NCBI GenBank assembly: GCA_963828165.1
Contig: CAWHDR010000001.1
Span: forward strand, 2,176,001-2,240,000
From: an uncultured Chloroflexia bacterium
GTDB taxonomy: Bacteria; Chloroflexota; Limnocylindria; Limnocylindrales; CSP1-4
Length of the DNA stretch: 64,000 nucleotides
Direction: 5' to 3'
Below, piece after piece: positions 1 through 64,000 of this stretch (positions are counted from its first letter, which is position 1; every line of letters begins with the position of its first letter). The translations under genes and the position numbers were made by a program. The notes beneath the pieces were generated by a model. That model was not told where the DNA came from and searched no databases. It worked only from the letters and a program-made list of their open reading frames with translations.

Positions 1-41
1 CACGAAAGGGCAGGCGGCGCGCGGACAGAGCCATTTCGACT

Positions 42-67
42 CGCAAACGTTCACCCACGCAGAATCC
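42..67. repeat. Probable right end of a TTCA-N8-GAA palindromic element, truncated by the window edge
   Basis: CGCAAACGTTCACCCACGCAGAATCC resembles CGCAAACGTTCAGTGCCGGTGAATCC at 26604-26629; AAGGGCAGGCG is also shared with that element. Confidence 0.5.
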
Positions 68-127
68 AATTCGGGCTGATGAGCTGATCGGCCGCGAATC
101 CCCGCGGGTGGGCTAGACTCCGCGGGC

Positions 128-709
128 ATGTCATCCGCCGACCCCGGTGCACCCACCGTGCACCCGGCCGACGTCGAGCGCTGGCTCGCTGACCTCGGCC
201 TGGAGCCGGTCGAGCGAGCCGATCGTGACGGGATCACCAGCTGGGACCTCGTGCTCGACGGCCGTCGCCGCTTCGATCTCCGCGTGACGGTGATCCTGGA
301 CCCGTCGCTCGCGCTCATCTGCTGGGCGCATTTCGCTCCCCCGATCAACGACATGTTCCGCAAGTCGTATCGGAAGCTGCTGCGCTGGAACGACGAATTC
401 CCGTTCGCGAAATTCAGCGTCGGGGAAGACGAGCGGCCGCTGCTGGCCGTGGAGCTGCCGATCGAGACCCTGGCTGCGGCGGACGGAGAGGACTCCCTTG
501 GCCTCGCCCTGACCCGGGTCGTGGGCATCGCCGACCGCCTGCTCGACGACTCGAAGTCGTGGCTGTGGATCGGCGGCCGCGCTCCCGATCAGGGCGCTCG
601 AACACCACGCAACGCGGCCCTGCTCGATCGGTTCGCGGGCCGGTTGCCGGAGATCTTCGAGGACGCGCCCGCTGCGAGCGACGCCGACCCCACGGCGGTG
701 TCGCGATGA
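128..709 (+). CDS. YbjN-like (T3SS-chaperone fold) protein
   Basis: 193 aa ORF; YRKLLRWNDEFPFAKF...LAVELP resembles the YbjN family; TAGACT box just upstream; ATGA overlap with the next gene. Confidence 0.65.
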   Translation: MSSADPGAPTVHPADVERWLADLGLEPVERADRDGITSWDLVLDGRRRFDLRVTVILDPSLALICWAHFAPPINDMFRKSYRKLLRWNDEFPFAKFSVGEDERPLLAVELPIETLAAADGEDSLGLALTRVVGIADRLLDDSKSWLWIGGRAPDQGARTPRNAALLDRFAGRLPEIFEDAPAASDADPTAVSR

Positions 710-2734
710 CCGCCCGGCGGCTCCCGATCCTCCTGCTGGCGTTCGTGGCCGCCGTCGGCCTGCTCGGTGCGCCGGTCGGGCCGACCGCCCCGACGGAGGT
801 CCACGCCGCCGTCCAGCCGCTCCGGTTCACGAGCAACGCCCGCTACGACGTCCAGCCCAAGCAGCGCCGCGTCCGGGTGATCGTCGACCTGCGGATGACG
901 AACCCGAGCAAGGACACGCCGACCACCGCCTACTACTACGACAACGCCTTCGTCCAGGTCATGGCCGGGGCGAGCAGCTTCAAGGTCGACGGCCCGGGCT
1001 CCCCATCGGTTCGCGTCGTCAAGCGCAGCAAGCAGGACACCCAGCTGCGGATCGACTTCGGCGCGCCGGCTGACCAGCGGGAAGTCGGCCACATATCGCC
1101 TCACGTTCTATCTCAAGGACCCGGGTGGATCGGCGACCCGGGACCTGCGGATCGGCGACTCGCTCGTGTCCTTTCCGGTGTGGGCATTCGCCACGCGGGC
1201 GACGCCCGGCAGCACCGTCACGGTCGTGTTTCCGAGAGGCTTCGACGTCGAGGTCGAGGCCGGGAAGATCGCGGCCCCGACGACCGAGGAGGACGGCCGG
1301 ACGATCTTCCGTACCGGCAAGCTCGCCAAGCCCCTCGAGTTCTTCGCCTACCTCGTCGCCGATCGACCCGGCGCCTACCGTGACGACACCGTCGCCACCG
1401 ACGTGCTGGGGGCGCCTGTACAGATCAACGTCCGGGCGTGGCAGGACGACGAGCCCTGGGCCAAGCGGATCAGCGGCCTGCTCGACGTGGGGTTGCCCGC
1501 GCTCGGCACCCGGATCGGCCTCGATTGGCCCGAGTATGCCCAGCCGCTCACGGTCCAGGAAGCGGTGAGCCGCACGACCGGTGGCTACGCGGGACTGTTC
1601 GACCCGAGTGCCGGCAAGGTGGAGATCGCGTACTACGCCGACGATTTCGTCGTGCTCCACGAGGCGGCCCACGCCTGGTTCAACGGCTCGCTCCTCGCTG
1701 ACCGCTGGGCGAACGAGGCGTTCGCGTCCTACTACGCGACGATCGCTGCCGCCGACATCGACAAGAAGATCCGCGCTGACGAACTCACCGACGAGCTCGA
1801 GAAGTCAAGGATCCCGTTGAACGCCTGGGGACCGGTCGGCTCGGAGGACATCGCCGAGGAGGACTACGCGTATGCCGCCGCGCTGGCCCTCGCCAGGGCC
1901 GTCGCGAAACGAGCCGGCGACGAGGGCCTGCAAGCCGTGTGGCGCGATGCGCAGAGCGGCGTCGGCGCGTATCAGCCGGCCGGTGGTGGCGCCGCGGAGA
2001 CGATCGAGACACCGCCGGATTGGCGTGGCCTGCTCGATCTGCTCGAGGAGCGGACGGACGCCACGTACGACGACTTGTGGCGGACGTGGGTCGCGCGCGC
2101 CACCGATCTGCCGCTGCTCGACGCGCGGGCCCAGACGCGCCAGCGCTACGACATGATGGTCGTGGCGGCCGGAGACTGGAACCTGCCCCGCCCGATCCGC
2201 GACGCTTTGCGGTCGTGGCGCTTCAGCGACGCGGCCGCGCTCCTGTCCGACGCCGAGGCCGCCCTGGCGGGGCGCGCGACGGTGACGAAGGCCGCGGCCG
2301 GCGCAGGCCTCATCGCGCCGGCCAGCCTCCGGCTCGCGTTCGAGGACGACGACGGCTTCGACGACTCGACGGCCGAGGCGGCTGCCGAGATCGACGTCAT
2401 CGGGCGGTACGAGGCGGCGAGCGCGCTGCGACCGGCCGAGATGACCCCGTTCCTGACCCTCGGCCTGTGGGGTCTGGCACCGGAGCAGGAGCTGGCTGAG
2501 GCCCGCGACGCCTTCGCGATGGGGGATCTGGCGGTATCGGCGGCCGCTTCCGATTGGGTCGCCACGACATGGGCCAACGCGGAATCGGTGGGGCAGAGCC
2601 GGGCGCTCAGCATCGGACTGATCGTGCTCGCTCTGATCTTCGCCCTCGCGGTGGTCATCGAAACGGCCCGCAGGCGTCGACGCCGACGACGCCGGCGACT
2701 GATCATGCAGGCCCGGCCTCACCTCGACCCCTGA
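706..2734 (+). CDS. Secreted, C-terminally anchored gluzincin (M1/MA-like) metallopeptidase; apparent frameshift at about 1062-1067
   Basis: Signal peptide MTARRLPILLLAFVAAVGLLG; reading continues in the next frame as RLTSGKSATYRLTFYLKDPGG into ORF 1166..2734, which has HEAAHAWF...WANEAFASY and a C-terminal TM helix plus poly-Arg. Confidence 0.8.
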
Positions 2735-2846
2735 CCATTCCCTCGTCGGCGCATCGTCTACACTCCCGCCACGTCGGCCAGGGCGGTGCGTCGTCCCGGG
2801 GCGTCGGCAAGGTCCACCTACCTGTACCAGGAGCCGCGTCCGACTG

Positions 2847-3875
2847 ATGGGGATCCAGCGCGCTCGTCCCTCGCACGAGATCCTGTCCGGCGACTCGGCC
2901 GACGTCTATTTCGCGCGAGCGGACAGCATCCTTGCCGCCGAGGGCCTCGACCCGCTCGTGACGATGGAGGTCTTCACCCGCCACGAGGCCGTCCTGTGCG
3001 GCATCGACGAGGCCAAGAACCTGCTGGGACACGTGCTGGCCGCCGCGGACCCGAGCGAGACCCACCTCGAGTCGCTCGACGATGGCGACCGCATCGCGCC
3101 CCGCGAGATCGTCCTGCGCATCCGCGGGCGATACCGCCAGTTCGGGCTCTACGAGACCGCCTTCCTGGGCATGCTCGCCCATTCGACCGGCTGGGCGACC
3201 GCCGCGCGCGAATGCGTGGACGCCGCGGCTCCCCATCCGGTCATCAGCTTCGGGGCGCGCCACATCCACCCGGACATCACCGACGTCCTCGACTACGCCG
3301 CCATCATCGGTGGCTGCGTGGGCGCGTCGACGCCCGCCGGCGCGCGACTGGCCGGGCTCGCGCCGACGGGGACGATGCCGCACTCGCTCGTCCTGATCTT
3401 CGGCGACACCGTCGAAGCCGCGCTGGCATTCGACCGCCACCTCGGGTCGGACGTGGCGCGGATCGTGCTCGTCGACACCTTCAAGGACGAGGCCGAGGAG
3501 GCGTTGCGCGTCGCGCACGCGCTCGGTGACAAGCTGTACGGCATCCGGCTGGACACGCCGTCCGAGCGAGGCCGCGTCACCGCCGACCTCGTGCACGAGG
3601 TGCGGGCCCGGCTCGACCAGGAGGGCTACCAGCACGTCCGGATCGTGGTCTCGGGCGGACTCAACCCCGATCGAATCGGGTACTTCAAGGAGGCCGCCGC
3701 CCCGGTCGATTCGTACGCCGTGGGCTCGTACATCAGCGGGGCGAGCCCGATCGACTTCACGGGCGACATCAAGGAGATCGACGGACGCCCGATCGCCAAG
3801 CGCGGCCGGATCCCGGGCATCACGGACTCCCCACGGTTGAAGGCCGTGGACCTCTCGGCGTATCGGGAGCGCTGA
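2847..3875 (+). CDS. pncB: Nicotinate phosphoribosyltransferase (short, QPRTase-like type)
   Basis: ADVYF, SFGARH, GTMPHSL, LVDTF, IRLDTPS, VSGG, PIAKRGR motifs. Confidence 0.85.
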   Translation: MGIQRARPSHEILSGDSADVYFARADSILAAEGLDPLVTMEVFTRHEAVLCGIDEAKNLLGHVLAAADPSETHLESLDDGDRIAPREIVLRIRGRYRQFGLYETAFLGMLAHSTGWATAARECVDAAAPHPVISFGARHIHPDITDVLDYAAIIGGCVGASTPAGARLAGLAPTGTMPHSLVLIFGDTVEAALAFDRHLGSDVARIVLVDTFKDEAEEALRVAHALGDKLYGIRLDTPSERGRVTADLVHEVRARLDQEGYQHVRIVVSGGLNPDRIGYFKEAAAPVDSYAVGSYISGASPIDFTGDIKEIDGRPIAKRGRIPGITDSPRLKAVDLSAYRER

Positions 3876-3910
3876 CGGCGGCCCGTCCGGTTCCGTGCCA
3901 CCATTTCCTC

Positions 3911-4399
3911 ATGGACGACGAACACGGGTCGAGCGGCGAGCCCGGCACCGACGACCCGGCTCCCGAGAGCGCCTACGAGCTGCTCCAGCGCGGCCAGACG
4001 CTGCTGGACGGACGCCATCACGCCCAGGCGGCGATCGTCCTCGAGCGAGCCGACCGCGCGGAGCCCGGCAAGGCGTCGATCCTCGAGGCGCTCGGTCGGG
4101 CGTACTTCAACTCGGGCCAGCACGAGGCGGCACGAGTCACGTTCGAGCGGCTGCTGGAGGTCGATCCATCCGAGCACTACGCCCACTTCGCCCTGGGGCA
4201 GAGCCTCAAGCGCCTGGGGCGGCGTGACGAGGCGGGCACCCATCTCCGGCTGGCGGTGGCCCTGAGCCCGGGCTCGCGGCTATACCGGGACGCTCTCGCG
4301 CGCCTGCCGTCGGGGCCGAGCCGGCCACCGGGGATCCCGACTCGTGACCCGGACGGCCCCCCGAGGGGTGACGGGCCGGAGCCGAACGCCCCGGCCTGA
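3911..4399 (+). CDS. Tetratricopeptide repeat protein
   Basis: TPR consensus (EALGRAYFNSGQHEAA...YAHFALGQSLKRLGRRDEA), Pro-rich tail. Confidence 0.85.
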   Translation: MDDEHGSSGEPGTDDPAPESAYELLQRGQTLLDGRHHAQAAIVLERADRAEPGKASILEALGRAYFNSGQHEAARVTFERLLEVDPSEHYAHFALGQSLKRLGRRDEAGTHLRLAVALSPGSRLYRDALARLPSGPSRPPGIPTRDPDGPPRGDGPEPNAPA

Positions 4400-4440
4400 C
4401 CCGACGCCCCGGCCTGACCCGCCGGTACCGGCCTGACCCG
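4386..4440 (+). repeat. Short tandem duplication spanning the TPR stop codon
   Basis: ACGCCCCGGCCTGACCCG twice (4386-4421) plus core CCGGCCTGACCCG (4428-4440). Confidence 0.85.
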
Positions 4441-4447
4441 TGGGGCG

Positions 4448-5610
4448 CTAGGTCCGACCGCCGCTGGGCAAGAGGCCGTTGCGATCCAGCTTGCGATAGA
4501 CGACGGCGAGCTCCGAGTCGGAGAACGCCCGCTTGGGCACGACCATGCTGACGCCCGCGGCGTTGTCGAACAGGAAGCACTCAGCGACATCGTGGACCTT
4601 TCGGAACGTCGACCAGGTCCTCCGTCCTTGGGTGACGTCGCTCCCGATCCGGATCCCATCGTCGTCCACGGTCAGGGTCGTATCGGCCCCGACAAGGTCT
4701 GGCCGCTTGCGAAACATCCACCACGCGAACGGCGCGATGAACCAGCCAGTCGCGATCGCGAGACCCAGGGCCAGGAAGATCAGGCTGACGAGATCGCCAT
4801 TCATGACCGGCACGATCGCCAGCACCACCATCAGCAGCCCGAAGAGGCGGACGATGTTGGACCGACGTGACAGCCCGACCGTGGCGCGAAGCACCTCGCC
4901 CATCGTCATCCGGTAGGTGACCGTCACCGATTCCCCGCCAGTCGTCGAGCCGTCGGTCGCGGCGACCGCAGCCGACGCATCGATGCCCGTCGTGTCCTGA
5001 GGACGTCGCAGCCGCTCCAGCCAGAACAGCCCGACGATCGACTTCGCGTCGCGGATCTCGCCACGCTCCGCCGCCGCGACCGCGTCCTGCCACGGGCGCC
5101 ATTCCAGGATCAGCCGCTCATCCTCGTCCGGACCCAGCCGACCGTCCTCTGCGGCCGGCTCCAGGTCCGTCGCGAGGTACAGGTGCATCAGCTCATCGGT
5201 GAAGCCCGGCGCGGTGTAGAACACGCCGAGCTTCCGCCACGTCCGGGCACGAAGGCCCGTTTCCTCTTCGAGCTCTCGCCGGGCCGCGATGTCGGGGTCC
5301 TCCTTGGTGGCGTCGTCGGCGACATCGAGCCCACCGGCGGGGATCTCCAGGAGTGCCGCATCCGCCGGCAACCGCCACTGGCGAACGAGCGCCACGCGAT
5401 CCTCGGCGTCGAGCGCGACGATCGCCACCGCTCCCGGGTGGCCCGCGATGTCCCGGACGGCGCGCGAGCCGTCGGCACGCTCGACGGTAACGATCCGGAA
5501 CTCGAGGAACGCCCCGCGATGGAGGACGCGGGTATCGACGACCCGTTCGACGAGATCGGCCCCGGAGGGGTCCTCCGGGGCCGTGGTTTCGCGTTCGGGC
5601 GGCTCGGGGG

Positions 5611-5614
<4 letters not shown>
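4448..5614 (-). CDS. NUDIX hydrolase (ADP-ribose pyrophosphatase type) fused to a YcxB-like membrane domain; probable CTG start
   Basis: Nudix box AARRELEEETGL, HPGAVAIV, QWR, EIPAG, APGFTDE, IRDAKS; then 2 TM helices and W...VVPKRAF; frame is open upstream to the CTG at 5614 that overlaps the previous TGA. Confidence 0.8.
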
Positions 5615-6741
<1,127 letters not shown>

Positions 6742-6880
6742 GGCGCGCAGTCCTCCGTCCCGTCAGCTCATCGCGGGCCCTTGCATCCTGCCGCCGAAGC
6801 GAACGTGGACGGGCCCCGTACGTGGCAGCGCGGGGTCGCCGCATCGTACGGTCCGCGTTCCCCGGGCGCAAGCCTCGGAC

Positions 6881-7288
6881 TCAGCCGGTCGGCAGGTGCC
6901 GTGCGATCTCCGCGAGCAGTGCGTCGACCCGCACCGGCTTGTCGATGAACCCCGCGCAGCCGGCCTCCTCGGCCGCGATCCGGTCGACCGGGAGGACGCT
7001 CGCGCTGACGAGCAGGATCGGGATCGTGGCGGTCGTTTCGGACGCCCGCAGCTCGCGGGCGAGCGAGAGGCCGTCGCCGTCGGGCAGGTGGCGGTCGAGC
7101 AGCACCAGGGCCGGCGTCCTCGCGCCGACCGCCGCGCGTGCCTCCGCGAGCGATGCCGCGATCGTCAGGTCGTAGCCGGCCGGACCAAGGATCGCGCGCA
7201 GCAACGCGGCGTTGCGGGCCTCGTCCTCGACGGCCAGGATCGGCGTCCCGGGGCGGCCCGTCGCGCGACCCGTCATCAAATCCGTCAC
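6881..7288 (-). CDS. Single-domain response regulator
   Basis: VEDE, LLDRHLPDGDG, VSAS, FIDKP; GTGA overlap with the kinase stop. Confidence 0.9.
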   Translation of the reverse strand: MTDLMTGRATGRPGTPILAVEDEARNAALLRAILGPAGYDLTIAASLAEARAAVGARTPALVLLDRHLPDGDGLSLARELRASETTATIPILLVSASVLPVDRIAAEEAGCAGFIDKPVRVDALLAEIARHLPTG

Positions 7289-9891
7289 GACGACGCCCGT
7301 GGGCCCGTCGCGATCCGATCGAGCCAGCCCTTCAACGCATCGAGCCCGCTGCCGCCCCGCACGACCACGCCCTGGACCTTGCCGTTGATCCGGGCGCGCT
7401 CGCGGTCGTCGAGGTCGCCGCGGGTCGTCACCCAGATCGGGATGTCGGAGGTTGCGGGATCGGCCTTGAGCCGGGCGACCAGGTCAGGCCCGTCCGTGTC
7501 CGGAAGGATGAGGTCGAGCAGGATGAGATCGGGCCGCTCGTCGCGGGCCCGCTGCATGCCCGTCTCGCCGGAGTCGGCGACCACGACACGGAACCCATCC
7601 GGCTCCAGCTGCGCCCGATAGCTCGCGCCGGCGGCGGGATCGGCATCGATGACGAGGGCGGTCACGACCCGAGTCTGCACCTTCGTCGTGAACGTCAACA
7701 ACCCGAGAGACCCGAGCAGCGCTTCGCGCGAGACCGGCTTGACGAAGTAGTCCACGGCACCGAGCGCGAACCCAAGCGGCGCGTCGTCGACGACGGAGAC
7801 GACGATGACCGGGATGTCGCGGGTCTCCTCGGCGCCCTTGAGTCGCTGGAGGACCTCCCAGCCGTCGAAGTCGGGCAGCAGGATGTCGAGGATGATGGCG
7901 GCGGGTCGCAGCGAGGTCGCCCACTCGACCCCCGTGCGTCCATCCGCGGCGATCGCGAACGCGAAACCGGCCTCCTCGAGATAGACGCGCAGGAGCTCGG
8001 CCGCAGACGGGTCGTCCTCGATGGCGAGGACCAGTCGCTGTCCCGCGAGCACGGGTTCCGCCGAGACGGCAGTCGCCACCACTGGCTCGCGCGACGCCCG
8101 GCCGAGCGGCAGGACCACCGTGAACCGGCTGCCGCGACCCACCTCGGATTCGAGGTCGATGCTGCCGCCGTGGGCCTCCACCAGCTGTCGCGCGAGCGTC
8201 AGGCCCAGCCCCGTGCCCTCGAGCCCGGCCGCCGCCGCGGCCTGCTTGAAGGCCTCGAAGATCGACGCCTGATCGTCCATCGCGATGCCCACCCCGGTGT
8301 CGACGACCTCCAGCCGCGCGGTGCGACCATCGCCCGACAGCAGCACCCGCACCGATCCACCCTCCGGGGTGAACTTGATGGCGTTCGATAACAGGTTGAA
8401 GACCACCTGCCGGATGCGGCCCCGATCTGCCTCTACGTCCTGACGTCCGTCAGCCTCCGCGCCGAGCCGGATGCCTTTTCGATCGGCGAGCGGTTGCATC
8501 TGGTCGATGGTCTGGCGGACCAGCTCTTCCAGGTCGAACACCGTCGGCCGAAGGTCCAGCTTGCCGGCCTCGACCTTCGCGAGGTCGAGCACCTCGTTGA
8601 TGAGCTCGAGCAGGTGAAGACCGGACCCGTGGATGTGGCCGGCGAACTCCTCGACCGTCGCCGCTTCGTGCCCGTCGGGCGAGATCGGCCGCTCCAGGAG
8701 CTCCGAGAAACCGATGATCGAGTTCAGCGGCGTCCGCAGCTCGTGGCTCATGGCGGCCAGGAAATCGCTCTTGGCGGCACTCGCCGACCGTAGCTCGACG
8801 ATGAGCCGCTCGCGATCCGCGAGGACCTCCTCGCGCTCGGCCGCCAGGATCGCCCGGCGCGAGATGAGCTGCAGGACCGCAAGGTCGTCGGCGACGAACA
8901 GCGGGCTGCCCTCGACGTACAGGTCGAGGTCGCCGATGGACCGCCCATCCAGCGACAGGGGCACGCCGATGTGGCGCCAACGACGAGGCAGGTCCTCGGG
9001 CGAGAGCTGGGTGGGGTCGCTCGGGGCGCCCGCGGCGTCCTTGGGCCAGGCCCCGACGGTGATCCGCCTCGCTCGACCGTGGTCGTCGCGGACCGCGACC
9101 GCGGCCGCGCGTGCGCCGATCGAGTCGGCCGAGATCTGGGCGAGGAGCCGCCAGATGTCGTCCGCTGCGCCACTGGTCGGGAGCGCATTCACGCGACGGA
9201 CGAACTCGTAGGCGGTCGATTGCTGGCCAAGCCGATACAGGACCGCCGGCGGCTGGAAGGCGATCAGGTATCCGAAGGCCGCCGTCAGGGCCAGCACGCT
9301 GACCAGGGTGCCCGTCGAGTTGGTCCCCTCCGTGCCCGAGCCGAGCCCGCCCACGATGATCGTCAGCGCGGCGATCCCCAGGAGGGCTGTCGACACCCCC
9401 GCGATCATCAGTCGCGCTCGGGACGCCCCGGCCCGGCGGACGGATTCGTGGAGGAACCCGGCGGCGGCGACCAGCTCCAGGACGACGAAGAACGACAGGG
9501 ACGCCAACAGCACCGCCAGGATCGTCCCGGTGCCCGTCTCGGCGGCGCCCCGCCAGGCGACGACGATCGCGCCCAGTCCGAGCAGGATCGCGAACGCCGT
9601 GCTCGCGCGGATCAGCCAGTCGGGGATGGCCTCGAAGTGGCGCACGAGGTTGAGGGTGAGGACGGGGAGCGCCAGGAATGCCGCGAAGGCGCTGGCCGCC
9701 GTGATCGTCCGGAGCTCGGGCAGCAGCCTGCCGAGACCGGTGACCGCGAAGAGCACGAACACCGCGAAGAAGACCGTGACGACGGCGCGACTCACCGGTT
9801 CGCGACGGCGGCGGTATTCGTTCACGGCGATGACGAGGACGCTCAGGTATGCGACGCCGAGCGCGAGGGTCAGGACGTCTGCGAGGGTCAT
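7285..9891 (-). CDS. Membrane hybrid histidine kinase (multi-TM sensor, HisKA, HATPase, two receivers)
   Basis: About 7 TM segments; SHELRTPLN, NLLSNAIKFT, DTGVG, GTGLGL; REC motifs ILDILLPDFDG and LLDLILPDTDG. Confidence 0.93.
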   Translation of the reverse strand: MTLADVLTLALGVAYLSVLVIAVNEYRRRREPVSRAVVTVFFAVFVLFAVTGLGRLLPELRTITAASAFAAFLALPVLTLNLVRHFEAIPDWLIRASTAFAILLGLGAIVVAWRGAAETGTGTILAVLLASLSFFVVLELVAAAGFLHESVRRAGASRARLMIAGVSTALLGIAALTIIVGGLGSGTEGTNSTGTLVSVLALTAAFGYLIAFQPPAVLYRLGQQSTAYEFVRRVNALPTSGAADDIWRLLAQISADSIGARAAAVAVRDDHGRARRITVGAWPKDAAGAPSDPTQLSPEDLPRRWRHIGVPLSLDGRSIGDLDLYVEGSPLFVADDLAVLQLISRRAILAAEREEVLADRERLIVELRSASAAKSDFLAAMSHELRTPLNSIIGFSELLERPISPDGHEAATVEEFAGHIHGSGLHLLELINEVLDLAKVEAGKLDLRPTVFDLEELVRQTIDQMQPLADRKGIRLGAEADGRQDVEADRGRIRQVVFNLLSNAIKFTPEGGSVRVLLSGDGRTARLEVVDTGVGIAMDDQASIFEAFKQAAAAAGLEGTGLGLTLARQLVEAHGGSIDLESEVGRGSRFTVVLPLGRASREPVVATAVSAEPVLAGQRLVLAIEDDPSAAELLRVYLEEAGFAFAIAADGRTGVEWATSLRPAAIILDILLPDFDGWEVLQRLKGAEETRDIPVIVVSVVDDAPLGFALGAVDYFVKPVSREALLGSLGLLTFTTKVQTRVVTALVIDADPAAGASYRAQLEPDGFRVVVADSGETGMQRARDERPDLILLDLILPDTDGPDLVARLKADPATSDIPIWVTTRGDLDDRERARINGKVQGVVVRGGSGLDALKGWLDRIATGPRASS

Positions 9892-10940
9892 CGGCGGCTG
9901 GAGGCTCGCAGCGCGGCGAGGGAGTCGATCCGCAACCGGTCGTCGGTCCCGTCGAGGTCGTTTCGCTCAACGATCGCCGCGAACCGTTCGACGAGGTCGG
10001 GATCGAAGTGGTGGCCGGATTGAGCGACGATCTCCCCGATCGCGTTCTCCGCTGAACCCGCGTCGCGGTACGGCCGGTCGTGGACGATCGCGTCGAAGGC
10101 ATCGACGAGGCCGACGATGCGGGCGCCGATCGGGATCTCCTCGCCCTTCAGGCGGTCCGGGTAGCCGCCGCCGTCCCAGCGCTCGTGGTGGTGCCGCACG
10201 ATCGGGGCGAATTCGCGCGAGCTCGCGAGGGGACGGCAGATCTGCTCGCCGATGATCGGGTGGCGTCGCATCTCGATCCATTCGTCCTCGGTCAGGGCGC
10301 CGGGCTTCTTGAGGATACCGTCGGAAACGCCGATCTTGCCGATGTCGTGGAGAAGGGCCCCGAACACCACGCCCTTGATGCTCACAGGATCGAGCTCGGC
10401 GGCGGTCGCGAGGAGATGGGCGAGGCCTGCCAGGCGCTGGCAATGATGCTCGGTCATCGTGTCCTTGGCTTCGACCGCATTGGCCAGGGCGGCCACGACG
10501 CCCTGGGCGCTCTCCATCTCGGCCATGACGAGGGCCAGGCGCCGGGCACTGCGGAGTCGCGCGAGCAGCTCCGCCTCGTGGAAGGGCTTGGCGAGAAAGT
10601 CGTCCGCGCCCGCATCGAGCCCAGCCACGACATCGTCGACCGACGTGCGCCCCGTCAGCAGGACCACGGGCAACGTCACCGTGCGCGGGTCCGCTCGCAG
10701 GCGGCGGCAGATCTCCAGGCCATCCATCCCGGGCAGGCCGACGTCCAGCAGCACGACATCCGGCGCCGTCTCGAGCGCGGCCTCCAGGCCGGACGGTCCG
10801 TCGTTCGCGGTGACCGCGCGGTAGCCCGCACGCTGGAGCAGCGCGGTCAGAAGGGCACGGTTCGCCGGGTCGTCCTCGATCACGAGGACGGTCGGCGCCG
10901 TGGGTTCGATGAGGGTTGCCGACGTGGCGGCGTGCAACAT
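9888..10940 (-). CDS. Response regulator with HD-GYP c-di-GMP phosphodiesterase domain (RpfG-like)
   Basis: REC (LLDVGLPGMDG, KPF) plus LHDIGK, HHERWDGGGYP, RPYR; start placed at ATG 10940 (uncertain). Confidence 0.9.
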   Translation of the reverse strand: MLHAATSATLIEPTAPTVLVIEDDPANRALLTALLQRAGYRAVTANDGPSGLEAALETAPDVVLLDVGLPGMDGLEICRRLRADPRTVTLPVVLLTGRTSVDDVVAGLDAGADDFLAKPFHEAELLARLRSARRLALVMAEMESAQGVVAALANAVEAKDTMTEHHCQRLAGLAHLLATAAELDPVSIKGVVFGALLHDIGKIGVSDGILKKPGALTEDEWIEMRRHPIIGEQICRPLASSREFAPIVRHHHERWDGGGYPDRLKGEEIPIGARIVGLVDAFDAIVHDRPYRDAGSAENAIGEIVAQSGHHFDPDLVERFAAIVERNDLDGTDDRLRIDSLAALRASSRR

Positions 10941-11054
10941 CGCGTCGAGTGTGACCCTTCCATGGTCCTCTGGGCAATGCACCATGGGTCCCGATTCGGC
11001 TTGCGAGTGCCGCACGAATCGGTTCTCGTGCATCACACCGGCGTGTCGGGGGCG

Positions 11055-11957
11055 TCAGCTGATGAAGTCGCCGCCGGTGACCGGAAGCACCGCTCCGGTG
11101 ATGTAGCTCGCTGCGGGGGAGGCAAGGAACACGAATGCTCCTGCCAGCTCAGCTGGCTGCGCGGGTCGTCCGAAGCCGCTTCCGGCGCCGAACTGGGTCA
11201 GCTCCTCCGGATCGGTGGTGGTGGCCACCAGGGGCGTCCAGACGGGGCCGGGCGCCACGACGTTCACCCGGATCCCGCGTGGGGCCAGCATCTTCGAAAG
11301 CCCCTTCGAGAAGGTGATCAGAGCCCCCTTGGTCGTGGCATAGGCAAGGAGCGACGGCGACGGTTGGGCGGCCTGGATGGAACTGACGTTGATGATCGAG
11401 GCGCCCGGTTCCATCACGGTCGCGGCCTCGCGGCACAGCCAGAACGTGGCCGTCAGGTTGGTGCGCAGGATGCCCTCCCACTCCTCGGTCGTGATCTCCT
11501 CGATCTGAAGTCGCTTGCGTTGCGTCGCCGCATTGTTGACCAGGATGTCGATCCCGCCGAAGTCCTCGCGGGCCCGCTCGACGAGCTGCCGGCAGTGGTC
11601 CTCGTCCTGCAGGTCGCCTCCAACCGCGATCGCCCGGCGTCCCGCGGCTTCGACGAGCCGCACCGTGGCGGCTGCATCGTCGTCCTCGCTCCGGTACGAG
11701 ACGAGGACATCCGCGCCCTCGCGGGCAAAGGCGATCGCGACGGCGCGGCCGATGCCACTGTCCGACCCCGTGATCAGGGCACGCAGCCCGGCAAGCCGCC
11801 CCGCCCCGACGTAGGAGTCCTCCCCGTGGTCGGGTCGCGGGTCGATTTCGTCGACATCGCCGGACTGCGGCTCGCGCTGCCGCGGAAACGGGGGACGAGC
11901 GTAGGCGTTGCGAGGGTCGACGAGCTCACGCTTCGTCGTCGCGTCGGGTTTGGGCAT
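11055..11957 (-). CDS. SDR oxidoreductase (YghA/YhdF general-stress type)
   Basis: PRPDHGEDSYVGAGRL, TGSDSGIG, NNA, YATTK, VAPGPVWTPL, GRPAQPAE. Confidence 0.9.
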   Translation of the reverse strand: MPKPDATTKRELVDPRNAYARPPFPRQREPQSGDVDEIDPRPDHGEDSYVGAGRLAGLRALITGSDSGIGRAVAIAFAREGADVLVSYRSEDDDAAATVRLVEAAGRRAIAVGGDLQDEDHCRQLVERAREDFGGIDILVNNAATQRKRLQIEEITTEEWEGILRTNLTATFWLCREAATVMEPGASIINVSSIQAAQPSPSLLAYATTKGALITFSKGLSKMLAPRGIRVNVVAPGPVWTPLVATTTDPEELTQFGAGSGFGRPAQPAELAGAFVFLASPAASYITGAVLPVTGGDFIS

Positions 11958-12219
11958 CACCGCTGGTTTACCAAGACTGGTGTCGCAGGCGTGTGTGCGC
12001 GGACCGCGCGCGGCTTGCGGCGACGCAACGACCGGTTCGCGCATGCACCGGCCGGCGTCTACCGAGCCGCATCAGCGTTAGTGACCGTCCGGCCGATCGC
12101 TCTGCGAGATGGCTGCAATGCGTCGGAGATCGCCTTCCACACGAGCGTGCAGCCGCGTGGCCTACGGTCACGCTGCGACCAGCGATCGGGTCGCTTCTGT
12201 TTAGAGGAGCGCGTGAACT

Positions 12220-12558
12220 GTGGATCAGCCGCTGAACGAAGCCACCTCCCACCCAGCCCTCAGCCGCCTTCAGCCCGGGGAGACCGTGCAGGCCCTCGCC
12301 AAGGCCGCCACCGCCAGCCTGTTGGTCACCGATCGGCGGCTCGCGGTCGCCGATGAGGATCGGCTGGCGCTCGACATCCCGTTCGACGGCCTGCGCCGCA
12401 TCCAGTTCGACATCGAGCGGGAGCGCCCGGCGACCCTCGTGATCGTGCCCGAGCACCCGGCGCACGAACCACAGGTGATCGCCGTCCCGCCAGAACGCTT
12501 CGATGAGGTCACTCGGGCGCTCGCGCTCATCGGCGCGCGGCTCTACCAGCTCGACTGA
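12220..12558 (+). CDS. Hypothetical protein, possibly PH-like fold
   Basis: GAGGAG upstream; LLVTDRRLAV...IPFDGLRRIQFD pattern. Confidence 0.6.
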   Translation: MDQPLNEATSHPALSRLQPGETVQALAKAATASLLVTDRRLAVADEDRLALDIPFDGLRRIQFDIERERPATLVIVPEHPAHEPQVIAVPPERFDEVTRALALIGARLYQLD

Positions 12559-12591
12559 GCGGTTGCGCGAGCCCGCCGTACGATAGGGGCG

Positions 12592-12999
12592 TTGGATGCC
12601 CTTTTCCCGCTCCTGATCACCCTCGGTGCCATTGCCGCCGTCTGGCTGGCACTCGTCGGGCTCATCTGGCTCCACCGACCGTCCAGGGAGCTCGCCCTGC
12701 CCGCGCTGCGGACACTGCCAGACATCCTCCGGCTCGCCCGTCGGCTGCTGGTCGATCCGCGCACGCCGACACGCCATCGCGTCGGCCTTATCGTCCTGAT
12801 CGTCTGGCTCGTCAGTCCCATCGACCTGCTGCCGGAGTTTCTCCCCGGCATCGGCCCGCTCGACGACATCGTGGCTACCGCAGTGATCCTGGGTTGGATC
12901 GGTCGTGGTACCGGCCGCGGCCGATTGCAGGAGCACTGGCCGGGCGACGCCGCGGGCTTCAGGGTCATGACACGGTTGCTGCGACTCCCCGCGGAGTAA
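12592..12999 (+). CDS. DUF1232 (YkvA) family membrane protein
   Basis: WLVSPIDLLPEFLPGIGPLDD signature. Confidence 0.88.
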   Translation: MDALFPLLITLGAIAAVWLALVGLIWLHRPSRELALPALRTLPDILRLARRLLVDPRTPTRHRVGLIVLIVWLVSPIDLLPEFLPGIGPLDDIVATAVILGWIGRGTGRGRLQEHWPGDAAGFRVMTRLLRLPAE

Positions 13000-13024
13000 C
13001 CTCGAGTCCAGGACGCCAGGTGGT

Positions 13025-13101
13025 TGGGGTGGCCTACGGGGCTCGAACCCGTAACCTCTGGAGCCACAATCCAGTGCTCTGCCCATTGAGCTAAGGCCAC
13101 C
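13025..13101 (-). tRNA. tRNA-His (GTG)
   Basis: GGTGGCCTTAGCTCAATGGGCAGAGCACTGGATTGTGGCTCCAGAGGTTACGGGTTCGAGCCCCGTAGGCCACCCCA: GTG anticodon, T-loop TTCGAG, G-1:C73 identity pair, encoded CCA. Confidence 0.97.
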
Positions 13102-13196
13102 GCGGGCGTTCGTCCGTGGCGGTGCGCGCGTGCGCGGGTGGACGAAGCCTGCGGAGTATATCGAAGGCGCTTGGAGCCGACGTCGAAAGGGGTCAG

Positions 13197-14858
13197 ATGG
13201 CCATGAACCCGAAAGCCGGCAAGCCGGTGGATCCCTCGTCGCTGGTCGATGTCGACGCGCTCGTCGGCGCCTACTACGACACGACGCCCGATCCGGGCGA
13301 TCCGGCGCAGCGGGTCGCGTTCGGGACGTCCGGCCACCGCGGCTCGGCGTTCCGTGGCGCATTCAACGAAGCCCACATCCTCGCTATCACCGAGGCGATC
13401 TGCCGGTACCGGGCTACGCGCGGATACACGGGGTCGCTGTTCCTCGGGCGCGACACCCACGCGCTCTCCGAGCCGGCGACGCGGACGGCGCTTCAGGTCC
13501 TCGTCGCAAACGGCGTCGACGTGCGTGTCGATGCCGTCGACGGCTTCACCCCGACCCCGGCGCTGTCCCACGCGATCATCGTCGCGAATCGGCCGGCGGA
13601 CAGCTGGCGGCGACTGGCGGACGGGATCGTGGTCACGCCGTCGCACAACCCACCCGACGACGGCGGCTTCAAGTACAACCCGCCAAACGGCGGCCCGGCG
13701 GACACGGAGGTCACGCGCTGGATCCAGGACGAGGCCAACCGCATCCTCGAGGCGTCCGGGACCGACGGGGTGGCAGGGATCAAGCGGGTCTCGGATGTCG
13801 ATGCACGCGTCCGCGCGACGCCGTACGACTTCATGGGCATCTACGTCGCGGACCTCGACGCCGTGATCGACATGAACGCCATCGCGGCGTCGGGATTGCG
13901 GATCGGGGTGGACCCGATGGGCGGTGCGTCGGTGCGGTACTGGGGCGCCATCGCGGAGCGCTACGACCTGGACCTGACGGTCACCAACGACAGGGTCGAC
14001 CCGCAGTTCGGATTCATGACCGCCGATTGGGACGGCAAGATCCGGATGGACCCGTCGTCACCGCATGCCATGGCCCGCCTCGTCGCCCTGCGCGACGAGT
14101 TCGACATCGCGCTCGGCAACGACGCGGATGCCGACCGACATGGCGTGGTCACGCCAAAGGCCGGACTACTCAACCCGAACCACTTCCTGTCCGCGGCGAT
14201 CGCCTACCTGTTCGGGGGAGCACGCGGCTGGGGCAGCGAGGTGGCGATCGGCAAGACGCTCGTATCGTCGTCGATGATCGATCTCGTGGCAGCCGACGCG
14301 GACCGGCGCCTCATCGAGGTCCCCGTCGGGTTCAAGTGGTTCGTGGACGGGCTCGTCGACGGGTCGCTCGGATTCGGTGGCGAGGAGAGCGCCGGCGCCT
14401 CGTTCCTGCGGCGCGATGGCACGGTCTGGACGACCGACAAGGACGGGATCATCGCCGACCTGCTCGCGTGCGAGCTGACCGCGCAGACCGGGCGCGACCC
14501 CGGCGAGGCGTATCACGAGCTCACCGAGCGGTTCGGCGTCTCGCCGGCGTACCGGCGGATCGACGCGAAGGCGACGCCGGCCGAGAAAGCCGCGCTCGGC
14601 CGGCTGACGCCCGACGCGGTGACTGCGGCGACGCTCGCCGGCGATCCCGTCACGGCGATCCTGACCGAGGCCCCGGGGAATGGCGCGCCCATCGGTGGCT
14701 TGAAGGTCACCACGGGCCACGGGTGGTTCGCCGCCCGCCCGTCCGGCACCGAGGACGTCTACAAGGTGTACGCCGAGAGCTTCCGAGGCGAGGAGCACCT
14801 CGAGAGACTCATCGAGGAGGCCCAGGCCCTCGTCTCGGCGACGGTGGCCGGGGCCTGA
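13197..14858 (+). CDS. pgm: Phosphoglucomutase (alpha-D-glucose phosphate-specific)
   Basis: [44 protein letters not shown]. Confidence 0.96.
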
Positions 14859-14966
14859 GACCGCCGTGTCATACGCCTGTCACGGACGCAGGCCGTCGCG
14901 TAGGCCCGTCTCGCTGCAGCTCGTGGGACGTTATGCCCAGTCAGAATCCGCCGAGGAGTGGTCGAC

Positions 14967-15299
14967 ATGAGCGATGACGTGCGCGAGCGTGACCCCCAGC
15001 GCGACCAGGGTGACGTCCCGCTTGAGGACGGGATCCGCAGCGATCCGGCCGGCGCCGGGGCCGGGGTGGTGGGGCCTGCGCCGGGCGGAGGCGATCCCGA
15101 GAACGTGGCGCAGAGTCCGGCCGGCGATCCCGAGCCGCCATCCGGGGCAGGGAAGACCGCAGGTGGTGGGTACGGATCGGGAAGCGACCGCCAGTCATCC
15201 GGCGGGACGGGCGAGGCACAGGCACCGGCCGGCGACGACGCCCAGACCGACTGGCTGCGGAGCACGGGCGACGCTCCGCCCGGATCGGAAGGACGCTGA
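14967..15299 (+). CDS. Small acidic Gly/Pro-rich, likely disordered protein
   Basis: GAGGAG RBS before ATG; fills the gap between pgm and the convergent SDR. Confidence 0.55.
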   Translation: MSDDVRERDPQRDQGDVPLEDGIRSDPAGAGAGVVGPAPGGGDPENVAQSPAGDPEPPSGAGKTAGGGYGSGSDRQSSGGTGEAQAPAGDDAQTDWLRSTGDAPPGSEGR

Positions 15300-15305
15300 C
15301 GCCGA

Positions 15306-16013
15306 TCAGCTCCGGTTGTAGAGGGGGATCCGCGCCCCGTTGACCGCCGCCGACTCGTCCGAGGCGAGGAACCGGAAGGTGGCCGCGATCTCAGTCGGCG
15401 CCGTCCAGGACGCCTTCTTCGGGTCGGTCGTGCGCACGCCCTTCTCGTCGATCGCCTTGACGATGACCAGGTTCACCGTGACGCCGGTGCCACCGACTTC
15501 CCGCGCCAGCGTCCGGAGCAGCACCTCCTGCGCAGCCTTGCCGATCGCGTACGGCGCCATCTTTGCGGGCGGCTCGGACGCGACCGGCGGCGAGACCGCA
15601 AGCACCCGGCCCCAGCCGCGCTCGACCATCCCGGGGATCACGGCCTGCGCCAGGTGCAGCGTCGTCCACAGGTGCTGGTCCAGCATCCCGGCGATATCGG
15701 CAGGATCCAGCTCCGCGATGGGCGTGCCCGCGGTATAGCCACCGACGAGGTGGATCAGCACGTCGACACGCTCGAAGGCCGCCTTGACCGCGTCGACCGC
15801 GGCCCGGGCGCCGTCGCGCTGACGAACGTCGCCGACGGCCGCCACCCATCGGTCGTTTGACAGGCCGAGGTCGCTCGCCACGCCGACCAGTCGATCGTTG
15901 TCCGTGCCGGCCAGGCCCAGGCGGGCGCCGGTGTCGGCGAAGACCCGCGCCGTTTCCCGGCCCAGGACGCCGGTCGCACCGGTGATGAGGACGACGCGGT
16001 CGGTGTCGGACAT
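15306..16013 (-). CDS. SDR family oxidoreductase
   Basis: TGATGVLG, YAIGK, FLASDESAAVNG. Confidence 0.88.
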   Translation of the reverse strand: MSDTDRVVLITGATGVLGRETARVFADTGARLGLAGTDNDRLVGVASDLGLSNDRWVAAVGDVRQRDGARAAVDAVKAAFERVDVLIHLVGGYTAGTPIAELDPADIAGMLDQHLWTTLHLAQAVIPGMVERGWGRVLAVSPPVASEPPAKMAPYAIGKAAQEVLLRTLAREVGGTGVTVNLVIVKAIDEKGVRTTDPKKASWTAPTEIAATFRFLASDESAAVNGARIPLYNRS

Positions 16014-16057
16014 CTCGCGAGCGAGTGTGCCACGGAGTGGCATCCGGGGTTTTGTGG

Positions 16058-16594
16058 TCAGCCGACCTGCTGGGCCCCCCGGGTCGAGGACGCGTCGATG
16101 GAGACGGTACCGCACGGTTGCAGATCGCCGAGGACGTCATCGATGGTCGCCGCATCGTCGGCGAAGACCACGGCGTTCCAGCGTTGTCCCTGATCGAGGG
16201 CGCCGGCGCTCGGCGCCAGCAGGCCGTCGCATGCACCCGTCCTTCGGACCTGTCCGGCGATCGCCCGCGTCCGATCGCGATCGAGGATCCATTCGTTGTC
16301 GAGCGGCAGGTTCAACGCTTCGCGGACGGCATCGCGGCGCAGGTCCAGCGCTCGCAAGAGCCGGAGTTCCACGCGAAGCAGGTGCGAAGTCTGCTGAAGG
16401 TCGTCCGGGTGGCGGCCTGACTCGATCAACGCGAGGCCGGGGTCGCCGCTCAGGTAGATGGTCGGCTCGCCCTCGCCGTTCCAGCGATTGGGCCGGTCGG
16501 ATCGAAGATCCAAGGCCGACGTGCTGGGCACGTCGTCAGGCCGGCACACCCACGCCATCCGTCGGGCCGGCTCGACGAGTCGCACGAGGTCCAT
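16058..16594 (-). CDS. RES domain protein
   Basis: PNRWNGEGEPTIYLS...LALIES...LDLR...DGLLAPSA...NAVVF (R, E, S residues). Confidence 0.8.
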   Translation of the reverse strand: MDLVRLVEPARRMAWVCRPDDVPSTSALDLRSDRPNRWNGEGEPTIYLSGDPGLALIESGRHPDDLQQTSHLLRVELRLLRALDLRRDAVREALNLPLDNEWILDRDRTRAIAGQVRRTGACDGLLAPSAGALDQGQRWNAVVFADDAATIDDVLGDLQPCGTVSIDASSTRGAQQVG

Positions 16595-16857
16595 GCCGTG
16601 AGACTGCGTCAGCTCCGATATCGCCCGCCCGGTGCGCCCCGAAGGCTTCGGTTGCACGGCTCTTGCAGTCCCTCCAACCCGACCTGACCGCACCGGACGC
16701 ACCCGAACGCCCCACGACCGACCGGTACCGGGGGTGTTGCCCGCTTGGGACCTTCGCGTCGGAGACCCGACCGCACTCCCTGCTTACCGTGAGGACCACA
16801 CCAGAATGCCCGCCGCCGCTCCCGCGGATCGGCCGCATCCGGACTCGAAACGAGCGC

Positions 16858-17842
16858 ATGACCCTTCCTCCGAGCAGTACGACCCCGGCCTCCCGGTCGT
16901 CCGCGCGCGTCTCGCGACGGATCGCGGGACTCGTGGCGGTCGTATTCGCACTGGCCTCCGTCATGAGCCTCGCCCAACCACGATCTGCGCTCGCGTGGGA
17001 CAGCGGCGCCTACAGCGTGGCGTCTGAGAAGGACCTCATCGCGCTGACCAACCGCAGCCGCGCCAATGCCGGGCTGCGGGCGCTCAAGATCGACAGCACC
17101 CTGACCTCGGTCGCGCGCTGGCGCAGCCAAGGACATGATCCAGCGCGACTACTTCAGCCACGACATCCCGGGCTACGGCTCGGTGTTCAAGAAGCTCGAT
17201 TCAAAGGGCTACTGCTACAAGGTCGCCGGCGAGAACATCGGCTGGAACACCTACCCGGACGACACCGCGACCGCGGCGATCCACAAGATGTTCATGGATT
17301 CCTCCGGCCACCGGAAGAACATCCTGGGCCGGGCCTGGGACGTCATCGGCGTCGGGGCGTATCAGGGACCGGGCGGGAAGAAGATGTGGACCGTGCTGTT
17401 CGCGGACAAATGCGGTGGGACGGCCCCGAAGCCGACGGCGAAGCCCACGCCCAAGCCGACTGCCAAGCCCAAGCCGACCGCCAAGCCGAAGCCCGTGGTC
17501 CGGGCGACCCCCAAGCCGACCGCGAAGCCCACGCCCAAGCCGACGTCGAAGCCCACACCCAAGCCCACGCCGTCACCGACACCGTCACCGACCCCGCGGC
17601 CCCAATTCGAGGAGCCGCCCGTCCCCGAGAACAGCGGTGGCGGAAACGGCCTCGGCCCGGGCGGTCAGGGCAACGGCAACGGCCAGGGCGGCGAAAACGG
17701 CAACGGCGGCTCGTCCGGCAACGGCACGCCGCCCGGTCAGGCGGCTGGGGAGACCGGGCTCCGGATCGTCGCCTCGAACCATTCGGCCGGGCTGCTCGAG
17801 ACGATCGTCGGCGGAGTCGCCGGAGTCTTCTTCGGCGGCTGA
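16858..17842 (+). CDS. Secreted CAP/SCP-domain protein with Pro/Thr/Lys-rich linker; apparent frameshift at about 17127
   Basis: Signal peptide; [14 protein letters not shown]...ARWRS then (K)[27 protein letters not shown]; KPT repeats. Confidence 0.82.
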
Positions 17843-17953
17843 CCGGCGCTCGACCAGGCCCGGTACTAGCAGGACCGTGACCATCGGGCTGCCGACCGCT
17901 GCCGACCGCACGGTTATGGTCACCCCACAAGACCGCTCCGCACCGAGGCAGAC

Positions 17954-18778
17954 ATGACCGCGCAGCTCGACACCAGCCGGGCCGACGGCGCCCCCGACCG
18001 CATGCCCGGCCCCGCGACCGTCGCGACCGGCCCGATCCTCGAAGGTCGCGCCCTGACCAAGTCCTATCCGCTTGGCGAGACGACCGTCGACGCGTTGCGC
18101 GGCGTCTCCCTGTCCGTGGCTGCCGGTGAGTTCGTCGCGCTCATGGGCCCGTCGGGCAGCGGCAAGAGCACCCTCCTGCAGCTGCTCGGCGGCCTCGACC
18201 GGCCCACGAGCGGCGAGGTGATCCTGGAGGGCGAGGTCATCAGCCAGCTTTCGGACGACCGAGCCACGCGGTTGCGCCGCGATCGGACCGGGTTCGTGTT
18301 CCAGTCCTTCAACCTGATCCCGCTCCTCGATGTGAGCGAGAACGTCGCGCTGCCGTTCACGATCGCCGGGCAAGACACCTCGCGCGGTGAGATCGCCGAG
18401 CGCATCCGCGACGTGATCGAGCTCGTCGACCTGACCGGCAAGGAGCACCACAAGCCGGACCAGCTGTCCGCGGGCGAACAGCAGCGCGTCGCGGTGGCAC
18501 GCGCGCTCGTGACCCGACCGGCGCTGCTCTTCGCGGACGAGCCGACCGGCAACCTCGACTACACGACCGGCACCGAGATCCTCGATGCGCTGTGGCGCTC
18601 GTGCGAGGAGCGTCACCAGACGATCGTGCTCGTGACCCACGACTCGAAGGCGGCGGCCTACGCGGACCGCGTACTGGTGGTCGGCGACGGGACCATCCTC
18701 GACACGATCGAGCTCGGACGTCGCCGGGACCACGACGCGGCCACCCTGATCGGTCGCCTCGCCCAGCTCGGGCTGTAG
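17954..18778 (+). CDS. ABC ATP-binding protein (LolD/MacB type)
   Basis: [40 protein letters not shown]. Confidence 0.92.
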
Positions 18779-21283
18779 ATGGCTGGCCTCAACGGCCTCG
18801 CCTGGCGTGGCCTCCGGGCCCGCCCGATGCGGACCGGCCTGACCGCCGCGGGCGTGACCCTTGGCGTCGCCGTCCTCTTCGCGGGCCTCGCCACGAACGC
18901 CGGCATCGAGACCGCCGTGGACCGAGCCGTCTCGACGATGGTCGGTCGGGCAGAACTGCGTGTTGCGGCCTTCGGCGAGATCGGCCTGTCCCAGGACACG
19001 CTGGCCACGATCGCCGGCACCCCCGGCGTGGCCGTGGTCGCGCCCGCCTTCGAGCGCCGGACCTACCTGGGCGCCGAAGCCTTTGGGCCGGGCGATCCGC
19101 TGCCCCCGCCGGTGACGATCGCCGGGATCGACCCCGCAGCCGAAGCAGCGCTGCACGACCTCACGTTGCGCGAGGGATCGGCGATGACCGGGGCCGCCAA
19201 CGACGCGCTCGTGAACGCGACGCTGGCCCGCGAGGACGGACTCGCGGTGGGCGACATCATCGACCTCGAGACCATCGAGTCACCCGTCCACCTCCGGATC
19301 GTCGGGATCCTGGCCGGCGACGGTCCCTGGGCGGGTGGTGGCGGCCGCGCCGTCATCGTGCCGCTCGAGACCGCCCAGGCGGCCTTCGCGGCGGACGGGC
19401 TCACCCGGGTCGACATCGGGACGGCGTCGCCAGCGGCGGTGACGGATGCCCTCGAGAGCACGCTCCTCAACGAACCCTACGTCCTGTCCTCGCCGCAGGA
19501 CATCGGCGCGTCGATGCGGGCGTCGACCGGGGACTTCGCCGCGACCACGGCGCTCATCGGCGCCATCGCCCTGTTCGCGGGCGCCTTCCTGATCTTCAAC
19601 ACCCTGTCGATGACCGTCGTGGAACGAGTCCGCGAGCTTGGCCTGCTCCGAGCCGCCGGCGCCTCGCGCGGACAGCTGACCTCCTACATCCTCGTCCAGG
19701 CCACGGCGATCGGCATCGTCGGATCGCTGCTGGGCGTCGCGCTCGGTGCCTTGCTCGCGGCAGGTATCGCCGCCTGGGTGCGGACGGTGGGATCGGTGGC
19801 CCTCGGCGCTCCGGTCGTGACCGTCAACAACGCCATCGCGGCGCTGGCGATCGGCATCGTCGTGACGCTCGCGGCGGCGATCGAGCCGGCTCGACGAGCC
19901 GGTCGCATCTCACCGGTGGAGGCGCTCAAGGCTCGCCTGGACCTGCCGACGGCGCGTCGGGCGCGGCTGCGCTGGCTGATCGGCGTGTTCGCGCTCGTGG
20001 GGGTCGCGGGCCTGCTCATCCTGCCGCGCGGAGCCGACGAGAGGGCCGTCGTGCGGGCCCTCGTCGTGTACGCCGTCCTGCTGGTCGTGGCGCTCGTCGT
20101 GCCGTTCATCCTGCCCGCGATGGCCCGGATCGCCGGCTGGCCGTTCGCACGCTTGGTCCGGTTCGAGGAGCGGCTGGCTCGGGCATCGCTGTTGCGCGAC
20201 CGCAGCCGCGCGGCGCTGACGGTCGGTGCCCTCACGATCGGCCTTGCGATGATCGTGGCGCTCGGCGGCGTGGGGCAGAACGCCCGGCTCGCGGCGAGTG
20301 CCTGGATCGCGGACGTCGTACCGGGTGAGCTCGTGCTCACCTCGATCTTCCCGCGTGGCCTCGACGAGCTCGAGGACGTGCTGATCACGCCGGGTGTCGC
20401 CTCGGTCAGTCCGATCGGCACGTTCGCGCTCGCCATCGATGGCGTGCGGATCGACGCTGTCGCGATGGTCGGGGCAGACCTCAAGAGCGACGGCCGGCTG
20501 CGGTTCGTCCTCGGCGGCCGCGAGCTGGCCCTCGCGGCGATCGATGTCGGCGGGGCGATGATCGTCCCGGCGGGCGTGGCAGAGCGCGACGGCCTGGGAC
20601 TCGGCCAGACGTTCGACACCACGGCCGCCGACGGTTCGGTCCTGAAGCTGCGGGTCGCCGGCATCACCGAGCGCACGCTGCCCGGCCCTGCCGGCGAAGC
20701 CGTGATCGTGGGCTGGTCCGACGCCGAGAAGCTGGGCGTCGCAGGGGCCGATGCCTTTGCCGTGCGTTTCGCTCCTTCGGCGACCGCGGCCGACCGGGCG
20801 GAGCTCGCGTCCGTGGCTCGCTCGGTCGCCCTGGAGCCGACGGCGCTCGGGCGTATCGAAGGCGCCATCGGCCAGGCGCTCGACCGCGTCTTCGGGCTGT
20901 TCGACGTGCTCGCGCTCGTCGCGGTCGTCGTCGCGGCCCTCGGCATCGTCAACACCCTCACGATGAACGTCTTCGAGCGCGTCCGCGAGATCGGCGTGCT
21001 CAGGGCGGCCGGGATGACCAGGCGCCAGGTCTGGCGGTCGGTGGTCGTCGAGGCCGGGATCACGGGGCTCGTCGGCGCGATCTGCGGCGTCGTCGCCGGT
21101 CTCCTGGTCGGTGCGTTGATGGTCGTCCTCGCCGGGGGTCGCCTGGAGCTCGCGACGGCGGTGCCCTGGCCGGCGGTGGTGGCTGCATCGGTGCTGGGCG
21201 TGGTCCTCGCGATGCTCGCGGCTGCCTATCCGGCACGGCTCGCGAGCGGCGTGTCCATCGTGCGTGCCGTCGGGTACGAATAG
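18779..21283 (+). CDS. FtsX/MacB-like ABC permease (duplicated)
   Basis: Two ERVRE(L/I)G(L/V)LRAAG motifs, multiple TM helices; directly follows the ATPase. Confidence 0.9.
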   Translation: MAGLNGLAWRGLRARPMRTGLTAAGVTLGVAVLFAGLATNAGIETAVDRAVSTMVGRAELRVAAFGEIGLSQDTLATIAGTPGVAVVAPAFERRTYLGAEAFGPGDPLPPPVTIAGIDPAAEAALHDLTLREGSAMTGAANDALVNATLAREDGLAVGDIIDLETIESPVHLRIVGILAGDGPWAGGGGRAVIVPLETAQAAFAADGLTRVDIGTASPAAVTDALESTLLNEPYVLSSPQDIGASMRASTGDFAATTALIGAIALFAGAFLIFNTLSMTVVERVRELGLLRAAGASRGQLTSYILVQATAIGIVGSLLGVALGALLAAGIAAWVRTVGSVALGAPVVTVNNAIAALAIGIVVTLAAAIEPARRAGRISPVEALKARLDLPTARRARLRWLIGVFALVGVAGLLILPRGADERAVVRALVVYAVLLVVALVVPFILPAMARIAGWPFARLVRFEERLARASLLRDRSRAALTVGALTIGLAMIVALGGVGQNARLAASAWIADVVPGELVLTSIFPRGLDELEDVLITPGVASVSPIGTFALAIDGVRIDAVAMVGADLKSDGRLRFVLGGRELALAAIDVGGAMIVPAGVAERDGLGLGQTFDTTAADGSVLKLRVAGITERTLPGPAGEAVIVGWSDAEKLGVAGADAFAVRFAPSATAADRAELASVARSVALEPTALGRIEGAIGQALDRVFGLFDVLALVAVVVAALGIVNTLTMNVFERVREIGVLRAAGMTRRQVWRSVVVEAGITGLVGAICGVVAGLLVGALMVVLAGGRLELATAVPWPAVVAASVLGVVLAMLAAAYPARLASGVSIVRAVGYE

Positions 21284-21386
21284 TCGATCTGTGGCTCGGC
21301 CGGCTGGGGGTTCGCCGGTCGCGGCGCCGGTGCTAGACTCCGGGCGTCCAGCGCGTGCCCCAGCACGACGACCCTACGGAGCCTCG

Positions 21387-22025
21387 ATGACGATCGCCAT
21401 TCCGCGGCTGGACCGCAGTACCGCCGCCGAGCGCGGCATCACCCTCGCCGACTTCCTGGTTCCGATCCGCGTCGGCGAACGCCTGGGAACCCGGATCCGG
21501 CACGTGGCGCTGATCGCCGCCGGGACGTTGTTCGTCATCCTGTGCGCCCGGATCGTCATCCCGACGACGCCCGTGCCGTTCACCGCGCAGACGTTCGGTG
21601 TCCTGGCGGTCGGAGGCGCTCTCGGCTTCCGGCGTGGGGCGGCGGCGCTCCTGCTCTACGTCGCGATCGGGGCGATCGGCATACCGGTGTACGCGCAGGA
21701 CAAGTCTGGGATCGCGATCATCCAGGGTGCCACCGGTGGCTACCTGATCGGCTTCGTCGTTGCCGCTGCGGTCGTCGGCCGCCTTGCGGAGCTTGGCTGG
21801 GACCGGCGCATCGGCGGGGCGCTGGCGGCGATGGCCATCGGCACCGCGATCATCTATGCGATCGGTGTGCCATGGCTCAAGGCGACGACCGGCCTACCGT
21901 GGGAGACCGCGGTCGCCGAAGGCATGACCAAGTTCCTCGTCTGGGACGTGGCCAAGCTGGCCGTGGCGGCCGGCATCTTCCCCGCGGCGTGGTGGCTCAT
22001 CGGCCGCCGGCCGGACGATCGCTGA
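21387..22025 (+). CDS. bioY: Biotin ECF S-component BioY
   Basis: PVPFTAQTFGV, GIPVYA, GATGGYLIGF, FLVWDVAK. Confidence 0.9.
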   Translation: MTIAIPRLDRSTAAERGITLADFLVPIRVGERLGTRIRHVALIAAGTLFVILCARIVIPTTPVPFTAQTFGVLAVGGALGFRRGAAALLLYVAIGAIGIPVYAQDKSGIAIIQGATGGYLIGFVVAAAVVGRLAELGWDRRIGGALAAMAIGTAIIYAIGVPWLKATTGLPWETAVAEGMTKFLVWDVAKLAVAAGIFPAAWWLIGRRPDDR

Positions 22026-22629
22026 GGCTCCCCTTCGCCGCGACCGGAACGGCCGCACCCTCGAGATCTGCGCGCAGCCGGCGGTACGACGCGTCCAGCA
22101 GCTGGGCCACGTCCGGCCAGTAGGACGAACCCTCGCCGCCCGCGCCATCCGGGTCGTCGGCGGCCCCCCGGTCCCGGATCTCGGCCGCCAGCCCGCGCAG
22201 TCGTGCCGCCTCGCCGATTTGTCCCTGCGGTAGCTCGTAGACCGCGGCATACAGGTCGGCGATCGCCGCGCCAGCGGCCTCGCCCGCCGTGACACCGATC
22301 TCGCGGCGGACGACCCACCAGCGCAGCTCGCGCCGGCCGACCTCGTCCGCGTCCACGGACGCCGGCAGCCCGAGGAGTCGATAGGCTCGACCGATGTCCG
22401 GCCCGAATCGTTCGTAGTCGCCGCCGGCCCTGGCGAAACCGGCCGCCGCCCTTGTCAGGTGCAGGCTGGCACGGAGCGCGCGCAGCCACGAGACGCGGGC
22501 CTGTTCACGGAGCGCCAGCACCAGCAGGGCGAAGAGGCGGACCGGCTGGCGTCGGTAGTACGCCTTCCACATCCGCGTCTCCAGCGACGCAACGCGGGCT
22601 GGCTCGAAGTCCGCGCCCCACCGTCCCAT
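21997..22629 (-). CDS. Hypothetical all-helical protein
   Basis: Protein-like ORF (FEPARVASLETRMWKAYY...ELRWWVVRR) filling the gap between bioY and the MpaB-like gene. Confidence 0.65.
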   Translation of the reverse strand: MGRWGADFEPARVASLETRMWKAYYRRQPVRLFALLVLALREQARVSWLRALRASLHLTRAAAGFARAGGDYERFGPDIGRAYRLLGLPASVDADEVGRRELRWWVVRREIGVTAGEAAGAAIADLYAAVYELPQGQIGEAARLRGLAAEIRDRGAADDPDGAGGEGSSYWPDVAQLLDASYRRLRADLEGAAVPVAAKGSLSDRPAGGR

Positions 22630-22665
22630 CAGCGTCCTCCGTGGTTCCCGGGATATCGTGCCCGC

Positions 22666-23485
22666 ATGGATACGCACACCGAGGCGATCGGGATGTTCGG
22701 GCCGGGATCGGAGGCGTGGCAGCTCGACCGCGAGGCGATGCTGATCCTGGGCGTGGGGCCCCGGGCGTTGCTGCTCCAGCTCGCGGACCCGGCCGTGGCC
22801 GCCGGTGTCGACGAGCACTCAGACTTCCGGGAGGATCCCTGGCGCCGCCTGGACGGCACGCTCCGCAGCTACGAGCGGATCATCTATGGCTCGCTGTCCG
22901 CCGCGCGGGGAGAGATCCGGCGATTGAACGCGCTGCACCGGGGGATCCGTGGGACCGGCTACTCCGCGCGGGATCCCGTCCTGTCGCTGTGGGTCCATGC
23001 CACGCTCATCGACTCGACGATCGTCGGCAACGACGCCTGGCTGGGGCCGTTGTCGCGCGAGCGGGCCGCGCGCTTCTATGACGAGACCCTGCCGATCGCC
23101 CGGGCCTTCGGGGTGACCGACCGGCTGCTGCCGCCGACCCTCGACGCGTTCGATGCGTACATGGCCGAACGGCTCTCCCCGGGTGGCGGGGTCAACGTCA
23201 CGGACACGGCGCGAGAGCTCGCGAGGACGATCCTGCAACCCACCTCTCCCCGGGCTGCTGGCACGCCTGCCGCTCGATCCGCGCGCCTACGGCTGGACGC
23301 TGTGGCCGGCCATCGGCCTGTTGCCGCCGGCCGTCCGCGAGGGGTACGGGCTGCGCTGGGGGTGGCGCGAACGCCTCGTGGCGGACTGGCTCGTGGCGGG
23401 CTGGCGGGCCTGGAACCCGCTGCTACCGGCCGCGTTCCGACAGATGCCGCAGGCACTCGCCGCGGACCGCCGCGTCGGTCAGTAG
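22666..23485 (+). CDS. MpaB/DUF2236 oxygenase-family protein; apparent frameshift at about 23238
   Basis: RALLLQLADPAVAAGVDEHSDFREDPWRRL, WVHATL; continues in another frame as PPLPGLL...GLLPPAVREGYGLRW. Confidence 0.82.
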
Positions 23486-24891
23486 TACTTGGGGAATCGC
23501 GGCCCGAACAGCTTCGAGAGATCGACCGAGGTCGAGTTGTCGAGCGTTCGAAGCAACGTGCTCGTCCCGGTCAGTCCGAAGCGATTCGCCACGACGTACT
23601 TGCGCAGCGCCGACCAGAACGCCGTCGAGCCCATCCGCCGGCGCGCCTCGTTGAGCAGGTTGCCGCCCTGGATGTAGACGATCTCGTAGTAGCACGCGCT
23701 CGAGTAGCTGTAGATCGACCGGTCGAGCAGCCCGGTCGAGCAGCGCGAGCCGCGTCGTGTCCGGGTGATCTCGCGGGCGAGGAAGTCCGCCGTAGCCTCG
23801 TCCGCGAACGGCTGGCGCGCCTGGTCGTTGCCCACGAGGCTGTAGAACCACTGGTGGGCCGTCTCGTGCGACACGAGGTAGCGCAGGTTCGCGCTGCCAT
23901 GGCCGTACGGGATCCAGATCAGGCCCGGTGACTCCATCCCGTATCCGCCGGCCGATTGGGCGACCTTGAACGTGGTGTACGGGTACGGACCCACGCGCGC
24001 CTGGTAGGCGCGGATGGCGTCAGCAGCCGCGTCGAGGATGGTCGCGGCGTTCGACCCCGATCGGTAGAAGTAGCGAACCTGGACCTTGCCCACATAGGTC
24101 GTCCTGGTGCGGAAGTCAGGGGCGGCCGTGATCGTCACGTCGCGCACGTTGCGGGCCTCGAATGTCTGCGTGAGGCCGTTCGCGGACACGGACATCCGGT
24201 TGGCGTTCACGGCGAACCGGAGCTTGCGGTCCGTCACGATCCGGAGCTGCACGAGCGGGCTGACCGGCGTGACGAACGGGTCACCATGGTTCGGTCGGCT
24301 GAACGGGGTCTCGCGGCTGACCCACGGGATCCAGCGGTAGGCATCGACGATGCCGTTGACCCTCGTGAACAGCCAGTTCGAGCCGCTCAAGCTCGACCGC
24401 AGCGTGGCGTGGTACTTGACGCGGACCTTGACCGTCGCCCCGGCAGCCAGGATGCCACCCAGGGGCACGATGATCGTCTGGTCCTTGACCCGGCGAGCGA
24501 CGTCGACCCCGTCCACCTGGACGTAGCGCAGCGTCATCCCGCCGAGGCGGGCGGCGATCGTGTTGAGCTCGACCCGGTCGATCGAGACGCCCGAGGTGTT
24601 CGTGATGGTCGCCGTCGAGTCGACCGAAAACGCCCGCGACCCGTACCGCAGCGCGAGCGTGACGGCGTACGTGGCGGTCAGGTTGACGCTCGTGCGGTTG
24701 ACGGTCCCGGGGGTGATCGCGCTCGCGCCAACGACCGTCGTCGGGCGCGAGGCGACCGAGTGCGGCGCGGCCTCAGGGTCTCCCGCGAGGGCGGGGCGCG
24801 CCGAGCCCGGGACCAGCGTGAACAGGCTCGCGACGATCAGGGCCGCAAGCGTGATGGGCAGGCGGCGTGGACCTCGAAGACGCTCGGACAT
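23479..24891 (-). CDS. Secreted M1-family (gluzincin) aminopeptidase-like protein
   Basis: Signal peptide; GMESPG, HETAHQWF, ADEATA, IVYIQG. Confidence 0.88.
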   Translation of the reverse strand: MSERLRGPRRLPITLAALIVASLFTLVPGSARPALAGDPEAAPHSVASRPTTVVGASAITPGTVNRTSVNLTATYAVTLALRYGSRAFSVDSTATITNTSGVSIDRVELNTIAARLGGMTLRYVQVDGVDVARRVKDQTIIVPLGGILAAGATVKVRVKYHATLRSSLSGSNWLFTRVNGIVDAYRWIPWVSRETPFSRPNHGDPFVTPVSPLVQLRIVTDRKLRFAVNANRMSVSANGLTQTFEARNVRDVTITAAPDFRTRTTYVGKVQVRYFYRSGSNAATILDAAADAIRAYQARVGPYPYTTFKVAQSAGGYGMESPGLIWIPYGHGSANLRYLVSHETAHQWFYSLVGNDQARQPFADEATADFLAREITRTRRGSRCSTGLLDRSIYSYSSACYYEIVYIQGGNLLNEARRRMGSTAFWSALRKYVVANRFGLTGTSTLLRTLDNSTSVDLSKLFGPRFPKYY

Positions 24892-24958
24892 CTGTGACCA
24901 TCCTACCCGCGCCCGTCCAATCGGCCCCGGGCCGATGGTCCCGCCTACACTCAGCGGC

Positions 24959-26353
24959 ATGGCCACGGGCACCGTCACCGAACCGTTCCTCGACGCCGTT
25001 CGAGCCCGCGTGCCCGGCCTGCACGTCCTGACCGACGCCACCGATCGCGAGACCTACCGGCGCGACGAGACCGAATACCTGCCGACCGGGTTGCCGGGCG
25101 CCGTCGCGCTTCCGACGACGACCGCCGAGGTCGCCGAGCTCGTGAAGGTCTGTGCCGACCACGACGTCCCGATCGTGCCGCGTGGCGCGGGCTCCGGGCT
25201 GAGTGGTGGTGCCGCCGGGCTGGAGGGCGCGCTGACGATCGCCTTCACGGCGATGGACCGGATCCTCGAGGTCGATGTCGAAAACCTGTGCGTCGTCACC
25301 CAACCCGGGGTCATCAACGCGACGCTCAAGGCCGCGGTCGCGGAGCACGGGCTGTTCTACGCGCCCGATCCGGCGAGCTTCGAGATGTGCTCGATCGGCG
25401 GCAACCTTGGGACGAACGCCGGCGGCCTGTGCTGCGTCAAATACGGCCAGACGCGCGACGCGGTGCTGTCGCTCGAGGTCGTGATGGCCGATGGCGCGGT
25501 CATCCGGACCGGCGGCAAGAACATCAAGGATGTGGCGGGGTACTCGCTGACGCACCTGATCGTCGGGTCACAGGGCACGCTCGCGCTGATCACCGAGGCC
25601 ACCCTCCGGCTTCGACCCGCGCCCGCCCCGCGTGCGACGCTCCTGGCGTTCTTCCCCACCCTCGAGTCGGCCGGTGACGGGGTGGCGGCGATCGCGGCGG
25701 CCGGGCTCTCCCCGGTCACCCTGGAGCTGATGGATCGGTTCACGATCCGCGCGGTCGACGATATGCACAGCCTGGGCCTGGATCGCGACGCCGCGGCCAT
25801 GCTGATGATCGAGTCCGACCTGCCGGGCGCGGCCGCCGACGACGAGCTGTCCCGCGGCGAGGCGGCGTGTGCGGCCGCGGGCGCGACGACCACGGTCCGC
25901 TCGCGCGACGTCGCCGAGGCCGACCTGCTGCGCCAGGCGCGCCGGGCCGCCCACTGGGCCCTTGAGAAGCTCGGCGACGTGAAGATGGAGGACGTCGGGG
26001 TCCCACGGTCCAAGGTTCCGGACATGCTCCGCGAGGTCGAGCGGATCGCCGCCAAGCACGACGTCCGCATCGGCACGTTCGGGCATGCCGGCGACGGCAA
26101 CCTGCATCCCGACCTCGTACTGGAGCGCGGCGACCCGAACGGCGCTGCGATCACGAAGGCCGTCCAGGCGGATCTGTACCAGGCCGCCATCGACCTCGGT
26201 GGCACGGTGACCGGGGAGCACGGCATCGGCTCCGCCCGCGTCGAGTGGTTGGAGGCGCAGCGTGGCCCAGACGCGGTTCGAGTGATGCGGGCGATCAAGG
26301 CGGCGCTCGACCCGCAGGGTCTGCTGAACCCGGGGCGAGTCCTCGGGCTGTAA
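24959..26353 (+). CDS. FAD-linked oxidase (GlcD / D-lactate dehydrogenase family)
   Basis: PRGAGSGLSGG, PDPAS, NAGGLCCVKYG, GHAGDGNLH, GEHGIG, LNPG. Confidence 0.9.
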   Translation: MATGTVTEPFLDAVRARVPGLHVLTDATDRETYRRDETEYLPTGLPGAVALPTTTAEVAELVKVCADHDVPIVPRGAGSGLSGGAAGLEGALTIAFTAMDRILEVDVENLCVVTQPGVINATLKAAVAEHGLFYAPDPASFEMCSIGGNLGTNAGGLCCVKYGQTRDAVLSLEVVMADGAVIRTGGKNIKDVAGYSLTHLIVGSQGTLALITEATLRLRPAPAPRATLLAFFPTLESAGDGVAAIAAAGLSPVTLELMDRFTIRAVDDMHSLGLDRDAAAMLMIESDLPGAAADDELSRGEAACAAAGATTTVRSRDVAEADLLRQARRAAHWALEKLGDVKMEDVGVPRSKVPDMLREVERIAAKHDVRIGTFGHAGDGNLHPDLVLERGDPNGAAITKAVQADLYQAAIDLGGTVTGEHGIGSARVEWLEAQRGPDAVRVMRAIKAALDPQGLLNPGRVLGL

Positions 26354-26409
26354 CTCCTGGCCGGGCGCTCATCCGCTCGACGTTGGTTCGGGGAGCGCGC
26401 AGACCATGG

Positions 26410-26469
26410 AAGGCCGCCCCTGCGAATAAGGCCGCCCATCGCCCATGCGATAAAGCCGCCCCCTGCGAT
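26410..26469 (+). repeat. Three degenerate tandem repeats abutting a palindromic element
   Basis: AAGGCCGCCCCTGCGAAT / AAGGCCGCCCATCGCCCATGCGAT / AAAGCCGCCCCCTGCGAT. Confidence 0.7.
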
Positions 26470-26629
26470 TCACCAGAGGTGAATGGCAGCAAGGGCAGGC
26501 GCCGTGGGCGGGCGAAGGCGGCCACGACTCCGCGTCCATAAGCCTGGCTCTTCACCAGTGGTGAACGCTGATGCTCGGATCGTTCGAAAACGGCTCGTCA
26601 CCGCGCAAACGTTCAGTGCCGGTGAATCC
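26467..26629. repeat. Intergenic three-box palindromic element (TTCA-N8-GAA family)
   Basis: Boxes TTCACCAGAGGTGAA (26469), TTCACCAGTGGTGAA (26551), TTCAGTGCCGGTGAA (26612); inverted ends GATTCACC-N5-TGAA. Confidence 0.7.
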
Positions 26630-26679
26630 GTCCGCCTATGCCGCCGTGGTGGCGCCGCGACCCCATTCACTTGCCTGGG

Positions 26680-26705
26680 TCATCCGCCGCGGCAAGCGGT
26701 GCGTA
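26680..26705 (+). promoter_or_regulatory. Possible ECF (SigK-like) promoter for the DUF4331 gene
   Basis: TCATCC-N16-CGTA. Confidence 0.4.
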
Positions 26706-26813
26706 TGACCAGCGAGCCCGGCGGAGGTCGCGAACGACGTCGAGGCGGACTGATCGGCCGGGCGCCGTGGAGGAGCCCGCCCACATCCGACGTCAAAGGA
26801 GATCCGACCAACC

Positions 26814-27974
26814 ATGTTTCCCCGCAAGCTCGCCATGCTCGGGACGGCCCTCGTCGTCCTGACGATCGGCGCGGCACCCTTCCTCACCAGCGCCGCCGAC
26901 CATCTCGACGCCCCCGCCCTCGGCGGGGCCACGGCCAATGGCCAGATCGCTCCGCACTCGGAACACGGCGACCGCGACATCAACGATGTCTACGTCTTCC
27001 CGGCACCCGATGGCGGCAATCGCACCGTTCTCGCGATGACCGTCAATCCGGCCATCAACCTGTTCGGTGGCAATTTCGGAACGAACGTGCGCTACGCGTT
27101 CAACATCGACCGGGACGGCGACAACCTCCCGGACACCGCGTACGTCACCACCTTCGGGAGCGAAGACGGTGCCGGCAACCAGAAGTTCAAGATCACCAAG
27201 TACACGGGCAGCCGCGCTCGCAGCCTGACCGGTGGGAGCCCCGTCGTCCATGGCTTCACCAACGGCAAGGGCAAGGTTCGCGCCACGGATGGCCTGTGGG
27301 CATGGAGCGGCGTCCGTTCCGACCCGTTCTTCTTCGATCTCACGGGTTTCATCGGGACCACGACGCTGCTGACGACCGGGACCGCAGTCGGCGGTGACGG
27401 CCTGGGCAACAACCCGACCGACTTCTTCGCCAACCTCAACACCAACGCGATCGTGCTGTCGATCCCGAACGGCCAGCTCCCGAACGCCATCGGCGTCTGG
27501 GCGACGACCTCCTGGTACGACGGAACGACGTGGCGCAAGGCCGACCAGATGGGTCGTCCGGCGATCAACACCGTGTTCAACCCGGCGGCCGACAAGGACC
27601 TGTTCAACCGGACGCCGCCATCCCAGCAGCGGACCGCGTCCGGTGGCAAGTTCCGGACCAACGTCATCAACGGTCTCCAGTTCTTCTCGAGCCTCGACAC
27701 GGAAGGCGCGTATTCGAACGCGCAGGCCGGAGCGCTCGCCGACGTGCTGATCCCGGATGTCCTGGTCTACAGCCGCACGAGCACGCTGCCCGCGCCGCTC
27801 AACGGCCGTGCGCTCGCCGATGACGTCATCGATGTCGAGCTCAACGTCACCACCGGTGGCGACCCGCTCGGCCTCTTCGCCGATCGCAACGCGACCGGGG
27901 CCGTGCCGAGCGACGGAGTCGGCCCGCACACCGACTACCTCGGCAGTTTCCCGTACCTCGGCCTGCCGCACTAG
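26814..27974 (+). CDS. Secreted DUF4331 family protein
   Basis: AAGGAG RBS, signal peptide, ADHLDAP, DINDVYVF, RSDPFFFDL, QMGRPAINT, NGRALADDVID, FPYLGLPH. Confidence 0.9.
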   Translation: MFPRKLAMLGTALVVLTIGAAPFLTSAADHLDAPALGGATANGQIAPHSEHGDRDINDVYVFPAPDGGNRTVLAMTVNPAINLFGGNFGTNVRYAFNIDRDGDNLPDTAYVTTFGSEDGAGNQKFKITKYTGSRARSLTGGSPVVHGFTNGKGKVRATDGLWAWSGVRSDPFFFDLTGFIGTTTLLTTGTAVGGDGLGNNPTDFFANLNTNAIVLSIPNGQLPNAIGVWATTSWYDGTTWRKADQMGRPAINTVFNPAADKDLFNRTPPSQQRTASGGKFRTNVINGLQFFSSLDTEGAYSNAQAGALADVLIPDVLVYSRTSTLPAPLNGRALADDVIDVELNVTTGGDPLGLFADRNATGAVPSDGVGPHTDYLGSFPYLGLPH

Positions 27975-27987
27975 GCGCTGGTCGATC

Positions 27988-28015
27988 GGAGGGCGGCCCA
28001 TCCGGGTCGCCCTCC
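27988..28015 (+). terminator. GC-rich stem-loop after DUF4331 (no U-tract; terminator or mRNA stabiliser)
   Basis: GGAGGGCGGCCC-ATCC-GGGTCGCCCTCC. Confidence 0.5.
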
Positions 28016-28038
28016 CGCAAAACCTGGGGACGTACGAC

Positions 28039-29427
28039 ATGACCGCTACGCGAGCCACCCGACCGTTCCGCCGCCCGCGACTGACGGGGTTCGTCGCCGC
28101 GGCGATCCTGATCGTCGTCGCCTCGTACGCGGTCTCGGCCGTCACCGGACCGCGCCGCTCGGAAGCTCCGGCCGAGCACGGCAGCACCGGGACCACTCCG
28201 ATCACGCCACGCGGCGAGGCTTCGATCCCCGGTGCCGGCGGGAGCGACCCCGCGGCGGGTTCGATCGAGCGCATCGATCGGTCCATCGGAGCGTGGTCGA
28301 AGAATCTCGCGGCGAATCCGCTCGACTTCATCAGCGCGACGAACCTCGCCACGCTCTTTCACGGCCGCGGCCGACTCAGCTACGACCTGGGCGACCATCA
28401 GCGGGCCCTGGCTGCTGCGCGGACCGCGATCGAGATCGAGCCGACCCATGTGCCCGCTCGGGCGCTCGAAGCCACGATCCTGTTCACGCTCCACGACTTC
28501 GATGCGGCCTTCGTGGCTGCCGACGCCCTGGTTCGCGTGGACCCCGCCAACACGAGCGCGCTGGCCACGCGGTTCGACGCCGAGGTCGAGCTCGGCCGCA
28601 TCGACGACGCGCGGGCCGACCTCGAGCGGCTGACCGGCGTTGGTGGGCCGGGCGTAACGATCCGTGACGCTCGCCTCAGCTCGGTCACCGGGGACCCGGC
28701 GGGTGCGCTGTCACAGGCCCGGGCGGCCCGAGCCGAGGCGCTTGCCGACGGACCCACGGACGCGGCGTTCTACGCGTTCGCGGTGGGGGAGTACGCACGC
28801 CTGGCTGGCAACGCTGCCCTGGCGCGGACCGCGTTCGAGGACGCGCTGGCGGCGCGTCCCGAGGATCCCGCCGCGCTGCTTGGCCTCGCCCGCATCGACG
28901 CCTTCGAAGGTCGTTCGGATGCCGCCATCGCGGGCCTCCGTCGGGCGACCGAGGTCGCACCCCAGCCGGAGGCGCTCGCCGTGCTTGGCGACCTGCTCAC
29001 GGCCGCCGGCGATCCGGCCGCAACGAGGTCGTTCGAGACCGTCCGCTTCATCGAGCAGCTCGGCGACATCGGGGCCACGACCTACGATCGCCAGCTCCTC
29101 CGCTTCGAGCTCGATCACGGCGGCGCGACGGCGACGGTCCTGGAACGCGCCCGAGCGTCGGTTGCCGAGCGGCCGGACTGGACGGGACACGACACGGTCG
29201 CGTGGAGCCTCTACCGCCTCGGCCGCTTCGAAGAGGCGGCCGCCGAGATCGCGGCCGCCCGATCGCTCGGCGCCGACGACGCGCGGCTGCGCTTCCACGA
29301 AGGGGCGATCCTCATGGCGCTGGGCGCGGTCGCCGAAGGGGAGCTGCTGCTGACGTCGGCCCTCGATCTCGGCCCAGCACTCGATCCCGTCGAACGGGCG
29401 GAAGCAAAGGCTCTTCTGGAGTCTTGA
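28039..29427 (+). CDS. Membrane-anchored TPR protein (DUF4331 partner)
   Basis: N-terminal TM helix; TPR-like Ala/Leu helices; DTVAWSLYRLGR, RFHEGAI. Confidence 0.82.
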   Translation: MTATRATRPFRRPRLTGFVAAAILIVVASYAVSAVTGPRRSEAPAEHGSTGTTPITPRGEASIPGAGGSDPAAGSIERIDRSIGAWSKNLAANPLDFISATNLATLFHGRGRLSYDLGDHQRALAAARTAIEIEPTHVPARALEATILFTLHDFDAAFVAADALVRVDPANTSALATRFDAEVELGRIDDARADLERLTGVGGPGVTIRDARLSSVTGDPAGALSQARAARAEALADGPTDAAFYAFAVGEYARLAGNAALARTAFEDALAARPEDPAALLGLARIDAFEGRSDAAIAGLRRATEVAPQPEALAVLGDLLTAAGDPAATRSFETVRFIEQLGDIGATTYDRQLLRFELDHGGATATVLERARASVAERPDWTGHDTVAWSLYRLGRFEEAAAEIAAARSLGADDARLRFHEGAILMALGAVAEGELLLTSALDLGPALDPVERAEAKALLES

Positions 29428-29532
29428 GCAAGCGGACCGGCGTCAGGCGGTCGCCGGCTCATGCATGGGTCCAGCTGGCGCCGACGAACTTGACGGGCAC
29501 GGATCGTCCATCGATGATGGCACTCACATGCA

Positions 29533-29559
29533 TGCACATCTGTTCAGAACATCTGTGCA
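29533..29559. promoter_or_regulatory. Tandem palindromic operator, probably for the adjacent SorC-family repressor
   Basis: TGCACATCTGTTCA and AGAACATCTGTGCA, both close to TGAACAnnTGTTCA, ending about 28 bp before the regulator start. Confidence 0.6.
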
Positions 29560-29586
29560 CGGGCCTACGCGTGGCGGCGCCACAAG

Positions 29587-30519
29587 GTGAGCGACTACAA
29601 CCAGCTCGTGCAGGCGAGCCGGCTCTACTACGAGCTCGGTGAGACGCAGAACGCCATCGCCGATCGGCTTGGAGTCACCCGACCACAGGTAAGCCGCCTC
29701 CTGAAGCGCGCCCGCGCCGAAGGCATCGTCGAGATCCGGATCGTGGACCAGGCCGCCGTCGAGTCGCCGGCCGCCGATGCCCTGCGCCGTCGTCACGGCC
29801 TGGACGCCGTCCATCTCGCCCCGACCGTGACCGGCCCCGAGGACCTTACCCGCCGCATGGTCGGCCGGCTCGCGGCCCAGCTGCTGCGATCGAGGATCCG
29901 CGACGGGGCGATCGTCGGGATCGGGGACGGGGCGTCGGTCGGCGCCGTTGCCGACGCGCTCGAGGACGCGGCCACACCCGTGAGCGCGACCATCGTGCCG
30001 TTGGCAGGCGGCTATTGGGCGCCCGGCCCCGAGCGCGAGCCATTCCGCCGTATCGCCGACGCCCTTGGTGCGCAGGCCCACGGCCTGATGGTGCCCGGAC
30101 TCGTCGACGACGCCACGACCAAGCACGCCCTCGAGGCGCACGCTGGCGTCCGAGCCGTCCTCGACCTGTGGGATCGGCTCGACGTCGCGCTCGTCGGGAT
30201 CGGGGGCCGGGCCTGGGGGGCCGCGTCCGTTGGCGACGAGGTGGCCTCGGAGCTGGAACGGGCCGATGCGGTCGGCGAGATCCTCATCGCCCCGTTCGAC
30301 ATCGATGGACAGTTCGTCTGCCCGGCGCTGCGCGAGCGGGTGCTGGCCTTCGACGCGCGGGCTCTCGGGCGCGTGCCGGTCGTGATCGGCGTCGGGGCCG
30401 GGGACAGCAAGGTCCGGCCGGTCCTGGGCGCCCTTCGGAGCGGCGCGATCCGGACGCTCGTCACGGACGTGGCCACCGCCGAGGCCGTCCTGGCCCTCGG
30501 AACCGAGACCGCGTCGTGA
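29587..30519 (+). CDS. SorC/DeoR/LsrR-family sugar-binding transcriptional regulator
   Basis: LYYELGETQNAIADRLGVTRPQVSRLLKRAR HTH; VALVGIG, AVGEI, LVTD. Confidence 0.92.
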   Translation: MSDYNQLVQASRLYYELGETQNAIADRLGVTRPQVSRLLKRARAEGIVEIRIVDQAAVESPAADALRRRHGLDAVHLAPTVTGPEDLTRRMVGRLAAQLLRSRIRDGAIVGIGDGASVGAVADALEDAATPVSATIVPLAGGYWAPGPEREPFRRIADALGAQAHGLMVPGLVDDATTKHALEAHAGVRAVLDLWDRLDVALVGIGGRAWGAASVGDEVASELERADAVGEILIAPFDIDGQFVCPALRERVLAFDARALGRVPVVIGVGAGDSKVRPVLGALRSGAIRTLVTDVATAEAVLALGTETAS

Positions 30520-32045
30520 CGGACGGCCGCTCCACGCCCGCGATCCTCGGCCTCGATCTCGGGACGACCGAGGTGAAGGCGGGCCTCGTGACGCTCGAGG
30601 GGCGATTGCTGGCGATCGCCCGGGCGGGCTACGGACTCGACGTCGGGCACGTACCGGGGTGGGCGGAACAGGACCCGGGGGCGTGGTGGTCTGCCGTGGT
30701 CGGCGCCGTCCGCGCGCTGCATCCGACCGAGCCCGTCGATATCGTCTCGATCGGGGTGGATGGCCACGGGCCGACGCTGGCCGCGATCGACGGTCGCGGC
30801 GAGGCGACCCGTCCCGCGATCACCTTCCTCGACACGCGTGCTGGTGCCGAGGCCGCGGATCTCGCCGCCGCCACCGGCATCCACGGCTGGGCGCTGGGGC
30901 CGCTGCCCGCCGCCCTCTGGCTCGAGCGGCACGAGCCCGAGGTCGCCGCGCGGACACGCTGGTACCTGACTACCTGGGAATGGCTCGCGTTCCGCCTGAC
31001 CGGCGAAGCCGTCGCGCCCCTGGTTCCCGACCAGGCCGTCCCTGATCCAACGGTCGTCACGGAGGCGACCGGACTCCACATGGACCGCCGGCCGTCGAGC
31101 GGCTCGATGGGCAGCGTCGTCGGCACCCTTGCCGAGGCTGCCGCCGATGCGCTCGGACTGCGAGTCGGGATCCCGGTGGCCGGTGGGACGAACGACGCCT
31201 TCGCGAGCTACCTCGGGGCCGGGCTGCTGGAGCCGGGCGACGCCTACGACCCCGGTGGGTCCGCCGGCGGCTTCGGCGTGTACTGGCGCGAGCCCGTCGA
31301 GGTCGCCGGTGCGTTCGTCACGCCGGCCCCACTGGCCGGGCTGTACAGCGTGGGAGCGGCGATGGCGGCGACCGGCCGCGCCCTCGACTGGTTCCGCGAC
31401 GCGATCGTCGGCGGCGACGTGAGCACCGAGCGGCTGCTCGCCGAGGCGACGGCGACGCCCCCGGGTGCCGACGGCGCCGTGTTCCTCCCGTACCTGGCCG
31501 GCGAGCGCTCACCGATCTGGGACCCGACCGCCACCGGCATCTTCGCGGGCCTGACGCTGTCGCACGGTCGTGGTCACCTGGCGCGCGCGATCATCGAAGC
31601 GAGCGCGCTTGCGATCCGCCACGTCGCGACGCCGATGCTGGCGGCCGGCGTGACCGTCACCGCGATGCGTGCCTGCGGCGGCCCGGCTCGAAGCGACGGC
31701 TGGAACCAGGTGAAGGCCGACGTGACGGGCTTTCCCGTCCTCGTGCCGGACGTGCTGGAGACGGCCGTCCTGGGCTCGGCGATGCTCGGCGCGGTGGCGA
31801 TCGGCGCGAATGCCGACGTCCGCTCGGCGGTCGGCGCCATGACGCGGATCGACCATCGGATCGACCCACGGCCCGAATTCGTCGAGATCTACGACCGCCT
31901 GTTCACGGCGTACACCGCGTTGTATCCGGCGGTCGCGCCGGTGATGCGGCCGCTGATCCGGGGGGCCGCGCCCTCGGACGCCGGTGCCGCCCGGATGGAA
32001 GCCGCGCAGGACGCGGACGCGGCGCGCCAGGTCGCGGCCCGATGA
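30516..32045 (+). CDS. FGGY-family carbohydrate kinase
   Basis: GLDLGTTEVKA, WAEQDP, GGTND, FLPYLAGERSP, GGPARS; GTGA overlap. Confidence 0.9.
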   Translation: MTDGRSTPAILGLDLGTTEVKAGLVTLEGRLLAIARAGYGLDVGHVPGWAEQDPGAWWSAVVGAVRALHPTEPVDIVSIGVDGHGPTLAAIDGRGEATRPAITFLDTRAGAEAADLAAATGIHGWALGPLPAALWLERHEPEVAARTRWYLTTWEWLAFRLTGEAVAPLVPDQAVPDPTVVTEATGLHMDRRPSSGSMGSVVGTLAEAAADALGLRVGIPVAGGTNDAFASYLGAGLLEPGDAYDPGGSAGGFGVYWREPVEVAGAFVTPAPLAGLYSVGAAMAATGRALDWFRDAIVGGDVSTERLLAEATATPPGADGAVFLPYLAGERSPIWDPTATGIFAGLTLSHGRGHLARAIIEASALAIRHVATPMLAAGVTVTAMRACGGPARSDGWNQVKADVTGFPVLVPDVLETAVLGSAMLGAVAIGANADVRSAVGAMTRIDHRIDPRPEFVEIYDRLFTAYTALYPAVAPVMRPLIRGAAPSDAGAARMEAAQDADAARQVAAR

Positions 32046-32827
32046 CCGGGACCGGCGGCACGATCCGCGTGGACGGGGTCGACCTGTCGTTCCCGGTCCG
32101 CGGCGGGGGTCGCCTCCCCGTCCTCGATGGCATGACGCTCGACGTCGCCGGTGGCGGGATCGTGGCCCTCATCGGACCGAATGGCTGCGGCAAGTCAACG
32201 CTCCTACGCGTGATCGCCGGGCTGCTCGCACCCCAGCGGGGCACGGTGACACTGGACACGGCTCGGATCGTGGAGCCCGACCCTCGGATCGGCCTGGTCT
32301 TCCAGGAGCCGCGCCTGCTGCCGTGGCGATCGGCCGCTGACAACATCACGTATCCGCTGGAGCTGGCCGGCTGGCCGCCGACCCGCCGCTCGAAGCGCCT
32401 GGCCGAGCTCGAGAAGCTCGTCTCACTCGACCCTAGGGTGAGGGGTAATCGGCCCGCCGAGCTCTCCGGCGGGACCCGTCAACGGGTCGCGCTCGCACGT
32501 GCCCTCGCGCTCGAGCCCGAGGTGCTGCTCCTCGACGAGCCATTCAGCGCGCTCGATGCGCTGAGCCGCGAGCGGTTCGACCTGGAGCTGTTGGGGCTCT
32601 GGGAGCGCGCCGCGTCGACGATCGTGCTGGTCACGCACAGCATCGCGGAAGCGATCCTCGTTGCGGATCGGATCGTCGTGATGTCGCCACGACCGGGACG
32701 TGTGGTCGCGGACATCCCTGTTGAGCTGTCGCGTCCGCGCTCGATCGAAGACCTGGACGCCGCCGTCGTGTCCGAGACGGCACGCCAGGTTCGTCGACAC
32801 CTCGGCGAGGGCGAGGTAGCGGCGTGA
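32042..32827 (+). CDS. NitT/TauT-type ABC ATP-binding protein
   Basis: GPNGCGKST, VFQEPRLLPW, LSGGTRQR, LLDEPFSALD, VTHS. Confidence 0.92.
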   Translation: MTGTGGTIRVDGVDLSFPVRGGGRLPVLDGMTLDVAGGGIVALIGPNGCGKSTLLRVIAGLLAPQRGTVTLDTARIVEPDPRIGLVFQEPRLLPWRSAADNITYPLELAGWPPTRRSKRLAELEKLVSLDPRVRGNRPAELSGGTRQRVALARALALEPEVLLLDEPFSALDALSRERFDLELLGLWERAASTIVLVTHSIAEAILVADRIVVMSPRPGRVVADIPVELSRPRSIEDLDAAVVSETARQVRRHLGEGEVAA

Positions 32828-33573
32828 GTTGGTCCAATTTTTGGTCGGTCGCGGCCGCCGCGATGGTGTTCGCTCTGACCTGGAACATGGTCGTCATCGT
32901 CAGCGGGTTCCCGCCTTACATTCTTCCCCCGCCCACCGCGGTCGTCGGACGCTTCGTGTCGGCATGGGGCCAGGGGATCATCCAGCCGCATCTGCAGACG
33001 ACCCTCGTCGAGGTCGCGCTCGGTTTCGCGGTCGGCGCCAGTCTTGGGCTCATCGTCGGGTACGCGCTCGCGCGCAGCGCGCTGGTCGAACGGCTGGTCT
33101 CGCCCTATCTCGTGGCGGCCCAGGCGACGCCGATCCTCGCCTTCGCGCCGCTGATCGCCTTGTGGTTCGGGCCCGGTCTTGGAGGCAAGGTTGTCATCTG
33201 CTCGCTCATCGTGTTCTTCCCGGTCGCGGTCTCGACCATGGTCGGGATCCGGTCCGTCGATGCGGGCCTCCTGGAGTTGGGTCGGTCGCTTCGGGCGACC
33301 CGCCGCCAGATCCTGACGACGCTCGAGATCCCGGCCGCGCTCCCGTCGATCCTCGGGGGGATGCGGGTGGGGGTCACGCTGGCCGTGGTCGGCGCGATCG
33401 TCGGTGAATGGGCGGGTGCCGAACGCGGCCTCGGGGTGCTCGTCAATCTCGCCCGCGGGTCCCTCTTCGATATCCCGCTCATGTACGCCGCGCTCGTGAC
33501 CATCGCGACGATCGGGATCGTGCTCTACATCGCCGTCGTCCTCGTCGAGCGCCGCCTCGTCGGCGCCCGCTAG
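32824..33573 (+). CDS. NitT/TauT-type ABC permease (RibX-like)
   Basis: YILPPP, QATPILAFAPL, PAALP, AIVGEW. Confidence 0.9.
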   Translation: MSWSNFWSVAAAAMVFALTWNMVVIVSGFPPYILPPPTAVVGRFVSAWGQGIIQPHLQTTLVEVALGFAVGASLGLIVGYALARSALVERLVSPYLVAAQATPILAFAPLIALWFGPGLGGKVVICSLIVFFPVAVSTMVGIRSVDAGLLELGRSLRATRRQILTTLEIPAALPSILGGMRVGVTLAVVGAIVGEWAGAERGLGVLVNLARGSLFDIPLMYAALVTIATIGIVLYIAVVLVERRLVGAR

Positions 33574-33591
33574 CCCCAGTCGGAGGATTCC

Positions 33592-34749
33592 GTGTCATCA
33601 AGAAATCGCCCCCTCGTCCTCGTGGCTGCTGCCGTGATCGCGCTCGTCGCCGTCCTGGTGCTCATCCCTCGCGGTACGCCGTCCGGCGAACCCGGCACCA
33701 GCGGGCCGATCCCCACGTGTCCTGGTGATATCGACCGGACGACGCCGTCCGCGTCCTGCCCCGCCGAGGCATCGGGCTCGGTCGGGCCGAGCGACGAACC
33801 CAGCGCCGGCGCGAGCGACGAGCCGAGCCAGGAGCCCGTCGCGCTGACTGTCGGCCTCGGGTTCATCCCGAGTGTCCAGTTCGCCCCGTTCTACTTGGCC
33901 GACCAGGCCGGCTACTACGCGGAAGCCGGTGTCGACGTCGAGTTCCAGAACAAGATCGACCCGGATCTCGTCACGCTCGTCGGACAGGGCTCCATCGACA
34001 TCGGGCTGGCCGACGGGACGAGCGTCATCCCGGCGGTCAGCCAGGGCATCCCGATCAAGTACGTGGCCACGATCTACGGCCAGTTCCCCTCGATCGTGTT
34101 CTCGAAGGCATCGACCGGGATCAGGACGGCGGCGGACCTCGCCGGGAAGAAGGTCGGGATCCCAGGGCGATTCGGGTCGTCCTGGATCATGCTCCAGGCG
34201 CTGCTCGCCGACGCCGACCTCACGCCCGAGGACGTCGAGATCGTCGAGTACCCGGACTTCGGGCAGGGTGCCGCCGTGTCCCAGGGGGCGGTGGCTGCCG
34301 CGACCGGGTTCGCGAACAACGAGCCCGTCCAACTGGAGTTGACCGGGGAGGAGGTCACGGTCCTGCGCGTCGACGACATCGTGCCGCTTCCGGGCAACGG
34401 GTTGATCGTGGGCAACTCGACGCTCGAATCGAAGTCCGACGCCATCGCCGGGTTCATCGCGGCCACCCTGCGCGCGATGGAGGACATCGCCGAGAAGCCC
34501 CAGGTCGGGCTCGATGCGGCCTTCACGGCCGTCCCGGAGCTCGGCTCGGCCCCCGAGGTGCAGGCCGCGATCCTCGATGCCACGATCGAGGTGTGGAAAG
34601 GGCCGGCACAGGAGGCGCGCGGGTTCGGGGCCATCGAGCCCGCGGACTGGGAGCAGTCGATCGCGTATCTCCAGACGCTCGATCTGGTGCCGAACCCGGT
34701 CACGGTCGACGACGTCATCGAGACCGGCCTGTTGCCGGCACAGGACTGA
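33592..34749 (+). CDS. NMT1/THI5-like substrate-binding protein (RibY-like)
   Basis: N-terminal anchor; LGFIPSVQFAPFYLA, GIPGRFGSS, GFANNEPVQL. Confidence 0.85.
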   Translation: MSSRNRPLVLVAAAVIALVAVLVLIPRGTPSGEPGTSGPIPTCPGDIDRTTPSASCPAEASGSVGPSDEPSAGASDEPSQEPVALTVGLGFIPSVQFAPFYLADQAGYYAEAGVDVEFQNKIDPDLVTLVGQGSIDIGLADGTSVIPAVSQGIPIKYVATIYGQFPSIVFSKASTGIRTAADLAGKKVGIPGRFGSSWIMLQALLADADLTPEDVEIVEYPDFGQGAAVSQGAVAAATGFANNEPVQLELTGEEVTVLRVDDIVPLPGNGLIVGNSTLESKSDAIAGFIAATLRAMEDIAEKPQVGLDAAFTAVPELGSAPEVQAAILDATIEVWKGPAQEARGFGAIEPADWEQSIAYLQTLDLVPNPVTVDDVIETGLLPAQD

Positions 34750-36287
34750 CGGCCGTGCTCGGTGGGGTCCGGCCGACGGCGGCACGGCGGTCCTGGTGGC
34801 TCCGCGAGTCTCTCGCCGCGGAAGAGGCCGCCGCACCCCATCTGGCCGCGGCCGCGCCACCGTTGCGTGGCACCACGACGGCCGACGTCGTCATCGTCGG
34901 CGGCGGCTACACGGGCCTGTGGACCGCGCTGCACCTGACGGAGCTCGAGCCGTCGGCCAGGATCGTGCTGATCGAATCCGACATCTGTGGCGGTGGGCCG
35001 TCCGGGCGGAACGGCGGGTTCGTCACGAACTGGTGGGATGAGCTTCCGACGCTCATCGACCGCTACGGCGTGCCGGGTGCGATCGGCGTCGGTGAAGCGA
35101 TGGAGGCGGCCGTCGACGAGGTCGGCACGTTCTGTGCCACGAACGACGTGGACGCCTGGTTCACGAAGGCGGGGTCGCTGTCGGCGAGCGCGGCGTCGGC
35201 GCAGGACGGTGGCTGGATGCCGGCCGTGACCGCGCTCCGCGACCACGGTCTGGGCGACCGTCTCGTGCCGTTGACGGCGGACGAGGTCCGGGCGCGTGTC
35301 CGATCACCGGTGTTTCGCGACGGGGTGTTCATGCCGGGGGCGGCCACCGTCCAACCGGCGACGCTGGCCCGCGGGCTGCGGCGCGTGCTACTCGAACGTG
35401 GCGTCACCATCCACGAGGGCACCAGCGCGACCGAGATCGACGGTCAGCGGCCCGGTTGGCTCGGCGCCCTGGGTGCCGGGACCCGTCGTGCACCACGCCG
35501 CCGCGGCGCGGCCGGCGGACCGCGACCCGTCCGGGTGCGAACGATGTCGACGGCTGGCGACGGCGAGGTGCTCGCGGGATCGGCGGTCCTGGGGCTCAAC
35601 GCCTGGGCAGGAGCCTGGCCGTGGTTCGGACCGCGCCTCGTCACGTGGTCGTCGTACATCGTCCTCACCGAGCCCATCCCCGATCTCCTCGCCGACATCG
35701 GCTGGACCGGTGGCGAGGGCGTCGCCGACGCCAGGTTCACGCTCCATTACCTGAGGACGACACCGGACGGACGGATCGCGATCGGCGGCGGTGGCGGTCG
35801 GGCCGGGTTCGCCGGTCGGATCGGACCCGCGTTCACGGATGCGGCGGCCGATGCGAGTCGGGCTGCCGCGGGACTGCGTCGGCTGTTCCCGTCGCTTCGT
35901 GACGTGCGCATCGAGGACGCCTGGGGCGGGCCGATCGATATCAGCGCTGACCATCTGCCCTGGTTCGGGTCGGTGCGCGGTCGCCCCATCCACTATGGCC
36001 ACGGGTACAGCGGCAACGGCGTCGGGCCGGCCGTCGTCGGGGGACGGATCCTCGCGGCGCGGGCGGTCGAGCGCAGGGACGACCCGGCGCTCGCCCTGGC
36101 GATCGCAGACGGACGGCCGCCGCGGCCCTTCCCACCGGAGCCCGCGAGCTACCTTGGCGCGCGGCTGATCCGCGAGGCCGCCGTCCGGCGCGAATCGATG
36201 GAGGAACGTGGCGAGAAGCCCGGATTCGTGCTTCGCGAGGTCAGCCGGCTGCCCAGGCGGCTGGGCTATCACCTGGGGCCCGAGTAG
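34746..36287 (+). CDS. FAD-dependent oxidoreductase (DAO / PuuB-like); start at CTG 34746 or GTG 34755
   Basis: IVGGGYTGLW, GPSGRNGG, QPATLARGL, AWGGPID, GYSGNGV. Confidence 0.88.
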   Translation: MTAVLGGVRPTAARRSWWLRESLAAEEAAAPHLAAAAPPLRGTTTADVVIVGGGYTGLWTALHLTELEPSARIVLIESDICGGGPSGRNGGFVTNWWDELPTLIDRYGVPGAIGVGEAMEAAVDEVGTFCATNDVDAWFTKAGSLSASAASAQDGGWMPAVTALRDHGLGDRLVPLTADEVRARVRSPVFRDGVFMPGAATVQPATLARGLRRVLLERGVTIHEGTSATEIDGQRPGWLGALGAGTRRAPRRRGAAGGPRPVRVRTMSTAGDGEVLAGSAVLGLNAWAGAWPWFGPRLVTWSSYIVLTEPIPDLLADIGWTGGEGVADARFTLHYLRTTPDGRIAIGGGGGRAGFAGRIGPAFTDAAADASRAAAGLRRLFPSLRDVRIEDAWGGPIDISADHLPWFGSVRGRPIHYGHGYSGNGVGPAVVGGRILAARAVERRDDPALALAIADGRPPRPFPPEPASYLGARLIREAAVRRESMEERGEKPGFVLREVSRLPRRLGYHLGPE

Positions 36288-36396
36288 CGCCGTTCGGGCT
36301 CCACCGGCGAACCCGTCCGGAGCAGAAATCGGCCAAATCGGCTATCGTTGGTACTCCCCGCCGCACCTGACGTACCTCGCTGTGCAGGAGTCCCCG

Positions 36397-36585
36397 TTGA
36401 ACAGTCGCCCGCCCGTCAAGCCTGCCATCGCCAACGAGCCCTTCAAGCACGTGATCGATGAGTACAAGCACCAAGCTCAGACGATCACCTGCACGTGCGG
36501 CTGGCACGGTAGCTCGGCGACGATCGATCGCGCCGGCTCCGAGTGGACGGCCCACCTCATCGAGGTTCGCGGCAAGAAGCGCTGA
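36397..36585 (+). CDS. 62 aa putative zinc-binding protein
   Basis: AGGAG-N6-TTG start; H...CTCGW...W..H motif; followed by a terminator. Confidence 0.65.
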   Translation: MNSRPPVKPAIANEPFKHVIDEYKHQAQTITCTCGWHGSSATIDRAGSEWTAHLIEVRGKKR

Positions 36586-36607
36586 GCCCGAATACCGAAC
36601 GGACGAC

Positions 36608-36638
36608 GACCCGGATCGACCGATCCGGGTCTTTCTTT
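36608..36638 (+). terminator. Rho-independent terminator
   Basis: GACCCGGATCG-AC-CGATCCGGGTC followed by TTTCTTT. Confidence 0.85.
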
Positions 36639-36692
36639 GCCCGTGGCAGGGTCGCCGGTCGGCGACGTCGAACGCCTGCTAGCCTGTCGCGC

Positions 36693-38018
36693 GTGGACCT
36701 GCCTCAGAGCCCGCCATTCGCGCTCCGCGGTCGCCTCCTGACGCCCCTCGACGACGGCGGCACGACGTACGAGGCCAACGGGCTCCTGGTGGTGGACGGC
36801 TCCGGCCGGATCGCCTTCGCCGGCCCCGCCGATGCTCGGCCGGAGGAGGCGTCCGGTGCCATCGATCTGCGGCGATGGCTCCTCCTCCCTGGCATGGTCG
36901 ACCTGCACGCCCACCTGCCCCAGCTCCCGAACGCCGGTCTGGGCGCCGGCCTCGACCTGCTGACGTGGCTCGAGCGGTACATCTTTCCGCTGGAGCGTGC
37001 CTTCGATGCGGCGGCAGCCGAGCGGCTGGCCCCGGCCGCCTGGCGCGCCTTTGCGGGCGCGGGCACGACGACCGCGATGGTCTACGGAGCGGTCTACGAA
37101 GCGAGCCTGGACGCCACGTTCCGTGCGGCCGAGGCGCACGGGATCCGGGCCATCGTGGGCAAGGTGATGATGGACCGGGGGACCTACGACCCGACGATCG
37201 ACCCCAAGGTCATCCTCGATCAGAGCCTGGCCGAATCCGCGCGGCTGATCGATCGATGGCATGGGGCCGACGACGGCCGCCTCCGGTACGCGGTCACGCC
37301 GCGGTTCGCCATCACCTGCACGGCCGACCTGCTCCGCGAGTCCGCCGCGCTCGCCACCAGCACCGGGGCCTACTGGCAGACGCACGTGTCGGAAGACCGT
37401 GGCGAGATCGCGGAAGTCGCCCGGCTCTTCCCGGACGCCATCGATTACGTCGACGTCTACGACCGCGCCGGAGGGCTCGGAGAGCAGACCGTGCTCGCGC
37501 ACGCCGTTCATCTCTCCGATCGGGAGCTCGGGCGTCTGGTCGAAACCGGAACACGGATCGCCCATTGCCCCGTGTCGAACCTGTTCCTGGCGTCGGGGAT
37601 GATGCCACTGGGCCGGTACCTCGATGCGGGCATGAGCCTGGGGCTGGGCTCGGACGTCGCCGGGGGTCCGGACCTCTCGATCTTCACGGTCATGCGGACC
37701 GGCTTCTACGTGCAGAACGCCCGTCGCGTGGCCGGCGTCGAGGAGGGACGCATTCTCACGCCGTTGGACTGGCTGCGCCTTGGATCGCTGGGAGGAGCGC
37801 AGGCGCTGGGCCTCGGCGAGGTCATCGGCTCGCTGGAGGCCGGCAAGGAAGCCGACGTGATCGCGGTCGACCCGGCCTTCACGGCGCCGGTCCCGGGCGT
37901 GGAAGACGACGAGGCCGCGGACATCGCGAGTCGGATGATCTTCCGCTCACACCCCGACATGGTCCGAGCCGCCTGGGTCCGCGGCCGTCGCCTGGAGGGA
38001 CCCGGAGCTCGCGGGTGA
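36693..38018 (+). CDS. guaD: Guanine deaminase
   Basis: DLHAHLPQ, LLTWLERYIFP, VTPRFA, QTHVSE, AHCPVSNLFLASG, GSDVAGG. Confidence 0.92.
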   Translation: MDLPQSPPFALRGRLLTPLDDGGTTYEANGLLVVDGSGRIAFAGPADARPEEASGAIDLRRWLLLPGMVDLHAHLPQLPNAGLGAGLDLLTWLERYIFPLERAFDAAAAERLAPAAWRAFAGAGTTTAMVYGAVYEASLDATFRAAEAHGIRAIVGKVMMDRGTYDPTIDPKVILDQSLAESARLIDRWHGADDGRLRYAVTPRFAITCTADLLRESAALATSTGAYWQTHVSEDRGEIAEVARLFPDAIDYVDVYDRAGGLGEQTVLAHAVHLSDRELGRLVETGTRIAHCPVSNLFLASGMMPLGRYLDAGMSLGLGSDVAGGPDLSIFTVMRTGFYVQNARRVAGVEEGRILTPLDWLRLGSLGGAQALGLGEVIGSLEAGKEADVIAVDPAFTAPVPGVEDDEAADIASRMIFRSHPDMVRAAWVRGRRLEGPGARG

Positions 38019-38035
38019 CGGACGTTTCGCGGTCC

Positions 38036-38185
38036 ACGTGCACCGGGCGCTCCTATCGTCGAACGGACCTTGCCCCGATGCCCGTTTGTGCGCTCAGTGC
38101 ACGCCACCTCGGCTGAACGCTCGGATCGGCCCGCTAGCCGGGCTCGGTCGACGGTCCGTCCGACGATAGCGTCGTGGGATGCACG
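38036..38185. repeat. 150-bp palindromic element, copy 1 (downstream of the XRE gene)
   Basis: ACGTGCACC-N8-CTATCGTCGAA ... TCCGACGATAG...GATGCACG; direct repeat of 38976-39125 at offset 940 with no gaps. Confidence 0.9.
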
Positions 38186-38213
38186 GAAAGAGGCTGGCGG
38201 GCCCTCGGGTCGC

Positions 38214-38885
38214 CTATAGGAAGATCAGGGCCGAACCGCCCGGATGCTCGCCGCGGCTTAGTGCCGCCAGGGCGCGGCGGGCACTGATCGGGAAACGATC
38301 CGCGAGCGCCGCCGCGGCCGTGGCGATGGCGGCTCGGTTGGCGGGTGTGTCGGAGATCACGACGATGATGTGCTCGATCTCGGCGTCGCGAGCCTTCCGT
38401 TCGATTCGGCGGAACTGGGCCTGGGTGTCATGGATCCGAGTCTCGGCCTCCGCTGGGATGATGCGGTCGCGGTCGTTGGCGCTTCGAAGGCCACCGACGA
38501 CGCTGTCCCACGCCCGCAGGTCGTTCGCGATCGGCAGCGGGACTTCTATCCGGAAAGTCAGATCGGGATGCAAGCGAGCACGGAAGCGCGACAGGAGGGC
38601 TGCTTGAGCGGCATCGCGGATCGGATCCGGTCCGGGGTAGGCGCGAATCCGGACGTCCAGCCCGACGACCGCTCCGATCCGACCTAGCTGGACAGCCGTT
38701 ACCGCATCATGCCTCGACCGCTCGATCCGTCCGACCTGGGAACCAGACATCCCGACCGCGCGACCGACCTCTTCGAGTGTTAGTCCTGCGGTCAGCCGCG
38801 CTGCACGAAGATCAGAGCCCATCGAGACGAGATCCCGCTGGACGGTCCTGGTGCCCCGATCGACGACCCTCTCCTTGGCTGGCAT
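38214..38885 (-). CDS. XRE-family HTH protein with putative PD-(D/E)XK-like C-terminal domain
   Basis: LRAARLTAGLTLEEVGRAVGMSGSQVGRIER HTH; C-terminal FRIEVPL...RAWD...AEAETRIHD...RRIERKARD acidic pattern (nuclease call is inference). Confidence 0.8.
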   Translation of the reverse strand: MPAKERVVDRGTRTVQRDLVSMGSDLRAARLTAGLTLEEVGRAVGMSGSQVGRIERSRHDAVTAVQLGRIGAVVGLDVRIRAYPGPDPIRDAAQAALLSRFRARLHPDLTFRIEVPLPIANDLRAWDSVVGGLRSANDRDRIIPAEAETRIHDTQAQFRRIERKARDAEIEHIIVVISDTPANRAAIATAAAALADRFPISARRALAALSRGEHPGGSALIFL

Positions 38886-38975
38886 GACCACAGTCTGCAA
38901 CTGAGCCCTCTACGTCGGCTTATCCATGTGCATCAGGTGCCCTACCGGCGAACGGATGCGCGCAGCCCGCGATCT

Positions 38976-39125
38976 ACGTGCACCGGGTGCTCCTATCGTC
39001 GAACGGCTCCGGTCCCGATGCCTGTTTGTGCAGCGGGTGCACGCCACCAACACGGAACCTGCCGGAATCCGCCGGACTTTCCACTCGCTCAGCGTTCCTT
39101 CGACGATAGCGTCGTGGGGTGCACG
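38976..39125. repeat. 150-bp palindromic element, copy 2 (upstream of the XRE gene)
   Basis: Same conserved blocks as copy 1; ends ACGTGCACC-N8-CTATCGTCGAA and TTCGACGATAG-N8-GGTGCACG. Confidence 0.9.
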
Positions 39126-39164
39126 TGCACCGCCGGCGTGACCCCAACGCGCTAAGGTCCGGGC

Positions 39165-40766
39165 ATGAGTGACAGCGTCGATCTCCTGATCACGAGCGGC
39201 GCGGTCGTGGACGGCACGGGCGCGCCGCCACGACCCGGCACGGTGGTCGTCGAGGGCGACCGGATGCGGCTGCTCCCCGGGGACGCGCCGCTCCCTGAGC
39301 ACGTCGGGCGGCGCATCGACGCCACCGGCAAGGTCGTCGCGCCCGGGTTCATCGACCTGCACAGCCATGGCGGCCTGGTCATCCTCGCCGAGCCGCGCCA
39401 CGAACCCAAGGTCCGCCAGGGCGTCACGACCGAGATCGTCGGGGTCGACGGCAACGGCTTCGCCCCGTTCGAGACCCGGGAGGACCTGCTCGACTTCGTC
39501 GACCTCGATTCGGGGCTCGACGGCCGGCCCGACCTCGACTACGACTGGCGCACGGTCGCCGACTATCTCGCCCGCTACGACGGCACGGTCAGCCTCAACG
39601 TCGGGACCCTGGTCGGTAACTCGCAGCTCAGGATCGGCGCGCTGGGCTGGGACGACGTCCCGGCCGGTGATGGAGCCATCGATCGCATGCGCGGCATCCT
39701 GCGCGACGCGCTGGCCGAAGGCGCGGTAGGCCTCTCAAGCGGTCTCGACTACCCGCCGGGGAGCTACGCCACCACCGAGGAGCTCGCCGCGCTGACACGG
39801 ACCGCGGGCGAGGCCGGCGGCTTCTATCACACCCACGTCCGGTACCAGCTCGGCGATCGCTACCTCGACCCGTTCAAGGAAGCCATCGACATCGGACGCC
39901 GTGCCGGCGCACCTGCACACATCACGCACTTCTATCACCGCCAGACCCATCCAGGTGGCCCGGAGGCCCTCATCGCCCTGGTCGACGATGCGCGCGCCGG
40001 CGGCCTCGACGTCACGTTCGACACCTACCCGTCGGAGTGGGCGAGCACGCGGCTCCTCATCCAGCTTCCAGGCTGGATCCAGGAAGGCGGACCGAGGCCG
40101 CTCAAGCAACGCCTCGCCGACCGAGCTGCCCGCGATCGCCTGCGCGAAGAATTCTCGGCTCGCGGCGCGGCCTACACGGGACCGGGTGGCTGGGCGGACC
40201 TGCGCCTGGGCGCGTTCCACCGCCCCGATCTCCTGCGCTGGGAATCGATGACCATGGCGGACGTGATGGATGAGACGGGCAAGGACGCCGTCGACGTCAT
40301 CTGCGATCTGCTGCTGGCCGAAGACCTCGGCGTCAACCAGGTCACGAGCGGGCCGTGGTCCGAGACGCTGCGCGACTTCGTCAAGCATCCGGTCGGGATG
40401 GTTGGCACGGATTCCACGTTCATCGGTGCCAAGCCGAGCCCGCGGACCTACGGTTCATTCCCACGGATCCTTGGTCAGTTCGTGCGCGACGAAGGCCTCC
40501 TGAGCCTCGAGCAAGCCATCCACAAGATGACCGGTGCAGCCGCGGCCCGCCTGGGCCTCAAGCAGCGCGGAACGATCCGCGACGGTGCCTACGCCGACTT
40601 GGTCGTCTTCGATCCGGCGGAGGTTCGAAGCAACGCCACGTACGACGACCCGCGCCGCTTCCCGAGCGGCATCGACCATGTCGTGGTCAATGGCACCCTC
40701 GTCGTGGACAGCGGCACCCACACCGGCGCGTTCCCAGGACGTGGGATCCGCCTCGGGGCCGACTGA
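39165..40766 (+). CDS. N-acyl-D-amino-acid deacylase family amidohydrolase
   Basis: PGFIDLHSH, QGVTTE, SSGLDYPPG, HTHVR, PRTYGSFPRILG, ADLVVFDP. Confidence 0.88.
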   Translation: MSDSVDLLITSGAVVDGTGAPPRPGTVVVEGDRMRLLPGDAPLPEHVGRRIDATGKVVAPGFIDLHSHGGLVILAEPRHEPKVRQGVTTEIVGVDGNGFAPFETREDLLDFVDLDSGLDGRPDLDYDWRTVADYLARYDGTVSLNVGTLVGNSQLRIGALGWDDVPAGDGAIDRMRGILRDALAEGAVGLSSGLDYPPGSYATTEELAALTRTAGEAGGFYHTHVRYQLGDRYLDPFKEAIDIGRRAGAPAHITHFYHRQTHPGGPEALIALVDDARAGGLDVTFDTYPSEWASTRLLIQLPGWIQEGGPRPLKQRLADRAARDRLREEFSARGAAYTGPGGWADLRLGAFHRPDLLRWESMTMADVMDETGKDAVDVICDLLLAEDLGVNQVTSGPWSETLRDFVKHPVGMVGTDSTFIGAKPSPRTYGSFPRILGQFVRDEGLLSLEQAIHKMTGAAAARLGLKQRGTIRDGAYADLVVFDPAEVRSNATYDDPRRFPSGIDHVVVNGTLVVDSGTHTGAFPGRGIRLGAD

Positions 40767-40772
40767 TCGCGT

Positions 40773-41645
40773 TCAGCCTTCGCTGGCTTTACGGGCATCG
40801 CGCCGAAGCTCCACGTACATCCGCTCCGTCGCGAGCCGCTGCGCATCGATCAGGGTCGGCTCGCCGTCGGTGCCGGCCCAGCCGACCGCGAGGGTGAGGG
40901 CGATGGCGCCGGATTCGAGCCACAGCTCGCACGCTCGACGCACCCGTTCGACGTAGTTGATGGCCGCGACCTCGTCGGTCTCGGGCAGGAGGATGCCGAA
41001 GCGACCGGGCGCCAGCCGCGCCACGAGGTCGACGTCGCGGGCAAGCCGGCGCAACGTGTCCGCCAACGCCGGAACGACGCGATCGGCGGCGTCGGCTCCC
41101 AGCCGGCCCACGAGGCGATCGAGCCCGCCAAGCTCGAAGATGACGACGGTCGCCGGCCGGTGATAGCGATGGATCCGGAGATCCTCGGCGGCGATCAAGC
41201 GGGTGAACGCCGCCTGGTCGAGCAGGCCCGTCAGCGCGTCTTTGCCCGCCGCCGGTTCGACCGGTGCCGGTTCGGAGGCGGGTTCGCCCTTCGGCTCGAT
41301 GCTCGCGTCGGTGTCCGGGGAGGCCTCGGTCTCCACGAGCGCGGCAGCGGGAAGTGCGGCCATATCGCGAGGATCGCTCCGGTCGCCATCGCGGCTCCCC
41401 TCCGGTCCCGCGGAATCCGCAGCCCCGCCATTCGATGCTCCATCCGACGTCCAGGTCGACCGCCCCGACTCGTCGACGAACGAGCTGGACATGAGGCTGC
41501 TCTGCAGGACCGATCGGGTCGTGGCCGGGCTGGCGTTCTTCGTGCGGCTCATTCGACCCGCGTAGACGACCAGCACCAGGAGCACGGTGTTCGCGACGAT
41601 GGCGGCCAGGAGGACTGGCAGCAGGATGTCCTGCGTGACTTCCAT
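40773..41645 (-). CDS. Membrane-anchored degenerate GGDEF-domain protein
   Basis: N-terminal TM helix; DALTGLL, DLVARLAPGRFGILLPET in place of RxGGDEF. Confidence 0.75.
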   Translation of the reverse strand: MEVTQDILLPVLLAAIVANTVLLVLVVYAGRMSRTKNASPATTRSVLQSSLMSSSFVDESGRSTWTSDGASNGGAADSAGPEGSRDGDRSDPRDMAALPAAALVETEASPDTDASIEPKGEPASEPAPVEPAAGKDALTGLLDQAAFTRLIAAEDLRIHRYHRPATVVIFELGGLDRLVGRLGADAADRVVPALADTLRRLARDVDLVARLAPGRFGILLPETDEVAAINYVERVRRACELWLESGAIALTLAVGWAGTDGEPTLIDAQRLATERMYVELRRDARKASEG

Positions 41646-41655
41646 GGGTTCGAGT

Positions 41656-41688
41656 CCTTGATGAGTGCCTAAGAACCTTGATGAGTGC
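41656..41688. promoter_or_regulatory. 13-bp direct repeat upstream of the GGDEF-like gene
   Basis: CCTTGATGAGTGC at 41656 and 41676 (20-bp period). Confidence 0.45.
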
Positions 41689-41869
41689 GAAGAAAGAGCG
41701 ATCAGGCGGCCGATGATAGGTCCGCGGCCCGCGAATGTGACCATCGGATGACCCATTCGGGCCACGTTGTCGGTGCGACATGGCACCGCGACCGACGGGT
41801 CCAGAGCGGTCCGGGGCGGTATGTCACGGTCCGGTGGACCCGCCACCCCGGGTGGTATCGTCGTGCGCC

Positions 41870-44236
41870 ATGGAGGGTTCCCAGACCACGCGCATGACGA
41901 CCGGCACGTCGCCCGCGAGCCCCATCGTCGTCCAGCCCGAGACCGTCGTCCCGGGGATGGCGCGCCCGGCCGCGCCATTGCGCCGCGAGGGGCCGGCCAA
42001 GCTCACCGGCACGGCCCTGTACACGGACGACATCGTCGTCCCCGGGGCGTGGTACGGCACCACGATCCGCTCGACCGACGCCCACGCCACGTTCGATGCG
42101 CTCGAACTCGATCCTGGCTTCGACTGGTCGAAGGTGGTCGTCGTGACCGCGGCCGACATCCCGGGCGAGAACATCGTCAGCTCGATCAAGAGCGACCAGC
42201 CGATCCTCGTCCCGCTCGGCGGCGAGATCCAGCACCACGCGGAGCCGCTCGCCCTCCTGGCCGCGCCCGACAAGGCGACCCTGCGCGAAGCGCGACGCCG
42301 GGCGCTGCCGCGGACGACGAAGCTGCCGGGCGTGTTCGACCCGCTCGAGTCGGACCATACATTCGCCCAGTACACGATCGAAGCCGGTACCGACGTCGAG
42401 GCCGCGCTGGCAAGCGCCGACGTCGTCCTCGAAAGCGAGTACCGCGTCGGTCACCAGGAACAGCTCTACATCGAGAACAACGCGATGATCGCCGTACCCA
42501 CCGACGGCGGCGGCGTCACCGTCACGGGCTCGCTCCAGTGCCCGTACTACCTGCACGCAGCGTTGAAGCGCGGGCTGGGCCTCGACGATCAAGCCGCCCG
42601 CGTCGTCCAGGCCGAGACCGGCGGCGGGTTCGGAGGCAAGGAGGAATTTCCCTCGGTCATCGGGCTGCACGCAGCGCTCCTCGCGCGCAAGGCCCAGAAG
42701 CCGGTGCGGATGATCTACGAGCGCCACGAGGACATCGCCGCCACGACCAAGCGCCACCCGGCGATCGTCCGTCACCGGACGGGCGTCACCCGCGATGGCC
42801 GGCTCGTGGCCCAGGACATCGAGGTCATCATGGACGGCGGCGCGTACTGCACGCTGACCCCGGTCGTGCTCTCGCGCGGTGCGCTGCACAGCGGCGGGCC
42901 GTACCGCTGCCCGAACGTCCGCATCCGTGCCCGCGCGACCCGGACGAACACGCCGCCCAACGGCGCGTTCCGCGGATTCGGCGCTCCGCAGACCGAGTTC
43001 GCCGCCGAAACGCACCTCAACCGGATCGCCGAGCAGTTGGGCATCTCGCCGCTCGAGATCAGGCGGCGGAACGTCTACCAGCCCGGCGACACGACCCCGA
43101 CCGGGCAGATCCTGCGGGACAGCGTGGCGGGCGAAGAGGTCCTGGAGCGTGCGGCCGAGGCCGCCGAGTTCACCCGGCTGCGGGCGAAGACCGAGGACGC
43201 GCGGCGGGCGCGCGCGGGCTCCGGTTCGACCCCTGGGTCACCGCTCCGCACGGGCCGCGATCGCACGGCCAGCGGCATCGGCCTCGCCCTCGCGTGGCAC
43301 GGTGCCGGGTTCACGGGCTCGGGCGAGATCAAGCTCGCCAGCGTGGCCTCGCTGGAACTCACGGCCGAGGGCCGTGTCGTCGTCCTGACCGCCTCGACCG
43401 AAATGGGGCAGGGGACCAAGACGATCTTCCCGCAGCTCGTCGGCGACGCGCTTGGGATCCCGGACGAGGACGTCGAGCTCGCGCCGCAGGACACGGCCGT
43501 CGTGCCGGACAGCGGTCCCACGGTCGCATCGCGGACGGCGATGGTCGTAGGCGGCCTGCTCATCAAGGCGGCGCGGACGCTGCGCGAGAAGGTCGAGCAG
43601 GAAACCGGAGCACCCTTTGTGGACTCGTACGTCGCCTACGCCCGCGACCACGGCGCGACCCGCATCGACCAGCGGTTCGAGCCCTACCCGGACAGCGTCA
43701 CCTTCGATGACGACCTGTACCGCGGCGATGCCTACCCGGCATTCGGGTGGGCCGCGTGCGTCGCGGAGGTCCAGGTCGATCTCGACACCGGCGAAGTCCA
43801 CGTGCGCGACGTCGTCGCCGCCGACGACATCGGCCGGGTCATCCACCCGGTCCTCGCCGAAGGCCAGGTCGAGGGCGGCACCCTGCAGGCCGTCGGCTAC
43901 GCGACGATCGAGGAGATCAAGCTGCGAGACGGTCGCTATCTCAACGACCGCCTCGCGACGTACATCATCCCCACCGCGCTCGACGCGCCGCGCATCTCGA
44001 CGATCCTCGTGGAGGCTCCGTTCCATGCCGCTCCCCACGGCGCCAAGGGTGTCGGAGAGCTGCCGATGGACGTCGGGGCGCCGGCGGTCGTTGCCGCCAT
44101 CGCGGACGCGACCGGGATCTGGATCGGGGAGCTGCCGGCCAGCCCGGAACGGATCCTGGCCGCTCTTTCGGGCACGCCAGAAGCCGCCGGCCTGCCACCG
44201 GGTGCGTCTGCTCCCGCGCTCGAGGGACGCGCGTGA
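41870..44236 (+). CDS. Xanthine dehydrogenase family molybdopterin-binding subunit
   Basis: KLTGTALYTDD, HQEQLYIE, GGGFGGK, FRGFGAPQ, EMGQG, PTVASR, KGVGELP. Confidence 0.92.
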   Translation: MEGSQTTRMTTGTSPASPIVVQPETVVPGMARPAAPLRREGPAKLTGTALYTDDIVVPGAWYGTTIRSTDAHATFDALELDPGFDWSKVVVVTAADIPGENIVSSIKSDQPILVPLGGEIQHHAEPLALLAAPDKATLREARRRALPRTTKLPGVFDPLESDHTFAQYTIEAGTDVEAALASADVVLESEYRVGHQEQLYIENNAMIAVPTDGGGVTVTGSLQCPYYLHAALKRGLGLDDQAARVVQAETGGGFGGKEEFPSVIGLHAALLARKAQKPVRMIYERHEDIAATTKRHPAIVRHRTGVTRDGRLVAQDIEVIMDGGAYCTLTPVVLSRGALHSGGPYRCPNVRIRARATRTNTPPNGAFRGFGAPQTEFAAETHLNRIAEQLGISPLEIRRRNVYQPGDTTPTGQILRDSVAGEEVLERAAEAAEFTRLRAKTEDARRARAGSGSTPGSPLRTGRDRTASGIGLALAWHGAGFTGSGEIKLASVASLELTAEGRVVVLTASTEMGQGTKTIFPQLVGDALGIPDEDVELAPQDTAVVPDSGPTVASRTAMVVGGLLIKAARTLREKVEQETGAPFVDSYVAYARDHGATRIDQRFEPYPDSVTFDDDLYRGDAYPAFGWAACVAEVQVDLDTGEVHVRDVVAADDIGRVIHPVLAEGQVEGGTLQAVGYATIEEIKLRDGRYLNDRLATYIIPTALDAPRISTILVEAPFHAAPHGAKGVGELPMDVGAPAVVAAIADATGIWIGELPASPERILAALSGTPEAAGLPPGASAPALEGRA

Positions 44237-44715
44237 CGACCTACCGCCTCACGGTCAACGGCACGCCCGCGGAGGTGGATGTCCCGGGCATGCGCCGCCT
44301 GCTGGACGTGCTCCGTGAGGATCTCTCCCTGACCGGCACGAAAGAGGGCTGCGGGGAGGGCGAGTGCGGCGCCTGCACGGTGCTGGTGGACGGCGCTCCG
44401 GTCGATTCATGCCTCGTTCCGATCTGCCAGGTCGCCGGGACCGAGGTTCGCACCGTCGAGGGCCTCGCGGCGCCGGCATCGGACCCGGCCGAACCGGATG
44501 CGATGGACCCGCTCCAGGTCGCGTTCCTCCAGACCGGCGGGGCGCAGTGCGGCATCTGCACACCCGGGATGCTGATGGCCGCTCGAGCCTATCTCGAGGC
44601 CGGTGGGGGCCGGGACGAGGGCGCCATCCGCGAGGCGATCGCCGGCAATCTCTGCCGCTGCACGGGCTACACAAAGATCATCGACGCCATCGCGCTCGCC
44701 GCCGGCCCCCGATGA
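44233..44715 (+). CDS. Xanthine dehydrogenase family (2Fe-2S) subunit
   Basis: GTKEGCGEGECGACTV, QCGICTPG, NLCRCTGY; GTGA overlap. Confidence 0.95.
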   Translation: MTTYRLTVNGTPAEVDVPGMRRLLDVLREDLSLTGTKEGCGEGECGACTVLVDGAPVDSCLVPICQVAGTEVRTVEGLAAPASDPAEPDAMDPLQVAFLQTGGAQCGICTPGMLMAARAYLEAGGGRDEGAIREAIAGNLCRCTGYTKIIDAIALAAGPR

Positions 44716-44743
44716 CCGGCCCCCGATGACCGGCCCCCGATGA
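44702..44743 (+). repeat. 14-bp tandem repeat (x3) over the Fe-S subunit stop codon
   Basis: CCGGCCCCCGATGA three exact copies. Confidence 0.9.
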
Positions 44744-44765
44744 CCCGGCCACGCTGAGCGCCCTC

Positions 44766-45647
44766 GTGCCGATCGAACCGCCCGTCACCAGCCCGAGCGA
44801 CCTCCACGGCGCGTATGCCGCGCTCGCCGCCGCCCCGGCGGACGCCCCCGCCCGGCCCATCGCCGGCGGCACGGACCTGATGGTCGCCCTGACCGGCGAG
44901 CTCGGCGAGCCACCGGCAAGCGTCGTCGACCTGTGGGCCATCGATGCCTTGCGCGGCATCGCGATCGATGGCGCAGCGCTCGTGCTCGGCGCCCTGACGA
45001 CGTACACGGACATCCGTCGCTCGCCGCTGTGTCGCGAGCACGTCCCGGCCCTCGTCGACGCGGCTGCGACGATCGGGGCGGCCCAGATCCAGAACCGCGG
45101 CACGCTCGGTGGCAATATCGCGAATGCCTCACCCGCCGGCGACACGCTGCCGGTCCTGCTCGCGGCGGATGCCGTGTTCGTGCTCGGGTCTGGGCGAGGC
45201 GAGCGCGACGTCCCGGCGGCCGACTTCTGGACGGCCTACCGGCGCACCGCGCTCGCCCCCGACGAGCTGGTGCTGCGCGTGCGGATCCCGCTCGCGACCG
45301 ATCGCGAGATGCGGTTCCGCAAGATCGGGACGCGCCGGGCGCAATCGATCAGCAAGGTCGTCCTGGCGGCGGCCTGGCGGTCGGACGCGGTCGCGGTCGT
45401 GCCCCGCGGCGCGTGGCGCGATGTCCGGGTCGCCCTCGGGTCCGTGGCCGCCACCCCGATCCGAGCCCGCGCGACGGAAGCCGTGCTCGAGGGCCGAGCC
45501 CCGACCCCGGAAACGGCAGACCTCGCGGCGGAGACCCTGGCCGGCGAGCTGTCGCCGATCGAAGATGTCCGTTCGACCGCCGAGTACCGCCGGCTCGTGG
45601 CGGCTCGCGTGCTCCATCGAATCGTTCGCGAGGCCGGCGGCTGGTGA
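44766..45647 (+). CDS. Xanthine dehydrogenase family FAD-binding subunit
   Basis: IAGGTDL, QIQNRGTLGGNIANASPAGD, DVRSTAEYR. Confidence 0.93.
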   Translation: MPIEPPVTSPSDLHGAYAALAAAPADAPARPIAGGTDLMVALTGELGEPPASVVDLWAIDALRGIAIDGAALVLGALTTYTDIRRSPLCREHVPALVDAAATIGAAQIQNRGTLGGNIANASPAGDTLPVLLAADAVFVLGSGRGERDVPAADFWTAYRRTALAPDELVLRVRIPLATDREMRFRKIGTRRAQSISKVVLAAAWRSDAVAVVPRGAWRDVRVALGSVAATPIRARATEAVLEGRAPTPETADLAAETLAGELSPIEDVRSTAEYRRLVAARVLHRIVREAGGW

Positions 45648-46123
45648 CCGGTCCCGGCGCGGACCCGGCGACCATCGCCGCGCTGTTCGAAGGGGCGCCG
45701 CGGTTCCTGGCGCGGCTGGAGGCTGCCGGGCCGTTCGCGGACGACGCCGAGCGCTTCGCGAAGGCGCGCGCCATCGCCCACGCGATGCCGGAAGCCGAGC
45801 AGATCGAGCTCATCGACGCGCACCCGCGGCTCGGCGCGCCGCCCGGCACCGTGTCGGCGATGAGCTATCGGGAGCAGGGGTACGACCGGGGAGCTGGCAC
45901 GCCCGTGGACGTCGCGGCCGAGCTCGAGCGGCTCAACGATGCGTACGAGGCCAGCCACGGGTTCCGTTACTGCGTCTTCGTCGCGGGTCGTTCTCGCGAG
46001 GAGCTGCTCCCCGGGTTCACCGCCGCGCTCGACGCGGACCGTGCCGCCGAGATCCATCGAGCGCTCGACGCCGTCGTCGACATCGCCATGGACCGCCATG
46101 CGAAGCTGTCGGCGTCCACATGA
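45644..46123 (+). CDS. uraD: OHCU decarboxylase
   Basis: LIDAHPRLG, SYREQG, LNDAYEASHGFRYCVFVAG; GTGA overlap. Confidence 0.85.
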   Translation: MTGPGADPATIAALFEGAPRFLARLEAAGPFADDAERFAKARAIAHAMPEAEQIELIDAHPRLGAPPGTVSAMSYREQGYDRGAGTPVDVAAELERLNDAYEASHGFRYCVFVAGRSREELLPGFTAALDADRAAEIHRALDAVVDIAMDRHAKLSAST

Positions 46124-46968
46124 TCGAGCTCGCCGCCAACCGCTACGGCAAGGCCGCCATCCGCATCGTCCGGGTGGGCCGTGACACGACGCCCCATGCC
46201 CTGCGCGACGTGACCGTGGCCATCGCGCTGGAGGGCGACTTCGCGGCCGCGCACACGGACGGCGACAACTCCCTGGTCGTGGCCACGGACACGATGAAGA
46301 ACACCGCGTACGCGTTCGCCGCCGAGCACCTGGCGGGCCCCATCGAGACCTATGCGACCGAGCTCGGCCGGCACTTCCTCGAGGAGGACCAGGTGGACCG
46401 GGCGATCGTGAACGTCCGCGAGCACGCCTGGCAGCCGATCGACGTCGCCGGCGCCCCGGCGCCCGACGCCTTCGTCCGGAGCGGTGAGGGCACCCGGGTG
46501 GCGACGGTGGCGGTCGGCCGGGACGAGGTCGTCGTCGAGGCCGGCGTCGAGGACCTGGTCGTCATGAAGACCACGCGTTCGGCCTTCAGCGGCTTCCCGC
46601 GCGACCGCTACACGACCCTCGCCGAGACCGAGGACCGCCTCATGGCGACGAAGGTCACCGCGATCTGGCGGTACGGCGCCCCCGGCCTCGATTTCGACGC
46701 CGTCTGGTCGGCCGCCCGGGCCACGCTCCTCGAGGTCTTCGCGGACCACGACAGCCCGAGCGTCCAGACGTCGATCTGGATCATGGCCAAGGCGATGCTG
46801 GAACGGCACCAGGAACTCGACGAGGTGCGCATGGTGCTCCCGAATCTGCATCACTGGACCATCGACCTGGCCGGCTTCGGCGTGGAGAACGACCGGCAGG
46901 TCTACATCTCCACGACGGAACCCCACGGCCTCATCGAGGCGACGGTCCGCCGCAGCCAGGTGTCCTGA
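46120..46968 (+). CDS. pucL: Factor-independent urate oxidase (uricase)
   Basis: [47 protein letters not shown]. Confidence 0.95.
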
Positions 46969-48545
46969 TGCGAGGGAAGGCAACGCCGACGGTGGCCCCG
47001 GCCGGCGTCGCGGTCACGGGTCCGCCGGTGCCGGGCTCCGAGCGCGTCCTGACGACGGAGGCGCTTGCGTTCATCGCGGATCTCCAGCGGAGGTTCGGGC
47101 CGTTGCGGCTGGACCTGCTGCATCGCCGGCACGAGCGGCAGGCGGCCCTGGATTCCGGGCAGCGGCTCGACTTCCTGGCGTCCACGCACGAGATCCGTGA
47201 GGCGGCCTGGACCGTGGCCCCGGCACCGGCCGACTTCGACGACCGGCGCGTCGAGATCACCGGACCGGCCGAGCCCAAGATGATGATCAACGCGCTGAAC
47301 TCCGGGGCGCGCGTGTTCATGGCCGACCTCGAGGATGCGCTGTCGCCGACGTGGGCGAACGTCGTGGGCGGGCAGGCTGCGCTCGTGGACGCCGTCCGCG
47401 GCACGCTCGCCTTTGACTCGCCCGAGGGCAAGACGTATCGGCTGGGCGAGCGGGTGGCCCAGCTCGTCGTGCGGCCACGCGGCTGGCACCTCGTCGAGTC
47501 GCACGTGATGGTCGACGACGCCCCGGTCTCGGCCGCGCTGTTCGATGCTGGGCTGTACCTGTTCCACAACGCCGCCGAGCGGGTCGCTCGCGGTTCGGGG
47601 CCCTACCTCTACCTGCCGAAGCTCGAGTCGCACCATGAGGCGCGGCTCTGGAACGAGGTCTTCATCCACGCCCAGGCCGAGCTCGGCGTGCCGCGCGGCA
47701 GCGTACGGGCGACGGTCCTGATCGAGACCATCACAGCGGCATTCGAGATGGACGAGATCCTGTACGAGCTGCGCGAGCATGCGGCCGGGTTGAATGCCGG
47801 CCGCTGGGACTACCTGTTCAGTGCGATCAAGCGACTGCGCAACTCGCCCGACCTGACGACGCCCGACCGCTCGCAGCTGACGATGACCGTGCCATTCATG
47901 CGCGCCTATACCGAGCTGCTCGTGCAGACGTGCCACAAGCGTGGGGCGCACGCGATCGGCGGCATGGCCGCGTTCATCCCGAACCGTCGAGACCCCGAGG
48001 TCACGGAGAAGGCGCTCGCCAAGGTCCGCGAAGACAAGGAGCGCGAGAGCCGCGATGGGTTCGACGGGACATGGGTCGCGCACCCGGACCTCGTGCCCGT
48101 CGCGTTGGAGGTCTTCGATGCGGTCCTTGGCTCCGGGCCGAACCAGAAGGACCGGCTGCGTGATGAGGTCTCGGTCACGGCGGAGGAGCTGCTCGACCTG
48201 ACCGTCGGGGGCGGCAGCGTCACCGAAGCCGGGGTCCGCGCCAACATCCGGGTGGCCCTCGCCTACCTCGACGCGTGGCTGGGTGGCACCGGGGCCGCGG
48301 CCATCGACAACCTCATGGAGGACGCCGCGACCGCCGAGATCGCGCGCTCGCAACTCTGGCTTTGGCGCACACGCGACCTGCTCCCGGTCGATCAGTACGC
48401 GACGATCCGCGACGAGGAGCTCGCTCGACTGGGTGGCGCGAAAGAAGGCCGCCTCAAGGACGCCTGGGACGTCCTCGACCACCTCGTCCTCGACGACGAA
48501 TTCGCCGAGTTCCTGACCCTGCGCGCTTACCCACTGCTGGGCTGA
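46968..48545 (+). CDS. aceB: Malate synthase A
   Basis: [49 protein letters not shown]. Confidence 0.95.
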
Positions 48546-48570
48546 GCGCGGTAGCGCCTAGGATGACCCG

Positions 48571-49659
48571 ATGACGACCACCCGCGAGCCCACGGCATGG
48601 CGGCTCGGCTACCGGCCTGGGCTCGATGGACTGCGTGGCGTCGCCGTCATCCTCGTCGTCCTGGCGCACGAGGCGCTGCTCCGGAACGGGGGCGCGGTCG
48701 GCGTCAACGTCTTCTTCGTGCTCTCGGGGTTCCTCATCACGTCACTGCTCCTGGTGGAGGCACGCGACGCCGGGCGCATCGACCTGGTCGCGTTCTACCG
48801 CCGGCGAGCGGCTCGTCTGCTGCCGGCGCTGTTCGCGGTCTCTCTGGTGGTCGGCATCCACCTCGTGATCACCGATCAGCCGGAGCGCCTGCTGCCCGAC
48901 GTCGGTGGGGCCTTGTCCTACGTCGGGAACTGGTTGCAGATCGCCGGCGTGAAGATGGTCCTCACGTCGCACACGTGGTCCCTCGCGGTCGAGGAGCAGT
49001 TCTACCTGGTGTGGCCGCTCGTCATGATCGGGCTCGTCCGCATCCCCCGCGCGGGCTGGATCGTCGGGGCGTTGCTCGTGGCGTCGGTGATCTGGCGGAT
49101 CGCGCTGGTCGAGGTGTTCGACGCCTCCGGTGCGCGGGCTACCCGCGGACTCGACAGCGCCGCAGCCGCACTGCTGGCCGGCTGCGCCCTGGCCTATGTG
49201 GTCAGGGCCCGGCCGACCCTGTCGACAGGTCCGATCGGGCTCGTGCTCGGCGCGGGACTGATCGGCCTCGTGGTCGCCATGCTCGCCCTCAACCTCGGCT
49301 CAGCGTGGAACCTCGAGCTGACCGCGCTCGGCACGGTCCTGATCATCTCGTCTGTCCAGGCGACCAGTGGCGGCGTGCTGGCCTTCCCCCCGCTCGTCTA
49401 CATCGGCCGGATCAGCTACGGCATCTATCTGTGGCATTTCCCGATCATCGCCTGGCTGGAAGCGCCCGTGATCGTCGAGCTCGCCGTCATCCTCGGCGTC
49501 TCGATGCTGTCATTCCACCTCCTCGAGGCACCGTTCCTGCGGCGCTTCGGCAGACGTGCCGACAAGCCTGTCCCGGTCGCCGCTCCGGACGGCCGGCCGC
49601 TCCTCGCGGAACCCTCGATATCGCCTGCGCCGCACGGTGCTGGGGACGCTACGCGCTAG
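48571..49659 (+). CDS. Acyltransferase 3 (OafA-like) membrane protein
   Basis: LDGLRGVAV, FFVLSGFLIT, HTWSLAVEEQFY, SYGIYLWH. Confidence 0.92.
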   Translation: MTTTREPTAWRLGYRPGLDGLRGVAVILVVLAHEALLRNGGAVGVNVFFVLSGFLITSLLLVEARDAGRIDLVAFYRRRAARLLPALFAVSLVVGIHLVITDQPERLLPDVGGALSYVGNWLQIAGVKMVLTSHTWSLAVEEQFYLVWPLVMIGLVRIPRAGWIVGALLVASVIWRIALVEVFDASGARATRGLDSAAAALLAGCALAYVVRARPTLSTGPIGLVLGAGLIGLVVAMLALNLGSAWNLELTALGTVLIISSVQATSGGVLAFPPLVYIGRISYGIYLWHFPIIAWLEAPVIVELAVILGVSMLSFHLLEAPFLRRFGRRADKPVPVAAPDGRPLLAEPSISPAPHGAGDATR

Positions 49660-49674
49660 GTCGCCTGGCCGGCC

Positions 49675-51078
49675 CTATCCGGTGACGGGGCCCCGCTCGA
49701 GGAACTGCCCCGCGCCGCGGCGGCCGACGAACTGACCCGCTCGGATGACGTCCGCACCGCGGACGATCACGTCGCGGACGGCGCCACGCACGTCCAGGCC
49801 CTCGTACGGGGTGTAGTCGCTCGTGTGGTGGAGATCGGTCGCGCGGAGCGTCCGCGTCGCCTTCGGGTCGAAGAGCACGAGATCGGCATCGCGGCCCACC
49901 TCGATCGCGCCCTTGCGAGCGAGGCCGAACCGAGCGGCCGGGGTGGTCGCGAGCACGTCGACCATGCGCTCGATCGTCAGTCGACCGCGGGCCACGCCTT
50001 CGCTGTAGATGAGCGCGAGCAGCGTCTCGATGCCTGGTGCTCCATTGCTGATCTGGTCGAACGAGATGCCCTTCGCGGCCTCGGCCTTCTCGACGCCGAC
50101 ACGGTCGGCGACGTGGTCCGTGGCGACCAGGTCGAGCGACCCGTCGGCGAGCCCATCCCACAGCGCGTCCCGATCGGCGGCGGAGCGCAGCGGCGGCGAG
50201 ATGACGTAGCAGGCGCAGCGCGTCGGGTCGGGCTCTTCGTACTCCGCATCGGTCAGCGTGAGGTAGTGCGGACACGTCTCGGCGGTCACCCGGACGCCCG
50301 CCGCCTTCGCGCGCCGAACCTCGTCGAGCGCGGCCGCCGACGAGAGATGGACGACGTGCACGGGCGAGTCGGTGGCTCGGGCGAACGCCACGGCGCGGGC
50401 CGTCGCGACCGCCTCGACATACGCCGGTCGCGAGGTGGCGTGGTAGCGCGGTAACACGTCACCACGCTGCAGCGATGCGGCCACGGCGGCATCGAGCAGC
50501 ACCGGATCCTCGCAGTGGACCTGGAGCATGCCGCCACGCTCGCCCATCGACCGCATCGCGTCGAACAGCGCCTGGTCAGGTAGCCGGAAGTCGAAGACCA
50601 TGAAGGCCTTCGAAGTCGCGACCCCGGCGTCGATCGTGGCCGGAAGCTCGGCCAGCGGGTCGTCGGCGTGCCCCGAGATCGCGAGCGAGAGGCCGTAGTC
50701 GATCGCGCTGTCCGCGTTCGTGGCCGTGCGCCACTCCGCCAGCCCGGTTTGCAGCGATCGCTCGGCGGCCGGCGATGACCCGGTTCCAGGGTTATTGAAC
50801 GACAGGAACGACGTGGTCCCGCCATGCGCGGCGGCCACGGAATCCTGGAAGAACCGGTCTGGCTCGGCATCCGAGGCGACTCGCGTGTGGGTGTGCACGT
50901 CGACCACGCCGGGGAGGACCAGCATCCCGGTCGCATCGATCACGCGCGTCGCGCCCGCGGCCGGGCCGGCCAGGTCGGGCTCGATGGCCGTGATGACACC
51001 GGCATCCACCGCCACGTCCGCCCGCCGGGACCCGGCCGTGGTCACGACCGTCCCGCCCCGGACGATGAGATCAGTCAT
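49675..51078 (-). CDS. Cyclic amidohydrolase (dihydropyrimidinase/hydantoinase type; allantoinase role possible)
   Basis: VDVHTH, SKAFM, VHCE, VVHLS, ETCPHYL, ISPPLR, ATDH. Confidence 0.88.
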   Translation of the reverse strand: MTDLIVRGGTVVTTAGSRRADVAVDAGVITAIEPDLAGPAAGATRVIDATGMLVLPGVVDVHTHTRVASDAEPDRFFQDSVAAAHGGTTSFLSFNNPGTGSSPAAERSLQTGLAEWRTATNADSAIDYGLSLAISGHADDPLAELPATIDAGVATSKAFMVFDFRLPDQALFDAMRSMGERGGMLQVHCEDPVLLDAAVAASLQRGDVLPRYHATSRPAYVEAVATARAVAFARATDSPVHVVHLSSAAALDEVRRAKAAGVRVTAETCPHYLTLTDAEYEEPDPTRCACYVISPPLRSAADRDALWDGLADGSLDLVATDHVADRVGVEKAEAAKGISFDQISNGAPGIETLLALIYSEGVARGRLTIERMVDVLATTPAARFGLARKGAIEVGRDADLVLFDPKATRTLRATDLHHTSDYTPYEGLDVRGAVRDVIVRGADVIRAGQFVGRRGAGQFLERGPVTG

Positions 51079-51087
51079 GGGTGGCCG

Positions 51088-51260
51088 GATTCACCATGAA
51101 TGAACACGAGCGCGCTGAACGCGCCAGGATCCCTGTGCTATCGACTTGGCGGGCGCTCTTACGTCGACGCATTCACCACCACCGAACGTCTCCCCAGATG
51201 CTGGTCGAAACATAAGCCGGTGCTGGACTTGACCCGACATTCGTTCACTACCAGAGAATC
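51088..51260. repeat. Intergenic three-box palindromic element (TTCA-N8-GAA family)
   Basis: Boxes TTCACCATGAATGAA (51090), TTCACCACCACCGAA (51172), TTCACTACCAGAGAA (51244); ends GATTC and GAATC. Confidence 0.65.
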
Positions 51261-51306
51261 GACCGTCGTGGGCGGCCGAGCGCCTCGCGCAGGACGCGTC
51301 TGGCGG

Positions 51307-51670
51307 TCAGTCGCCGCCTCCACCACCGCCGCCCCCGCCATCACCACCACCGCCGAAGTCTCCGCCGCCCCAGCCACCTCCACCACCGTAGTCGCCGCCT
51401 CCATGACCACCCGACCAGTCGCCACCGATGCCGTGGCCGTCACCGCCGTAGCCGTCACCGCCGTCGCCGTCACCAGCCCCACCATCGCCGCCGGAACCCC
51501 CGCCGACGGCCGACGCGCCGAAGATCCCGAGCCAAACCGCGGACCCGCGCCAGCCCGACGGGCGCTCGCCGGCGTGGGCACGGGAAGCATCCCGACGTCC
51601 GGACGCGAGTGCCAGGATCAGCACCGCCAGGACCACGGCGATGATCGCGATCGTGACTCCGTCGACGCAT
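51307..51670 (-). CDS. Small membrane protein with Gly/Asp-rich tail; start uncertain (possible indel just after the ATG at 51670)
   Basis: VTIAIIAVVLAVLILALAS TM helix, then GGDGG repeats; ATG overlaps the DUF3830 stop but is one base out of frame. Confidence 0.6.
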
Positions 51671-52104
51671 CAGTCGCCCTCCTCGGTGATCCGGATCGCC
51701 TGGGCACCGTCCCAGAGACAGCGCCGGCCGACCTCGCGCAGCCGGTCCTGCCAGTCGTCGTCAGGGCTCGTCCCCACCACGGAGGCGAAGTGGTTCGCCG
51801 CCAGCGGCCCCACCTTGGACGCCGTCGAGCAGCCGCCATACGGGAAGAAGATCTCGCATTCGCTGATGCCGCCCGGGTAGATCGCGAGTTGCCCTGGTGC
51901 CGGGTGCGACGTGTGGTTCTCGTACTCAAGCCCCGGCCGGAAGTCCCCGAACGGGATCCACGTCGACTCGCCGGTCCAGCGGCAGTGGATCAGCCTGGAC
52001 TCGATGGGCAGCATCCGCCGGATGGCCTCGATGGTCTTGGGGGCCGCTGCCTCCCAACGGGCGCTAAAGTGGAGGTCGCCGACCTCGATCCGCAACGTTC
52101 CCAT
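51670..52104 (-). CDS. DUF3830 family protein
   Basis: APKT...LIHCRWTGESTWIP...ENHTSHPAPGQLAIYPGGISECEI...GPLAANHF...LWDGAQ. Confidence 0.88.
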   Translation of the reverse strand: MGTLRIEVGDLHFSARWEAAAPKTIEAIRRMLPIESRLIHCRWTGESTWIPFGDFRPGLEYENHTSHPAPGQLAIYPGGISECEIFFPYGGCSTASKVGPLAANHFASVVGTSPDDDWQDRLREVGRRCLWDGAQAIRITEEGD

Positions 52105-52123
52105 GTGCGGAGGATAGCGACCC

Positions 52124-52468
52124 GTGGCCAGCGCCGGACCCGCGAGACCCACCATCAGCACCCACGTCCTCGACACGGAACGTGGAGCGCCGGCGACCGG
52201 CGTCCACGTCACGCTCTACCGACTCGATGTCGCGAGCGCGCCGATCCGGATGACGCAGGCCCTGACCGATGCCGACGGACGCATCGGGGACCTGCTCGAT
52301 CGTCCGCTCCAGACGGGCGATTACCGGCTCGAGTTCGACATCGCCCACGAGGGCGGCTCGTTCTTCACGAAGCTTGCGGTCGACTTGCGTGTCACCGACG
52401 CCGAGCGCAGCTACCACGTCCCGCTGCTGCTCGCGCCGTTCTCGATGACCACGTACCGAGGCAGCTGA
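52124..52468 (+). CDS. uraH: 5-hydroxyisourate hydrolase
   Basis: ISTHVLD, TDADGR, YHVPLLLAPFSMTTYRGS. Confidence 0.95.
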   Translation: MASAGPARPTISTHVLDTERGAPATGVHVTLYRLDVASAPIRMTQALTDADGRIGDLLDRPLQTGDYRLEFDIAHEGGSFFTKLAVDLRVTDAERSYHVPLLLAPFSMTTYRGS

Positions 52469-52485
52469 GCCCGCCTCAACGACGA

Positions 52486-54477
52486 TCAGCGCAGGAAGGC
52501 GAACGCGTCGATGTCGATGCGCGGGCGTCGCGAGGTCGCGAGGTTGACGACCTTGACCGAGTGGGTCGCGGCCGTGTTCCACGAGATGTTGAACGCCACG
52601 ACGCGGGACTGATAGCTCGATCGATACGTGTCGATCGTCGACTTGTAGACCCCATCGACGTAGATCTTGGCCTTGCCGTTGAGCGGCCCGCGCCGCACGA
52701 CGATGGCCATCGCCCGCGCCGAGGTCGTGAACGTGACCGTGGAATTCGCCCGCGTCGAGCGATGCAAGCGTCCGCCGCTGGCGGTCGAGAGGCTCACGTT
52801 GGACCACGTGCCCGTATACCGGGCGGCCGCGGTGCTGTCCTGCGCCAGGTAGGCGGTCACGATCGGCCCGATGGCGCCTGCGCCGTAGGTGCCGGCGATG
52901 TCTCGCGCCAACAGCTGGAACCTGGTCTGGGCCCTGAACGCCATCGTTCGCTTGTAGGTTCGAGCGGTCAGCCCAGTCTGCAGGGTCGTCCACGTGCCGT
53001 TGAGGCTGCGTTTGATCGCGTAGTCCTTGACACCGCTCATGGCGTCGGTCGCGGCGGGCCACGTCATCGTCGTGCTGACGCTGGAGCCCACGATGGTGCC
53101 GATGTTGATCCCGTGCCGGTTGATCGGCAGGGCGACCGGACCGACCGTGTCGATCGAGCGCAAGGCGTTCACGAGCCGACCGGTCGCCGTCTTGCCGACG
53201 GTCGAAGCCAGCGGCTGACCGGTCGACAGCAACCGGGCTCGGAGGGCGACGGGCGTCGGCGTGCCGCTCAGGACGCTGAGAACGAGCGCCGCGACGCCAG
53301 ACACATGCGGCGCGGCCATCGAGGTGCCACCCGACGATCCATACCCTCCCGGTACGGTCGAGATGATGTTCTTCCCCGGTGCCGCGATGTCGACCGAGGT
53401 GCTGCCGTAGTTCGAGAACGAGGCGAGCCGGCCCGCCTGGTCAACGGCCGCGACAGTCACGATGTTCGCCTGCGGCGAGGCCGCTGGGTAGACGCGCACG
53501 CCACCGCCGTCCATGTTCGAGCCTTGATTGCCGGCCGCTGCGACGAGCAGCGTGTCACTGGCGGATGAGATCGCGGCTTCGAGCGGGAAGCTCCGCAGCC
53601 TTCCGCTCCACGATGCGTTGATGATCGGCACGCCGAACGATGCGGCGTAGTCGATCGCCGCGATGATCGCAAGATCGCCGTCGGCGCAAGAGCTTGCACC
53701 GGCGAACGTGCGCAGGGACATCACGCTGACCCCGGGTGCCACGCCGACGACGCCCTGGCCATTCAGGGATGCTGCGATCGTCCCCGCGACATGCGTTCCG
53801 TGCGAGTCCGAATCACCAGGCCCGACCGAGGCGTCGTCGTCACAGAAGTCCCAGCCGTTGATGTCGTCGACGTAGCCATTGCCGTCGTCGTCCTCGCCCG
53901 GCACCCCGTTGGCTTCCTCGGTGTTGATCCACGCTCGGTCCGTGAGATCCGGATGACTGAAATCGACGCCGTCGTCGATGACGGCGACCACGACGTTCGG
54001 GTCTCCTCGCTCGATGCGCAGGGCCTCGAGCGCGTCGATGTCGACATCCGCCGTGCCCCTGACGCCATCCACCGATTGGCCGCCGTTATGAAGACCCCAC
54101 AGCACGCCGAACCCAGGCTCGTCGGTGATGTCGTCATCCAGCTCGCGCCAGCTGTTGGATGAGACGGCCGCCACGTTCGGGTCGCCTGCCAGCTGGCGCC
54201 GGGCGGTCGAAGGTGAGCGACCGTCGGCAACGAGTGCCTCGGTGCGCCCGTTCCTGTTCTCGCGCACCTTGGTCAATCCGTGGGCGCGGGCAACCTCCCG
54301 GCGTTCCGCCTTGGTCGTGCCGGGTTCATAGCGGACGATCACCTGATCAGCGGCTTCGGGGCTGGGCGGTTCTGCGGCGGCCACCCCGGCCGGGAAGAGT
54401 GCCGTGATCACGGCGAAGCTCACCAGCAATGCCGATCGGCGCGCGGTGAGCCTGAGCGATGAGGGGGGAACGGGCAT
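52486..54477 (-). CDS. Secreted S8 subtilisin-like serine protease
   Basis: Signal peptide; AVIDDG, HGTHVAG, GTSMAAPHV; beta-rich C-terminus. Confidence 0.93.
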   Translation of the reverse strand: MPVPPSSLRLTARRSALLVSFAVITALFPAGVAAAEPPSPEAADQVIVRYEPGTTKAERREVARAHGLTKVRENRNGRTEALVADGRSPSTARRQLAGDPNVAAVSSNSWRELDDDITDEPGFGVLWGLHNGGQSVDGVRGTADVDIDALEALRIERGDPNVVVAVIDDGVDFSHPDLTDRAWINTEEANGVPGEDDDGNGYVDDINGWDFCDDDASVGPGDSDSHGTHVAGTIAASLNGQGVVGVAPGVSVMSLRTFAGASSCADGDLAIIAAIDYAASFGVPIINASWSGRLRSFPLEAAISSASDTLLVAAAGNQGSNMDGGGVRVYPAASPQANIVTVAAVDQAGRLASFSNYGSTSVDIAAPGKNIISTVPGGYGSSGGTSMAAPHVSGVAALVLSVLSGTPTPVALRARLLSTGQPLASTVGKTATGRLVNALRSIDTVGPVALPINRHGINIGTIVGSSVSTTMTWPAATDAMSGVKDYAIKRSLNGTWTTLQTGLTARTYKRTMAFRAQTRFQLLARDIAGTYGAGAIGPIVTAYLAQDSTAAARYTGTWSNVSLSTASGGRLHRSTRANSTVTFTTSARAMAIVVRRGPLNGKAKIYVDGVYKSTIDTYRSSYQSRVVAFNISWNTAATHSVKVVNLATSRRPRIDIDAFAFLR

Positions 54478-54552
54478 CGGGGACCATCCTACGCCACGCC
54501 GTTCGAGGGTCGTGACAGGCTAGATGTCACGGGAGGTCCGTACGTTGCTCCC

Positions 54553-55803
54553 ATGGAAGCCGTCGTCGTCCCGCTCCACTCCGCGGTCCGCCTGGAGGGC
54601 GATCGCATCATCGTCGAGCGCCTGTCCCTGTCGGACCCGACCCTCGCCGCGTTCCTGGGGGAGCGCCCGGCGGGGGATCGGGGTCCGCTCGTGGAGCGTG
54701 CGCTGCGTATCGGGCTGATCGCGCTGCAGGACGCCGGGGTCACGGTCAACGTCGATGCGGTCCGCTCGGAGTTCGATCGGATGGTCCGCCAGGCCGAGCA
54801 GGTCAACGAACGTGCTGCCGCGGCGCTCGAGCAGACGTTGCGTGCCAATTTCGCGGACGGCGACGGACGACTGCCGCGCACGCTGGAGAAGTTCCTCGGG
54901 GATCGCGGCGCGCTGCGGTCCATGGTGGACGAGCTGTTCGACGAGACCAAGCGGGACAGCGCGATCGGCCGGATCGGGGGGATGCTGGAGCGCTATTTCG
55001 ATGGCGACGCGTCCAAGCTCGCCCACCTCCTCGATCCGACGCGGCTGAACTCGCCCATGCACCAGTTCCGCCAGGAGATCGCGGCCGGGTTCAAGGGGCT
55101 GGAAGAGCGCCTGATCGCGATCGAGGCTGCGGCCGCCGCCCGGGGAGCCGAGCGGGCCAAGTCCGCGGCCAAGGGCGCGGACTTCGAGGAGCTGCTCGGG
55201 ACGATGCTGGGTGAGATCGCTCGGGGCGCCGGGGACCTGCTCGATCGGACGGGGTTCGAGACGGGCTCCACGATCAAGTCGAAGCGGGGCGATTTCGTGC
55301 TGACCGTGGACGCGCGGGTCGCGCGCGGGTGCGACCTCAAGGTCGTCATCGAGGCCAAGGACCGCCCCATGTCCATGCGAGCCATGCGCGACGAGCTGCG
55401 CGAGGCTCGCGAGAACCGGGGAGCCGCAGTCGGCGTGGCGGTCTTCTCGGCCGCCCACGCCCCGACCGGGATCGCGCCCTTCACCGTCGTGGGTGGGGAC
55501 GTGTACTGCGTGATCGATCCCGAGGCCCCGGAGACAGCAACGCTCGAGGCGGCCATCCGGCTCGCACGGCTCCTCGGCCTGGCGTCCCTCGTGGAGCGCG
55601 AGGTGGACGTGGATGCCGCGGCCATCGGGACCGCGCTGACGGCGATCCGCGAACAGCTCGAGGTGGTGCGTCAGCTCAAGTCGCAGTTGACCTCCATCTC
55701 GAATGCGACCAAGGCGGTCTGGAGCGGCCTGGACACCATGTGCTCGAACATCCTGGCGCGAGTCAAGGAAGCCGAGTCGGAGATCCGCGCCTCCGCCGAG
55801 TAG
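54553..55803 (+). CDS. Coiled-coil protein with PD-(D/E)XK motif (RmuC/DUF2130-like architecture)
   Basis: Helical N- and C-terminal parts; KGADFEE...RGDFV...VVIEAKD. Confidence 0.7.
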   Translation: MEAVVVPLHSAVRLEGDRIIVERLSLSDPTLAAFLGERPAGDRGPLVERALRIGLIALQDAGVTVNVDAVRSEFDRMVRQAEQVNERAAAALEQTLRANFADGDGRLPRTLEKFLGDRGALRSMVDELFDETKRDSAIGRIGGMLERYFDGDASKLAHLLDPTRLNSPMHQFRQEIAAGFKGLEERLIAIEAAAAARGAERAKSAAKGADFEELLGTMLGEIARGAGDLLDRTGFETGSTIKSKRGDFVLTVDARVARGCDLKVVIEAKDRPMSMRAMRDELREARENRGAAVGVAVFSAAHAPTGIAPFTVVGGDVYCVIDPEAPETATLEAAIRLARLLGLASLVEREVDVDAAAIGTALTAIREQLEVVRQLKSQLTSISNATKAVWSGLDTMCSNILARVKEAESEIRASAE

Positions 55804-55835
55804 CCGGTTCGCGCACACCCTCGCATCGGCCTCGT

Positions 55836-56113
55836 GGCCGGAACTCGCCTCGGGCCGCGAGCTGGGACACGCGTCGCTGCTCGGATCCGGCCGGAACTCG
55901 CCTCGGGCCTGGGATCCTGGGCACGCGTCGCCGCTCGGATCCGGCCGATCCTCCTGCCCTCGGGCCGCGATCTGGGACACGCGTCGCCGCTCGGATCCGG
56001 CCGGAACTCGCCTCGGGCCTGGGATCCTGGGCACGCGTCGCCGCTCGGATCCGGCCGGAACTCGCCTCGGGCCTGGGATCCTGGGCACGCGTCGCCGGAT
56101 CCGGCTGGAACTC
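55836..56113. repeat. Minisatellite, five units of 50-56 bp plus a partial sixth
   Basis: Units start at 55836, 55889, 55943, 55999, 56053; consensus GGCCGGAACTCGCCTCGGGCCTGGGATCCTGGGCACGCGTCGCCGCTCGGATCC. Confidence 0.93.
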
Positions 56114-56298
56114 CGCCAAATGTGCTCCCACCGGAACGTAAGGCGGTCATCACGCTCGGGATTCGAGCTCCATTCGTTCACGATCGGCGCCGTCACGCAC
56201 GAACCCAGCCTCATGAACGTTCACGAGAGGCCCGAAAACCGGGTTTCGAGGGTCGTGAGACCGCCGTACGTTCCCCACGGAATACATTTGGCGGAGTT
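56109..56298. repeat. 190-bp imperfect inverted-repeat element (MITE/REP-like)
   Basis: Left arm AACTCCGCCAAATGTGCTCCCACCGGAACGTAAGGCGGTCATCACG versus reverse complement of right arm AACTCCGCCAAATGTATTCCGTGGGGAACGTACGGCGGTCTCACG. Confidence 0.85.
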
Positions 56299-56527
56299 GT
56301 GGCAACGGAGTGTGGCACTCGCCCACGCGTGCGGACTCTGCCCGGCCCCTCGACCGCGGTCGCTGGTCAATTCGGGTCTGGTGTGGTTAGGACCCGTCGC
56401 CTATCGGCCACCATGACCACCGGGTGGCTGGGCGGGGCTGGACAGGGCGACGATGATTGCCGTTGAGTCCAGCGCACGTCACTGCGATCTGCCGGCTCCT
56501 CCGTAAGCCCCCAGAGCCGGAGATCCC

Positions 56528-58885
56528 ATGCGTCGTCCCCTCGCCTCGCTGCCGCTTTCGCTGCTCCTGAGCCTGGCGATGGTCATCCCGACGATCGCCG
56601 CGGACCCCTCGCCGAGCGCCGAATCGTCCCTCGAGCCCAGCGCGCCACCGGCGACGGAGCCGAACCCGAGCTCCGAACCGACGCCGAGTGCCGAGCCGAC
56701 GCCGGCGACGGATCCGGCAACACCGCCGCCGAGCCCCGAGCCCCTCGCGACGGCCGACCCGGCGACACCCCCGCCGACCGAGCTGTCCGAACCCGCCACT
56801 GATCCCGCCCCCGCGGCGAACTCCGAAGCCAAGACCCCGACCATCCCCGCCGCCGGCGAGCCAGCCACCGACGCGAAGGGCCGCCCGATCGCGACCGGTC
56901 GCTACATCGTCCTTCTCGATCCGACGGCCGATACCGCGGCCGTGATCACCCGCCACGGGAAGCGCGACGGCATCAGGGCCGATCGCCGCTTCGAGCGTGC
57001 CGTTCGTGCCTTCTCGGCGAAGCTCGATGCCGGCCAGCGAAAGGCGCTCCAGTCGGACCCCAGCGTCGTGGCCGTCGTCCCCGACGAGGTCATCGGGATC
57101 ACCGCCCAGACCACACCGACCGGCGTCTCGCGGGTCGGCGCCCGCCTCTCGGCAACCGCGAACATCGATAACGTCGACGAGCGGGTGACCTCGGACGTCG
57201 CCATCGTCGACACGGGCGTTGCCCTGCACCCGGACCTGAACGTCGTCGGTGGCGTGAACTGCTCGACCAGCGATCGATCCGCATGGCAGGACCAGAACGG
57301 TCATGGCACGCACGTGGCGGGCACGGTCGCGGCCATCGACAACACCACCGGTGTCGTCGGCGTGGCACCCGGCGCCCGTATCTGGGCGGTCCGGATCCTG
57401 AACGCCGACGGATACGGGCTGCTTTCCTGGTACGTGTGCGGGCTCGACTGGATCCTCGCCCAGCGCGATCCGCTCGATGCCAGCCTGCCCAGGATCGAGG
57501 CGGTCAACATGAGCGTCGCCAAGACCGGCAGCGATGACCACAACTGCGGCCTCACCAACAAGGACGTCCTGCACCAGGCGATCTGCCGTCTGTACAAGGG
57601 TGGCATCACGGTGGTCGCCGCGGCTGCGAATGAGAGCGGGAGCGCTGCTGGCTACGTCCCCGCGGCCTACAACGAGGTCATCACGGTCTCGGCCCTCGCG
57701 GACACCGATGGCAAGTCCGGTGGCCTGGGCGGGAACCGCTGCTTCTCATGGGGCACGTACGACGTGGACGACACGTTCGCCGACTTCAGCAACTTCGGCT
57801 CGGATATCGACATCATCGCTCCGGGCAAATGTATCTGGTCGACCATTCGCGGACCCAGCTATGGGTACTCGTCCGGGACGTCCATGGCGGCCCCGGCCGT
57901 CACTGGCGCGGTCGCGCTGTACAAGGCCAGCCGCCCGCGAGCGACGCCGAGCGAAGTGCGGGCTTCACTCCGCTACCTCGGCAACCTCGCCTGGAAGACC
58001 TCGACCGATCCGGATAGCTTCCACGAGCCGCTGCTCGACGTGCACCGCGTGGCCGCCCTCGGGTCATTCAGCGTCGCCGCGCCGACTCCGGCGTTCGCCG
58101 CCCCACTGACCGGGGCCACGATCGCCGTCCCGGTGACGGTCAATCGCAGCTCGAGCTTCTTCGAACGCGTGAAACTGAGCTTCCGCGACGTGCCGGCCGG
58201 CTGGTCCACGACGTTGGCAGCGACGAGCCTGTTCGGGTGGACGGCCAAGAGCACCACGGCCACGATCAAGGTGCCATCGACGGCCAGGGCCGGCACCTAC
58301 AAGATCAAGATCGTCGGCACGAACTGGGGCCGCACGCGCTCATCGACGATCACGGTCCAGGTTGGTGCCATGCCGTTCACCGACGTGAACGACTTCGATG
58401 TCCAGATCGAGTGGCTGTACCAGTCAGGGATCACCGGTGGCTGCTCGCCGACCCTCTTCTGCCCCAAGGGCAAGGTCACGCGCGCCCAGATGGCGATGTT
58501 CCTGGACCGCGCCCTGGACCTGCCGGCGGCGACGGTCGACTACTTCGACGACGACGACGGCAAGACCGGCGAAGGCAGCATCAACGCCCTGGCCAGGGCC
58601 AAGATCACGGGCGGCTGCGGGCCGCGCCGCTTCTGCCCGGCGGCCTCGGTCACGCGCGCCCAGATGGCGATGTTCCTGGACCGCGCCCTGGCCCTGCCCA
58701 ACGCCACGACCGACTACTTCGACGACGACGACGGCCGGACCGGCGAAGGCAGCATCAACGCCTTGGCCCTGTCCAAGATCACCGGTGGCTGCGGCGACCG
58801 TCGCTACTGCCCGACGAGCTCGGTCACGCGCGAGCAGATGGCCGCCTTCCTGTACCGCGCCCACCTGCAGGGCCGCCTCGACTGA
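56528..58885 (+). CDS. Secreted S8 protease with I9-like propeptide and three SLH domains
   Basis: Signal peptide, Pro/Thr linker, AIVDTG, HGTHVAG, GTSMAAP, three GITGGC...FCP...VTR(A/E)QMA repeats. Confidence 0.93.
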   Translation: MRRPLASLPLSLLLSLAMVIPTIAADPSPSAESSLEPSAPPATEPNPSSEPTPSAEPTPATDPATPPPSPEPLATADPATPPPTELSEPATDPAPAANSEAKTPTIPAAGEPATDAKGRPIATGRYIVLLDPTADTAAVITRHGKRDGIRADRRFERAVRAFSAKLDAGQRKALQSDPSVVAVVPDEVIGITAQTTPTGVSRVGARLSATANIDNVDERVTSDVAIVDTGVALHPDLNVVGGVNCSTSDRSAWQDQNGHGTHVAGTVAAIDNTTGVVGVAPGARIWAVRILNADGYGLLSWYVCGLDWILAQRDPLDASLPRIEAVNMSVAKTGSDDHNCGLTNKDVLHQAICRLYKGGITVVAAAANESGSAAGYVPAAYNEVITVSALADTDGKSGGLGGNRCFSWGTYDVDDTFADFSNFGSDIDIIAPGKCIWSTIRGPSYGYSSGTSMAAPAVTGAVALYKASRPRATPSEVRASLRYLGNLAWKTSTDPDSFHEPLLDVHRVAALGSFSVAAPTPAFAAPLTGATIAVPVTVNRSSSFFERVKLSFRDVPAGWSTTLAATSLFGWTAKSTTATIKVPSTARAGTYKIKIVGTNWGRTRSSTITVQVGAMPFTDVNDFDVQIEWLYQSGITGGCSPTLFCPKGKVTRAQMAMFLDRALDLPAATVDYFDDDDGKTGEGSINALARAKITGGCGPRRFCPAASVTRAQMAMFLDRALALPNATTDYFDDDDGRTGEGSINALALSKITGGCGDRRYCPTSSVTREQMAAFLYRAHLQGRLD

Positions 58886-59058
58886 GGAGCGCGCCGCCGC
58901 ACGCGCAGGGCATGGCGACAGGTGCGGTTGATGCCGGCGTGATCCTTCCCTGACCGTCTGAAACCTGTGCGTTTGCCCGAGTGCGCTATCGTGACCGTCC
59001 CGACAACCCAGGGCCGGGTCCTCCGGTGGTGCGCGGGACACTAGGCGAGGTCGATACC

Positions 59059-60027
59059 GTGGCACGAGCGATGTGGAAGGGGGCCATCCAGTTCGGCCTG
59101 GTCACCATCCCGATCAAGCTCTATCTGGCGACCGAGTCGAAGGGCATCTCCTTCAACATGCTCCACAAGGACGACCTGTCGCGCATCCAGATGAAGATCT
59201 TCTGCCCGGTCGAAGACGAGGTCATCTCGCGCGGTGACACCGTCAAAGGCTACGAGTATTCCCCGGGCGAGTACGTGGTCGTCACGGACGAAGACCTCGA
59301 GAAGGTCCCGCTCAAGACCGTTCGCTCCATCGAGATCGAGCAGTTCACGAAGGCCGAGAAGGACGGAGCCGCCGTCAAGTTCGTCAAGAGCGCGTACTAC
59401 GTGGAGCCCGACAAGGTCGGTCGCAAGGCGTTCTACCTCCTGAAGTCCGTCCTCGAGGACGAGGGGCTCACGGCCATCTGCAAGGTCGTCATCAAGGATC
59501 GCGAGGCCCTCTCGGCGCTCGATCCGTTCGGCGAGACGATGCTGCTGACCACGCTCCATTGGCCGGACGAGATCCGTTCGATCAAGGAGCTCGACCTGCC
59601 CGAAGAGGACTTCGACTTCAAGCCAGCCGAGAAGGCGATGGCCAAGCAGCTCGTGTCGGCGATGACCGGCGAGTTCGATCCGGCCCAGTACAAGGACGAG
59701 TACCGCCAGGCACTCGAGAACGTGATCCAGGCAAAGGTCGAGGGCAAGGAGACGGTCGAGATCGAGCAGCCCGAGGAGAGCGGCAAGCTCATCGACCTGA
59801 TGGCTGCGCTCGAGGCGTCGGTGAAATCCGCCAAGGACGCCCGAGCCGCGGGCTCGAAGGAGCCGGTGTCCGTCGCGGACGTGCGCGAGGCGAAGGCGAA
59901 GACCGCCAAGGCCGCGTCCGCCAAGGCCAAGGCCGAGAAGCCTGCGGCCCGCACGAGGGCCAAGGTCAAGGCCGACGAGGACGAAGACGCCCGAGCCAAG
60001 CCGGCACGCAAGCGCAAGTCGGCCTAG
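59059..60027 (+). CDS. ku: NHEJ DNA end-binding protein Ku
   Basis: MARAMWKGAIQFGLVTIPIKLY, VKGYE, YKDEYR, IDLMAALEAS, Lys/Ala-rich tail. Confidence 0.96.
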   Translation: MARAMWKGAIQFGLVTIPIKLYLATESKGISFNMLHKDDLSRIQMKIFCPVEDEVISRGDTVKGYEYSPGEYVVVTDEDLEKVPLKTVRSIEIEQFTKAEKDGAAVKFVKSAYYVEPDKVGRKAFYLLKSVLEDEGLTAICKVVIKDREALSALDPFGETMLLTTLHWPDEIRSIKELDLPEEDFDFKPAEKAMAKQLVSAMTGEFDPAQYKDEYRQALENVIQAKVEGKETVEIEQPEESGKLIDLMAALEASVKSAKDARAAGSKEPVSVADVREAKAKTAKAASAKAKAEKPAARTRAKVKADEDEDARAKPARKRKSA

Positions 60028-60050
60028 GGCCGGTCGCGGCACCAGGCGGC

Positions 60051-62804
60051 ATGCCCCTCGAGGAATACCGTCGCAAGCGCGACTTCGGCAAGACCCCGGA
60101 GCCGGCGCCGGCCGACCCCCCCGGCACGACCGGGCGGTTCGTCGTCCAGCGCCACCGCGCGACCCGGCTGCATTACGACTTCCGCCTCGAGATCGAGGGC
60201 GTGCTTGTGAGCTGGGCCGTCCCGAAGGGGCCCAGCCTCGACTGCAAGACCCGGCGCATGGCGATCCACGTCGAGGACCACCCGATCGAATACTTCGATT
60301 TCGAAGGGATCATCCCGGCGAAGCAATACGGTGCGGGCGACGTCATCGTCTGGGACTGGGGGACGTGGGAGCCGGAGGCGCCCACGCTCGATCCGGGGAA
60401 GGCGATCGACGACGGTGAGCTGAAGTTCCGGATCGCCGGCGAGAAGGTCAAGGGCCGGTTCACGATCGTCCGGACGAGCCGGCGTCCAGGCTCTGAGCCC
60501 ACGCGCGCTTTCGAGAAGGACGAGGGCGAGCAGTGGCTGCTCATCCACAAGTGCGACGAGCATTCCGAGCCCGGCTGGGACGCGGAGGACTACCCGAAGA
60601 GCGTCAAGACCGGCCGCACCAACGACGAGGTCAAGGCCCAGCGCGAGGCCATCTGGATCAGCGAATCGCCCGCCGCGACCGCGGAGATCGATCTGGCGGG
60701 TGCAAAGAAGGCATCGATGCCCAAGCACATCGAGCCGATGCTGGCCACGCTTGCGACCAAGCCGTTCGACGATGACGACTGGTTATTCGAGATCAAGTGG
60801 GACGGCTTCCGCGTCCAGGCGGTCGTTGACGATGGCAAGGTCAAGATCTGGACGCGCAGCCTCAAGGACGCGGAGATGTACTTCCCGAACCTGCTGAGCC
60901 CGCCACGCTGGATCGAGGCGAAGCAGGCGATCGTCGACGGGGAGGTGGTCGCGCTCGACGAGGCAGGCCGGCCGGACTTCAGCCTGCTGCAGACCAAGCT
61001 TGGGAACAAGACCGGCAGCGGGCTGGTGTACCAGCCGTTCGACCTGCTGTACCTCGACGGACGCTCGCTGCTGCAGGTCCCCCTCGAGGATCGCAAGCGG
61101 CTGCTCCGGAGCGTGCTGAATGAGCATCCGCGGGTGCGCTACGCCGCCCATGTCGAACGCGAGGGCAAGGCGTTCTTCGCGGCGGCCGAGGCGAATGGGC
61201 TCGAGGGCATCATCGCCAAGCTGCGCCGCTCGCCGTACGAACCGGGCAAGCGCACACCGGCCTGGCTCAAGTTCAAGATCCGCCCAGAGCAGGAGCTCGT
61301 GGTGGGTGGCTGGACCCCGGGGAGCGGCAACGCCAAGGACCTCGGTGCCGTGGCGGTCGGCGTGTACGACGGTGCCAAGCTACGGTTCGCCGGGAAAGTC
61401 GGGAGCGGCTTCACGGCCGGGATCCGGCGCGAGCTCCTGGATCGTCTCAAGCCGCTGGCCCAGGACGAACCTGCCGTTCGATCCGCCGCCGCCCAAGGAC
61501 TACAAGGGTCGTTGGGGCGGGGAGCTCAACGACGTCACGTGGGTCCGGCCGGAGCTCGTGATCCGGGCCGAGCTCGGAGGCTGGACGCGTGATGGCGTCG
61601 TCCGCCAGGCCGCCTACAAGGGTATCGAGCCCGGGCGCGACCCGAAGACCGTCGTTCATGAAACCCCGGTCAGTACGACCAGCGCGGTCCGTGCCGCCGA
61701 ATCGGAGGTGCCACCCATGCCCGAGTCGAAGACGAAGTCAGCGGGTCGTCCACGGGTGGCGCGACGTCGAAATCGTCATCGAACACGACATCGAAGTCGA
61801 AGAAGGCGGCCGGTGGCGCCTCGGGTCGTGTCGCCTCCCCGTTCCATGGCGCCACGCCCGAGGAGCTCGCGGCCCTCGATGCCCTCGACAAGGAAGGTGT
61901 CTGGCGGATCGATGGCCGCGACCTGAAGGTCACCAACCTCGACAAGGCGCTGTTCAAGCCGCGCCCACCGGACGACGACCCGATCACCAAGCGCGAGCTG
62001 ATCCGCTTCTACGCCACGATCGCGCCGACGATCCTGCCGCACCTCAAGGACCGGCCGCTCAACCTGAATCGATTTCCGAACGGTCCAGAAGGGCCCAGTT
62101 TCTGGCAGAAGAACATCAAGGAAACCGACCCGAAGTGGCTGACCCGCTGGCACGAAACCGGTGTCGACGGTCGCACCGACCGCGACGCCAACGACCACCT
62201 CATCGCCGACGGGCCCGCCGCCCTGGCGTGGCTGGCGAACCAGGCGAGCTTCGAGATCCATGCCTGGACCGGAAAACTGCCCGATCCGTGGCAGCCGGCC
62301 TTCGCCTACATCGACATCGATCCGGGCGAGAAGACCACGTGGGACGACACGCTGGTCCTCGCGCGGCTGTACCGCGCCGCGCTCGAACACCTCGGCGTCC
62401 GCGGCTACCCCAAGACCACCGGCAAGCGCGGCATCCAGATCTGGATCCCGATCGAGCCCAAGTACGACTTCCATGAGACGAGCTCCTGGGTGGAGCGCGT
62501 CAGCCGGGCGGTCGGCTCGACGGTCCCGGATCTGATCTCCTGGGAATGGTCGACGAAGAACCGCGGGGGCAAGGCCCGACTCGACTACACGCAGAACGCG
62601 AGCATCAAGACGCTCGTGGCGCCCTATTCCGTGCGCCCGGCCGCCGGTGCCCCGGTATCGACGCCGATCAGCTGGGACGAGCTCGACGACCCCGACATCC
62701 GCCCCGACCGCTGGACGATCCGCGACCTGCCCGCCCGCGTCGCGAAGGTCGGCGACCTGTTCGCGGCCGCGCAGACCGACCTGCAGGAACTGCCACCGGT
62801 CTGA
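60051..62804 (+). CDS. ligD: DNA ligase D (PE-LIG-POL order); apparent frameshifts at about 61470 and 61744
   Basis: PE: FVVQRHRATRLHYDFRLE; LIG: EIKWDGFR, EGIIAK, WLKFK, later WVRPELV; POL: VTNLDKAL, RFPNG, IDIDPG, KTTGKRG, RLDYTQN, APYSVR. Confidence 0.9.
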
Positions 62805-62852
62805 GTCGCCCGTGCAAGACGGCGGACGGCCGTGCCATGGGAACATGGGCGC

Positions 62853-64000
62853 ATGACGACGGACGAGATCACGCTCCGCAGCCCCGCGCCCGATGAGATG
62901 CGGGCATTCTTCCAGCCGATCGCGGATGCGTTCAGCGAGGACCTGAGCGAGCCCGAATTCGACACCGAGCGCCGGCTCCTCGAGCCCGAGCGGTGCGTCA
63001 GCGCCTTCGAGGGCGACAAGCGGGTCGGCAGCTCGGCCGCCTACTCGTTCCGGCTGACGGTTCCGGGGGGCGAGGTTGGTGCCGCCGGGATCACCGGTGT
63101 CGGTGTCCTGCCCGACCACCGTCGCCGCGGGATCCTGCGGCAGATGATGACGTGGCTGCACGACGACGCCATCCGTCGTGGCGAGGCGGTCGCGGTTCTC
63201 GGGGCGTCGGAGGGGGCGATCTATCAGCGCTTCGGGTACGGGCAAGGCACGACGGCGTCCACGTTCAGCATCGATCCGGCCCGTGCCCGCTTCCGCGACC
63301 CCGTGCCGCCGGACCCGTCCCGTCGGATCCGGATGGTGGACGAGGCCGAGGCCGCCCGGCTCTTCCCGGTGGTCTACGACGCGGTCCGAGGCGACCTCCC
63401 GGGGGCTGTCGATCGGTCGGCGCTCAAGTGGCAGCTCTACATGATCGGAGACGCCGACTGGATGCGACACGGAGGCGGACCGAAGTATCGGGCCGTGCTC
63501 GAAGTCGATGGCGAGGCGCGCGGCTACACGATCTATCGAGTGAAGAGCGACTGGGGGCCGACGGGTCCGGCCTCGACGCTGCGGGTGCTCGAGGTGTCCG
63601 GCCTCGATCCGACGGCGGAGCAGGCGCTCTGGGAGTGGCTGTTCGCGATGGATCTCATCGGGACGATCACCGCGTGGCGCTCGCCGGTGCCGCATCCCTT
63701 GCAGCAGTGGCTCCTGGAGCCGCGTCGCCTGGCGCTCACGGTCCTCGACGGCATGTGGCTGCGGATCCTGGACGTGCCGGCGGCGTTGAGCGCCCGCACG
63801 TACGCCGGTTCCGGCACGCTCGTGCTGGACATCGCGGATCCCCTGATCGAATCGAACGCGGGTCGATGGCAGCTCGCGGTGAAGGAGGGCTCCGCGACGG
63901 TCACGCGGACGAGAGCGGAGGCCGACTTCGAGATCGACGTCGCGGCCCTCGCCTCGACCTACCTCGGCGCCTTCCGCTTCGGCGACCTGGCCACGGCGGG
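62853..64000 (+). CDS. Eis-like GNAT N-acetyltransferase (partial, runs off the window)
   Basis: LTVPGGEV, TGVGVLPDHRRRG, ASEGAIYQRFGYG, WLRILDVPAALSARTY, LASTYLGA; no stop before 64000. Confidence 0.88.
   Translation, partial: MTTDEITLRSPAPDEMRAFFQPIADAFSEDLSEPEFDTERRLLEPERCVSAFEGDKRVGSSAAYSFRLTVPGGEVGAAGITGVGVLPDHRRRGILRQMMTWLHDDAIRRGEAVAVLGASEGAIYQRFGYGQGTTASTFSIDPARARFRDPVPPDPSRRIRMVDEAEAARLFPVVYDAVRGDLPGAVDRSALKWQLYMIGDADWMRHGGGPKYRAVLEVDGEARGYTIYRVKSDWGPTGPASTLRVLEVSGLDPTAEQALWEWLFAMDLIGTITAWRSPVPHPLQQWLLEPRRLALTVLDGMWLRILDVPAALSARTYAGSGTLVLDIADPLIESNAGRWQLAVKEGSATVTRTRAEADFEIDVAALASTYLGAFRFGDLATA

Follow-up and report, generated by a model that had tools for sequence, protein, structure and literature searches.

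What is a small gene for a helix-turn-helix (HTH) protein with a putative nuclease domain doing between a guanine deaminase gene and an amidohydrolase gene, and what are the two palindromic elements that bracket it? We addressed this question in the window, that is, the whole stretch of 64,000 nt that was analysed, and in related loci. The features concerned are the following.

36543–38018, plus strand: guanine deaminase gene (guaD; NF006679, 352.5 bits, cut-off 351), the kept neighbour on the 3' side of the HTH-nuclease gene
38028–38192, plus strand: element A, a composite imperfect palindrome and direct repeat with element B (covariance-model match 38029–38192, 158.6 bits)
38035–38072, plus strand: left arm module of A (nhmmer arm profile, E 1.1e-10; alignment of 12 arms)
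38095–38109, unstranded: middle box of A, GTGCGC-TCA-GTGCAC (from the alignment; GTGCAC at 38097)
38152–38186, minus strand: right arm module of A, inverted (nhmmer E 1.1e-08; arm alignment)
38214–38885, minus strand: HTH-nuclease gene, 223 aa (ORF from ATG; homologues share the start MPAKER)
38923–38958, plus strand: degenerate extra left-arm module ATGTGCATCAGGTGCCCTACCGGCGAACGG (blastn 80% over 35 nt; nhmmer E 0.11, weak)
38968–39133, plus strand: element B, the composite palindrome of A in the orientation of A (covariance-model match 38969–39132, 154.8 bits)
38975–39012 and 39092–39127: arms of B (nhmmer E 1.8e-09 and 7.6e-09)
39035–39049: middle box of B; an extra GTGCAC of B lies at 39125
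39165–40766, plus strand: Amidohydro_3-family hydrolase gene, the kept divergent neighbour (domain match and related loci)

Element A lies in the 195-nt spacer between the convergent stops of guaD (38018) and the HTH-nuclease gene (38214), and element B lies within the 279-nt divergent spacer between the ATG of the HTH-nuclease gene (38885) and that of the amidohydrolase gene (39165). The first-pass annotation of this DNA had described two ungapped direct repeats at an offset of 940 nt, each with inverted ends, and both descriptions are accurate. Positions 38028–38108 match 38968–39048 (81 nt, 83%) and positions 38154–38185 match 39094–39125 (32 nt, 88%); the start-to-start spacing is 940 in both pairs, so A and B are in register with no net gaps. 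The inverted-repeat pairs of both copies were recovered by the repeat search. The copies show one mismatch in the first 31 nt and one in the last 25 nt, and have in common the internal blocks CCCGATGCCyGTTTGTGC and GTGCACGCCACC. With one element as blastn query, the other copy was the top match in the 64-kb window (75.8% over 161 nt, E 1.7e-24); the remaining matches had E ≥ 0.003, the best of them inside A or B or at 38923–38956, and the other 63 kb yielded no further copy.

The left arm of A comprises an outer box, CGTGCAC-CGGGCGCTC, followed by the tail CTATCGTCGAACGG, and the right arm reads CGTGCAT-CCCACGACG-CTATCGTCGGACGG on the minus strand. In the arm alignment, the non-pairing N9 of each arm is conserved. 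In relatives, the counterpart of the A middle box is a perfect palindrome, GTGCAC-CGG-GTGCAC. The tail CTATCGTCGAACGG with up to two mismatches occurs seven times in the window against 1.14 expected, a count reached in 0 of 100 shuffles, and five of the seven matches lie in or beside A and B. GTGCAC occurs at 38038, 38097, 38978, 39037, 39119 and 39125, which is six of the 14 sites in the window, and variant boxes are found at 38179 (ATGCAC) and 38928 (GTGCAT); the spacings of 59 and 82 nt previously noted for (G/A)TGCAC are correct, and the GTGCAT at 38928 is present as claimed. A GTGCAC pair at 147–163 of the window lies inside an ORF, and we take it as chance. The degenerate module lies 38–70 nt upstream of the HTH-nuclease ATG, with 50 nt to the next module, and is a candidate promoter-proximal operator. 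A promoter and terminator consensus scan of 37800–39400 returned nothing.

The protein has an N-terminal XRE-type HTH domain at residues about 27–86, as previously proposed, with scores of 37.6 bits for HTH_31 (cut-off 27) and 25.1 bits for HTH_3 (cut-off 23). In Foldseek searches, the full-length model matched HipB, ClgR, C.BclI and C.AhdI at E 7e-4 to 2e-3, and the HTH domain is closest to C.AhdI, C.BclI, ClgR, HipB and SinR. Because the full-length model gave HTH matches only against the PDB, the C-terminal domain was modelled and searched separately. AlphaFold2 of residues 85–223 (pLDDT 93.4, pTM 0.88) predicts with high confidence an alpha-beta-beta-beta-alpha-beta core for this domain (about 88–223), with helices at 88–103 and 154–167 and strands at 110–116, 125–131, 142–148 and 174–177 (full-length numbering). 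Its Foldseek top lists consist mostly of PD-(D/E)XK nucleases (McrC, Bax1, NucS, OkrAI, Hjc, BamHI, Mrr and VRR-NUC). The best match is McrC (6ut7_G) in the PDB, at E 0.041 and probability 0.93, and the best in BFVD has E 0.002. No match in PDB or BFVD was found at E ≤ 0.001, so the nuclease fold rests on the consistent list of nearest structures. The earlier suggestion of a PD-(D/E)XK variant is thus backed by the predicted fold and by nearest structures that are mostly of this type, although no match reaches E 0.001; we describe the C-terminal domain as a predicted restriction-endonuclease-like fold.

Sequence searches with the C-terminal domain gave no match in Pfam, NCBIfam, PHROGs, PADLOC or PDB sequences, its alignment used as a profile gave only noise against Pfam and PDB sequences, and the ESM Atlas returned only unnamed Chloroflexota clusters. 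The E...D...EAE...K pattern singled out previously corresponds to E114, D127, E146, E148 and K164. Across 44 distant sequences (35–53% identity) there is no variation at E114, D127, D153, Q155, R159 and K164, and almost none at E146 and E148. D127 lies on strand 2 and E146-x-E148 on strand 3, with a glutamate in the canonical (D/E)xK lysine position, while K164 lies on the next helix. In the BamHI site a glutamate replaces the lysine, and we tentatively read E146-A-E148 as a BamHI-like variant.

The protein belongs to an undescribed family, seen mainly in Limnocylindrales (Chloroflexota). It comprises 750 clusters at 50% identity (E ≤ 1e-10) and has no Pfam model; a limited literature search found no description of it, which does not show that the family is unpublished. 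In 30 of 50 related loci from this order, the gene holds the same guaD slot, with guanine deaminase, amidohydrolase, a GGDEF protein and xanthine dehydrogenase as neighbours, and there is mostly one match per genome. Other paralogue lineages occupy other fixed housekeeping slots; the corresponding 'empty sites' were sought in the window, where those gene pairs were not found. In one monophyletic clade the gene is inverted, still within the guaD slot. Type-1 loci with GTGCAC arrays all have one array on the 5' side of the amidohydrolase gene, in both gene orientations, and the statement that the gene has no link to its neighbours was therefore too strong. In lineages L009, L035, L040 and L047 the upstream element is the only one present, and array copy number varies between close relatives.

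Flank searches of the related loci showed that homologues, as anticipated, bear cognate palindromes or arrays beside the gene. In 836 kb (window plus loci), the arm profile gave 20 matches at E < 0.005, all within 283 nt of the gene, in the window and in L001, L002, L003, L007 and L048. A covariance model, itself trained on gene-adjacent copies, detected 22 distinct elements at E < 0.01; 21 of them, from 16 loci, are no more than 450 nt from the gene, a zone that amounts to 5.3% of the DNA searched. The sole solo element (L044:1516–1669) follows an adenosine deaminase gene, at a distance of 8.4 kb from the HTH-nuclease gene. The window element is thus not scattered through the DNA searched. 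Within 400 nt of the gene, GTGCAC is 11-fold and CACCCCAC 16-fold denser. Even at E < 1, only 25 of 51 loci have a covariance-model match near the gene, and about half of the loci have no recurrent flank 9-mer.

Long palindromes and arrays of 50–61-nt tandem units, made of short palindromic boxes that vary by paralogue, are much commoner beside these genes than in other places; most arrays lie on the 3' side or flank the gene on both sides. In L045, 237-nt direct repeats of three boxes each lie to either side of the gene, and these flanks are sharp-ended and about 97% identical. Both sides of the gene in L028 bear 51-nt arrays, a 61-nt unit is present in 7.6 copies in L012, and the arrays of L025 and L043 are inverted. 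L016, L022, L024, L027, L035 and L044 have long palindromes that end in GGTCAC-CNGG-GTGACC, GATCAC..GTGATC or TGCAT.. boxes. Of the intergenic regions that flank the gene, 15 of 64 hold tandem repeats with a period of at least 36, compared with 5 of 173 elsewhere (Fisher p 3.8e-6; intergenic calls based on a crude GC3 filter). Such arrays are not unique to the gene, since this genome has unrelated 54-nt tandem arrays in intergenic DNA (55836–56097). Upstream and downstream flanks resemble each other at E < 1e-6 in 9 of 49 loci, compared with 0 of 147 shifted pseudo-genes. We used this control because the flanks of related loci share homologous neighbour genes, which renders a cross-locus control uninformative (338 of 2352 pairs at E < 1e-3). 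Covariation of the sites with the HTH recognition helix, also proposed as a check in the first-pass annotation, was not clear on comparing helix with box: the helix, SQVGRIER, is nearly the same across paralogues with different boxes, so that protein–site covariation is not demonstrable.

We consider these observations best explained by a cognate pair, a site-specific binding protein and its site array, here duplicated to both sides of the gene, and assign this reading a probability of about 0.5. The XRE HTH domain would read the short palindromic boxes, presumably as a dimer, and would be joined to a domain of predicted restriction-endonuclease fold whose acidic site looks intact. The box in the lineage of the window would be GTGC-N7-GCAC, ideally GTGCAC-CGG-GTGCAC. 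The 150-nt 'palindromes' may then be arrays of the protein's own binding modules, each of about 35 nt and composed of a box and a GAACGG-type tail, with two or three modules head to tail at 50–60-nt spacing and an inverted module closing the array. The ancestral array would have occupied the divergent promoter region common to the HTH-nuclease and amidohydrolase genes, where the protein most likely autoregulates and controls the amidohydrolase gene. In the sub-lineage of the window, the array appears to have been copied to the 3' side of the gene, giving direct repeats 940 nt apart, and protein bound at both arrays could bridge them. The 3'-side arrays of the window (A) and of L012, L016, L021 and L044 lie between convergent stops, so a promoter-operator role cannot explain these. 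By analogy with the MOBC relaxase TraX at oriT, the protein is probably also a nickase, with its nuclease domain nicking or cutting at or near the modules; this would explain the fast turnover of the arrays.

If the pairing is functional, it would define an unannotated domain family together with the DNA that it probably targets, in a phylum of soil and fresh water that has received little study. The pairing would also offer a system for studying how an HTH directs a restriction-fold domain to a nearby site, a question shared with MOBC relaxases, and the paralogue-specific boxes could amount to a natural set of orthogonal protein–site pairs. Were the protein no more than a repressor, the finding would be modest, amounting to a new family of regulators of a purine-catabolism cluster, with unusually elaborate operators.

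The elements could instead be structured transcripts and not protein sites, which we regard as improbable. A would then form a hairpin at the 3' end of the guanine deaminase or HTH-gene mRNA, acting as terminator or stabiliser, B would serve as leader for the amidohydrolase mRNA, and the nuclease domain might process RNA in a repeat-and-nuclease pair resembling type III toxin-antitoxin systems; tandem repeats beside a nuclease gene do recall ToxI/ToxN. The layout suits this proposal, as A and B are co-oriented with guaD and the amidohydrolase gene, A lies just past the guaD stop and B lies 32–40 nt ahead of the amidohydrolase start. Copy A also folds well (z −3.3 on the plus and −4.4 on the minus strand), as do diverged elements relative to shuffles (z −1.4 to −4.8, 15 cases), whereas copy B folds weakly (z about −0.9 plus strand, −2.2 minus strand), its plus strand being no better than shuffles (z −0.86). 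In six close copies, RNAalifold did not support covariation of the arms: 1 of 44 pairs is compensatory and the other changes break pairs. The arms, with their kept N9, thus conserve sequence and not pairing, as protein sites would. At gathering scores, Rfam gave no family at the elements, only malK-III and a tRNA elsewhere, and a terminator-like T-run is absent. The boxes are short DNA palindromes with paralogue-specific outer bases, which fits dimeric HTH sites, and the arrays can lie to one side of the gene or the other, those of L025 and L043 being inverted. We find it more improbable still that gene and elements meet by coincidence, the gene encoding an ordinary local XRE regulator and a lineage-specific, MITE-like or REP-like intergenic repeat having inserted by chance to its left and right. 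The solo element in L044 and the tandem arrays in other intergenic DNA (the 5 of 173 above) are what coincidence would predict, but 21 of the 22 model matches adjoin the gene, all 20 strong arm matches lie close to it, the rest of the window has no copy, and diverged paralogues in unrelated slots show this architecture again, with different boxes.

We hold as doubtful the possibility that gene and elements form a self-contained cassette for DNA processing that has become largely sessile. The protein would be a site-specific nickase or endonuclease acting on the flanking palindrome, which would either be contacted at its boxes or extrude a hairpin or cruciform. Cutting at the direct repeats, or recombination between them, would release or copy a 940-nt gene-plus-element unit, a non-HUH analogue of relaxase/oriT, RAYT/REP or a homing cassette. 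An HTH and a PD-(D/E)XK-like domain in about 220 aa, beside an inverted repeat of roughly 150 nt and close to direct repeats, resemble the layout of MOBC TraX and oriT of pAD1 (review PMC12857230). The catalytic-type residues are conserved, and bracketing repeats recur in independent paralogues (the 9 of 49 loci against 0 of 147 above, with the sharp-ended flanks of L045). In the protein tree, paralogues from FtsH, TrpRS, DUF6941 and MTTB contexts are nested among guaD-slot lineages; together with their related boxes, this suggests that gene and element have moved together several times. The inversion within the guaD slot and the differing array copy number of close relatives also speak for a cassette. 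Against it stand the order-wide synteny with mostly one match per genome, the lack of extra copies in 836 kb and the many lineages that retain the gene with one or no detectable element. Moreover, no mobile element carrying the gene is visible. No integrase was found among the ORFs of 35–42 kb of the window, and no integrase or transposase among 42 neighbours scanned at other loci, all of which are housekeeping-type genes. The neighbours scanned include no coupling protein or type IV secretion genes, no target-site duplication is visible in the sequence at the element ends, and tblastn against 72,556 plasmids gave no match. The stronger version of this idea, which we think unlikely, is a new class of gene-plus-site cassette in which an XRE-HTH/PD-(D/E)XK nickase would cut the palindrome and thereby duplicate, invert, amplify and occasionally relocate the unit, a non-HUH, non-recombinase form of mobility now largely domesticated in Limnocylindrales chromosomes.

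Among known systems, the layout appears closest to a MOBC relaxase with its oriT, not to REP/RAYT. According to the review PMC12857230, MOBC relaxases (TraX of Enterococcus pAD1; MobC of CloDF13) are small proteins with an N-terminal HTH and a PD-(D/E)XK-related domain, encoded beside their DNA target, that bind direct repeats 70–120 bp from the cleavage site; the same review reports that no covalent intermediate was observed. Shared with our case are a small HTH and PD-(D/E)XK-like protein, here as predicted, and a gene next to its presumed target. The pAD1 target reportedly also has a large inverted repeat of about 140 bp. In contrast to MOBC relaxases, the HTH-nuclease protein has an XRE-type rather than a winged HTH and shows no detectable similarity to anything in the plasmid set; its gene is chromosomal and syntenic across an order, lacks nearby coupling or type IV secretion genes, and is flanked by elements on both sides in the window.

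RAYT genes (HUH Y1 transposase-like) sit among their REPs, and a nuclease-type gene flanked by presumed cognate palindromes is common to both cases. The protein described here, however, has no HUH/Y1 Pfam domain and a predicted restriction-endonuclease-like fold. REP palindromes measure 20–40 nt (PMC3733652), whereas the elements here are 100–240-nt composites and are not dispersed, with one solo copy in the window plus loci. The REP/RAYT-like propagation first suggested does not fit a single-copy gene that is syntenic in 30 of 50 loci and whose only dispersed element is a solo one in another genome. With XRE repressors and the C proteins of restriction-modification systems, the protein shares the HTH type and short palindromic boxes upstream of its own gene, one of them some 40–60 nt ahead of the start codon; it differs in its extra 135-residue domain, a predicted nuclease fold with conserved acidic residues, and in sites amplified into arrays, often 3' between convergent stops.

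Three further identities were considered and set aside. For a controller protein of a restriction-modification system, profile searches of the ORFs around the gene found no adjacent methyltransferase or separate endonuclease gene. An integron attC cassette was rejected because there is no integrase in 35–42 kb and the element ends, ACGTGCAC...GTGCACG, differ from the attC core consensus. A ToxIN-like type III toxin-antitoxin system was rejected on arrays that are mostly 3' or on both sides, a fold that is PD-(D/E)XK-like with an HTH, and the lack of a PADLOC toxin-antitoxin match.

The model of the C-terminal domain has the same core topology as BamHI/OkrAI-type and Hjc-type nucleases, which appear in the Foldseek PDB list at ranks 6 (3odh), 20 (2bam) and 7 (2wiz), with TM-scores of only 0.33–0.39, E > 0.1 and no sequence similarity. 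Unlike these enzymes, the domain is fused to an HTH and has no partner methyltransferase. Its D...E-x-E arrangement presumably resembles that of the BamHI site.

The paired repeats that the first-pass annotation had proposed around the HTH-nuclease gene were confirmed and lie well beyond chance; the interpretation offered there holds in part. The locus comprises the following features:
38214–38885, minus strand: HTH-nuclease gene, 223 aa from an ATG that homologues also use
38028–38192: element A, on the 3' side of the gene
38968–39133: element B, on the 5' side of the gene
38923–38956: degenerate extra left arm, recognised by similarity to the element, 38–70 nt before the ATG of the HTH-nuclease gene

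A repeat search of the window recovered two direct repeat pairs, 38028–38108 versus 38968–39048 (81 nt, 83%) and 38154–38185 versus 39094–39125 (32 nt, 88%). Both are spaced 940 nt apart, so that elements A and B are in register. The elements differ by one base in the first 31 nt and one in the last 25 nt, and diverge over a centre of ~50 nt. Within the 64-kb window, each copy matches only the other (75.8% over 161 nt, blastn E 1.7e-24); remaining matches have E of 0.003 or worse, the best of them inside the elements or at the degenerate arm. The motif CTATCGTCGAACGG, with up to two mismatches, occurs 7 times versus 1.14 expected, a count reached by 0/100 shuffles, and 6 of the window's 14 GTGCAC sites fall in elements A and B. 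Hairpin potential is strong in element A (z −3.3 and −4.4) and slight in element B (z −0.9 and −2.2). Rfam has no family at either element, and simple consensus matching found no sigma-70-like promoter or intrinsic terminator in this region.

The gene is flanked by a guanine deaminase gene (guaD) on one side and an Amidohydro_3-family gene on the other, with FAD oxidoreductase, GGDEF and xanthine-dehydrogenase-like genes also nearby. Residues 27–86 of its product form an XRE helix-turn-helix (HTH_31, 37.6 bits), as had been annotated. The remaining ~135 residues gave no match in Pfam, NCBIfam, PHROGs, PADLOC or PDB sequences. An AlphaFold2 model of residues 85–223, built with a 29-sequence alignment (pLDDT 93.4, pTM 0.88), runs in the order helix, three strands, helix, strand and small helical subdomain. 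Foldseek found no match to this model at E ≤ 0.001; above that threshold, the best PDB entries were McrC, Bax1, NucS, OkrAI, Hjc, EcoT38I, BamHI, SfsA, EcoRII, VRR-NUC and similar, and the best viral models were endonucleases, Mrr, MmcB-like and VRR-NUC proteins. The nuclease fold claimed earlier is thus likely from this list of PD-(D/E)XK nucleases, though none reaches the threshold, and we assign the modelled domain to the restriction-endonuclease (PD-(D/E)XK) fold with moderate confidence. Across 44 sequences with 35–53% identity to the window protein, E114, D127, D153, Q155, R159, K164 and D167 are invariant and D91, D122, E146, E148 and R166 nearly so. Judged from this alignment, D127 ... 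E146-x-E148, with K164 on the next helix, is a variant of D...(D/E)xK, a pattern that presumably resembles that of BamHI. That these residues are conserved favours a functional active site.

Among loci with homologues of the gene in species-representative genomes, blastn found the window's element only in L001, L002, L003 and L048, in each case no more than 300 nt from the gene. L048 is the closest relative (88.5% identity over 5.5 kb); its copy of the gene (L048:10001–10702) is interrupted by in-frame stops or frameshifts, and tblastn recovers the neighbouring genes in pieces too, a pattern more suggestive of an indel-rich long-read assembly than of a true pseudogene. A profile of 12 arms, each a short palindromic box with its tail, gave 20 matches at E < 0.005 in the 836 kb of window and homologous loci, all within 283 nt of the gene, with the best match elsewhere at E 0.0088. 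The 12-arm alignment conserves two versions, CGTGCAC-CGGGYGCTC-CTATCGTCGAACGG and, on the other side, CGTGCAC-CCCACGACG-CTATCGTCGAACG; the middle box in relatives is a perfect palindrome, GTGCAC-CGG-GTGCAC. L002 and L003 carry the left-arm module in tandem with a period of 50 nt, and L004 repeats a different 36-nt unit, also with ACGTGCAC. In the six close copies, 1 of 44 arm pairs is compensatory, and substitutions break pairing rather than preserve it; the non-pairing 9-mers of the arms are conserved across the 12-arm alignment. Together these observations point, with the little power of six sequences, to the arms as a candidate protein-recognised sequence rather than a selected hairpin.

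The same design recurs in other sequences beside paralogues. With a covariance model built from the six close copies, the 836 kb yielded 22 distinct elements at E < 0.01; 21 of them, spread over 16 loci, are no more than 450 nt from the gene, a zone amounting to 5.3% of the DNA. These include loci of other paralogue types, and the elements fold into imperfect palindromes of 100–200 nt. GAAC-rich tails follow the end boxes in the palindromes of other loci.

End boxes of elements at other loci
L044: GGTCAC-CCGG-GTGAC
L022: GGATCAC-CGG-GTGATCC
L024: GATCAC-CCG-GTGATC
L016: GGTCAT-CAG-GTGACC
L035: TGCAT-GGG-ATGAAC

A second box form, xxTCAC-CCC-ACGAxx, is common to the window's right arm, L024, L025, L044 and L045. 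Within 400 nt of the gene, CACCCCAC is 16-fold and GTGCAC 11-fold denser than elsewhere. Tandem repeats with a period of at least 36 nt occupy 15/64 gene-flanking versus 5/173 other intergenic regions (p 3.8e-6, with crude gene calls), typically with periods of 50, 51 or 61 nt. The longest array seen (L012:10712–11163; 61 nt × 7.6 copies, TRF score 708) lies where the HTH-nuclease gene and an FtsH-like gene converge, between their stop codons, and each unit carries GTGCC-ACCGGGC-GGCAC. Upstream and downstream flanks resemble each other at E < 1e-3 in 15/49 loci versus 5/147 shifted pseudo-genes, and at E < 1e-6 in 9/49 versus 0/147. These nine are the window, L001, L002, L003 and L014, which share the slot beside guaD and/or the amidohydrolase gene, and L025, L028, L043 and L045 in unrelated slots. 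The clearest parallel to the window is L045, whose 237-nt direct repeats are ~97% identical, have sharp ends and contain three TTCGGTC-N-GACCGA boxes each. Statistically, the specific gene–element link that had been suggested is shown.

A word-indexed protein search returned 384 proteins at E ≤ 1e-3 among 8000 candidates scored; the 120 matches listed share 53–100% identity over the aligned part, 11 cover <90% of the query, and the few named homologues are Candidatus Limnocylindrales. Many close homologues among the matches listed sit on contigs of only 1–2.5 kb, which may reflect low-coverage soil assemblies or assembly breaks at flanking repeats. An exhaustive search gave 1271, 750 and 156 clusters (50% identity) at E ≤ 1e-3, 1e-10 and 1e-30, respectively, and most of the 150 clusters listed are ~217 aa and match nearly the whole query. 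ESM Atlas neighbours are unnamed Chloroflexota clusters. The species-representative genomes yielded 50 loci, nearly all from Limnocylindrales or Chloroflexota MAGs and mostly one per genome.

As in the window, guaD, the amidohydrolase gene or both adjoin the gene in 30 of the 50 loci. In seven of the 30 (L005, L006, L008, L013, L015, L019 and L030) the gene is inverted within the slot, co-directional with guaD and the amidohydrolase gene and opposite to the window, and GTGCAC boxes are confined to the interval from its stop codon to the amidohydrolase start. In a FastTree phylogeny of 42 intact proteins (nine loci with frameshifts or short matches dropped; midpoint root, supports not inspected), the six inverted loci that could be included group as a single clade whose sister is the window's clade, which fits a single inversion.

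Slots other than that beside guaD (remaining loci are singletons)
Cupredoxin / gene / FtsH-like: L010, L012, L017, L022, L023, L044
TrpRS / gene / homoserine dehydrogenase: L025, L026
MTTB / gene / YjbR-AlkZ: L034, L038, L042, L049, L050
DUF6941 / gene: L021, L045, L046

In the same tree, the FtsH, TrpRS and DUF6941 lineages branch from within the guaD-slot lineages, and a further guaD-slot group is the sister of the MTTB lineage. From this placement, the gene seems to have reached new sites by copying on a few occasions, with vertical inheritance afterwards.

Several observations speak against a universal pairing of gene and elements. About half of the loci have no recurrent 9-mer in their flanks, and only 25/51 have a covariance-model match near the gene even at E < 1. 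L009, L035, L040 and L047 carry the upstream element only, and the spacer between gene and guaD is as little as ~20 nt (L040). A solo element, a 154-nt palindrome at L044:1516–1669, directly follows an adenosine deaminase-like ORF at a distance of 8.4 kb from the gene. Its boxes are of the type seen in the element next to the FtsH-slot paralogue of that genome. The solo copy has no hidden paralogue next to it, and the matching positions in L012 and L023 give no covariance-model match. The window also contains an intergenic tandem repeat at 55836–56097 (54 nt × 4.8 copies, also read as 110 nt × 2.4), after an ORF ending at 55803. Its sequence is unrelated to elements A and B, and arrays of ~50-nt period thus also occur elsewhere in the genome.

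The best-supported part of our proposal, judged from sequence, is that protein and boxes form a cognate pair, in which the helix-turn-helix, presumably as a dimer, would read the 15-bp palindromic boxes. The annotated '150-nt palindrome' would be an array of two or three ~35-nt modules closed by an inverted module. Every guaD-slot locus with GTGCAC arrays has one at the amidohydrolase 5' side, in either gene orientation; given this constancy and the module 38–70 nt before the ATG, autoregulation and control of the divergent amidohydrolase gene would be the most economical functions of element B. An operator role is impossible for element A, which sits between the stop codons of two convergent genes. 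It would be an array copy placed on the gene's other side in the window's sub-lineage; where relatives lack it, the corresponding spacer is very short. Continued nicking or cutting by the second domain is suggested by its conserved acidic site, and would most obviously take place at the module tail beside each box. We infer local cutting and repair, which would explain the differences in array copy number and unit length among close relatives, and bracketing arising several times.

Of the layouts described, that of the MOBC relaxase TraX and the oriT of pAD1 comes closest: it combines a helix-turn-helix with a PD-(D/E)XK-related domain and has direct-repeat bind sites 70–120 bp from the nic site (PMC12857230). 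Unlike MOBC relaxases, the HTH-nuclease has no plasmid homologue (no tblastn match against 72,556 plasmids) and no conjugation context (no integrase, transposase or conjugation protein in 42 neighbours scanned), and its chromosomal position is conserved; membership of that family is therefore unsupported. A cassette that still excises or copies itself would account for the bracketing repeats, the apparent co-relocation of gene and boxes, the inversion and the near-identical L045 flanks, but we consider it unlikely in view of order-wide synteny and single copies. The same two observations make the REP/RAYT-like propagation and mobility proposed earlier, which were not borne out, unlikely in the present state. 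Element orientation and folding would suit a role as RNA, an improbable reading given that covariation is absent, element B folds weakly and the boxes are palindromic and of DNA type. A purely coincidental association with a dispersed repeat is very improbable, being contradicted by the enrichment over the 836 kb searched. We read the system as a probable helix-turn-helix-guided restriction-fold protein with adjacent cognate repeats; a literature search found no published description of the family, which is weak evidence of novelty.

Elsewhere in the window, a tandem repeat at 58474–58862 (174 nt × 2.2 copies, TRF score 559) lies inside a long ORF (56528–58885) and probably encodes a repeated protein segment. 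On the minus strand, 6739–6835 matches the Rfam malK-III RNA (79.3 bits versus a gathering score of 50, E 2.2e-16), and 13028–13100 is a tRNA gene (Rfam tRNA, 68.2 bits).
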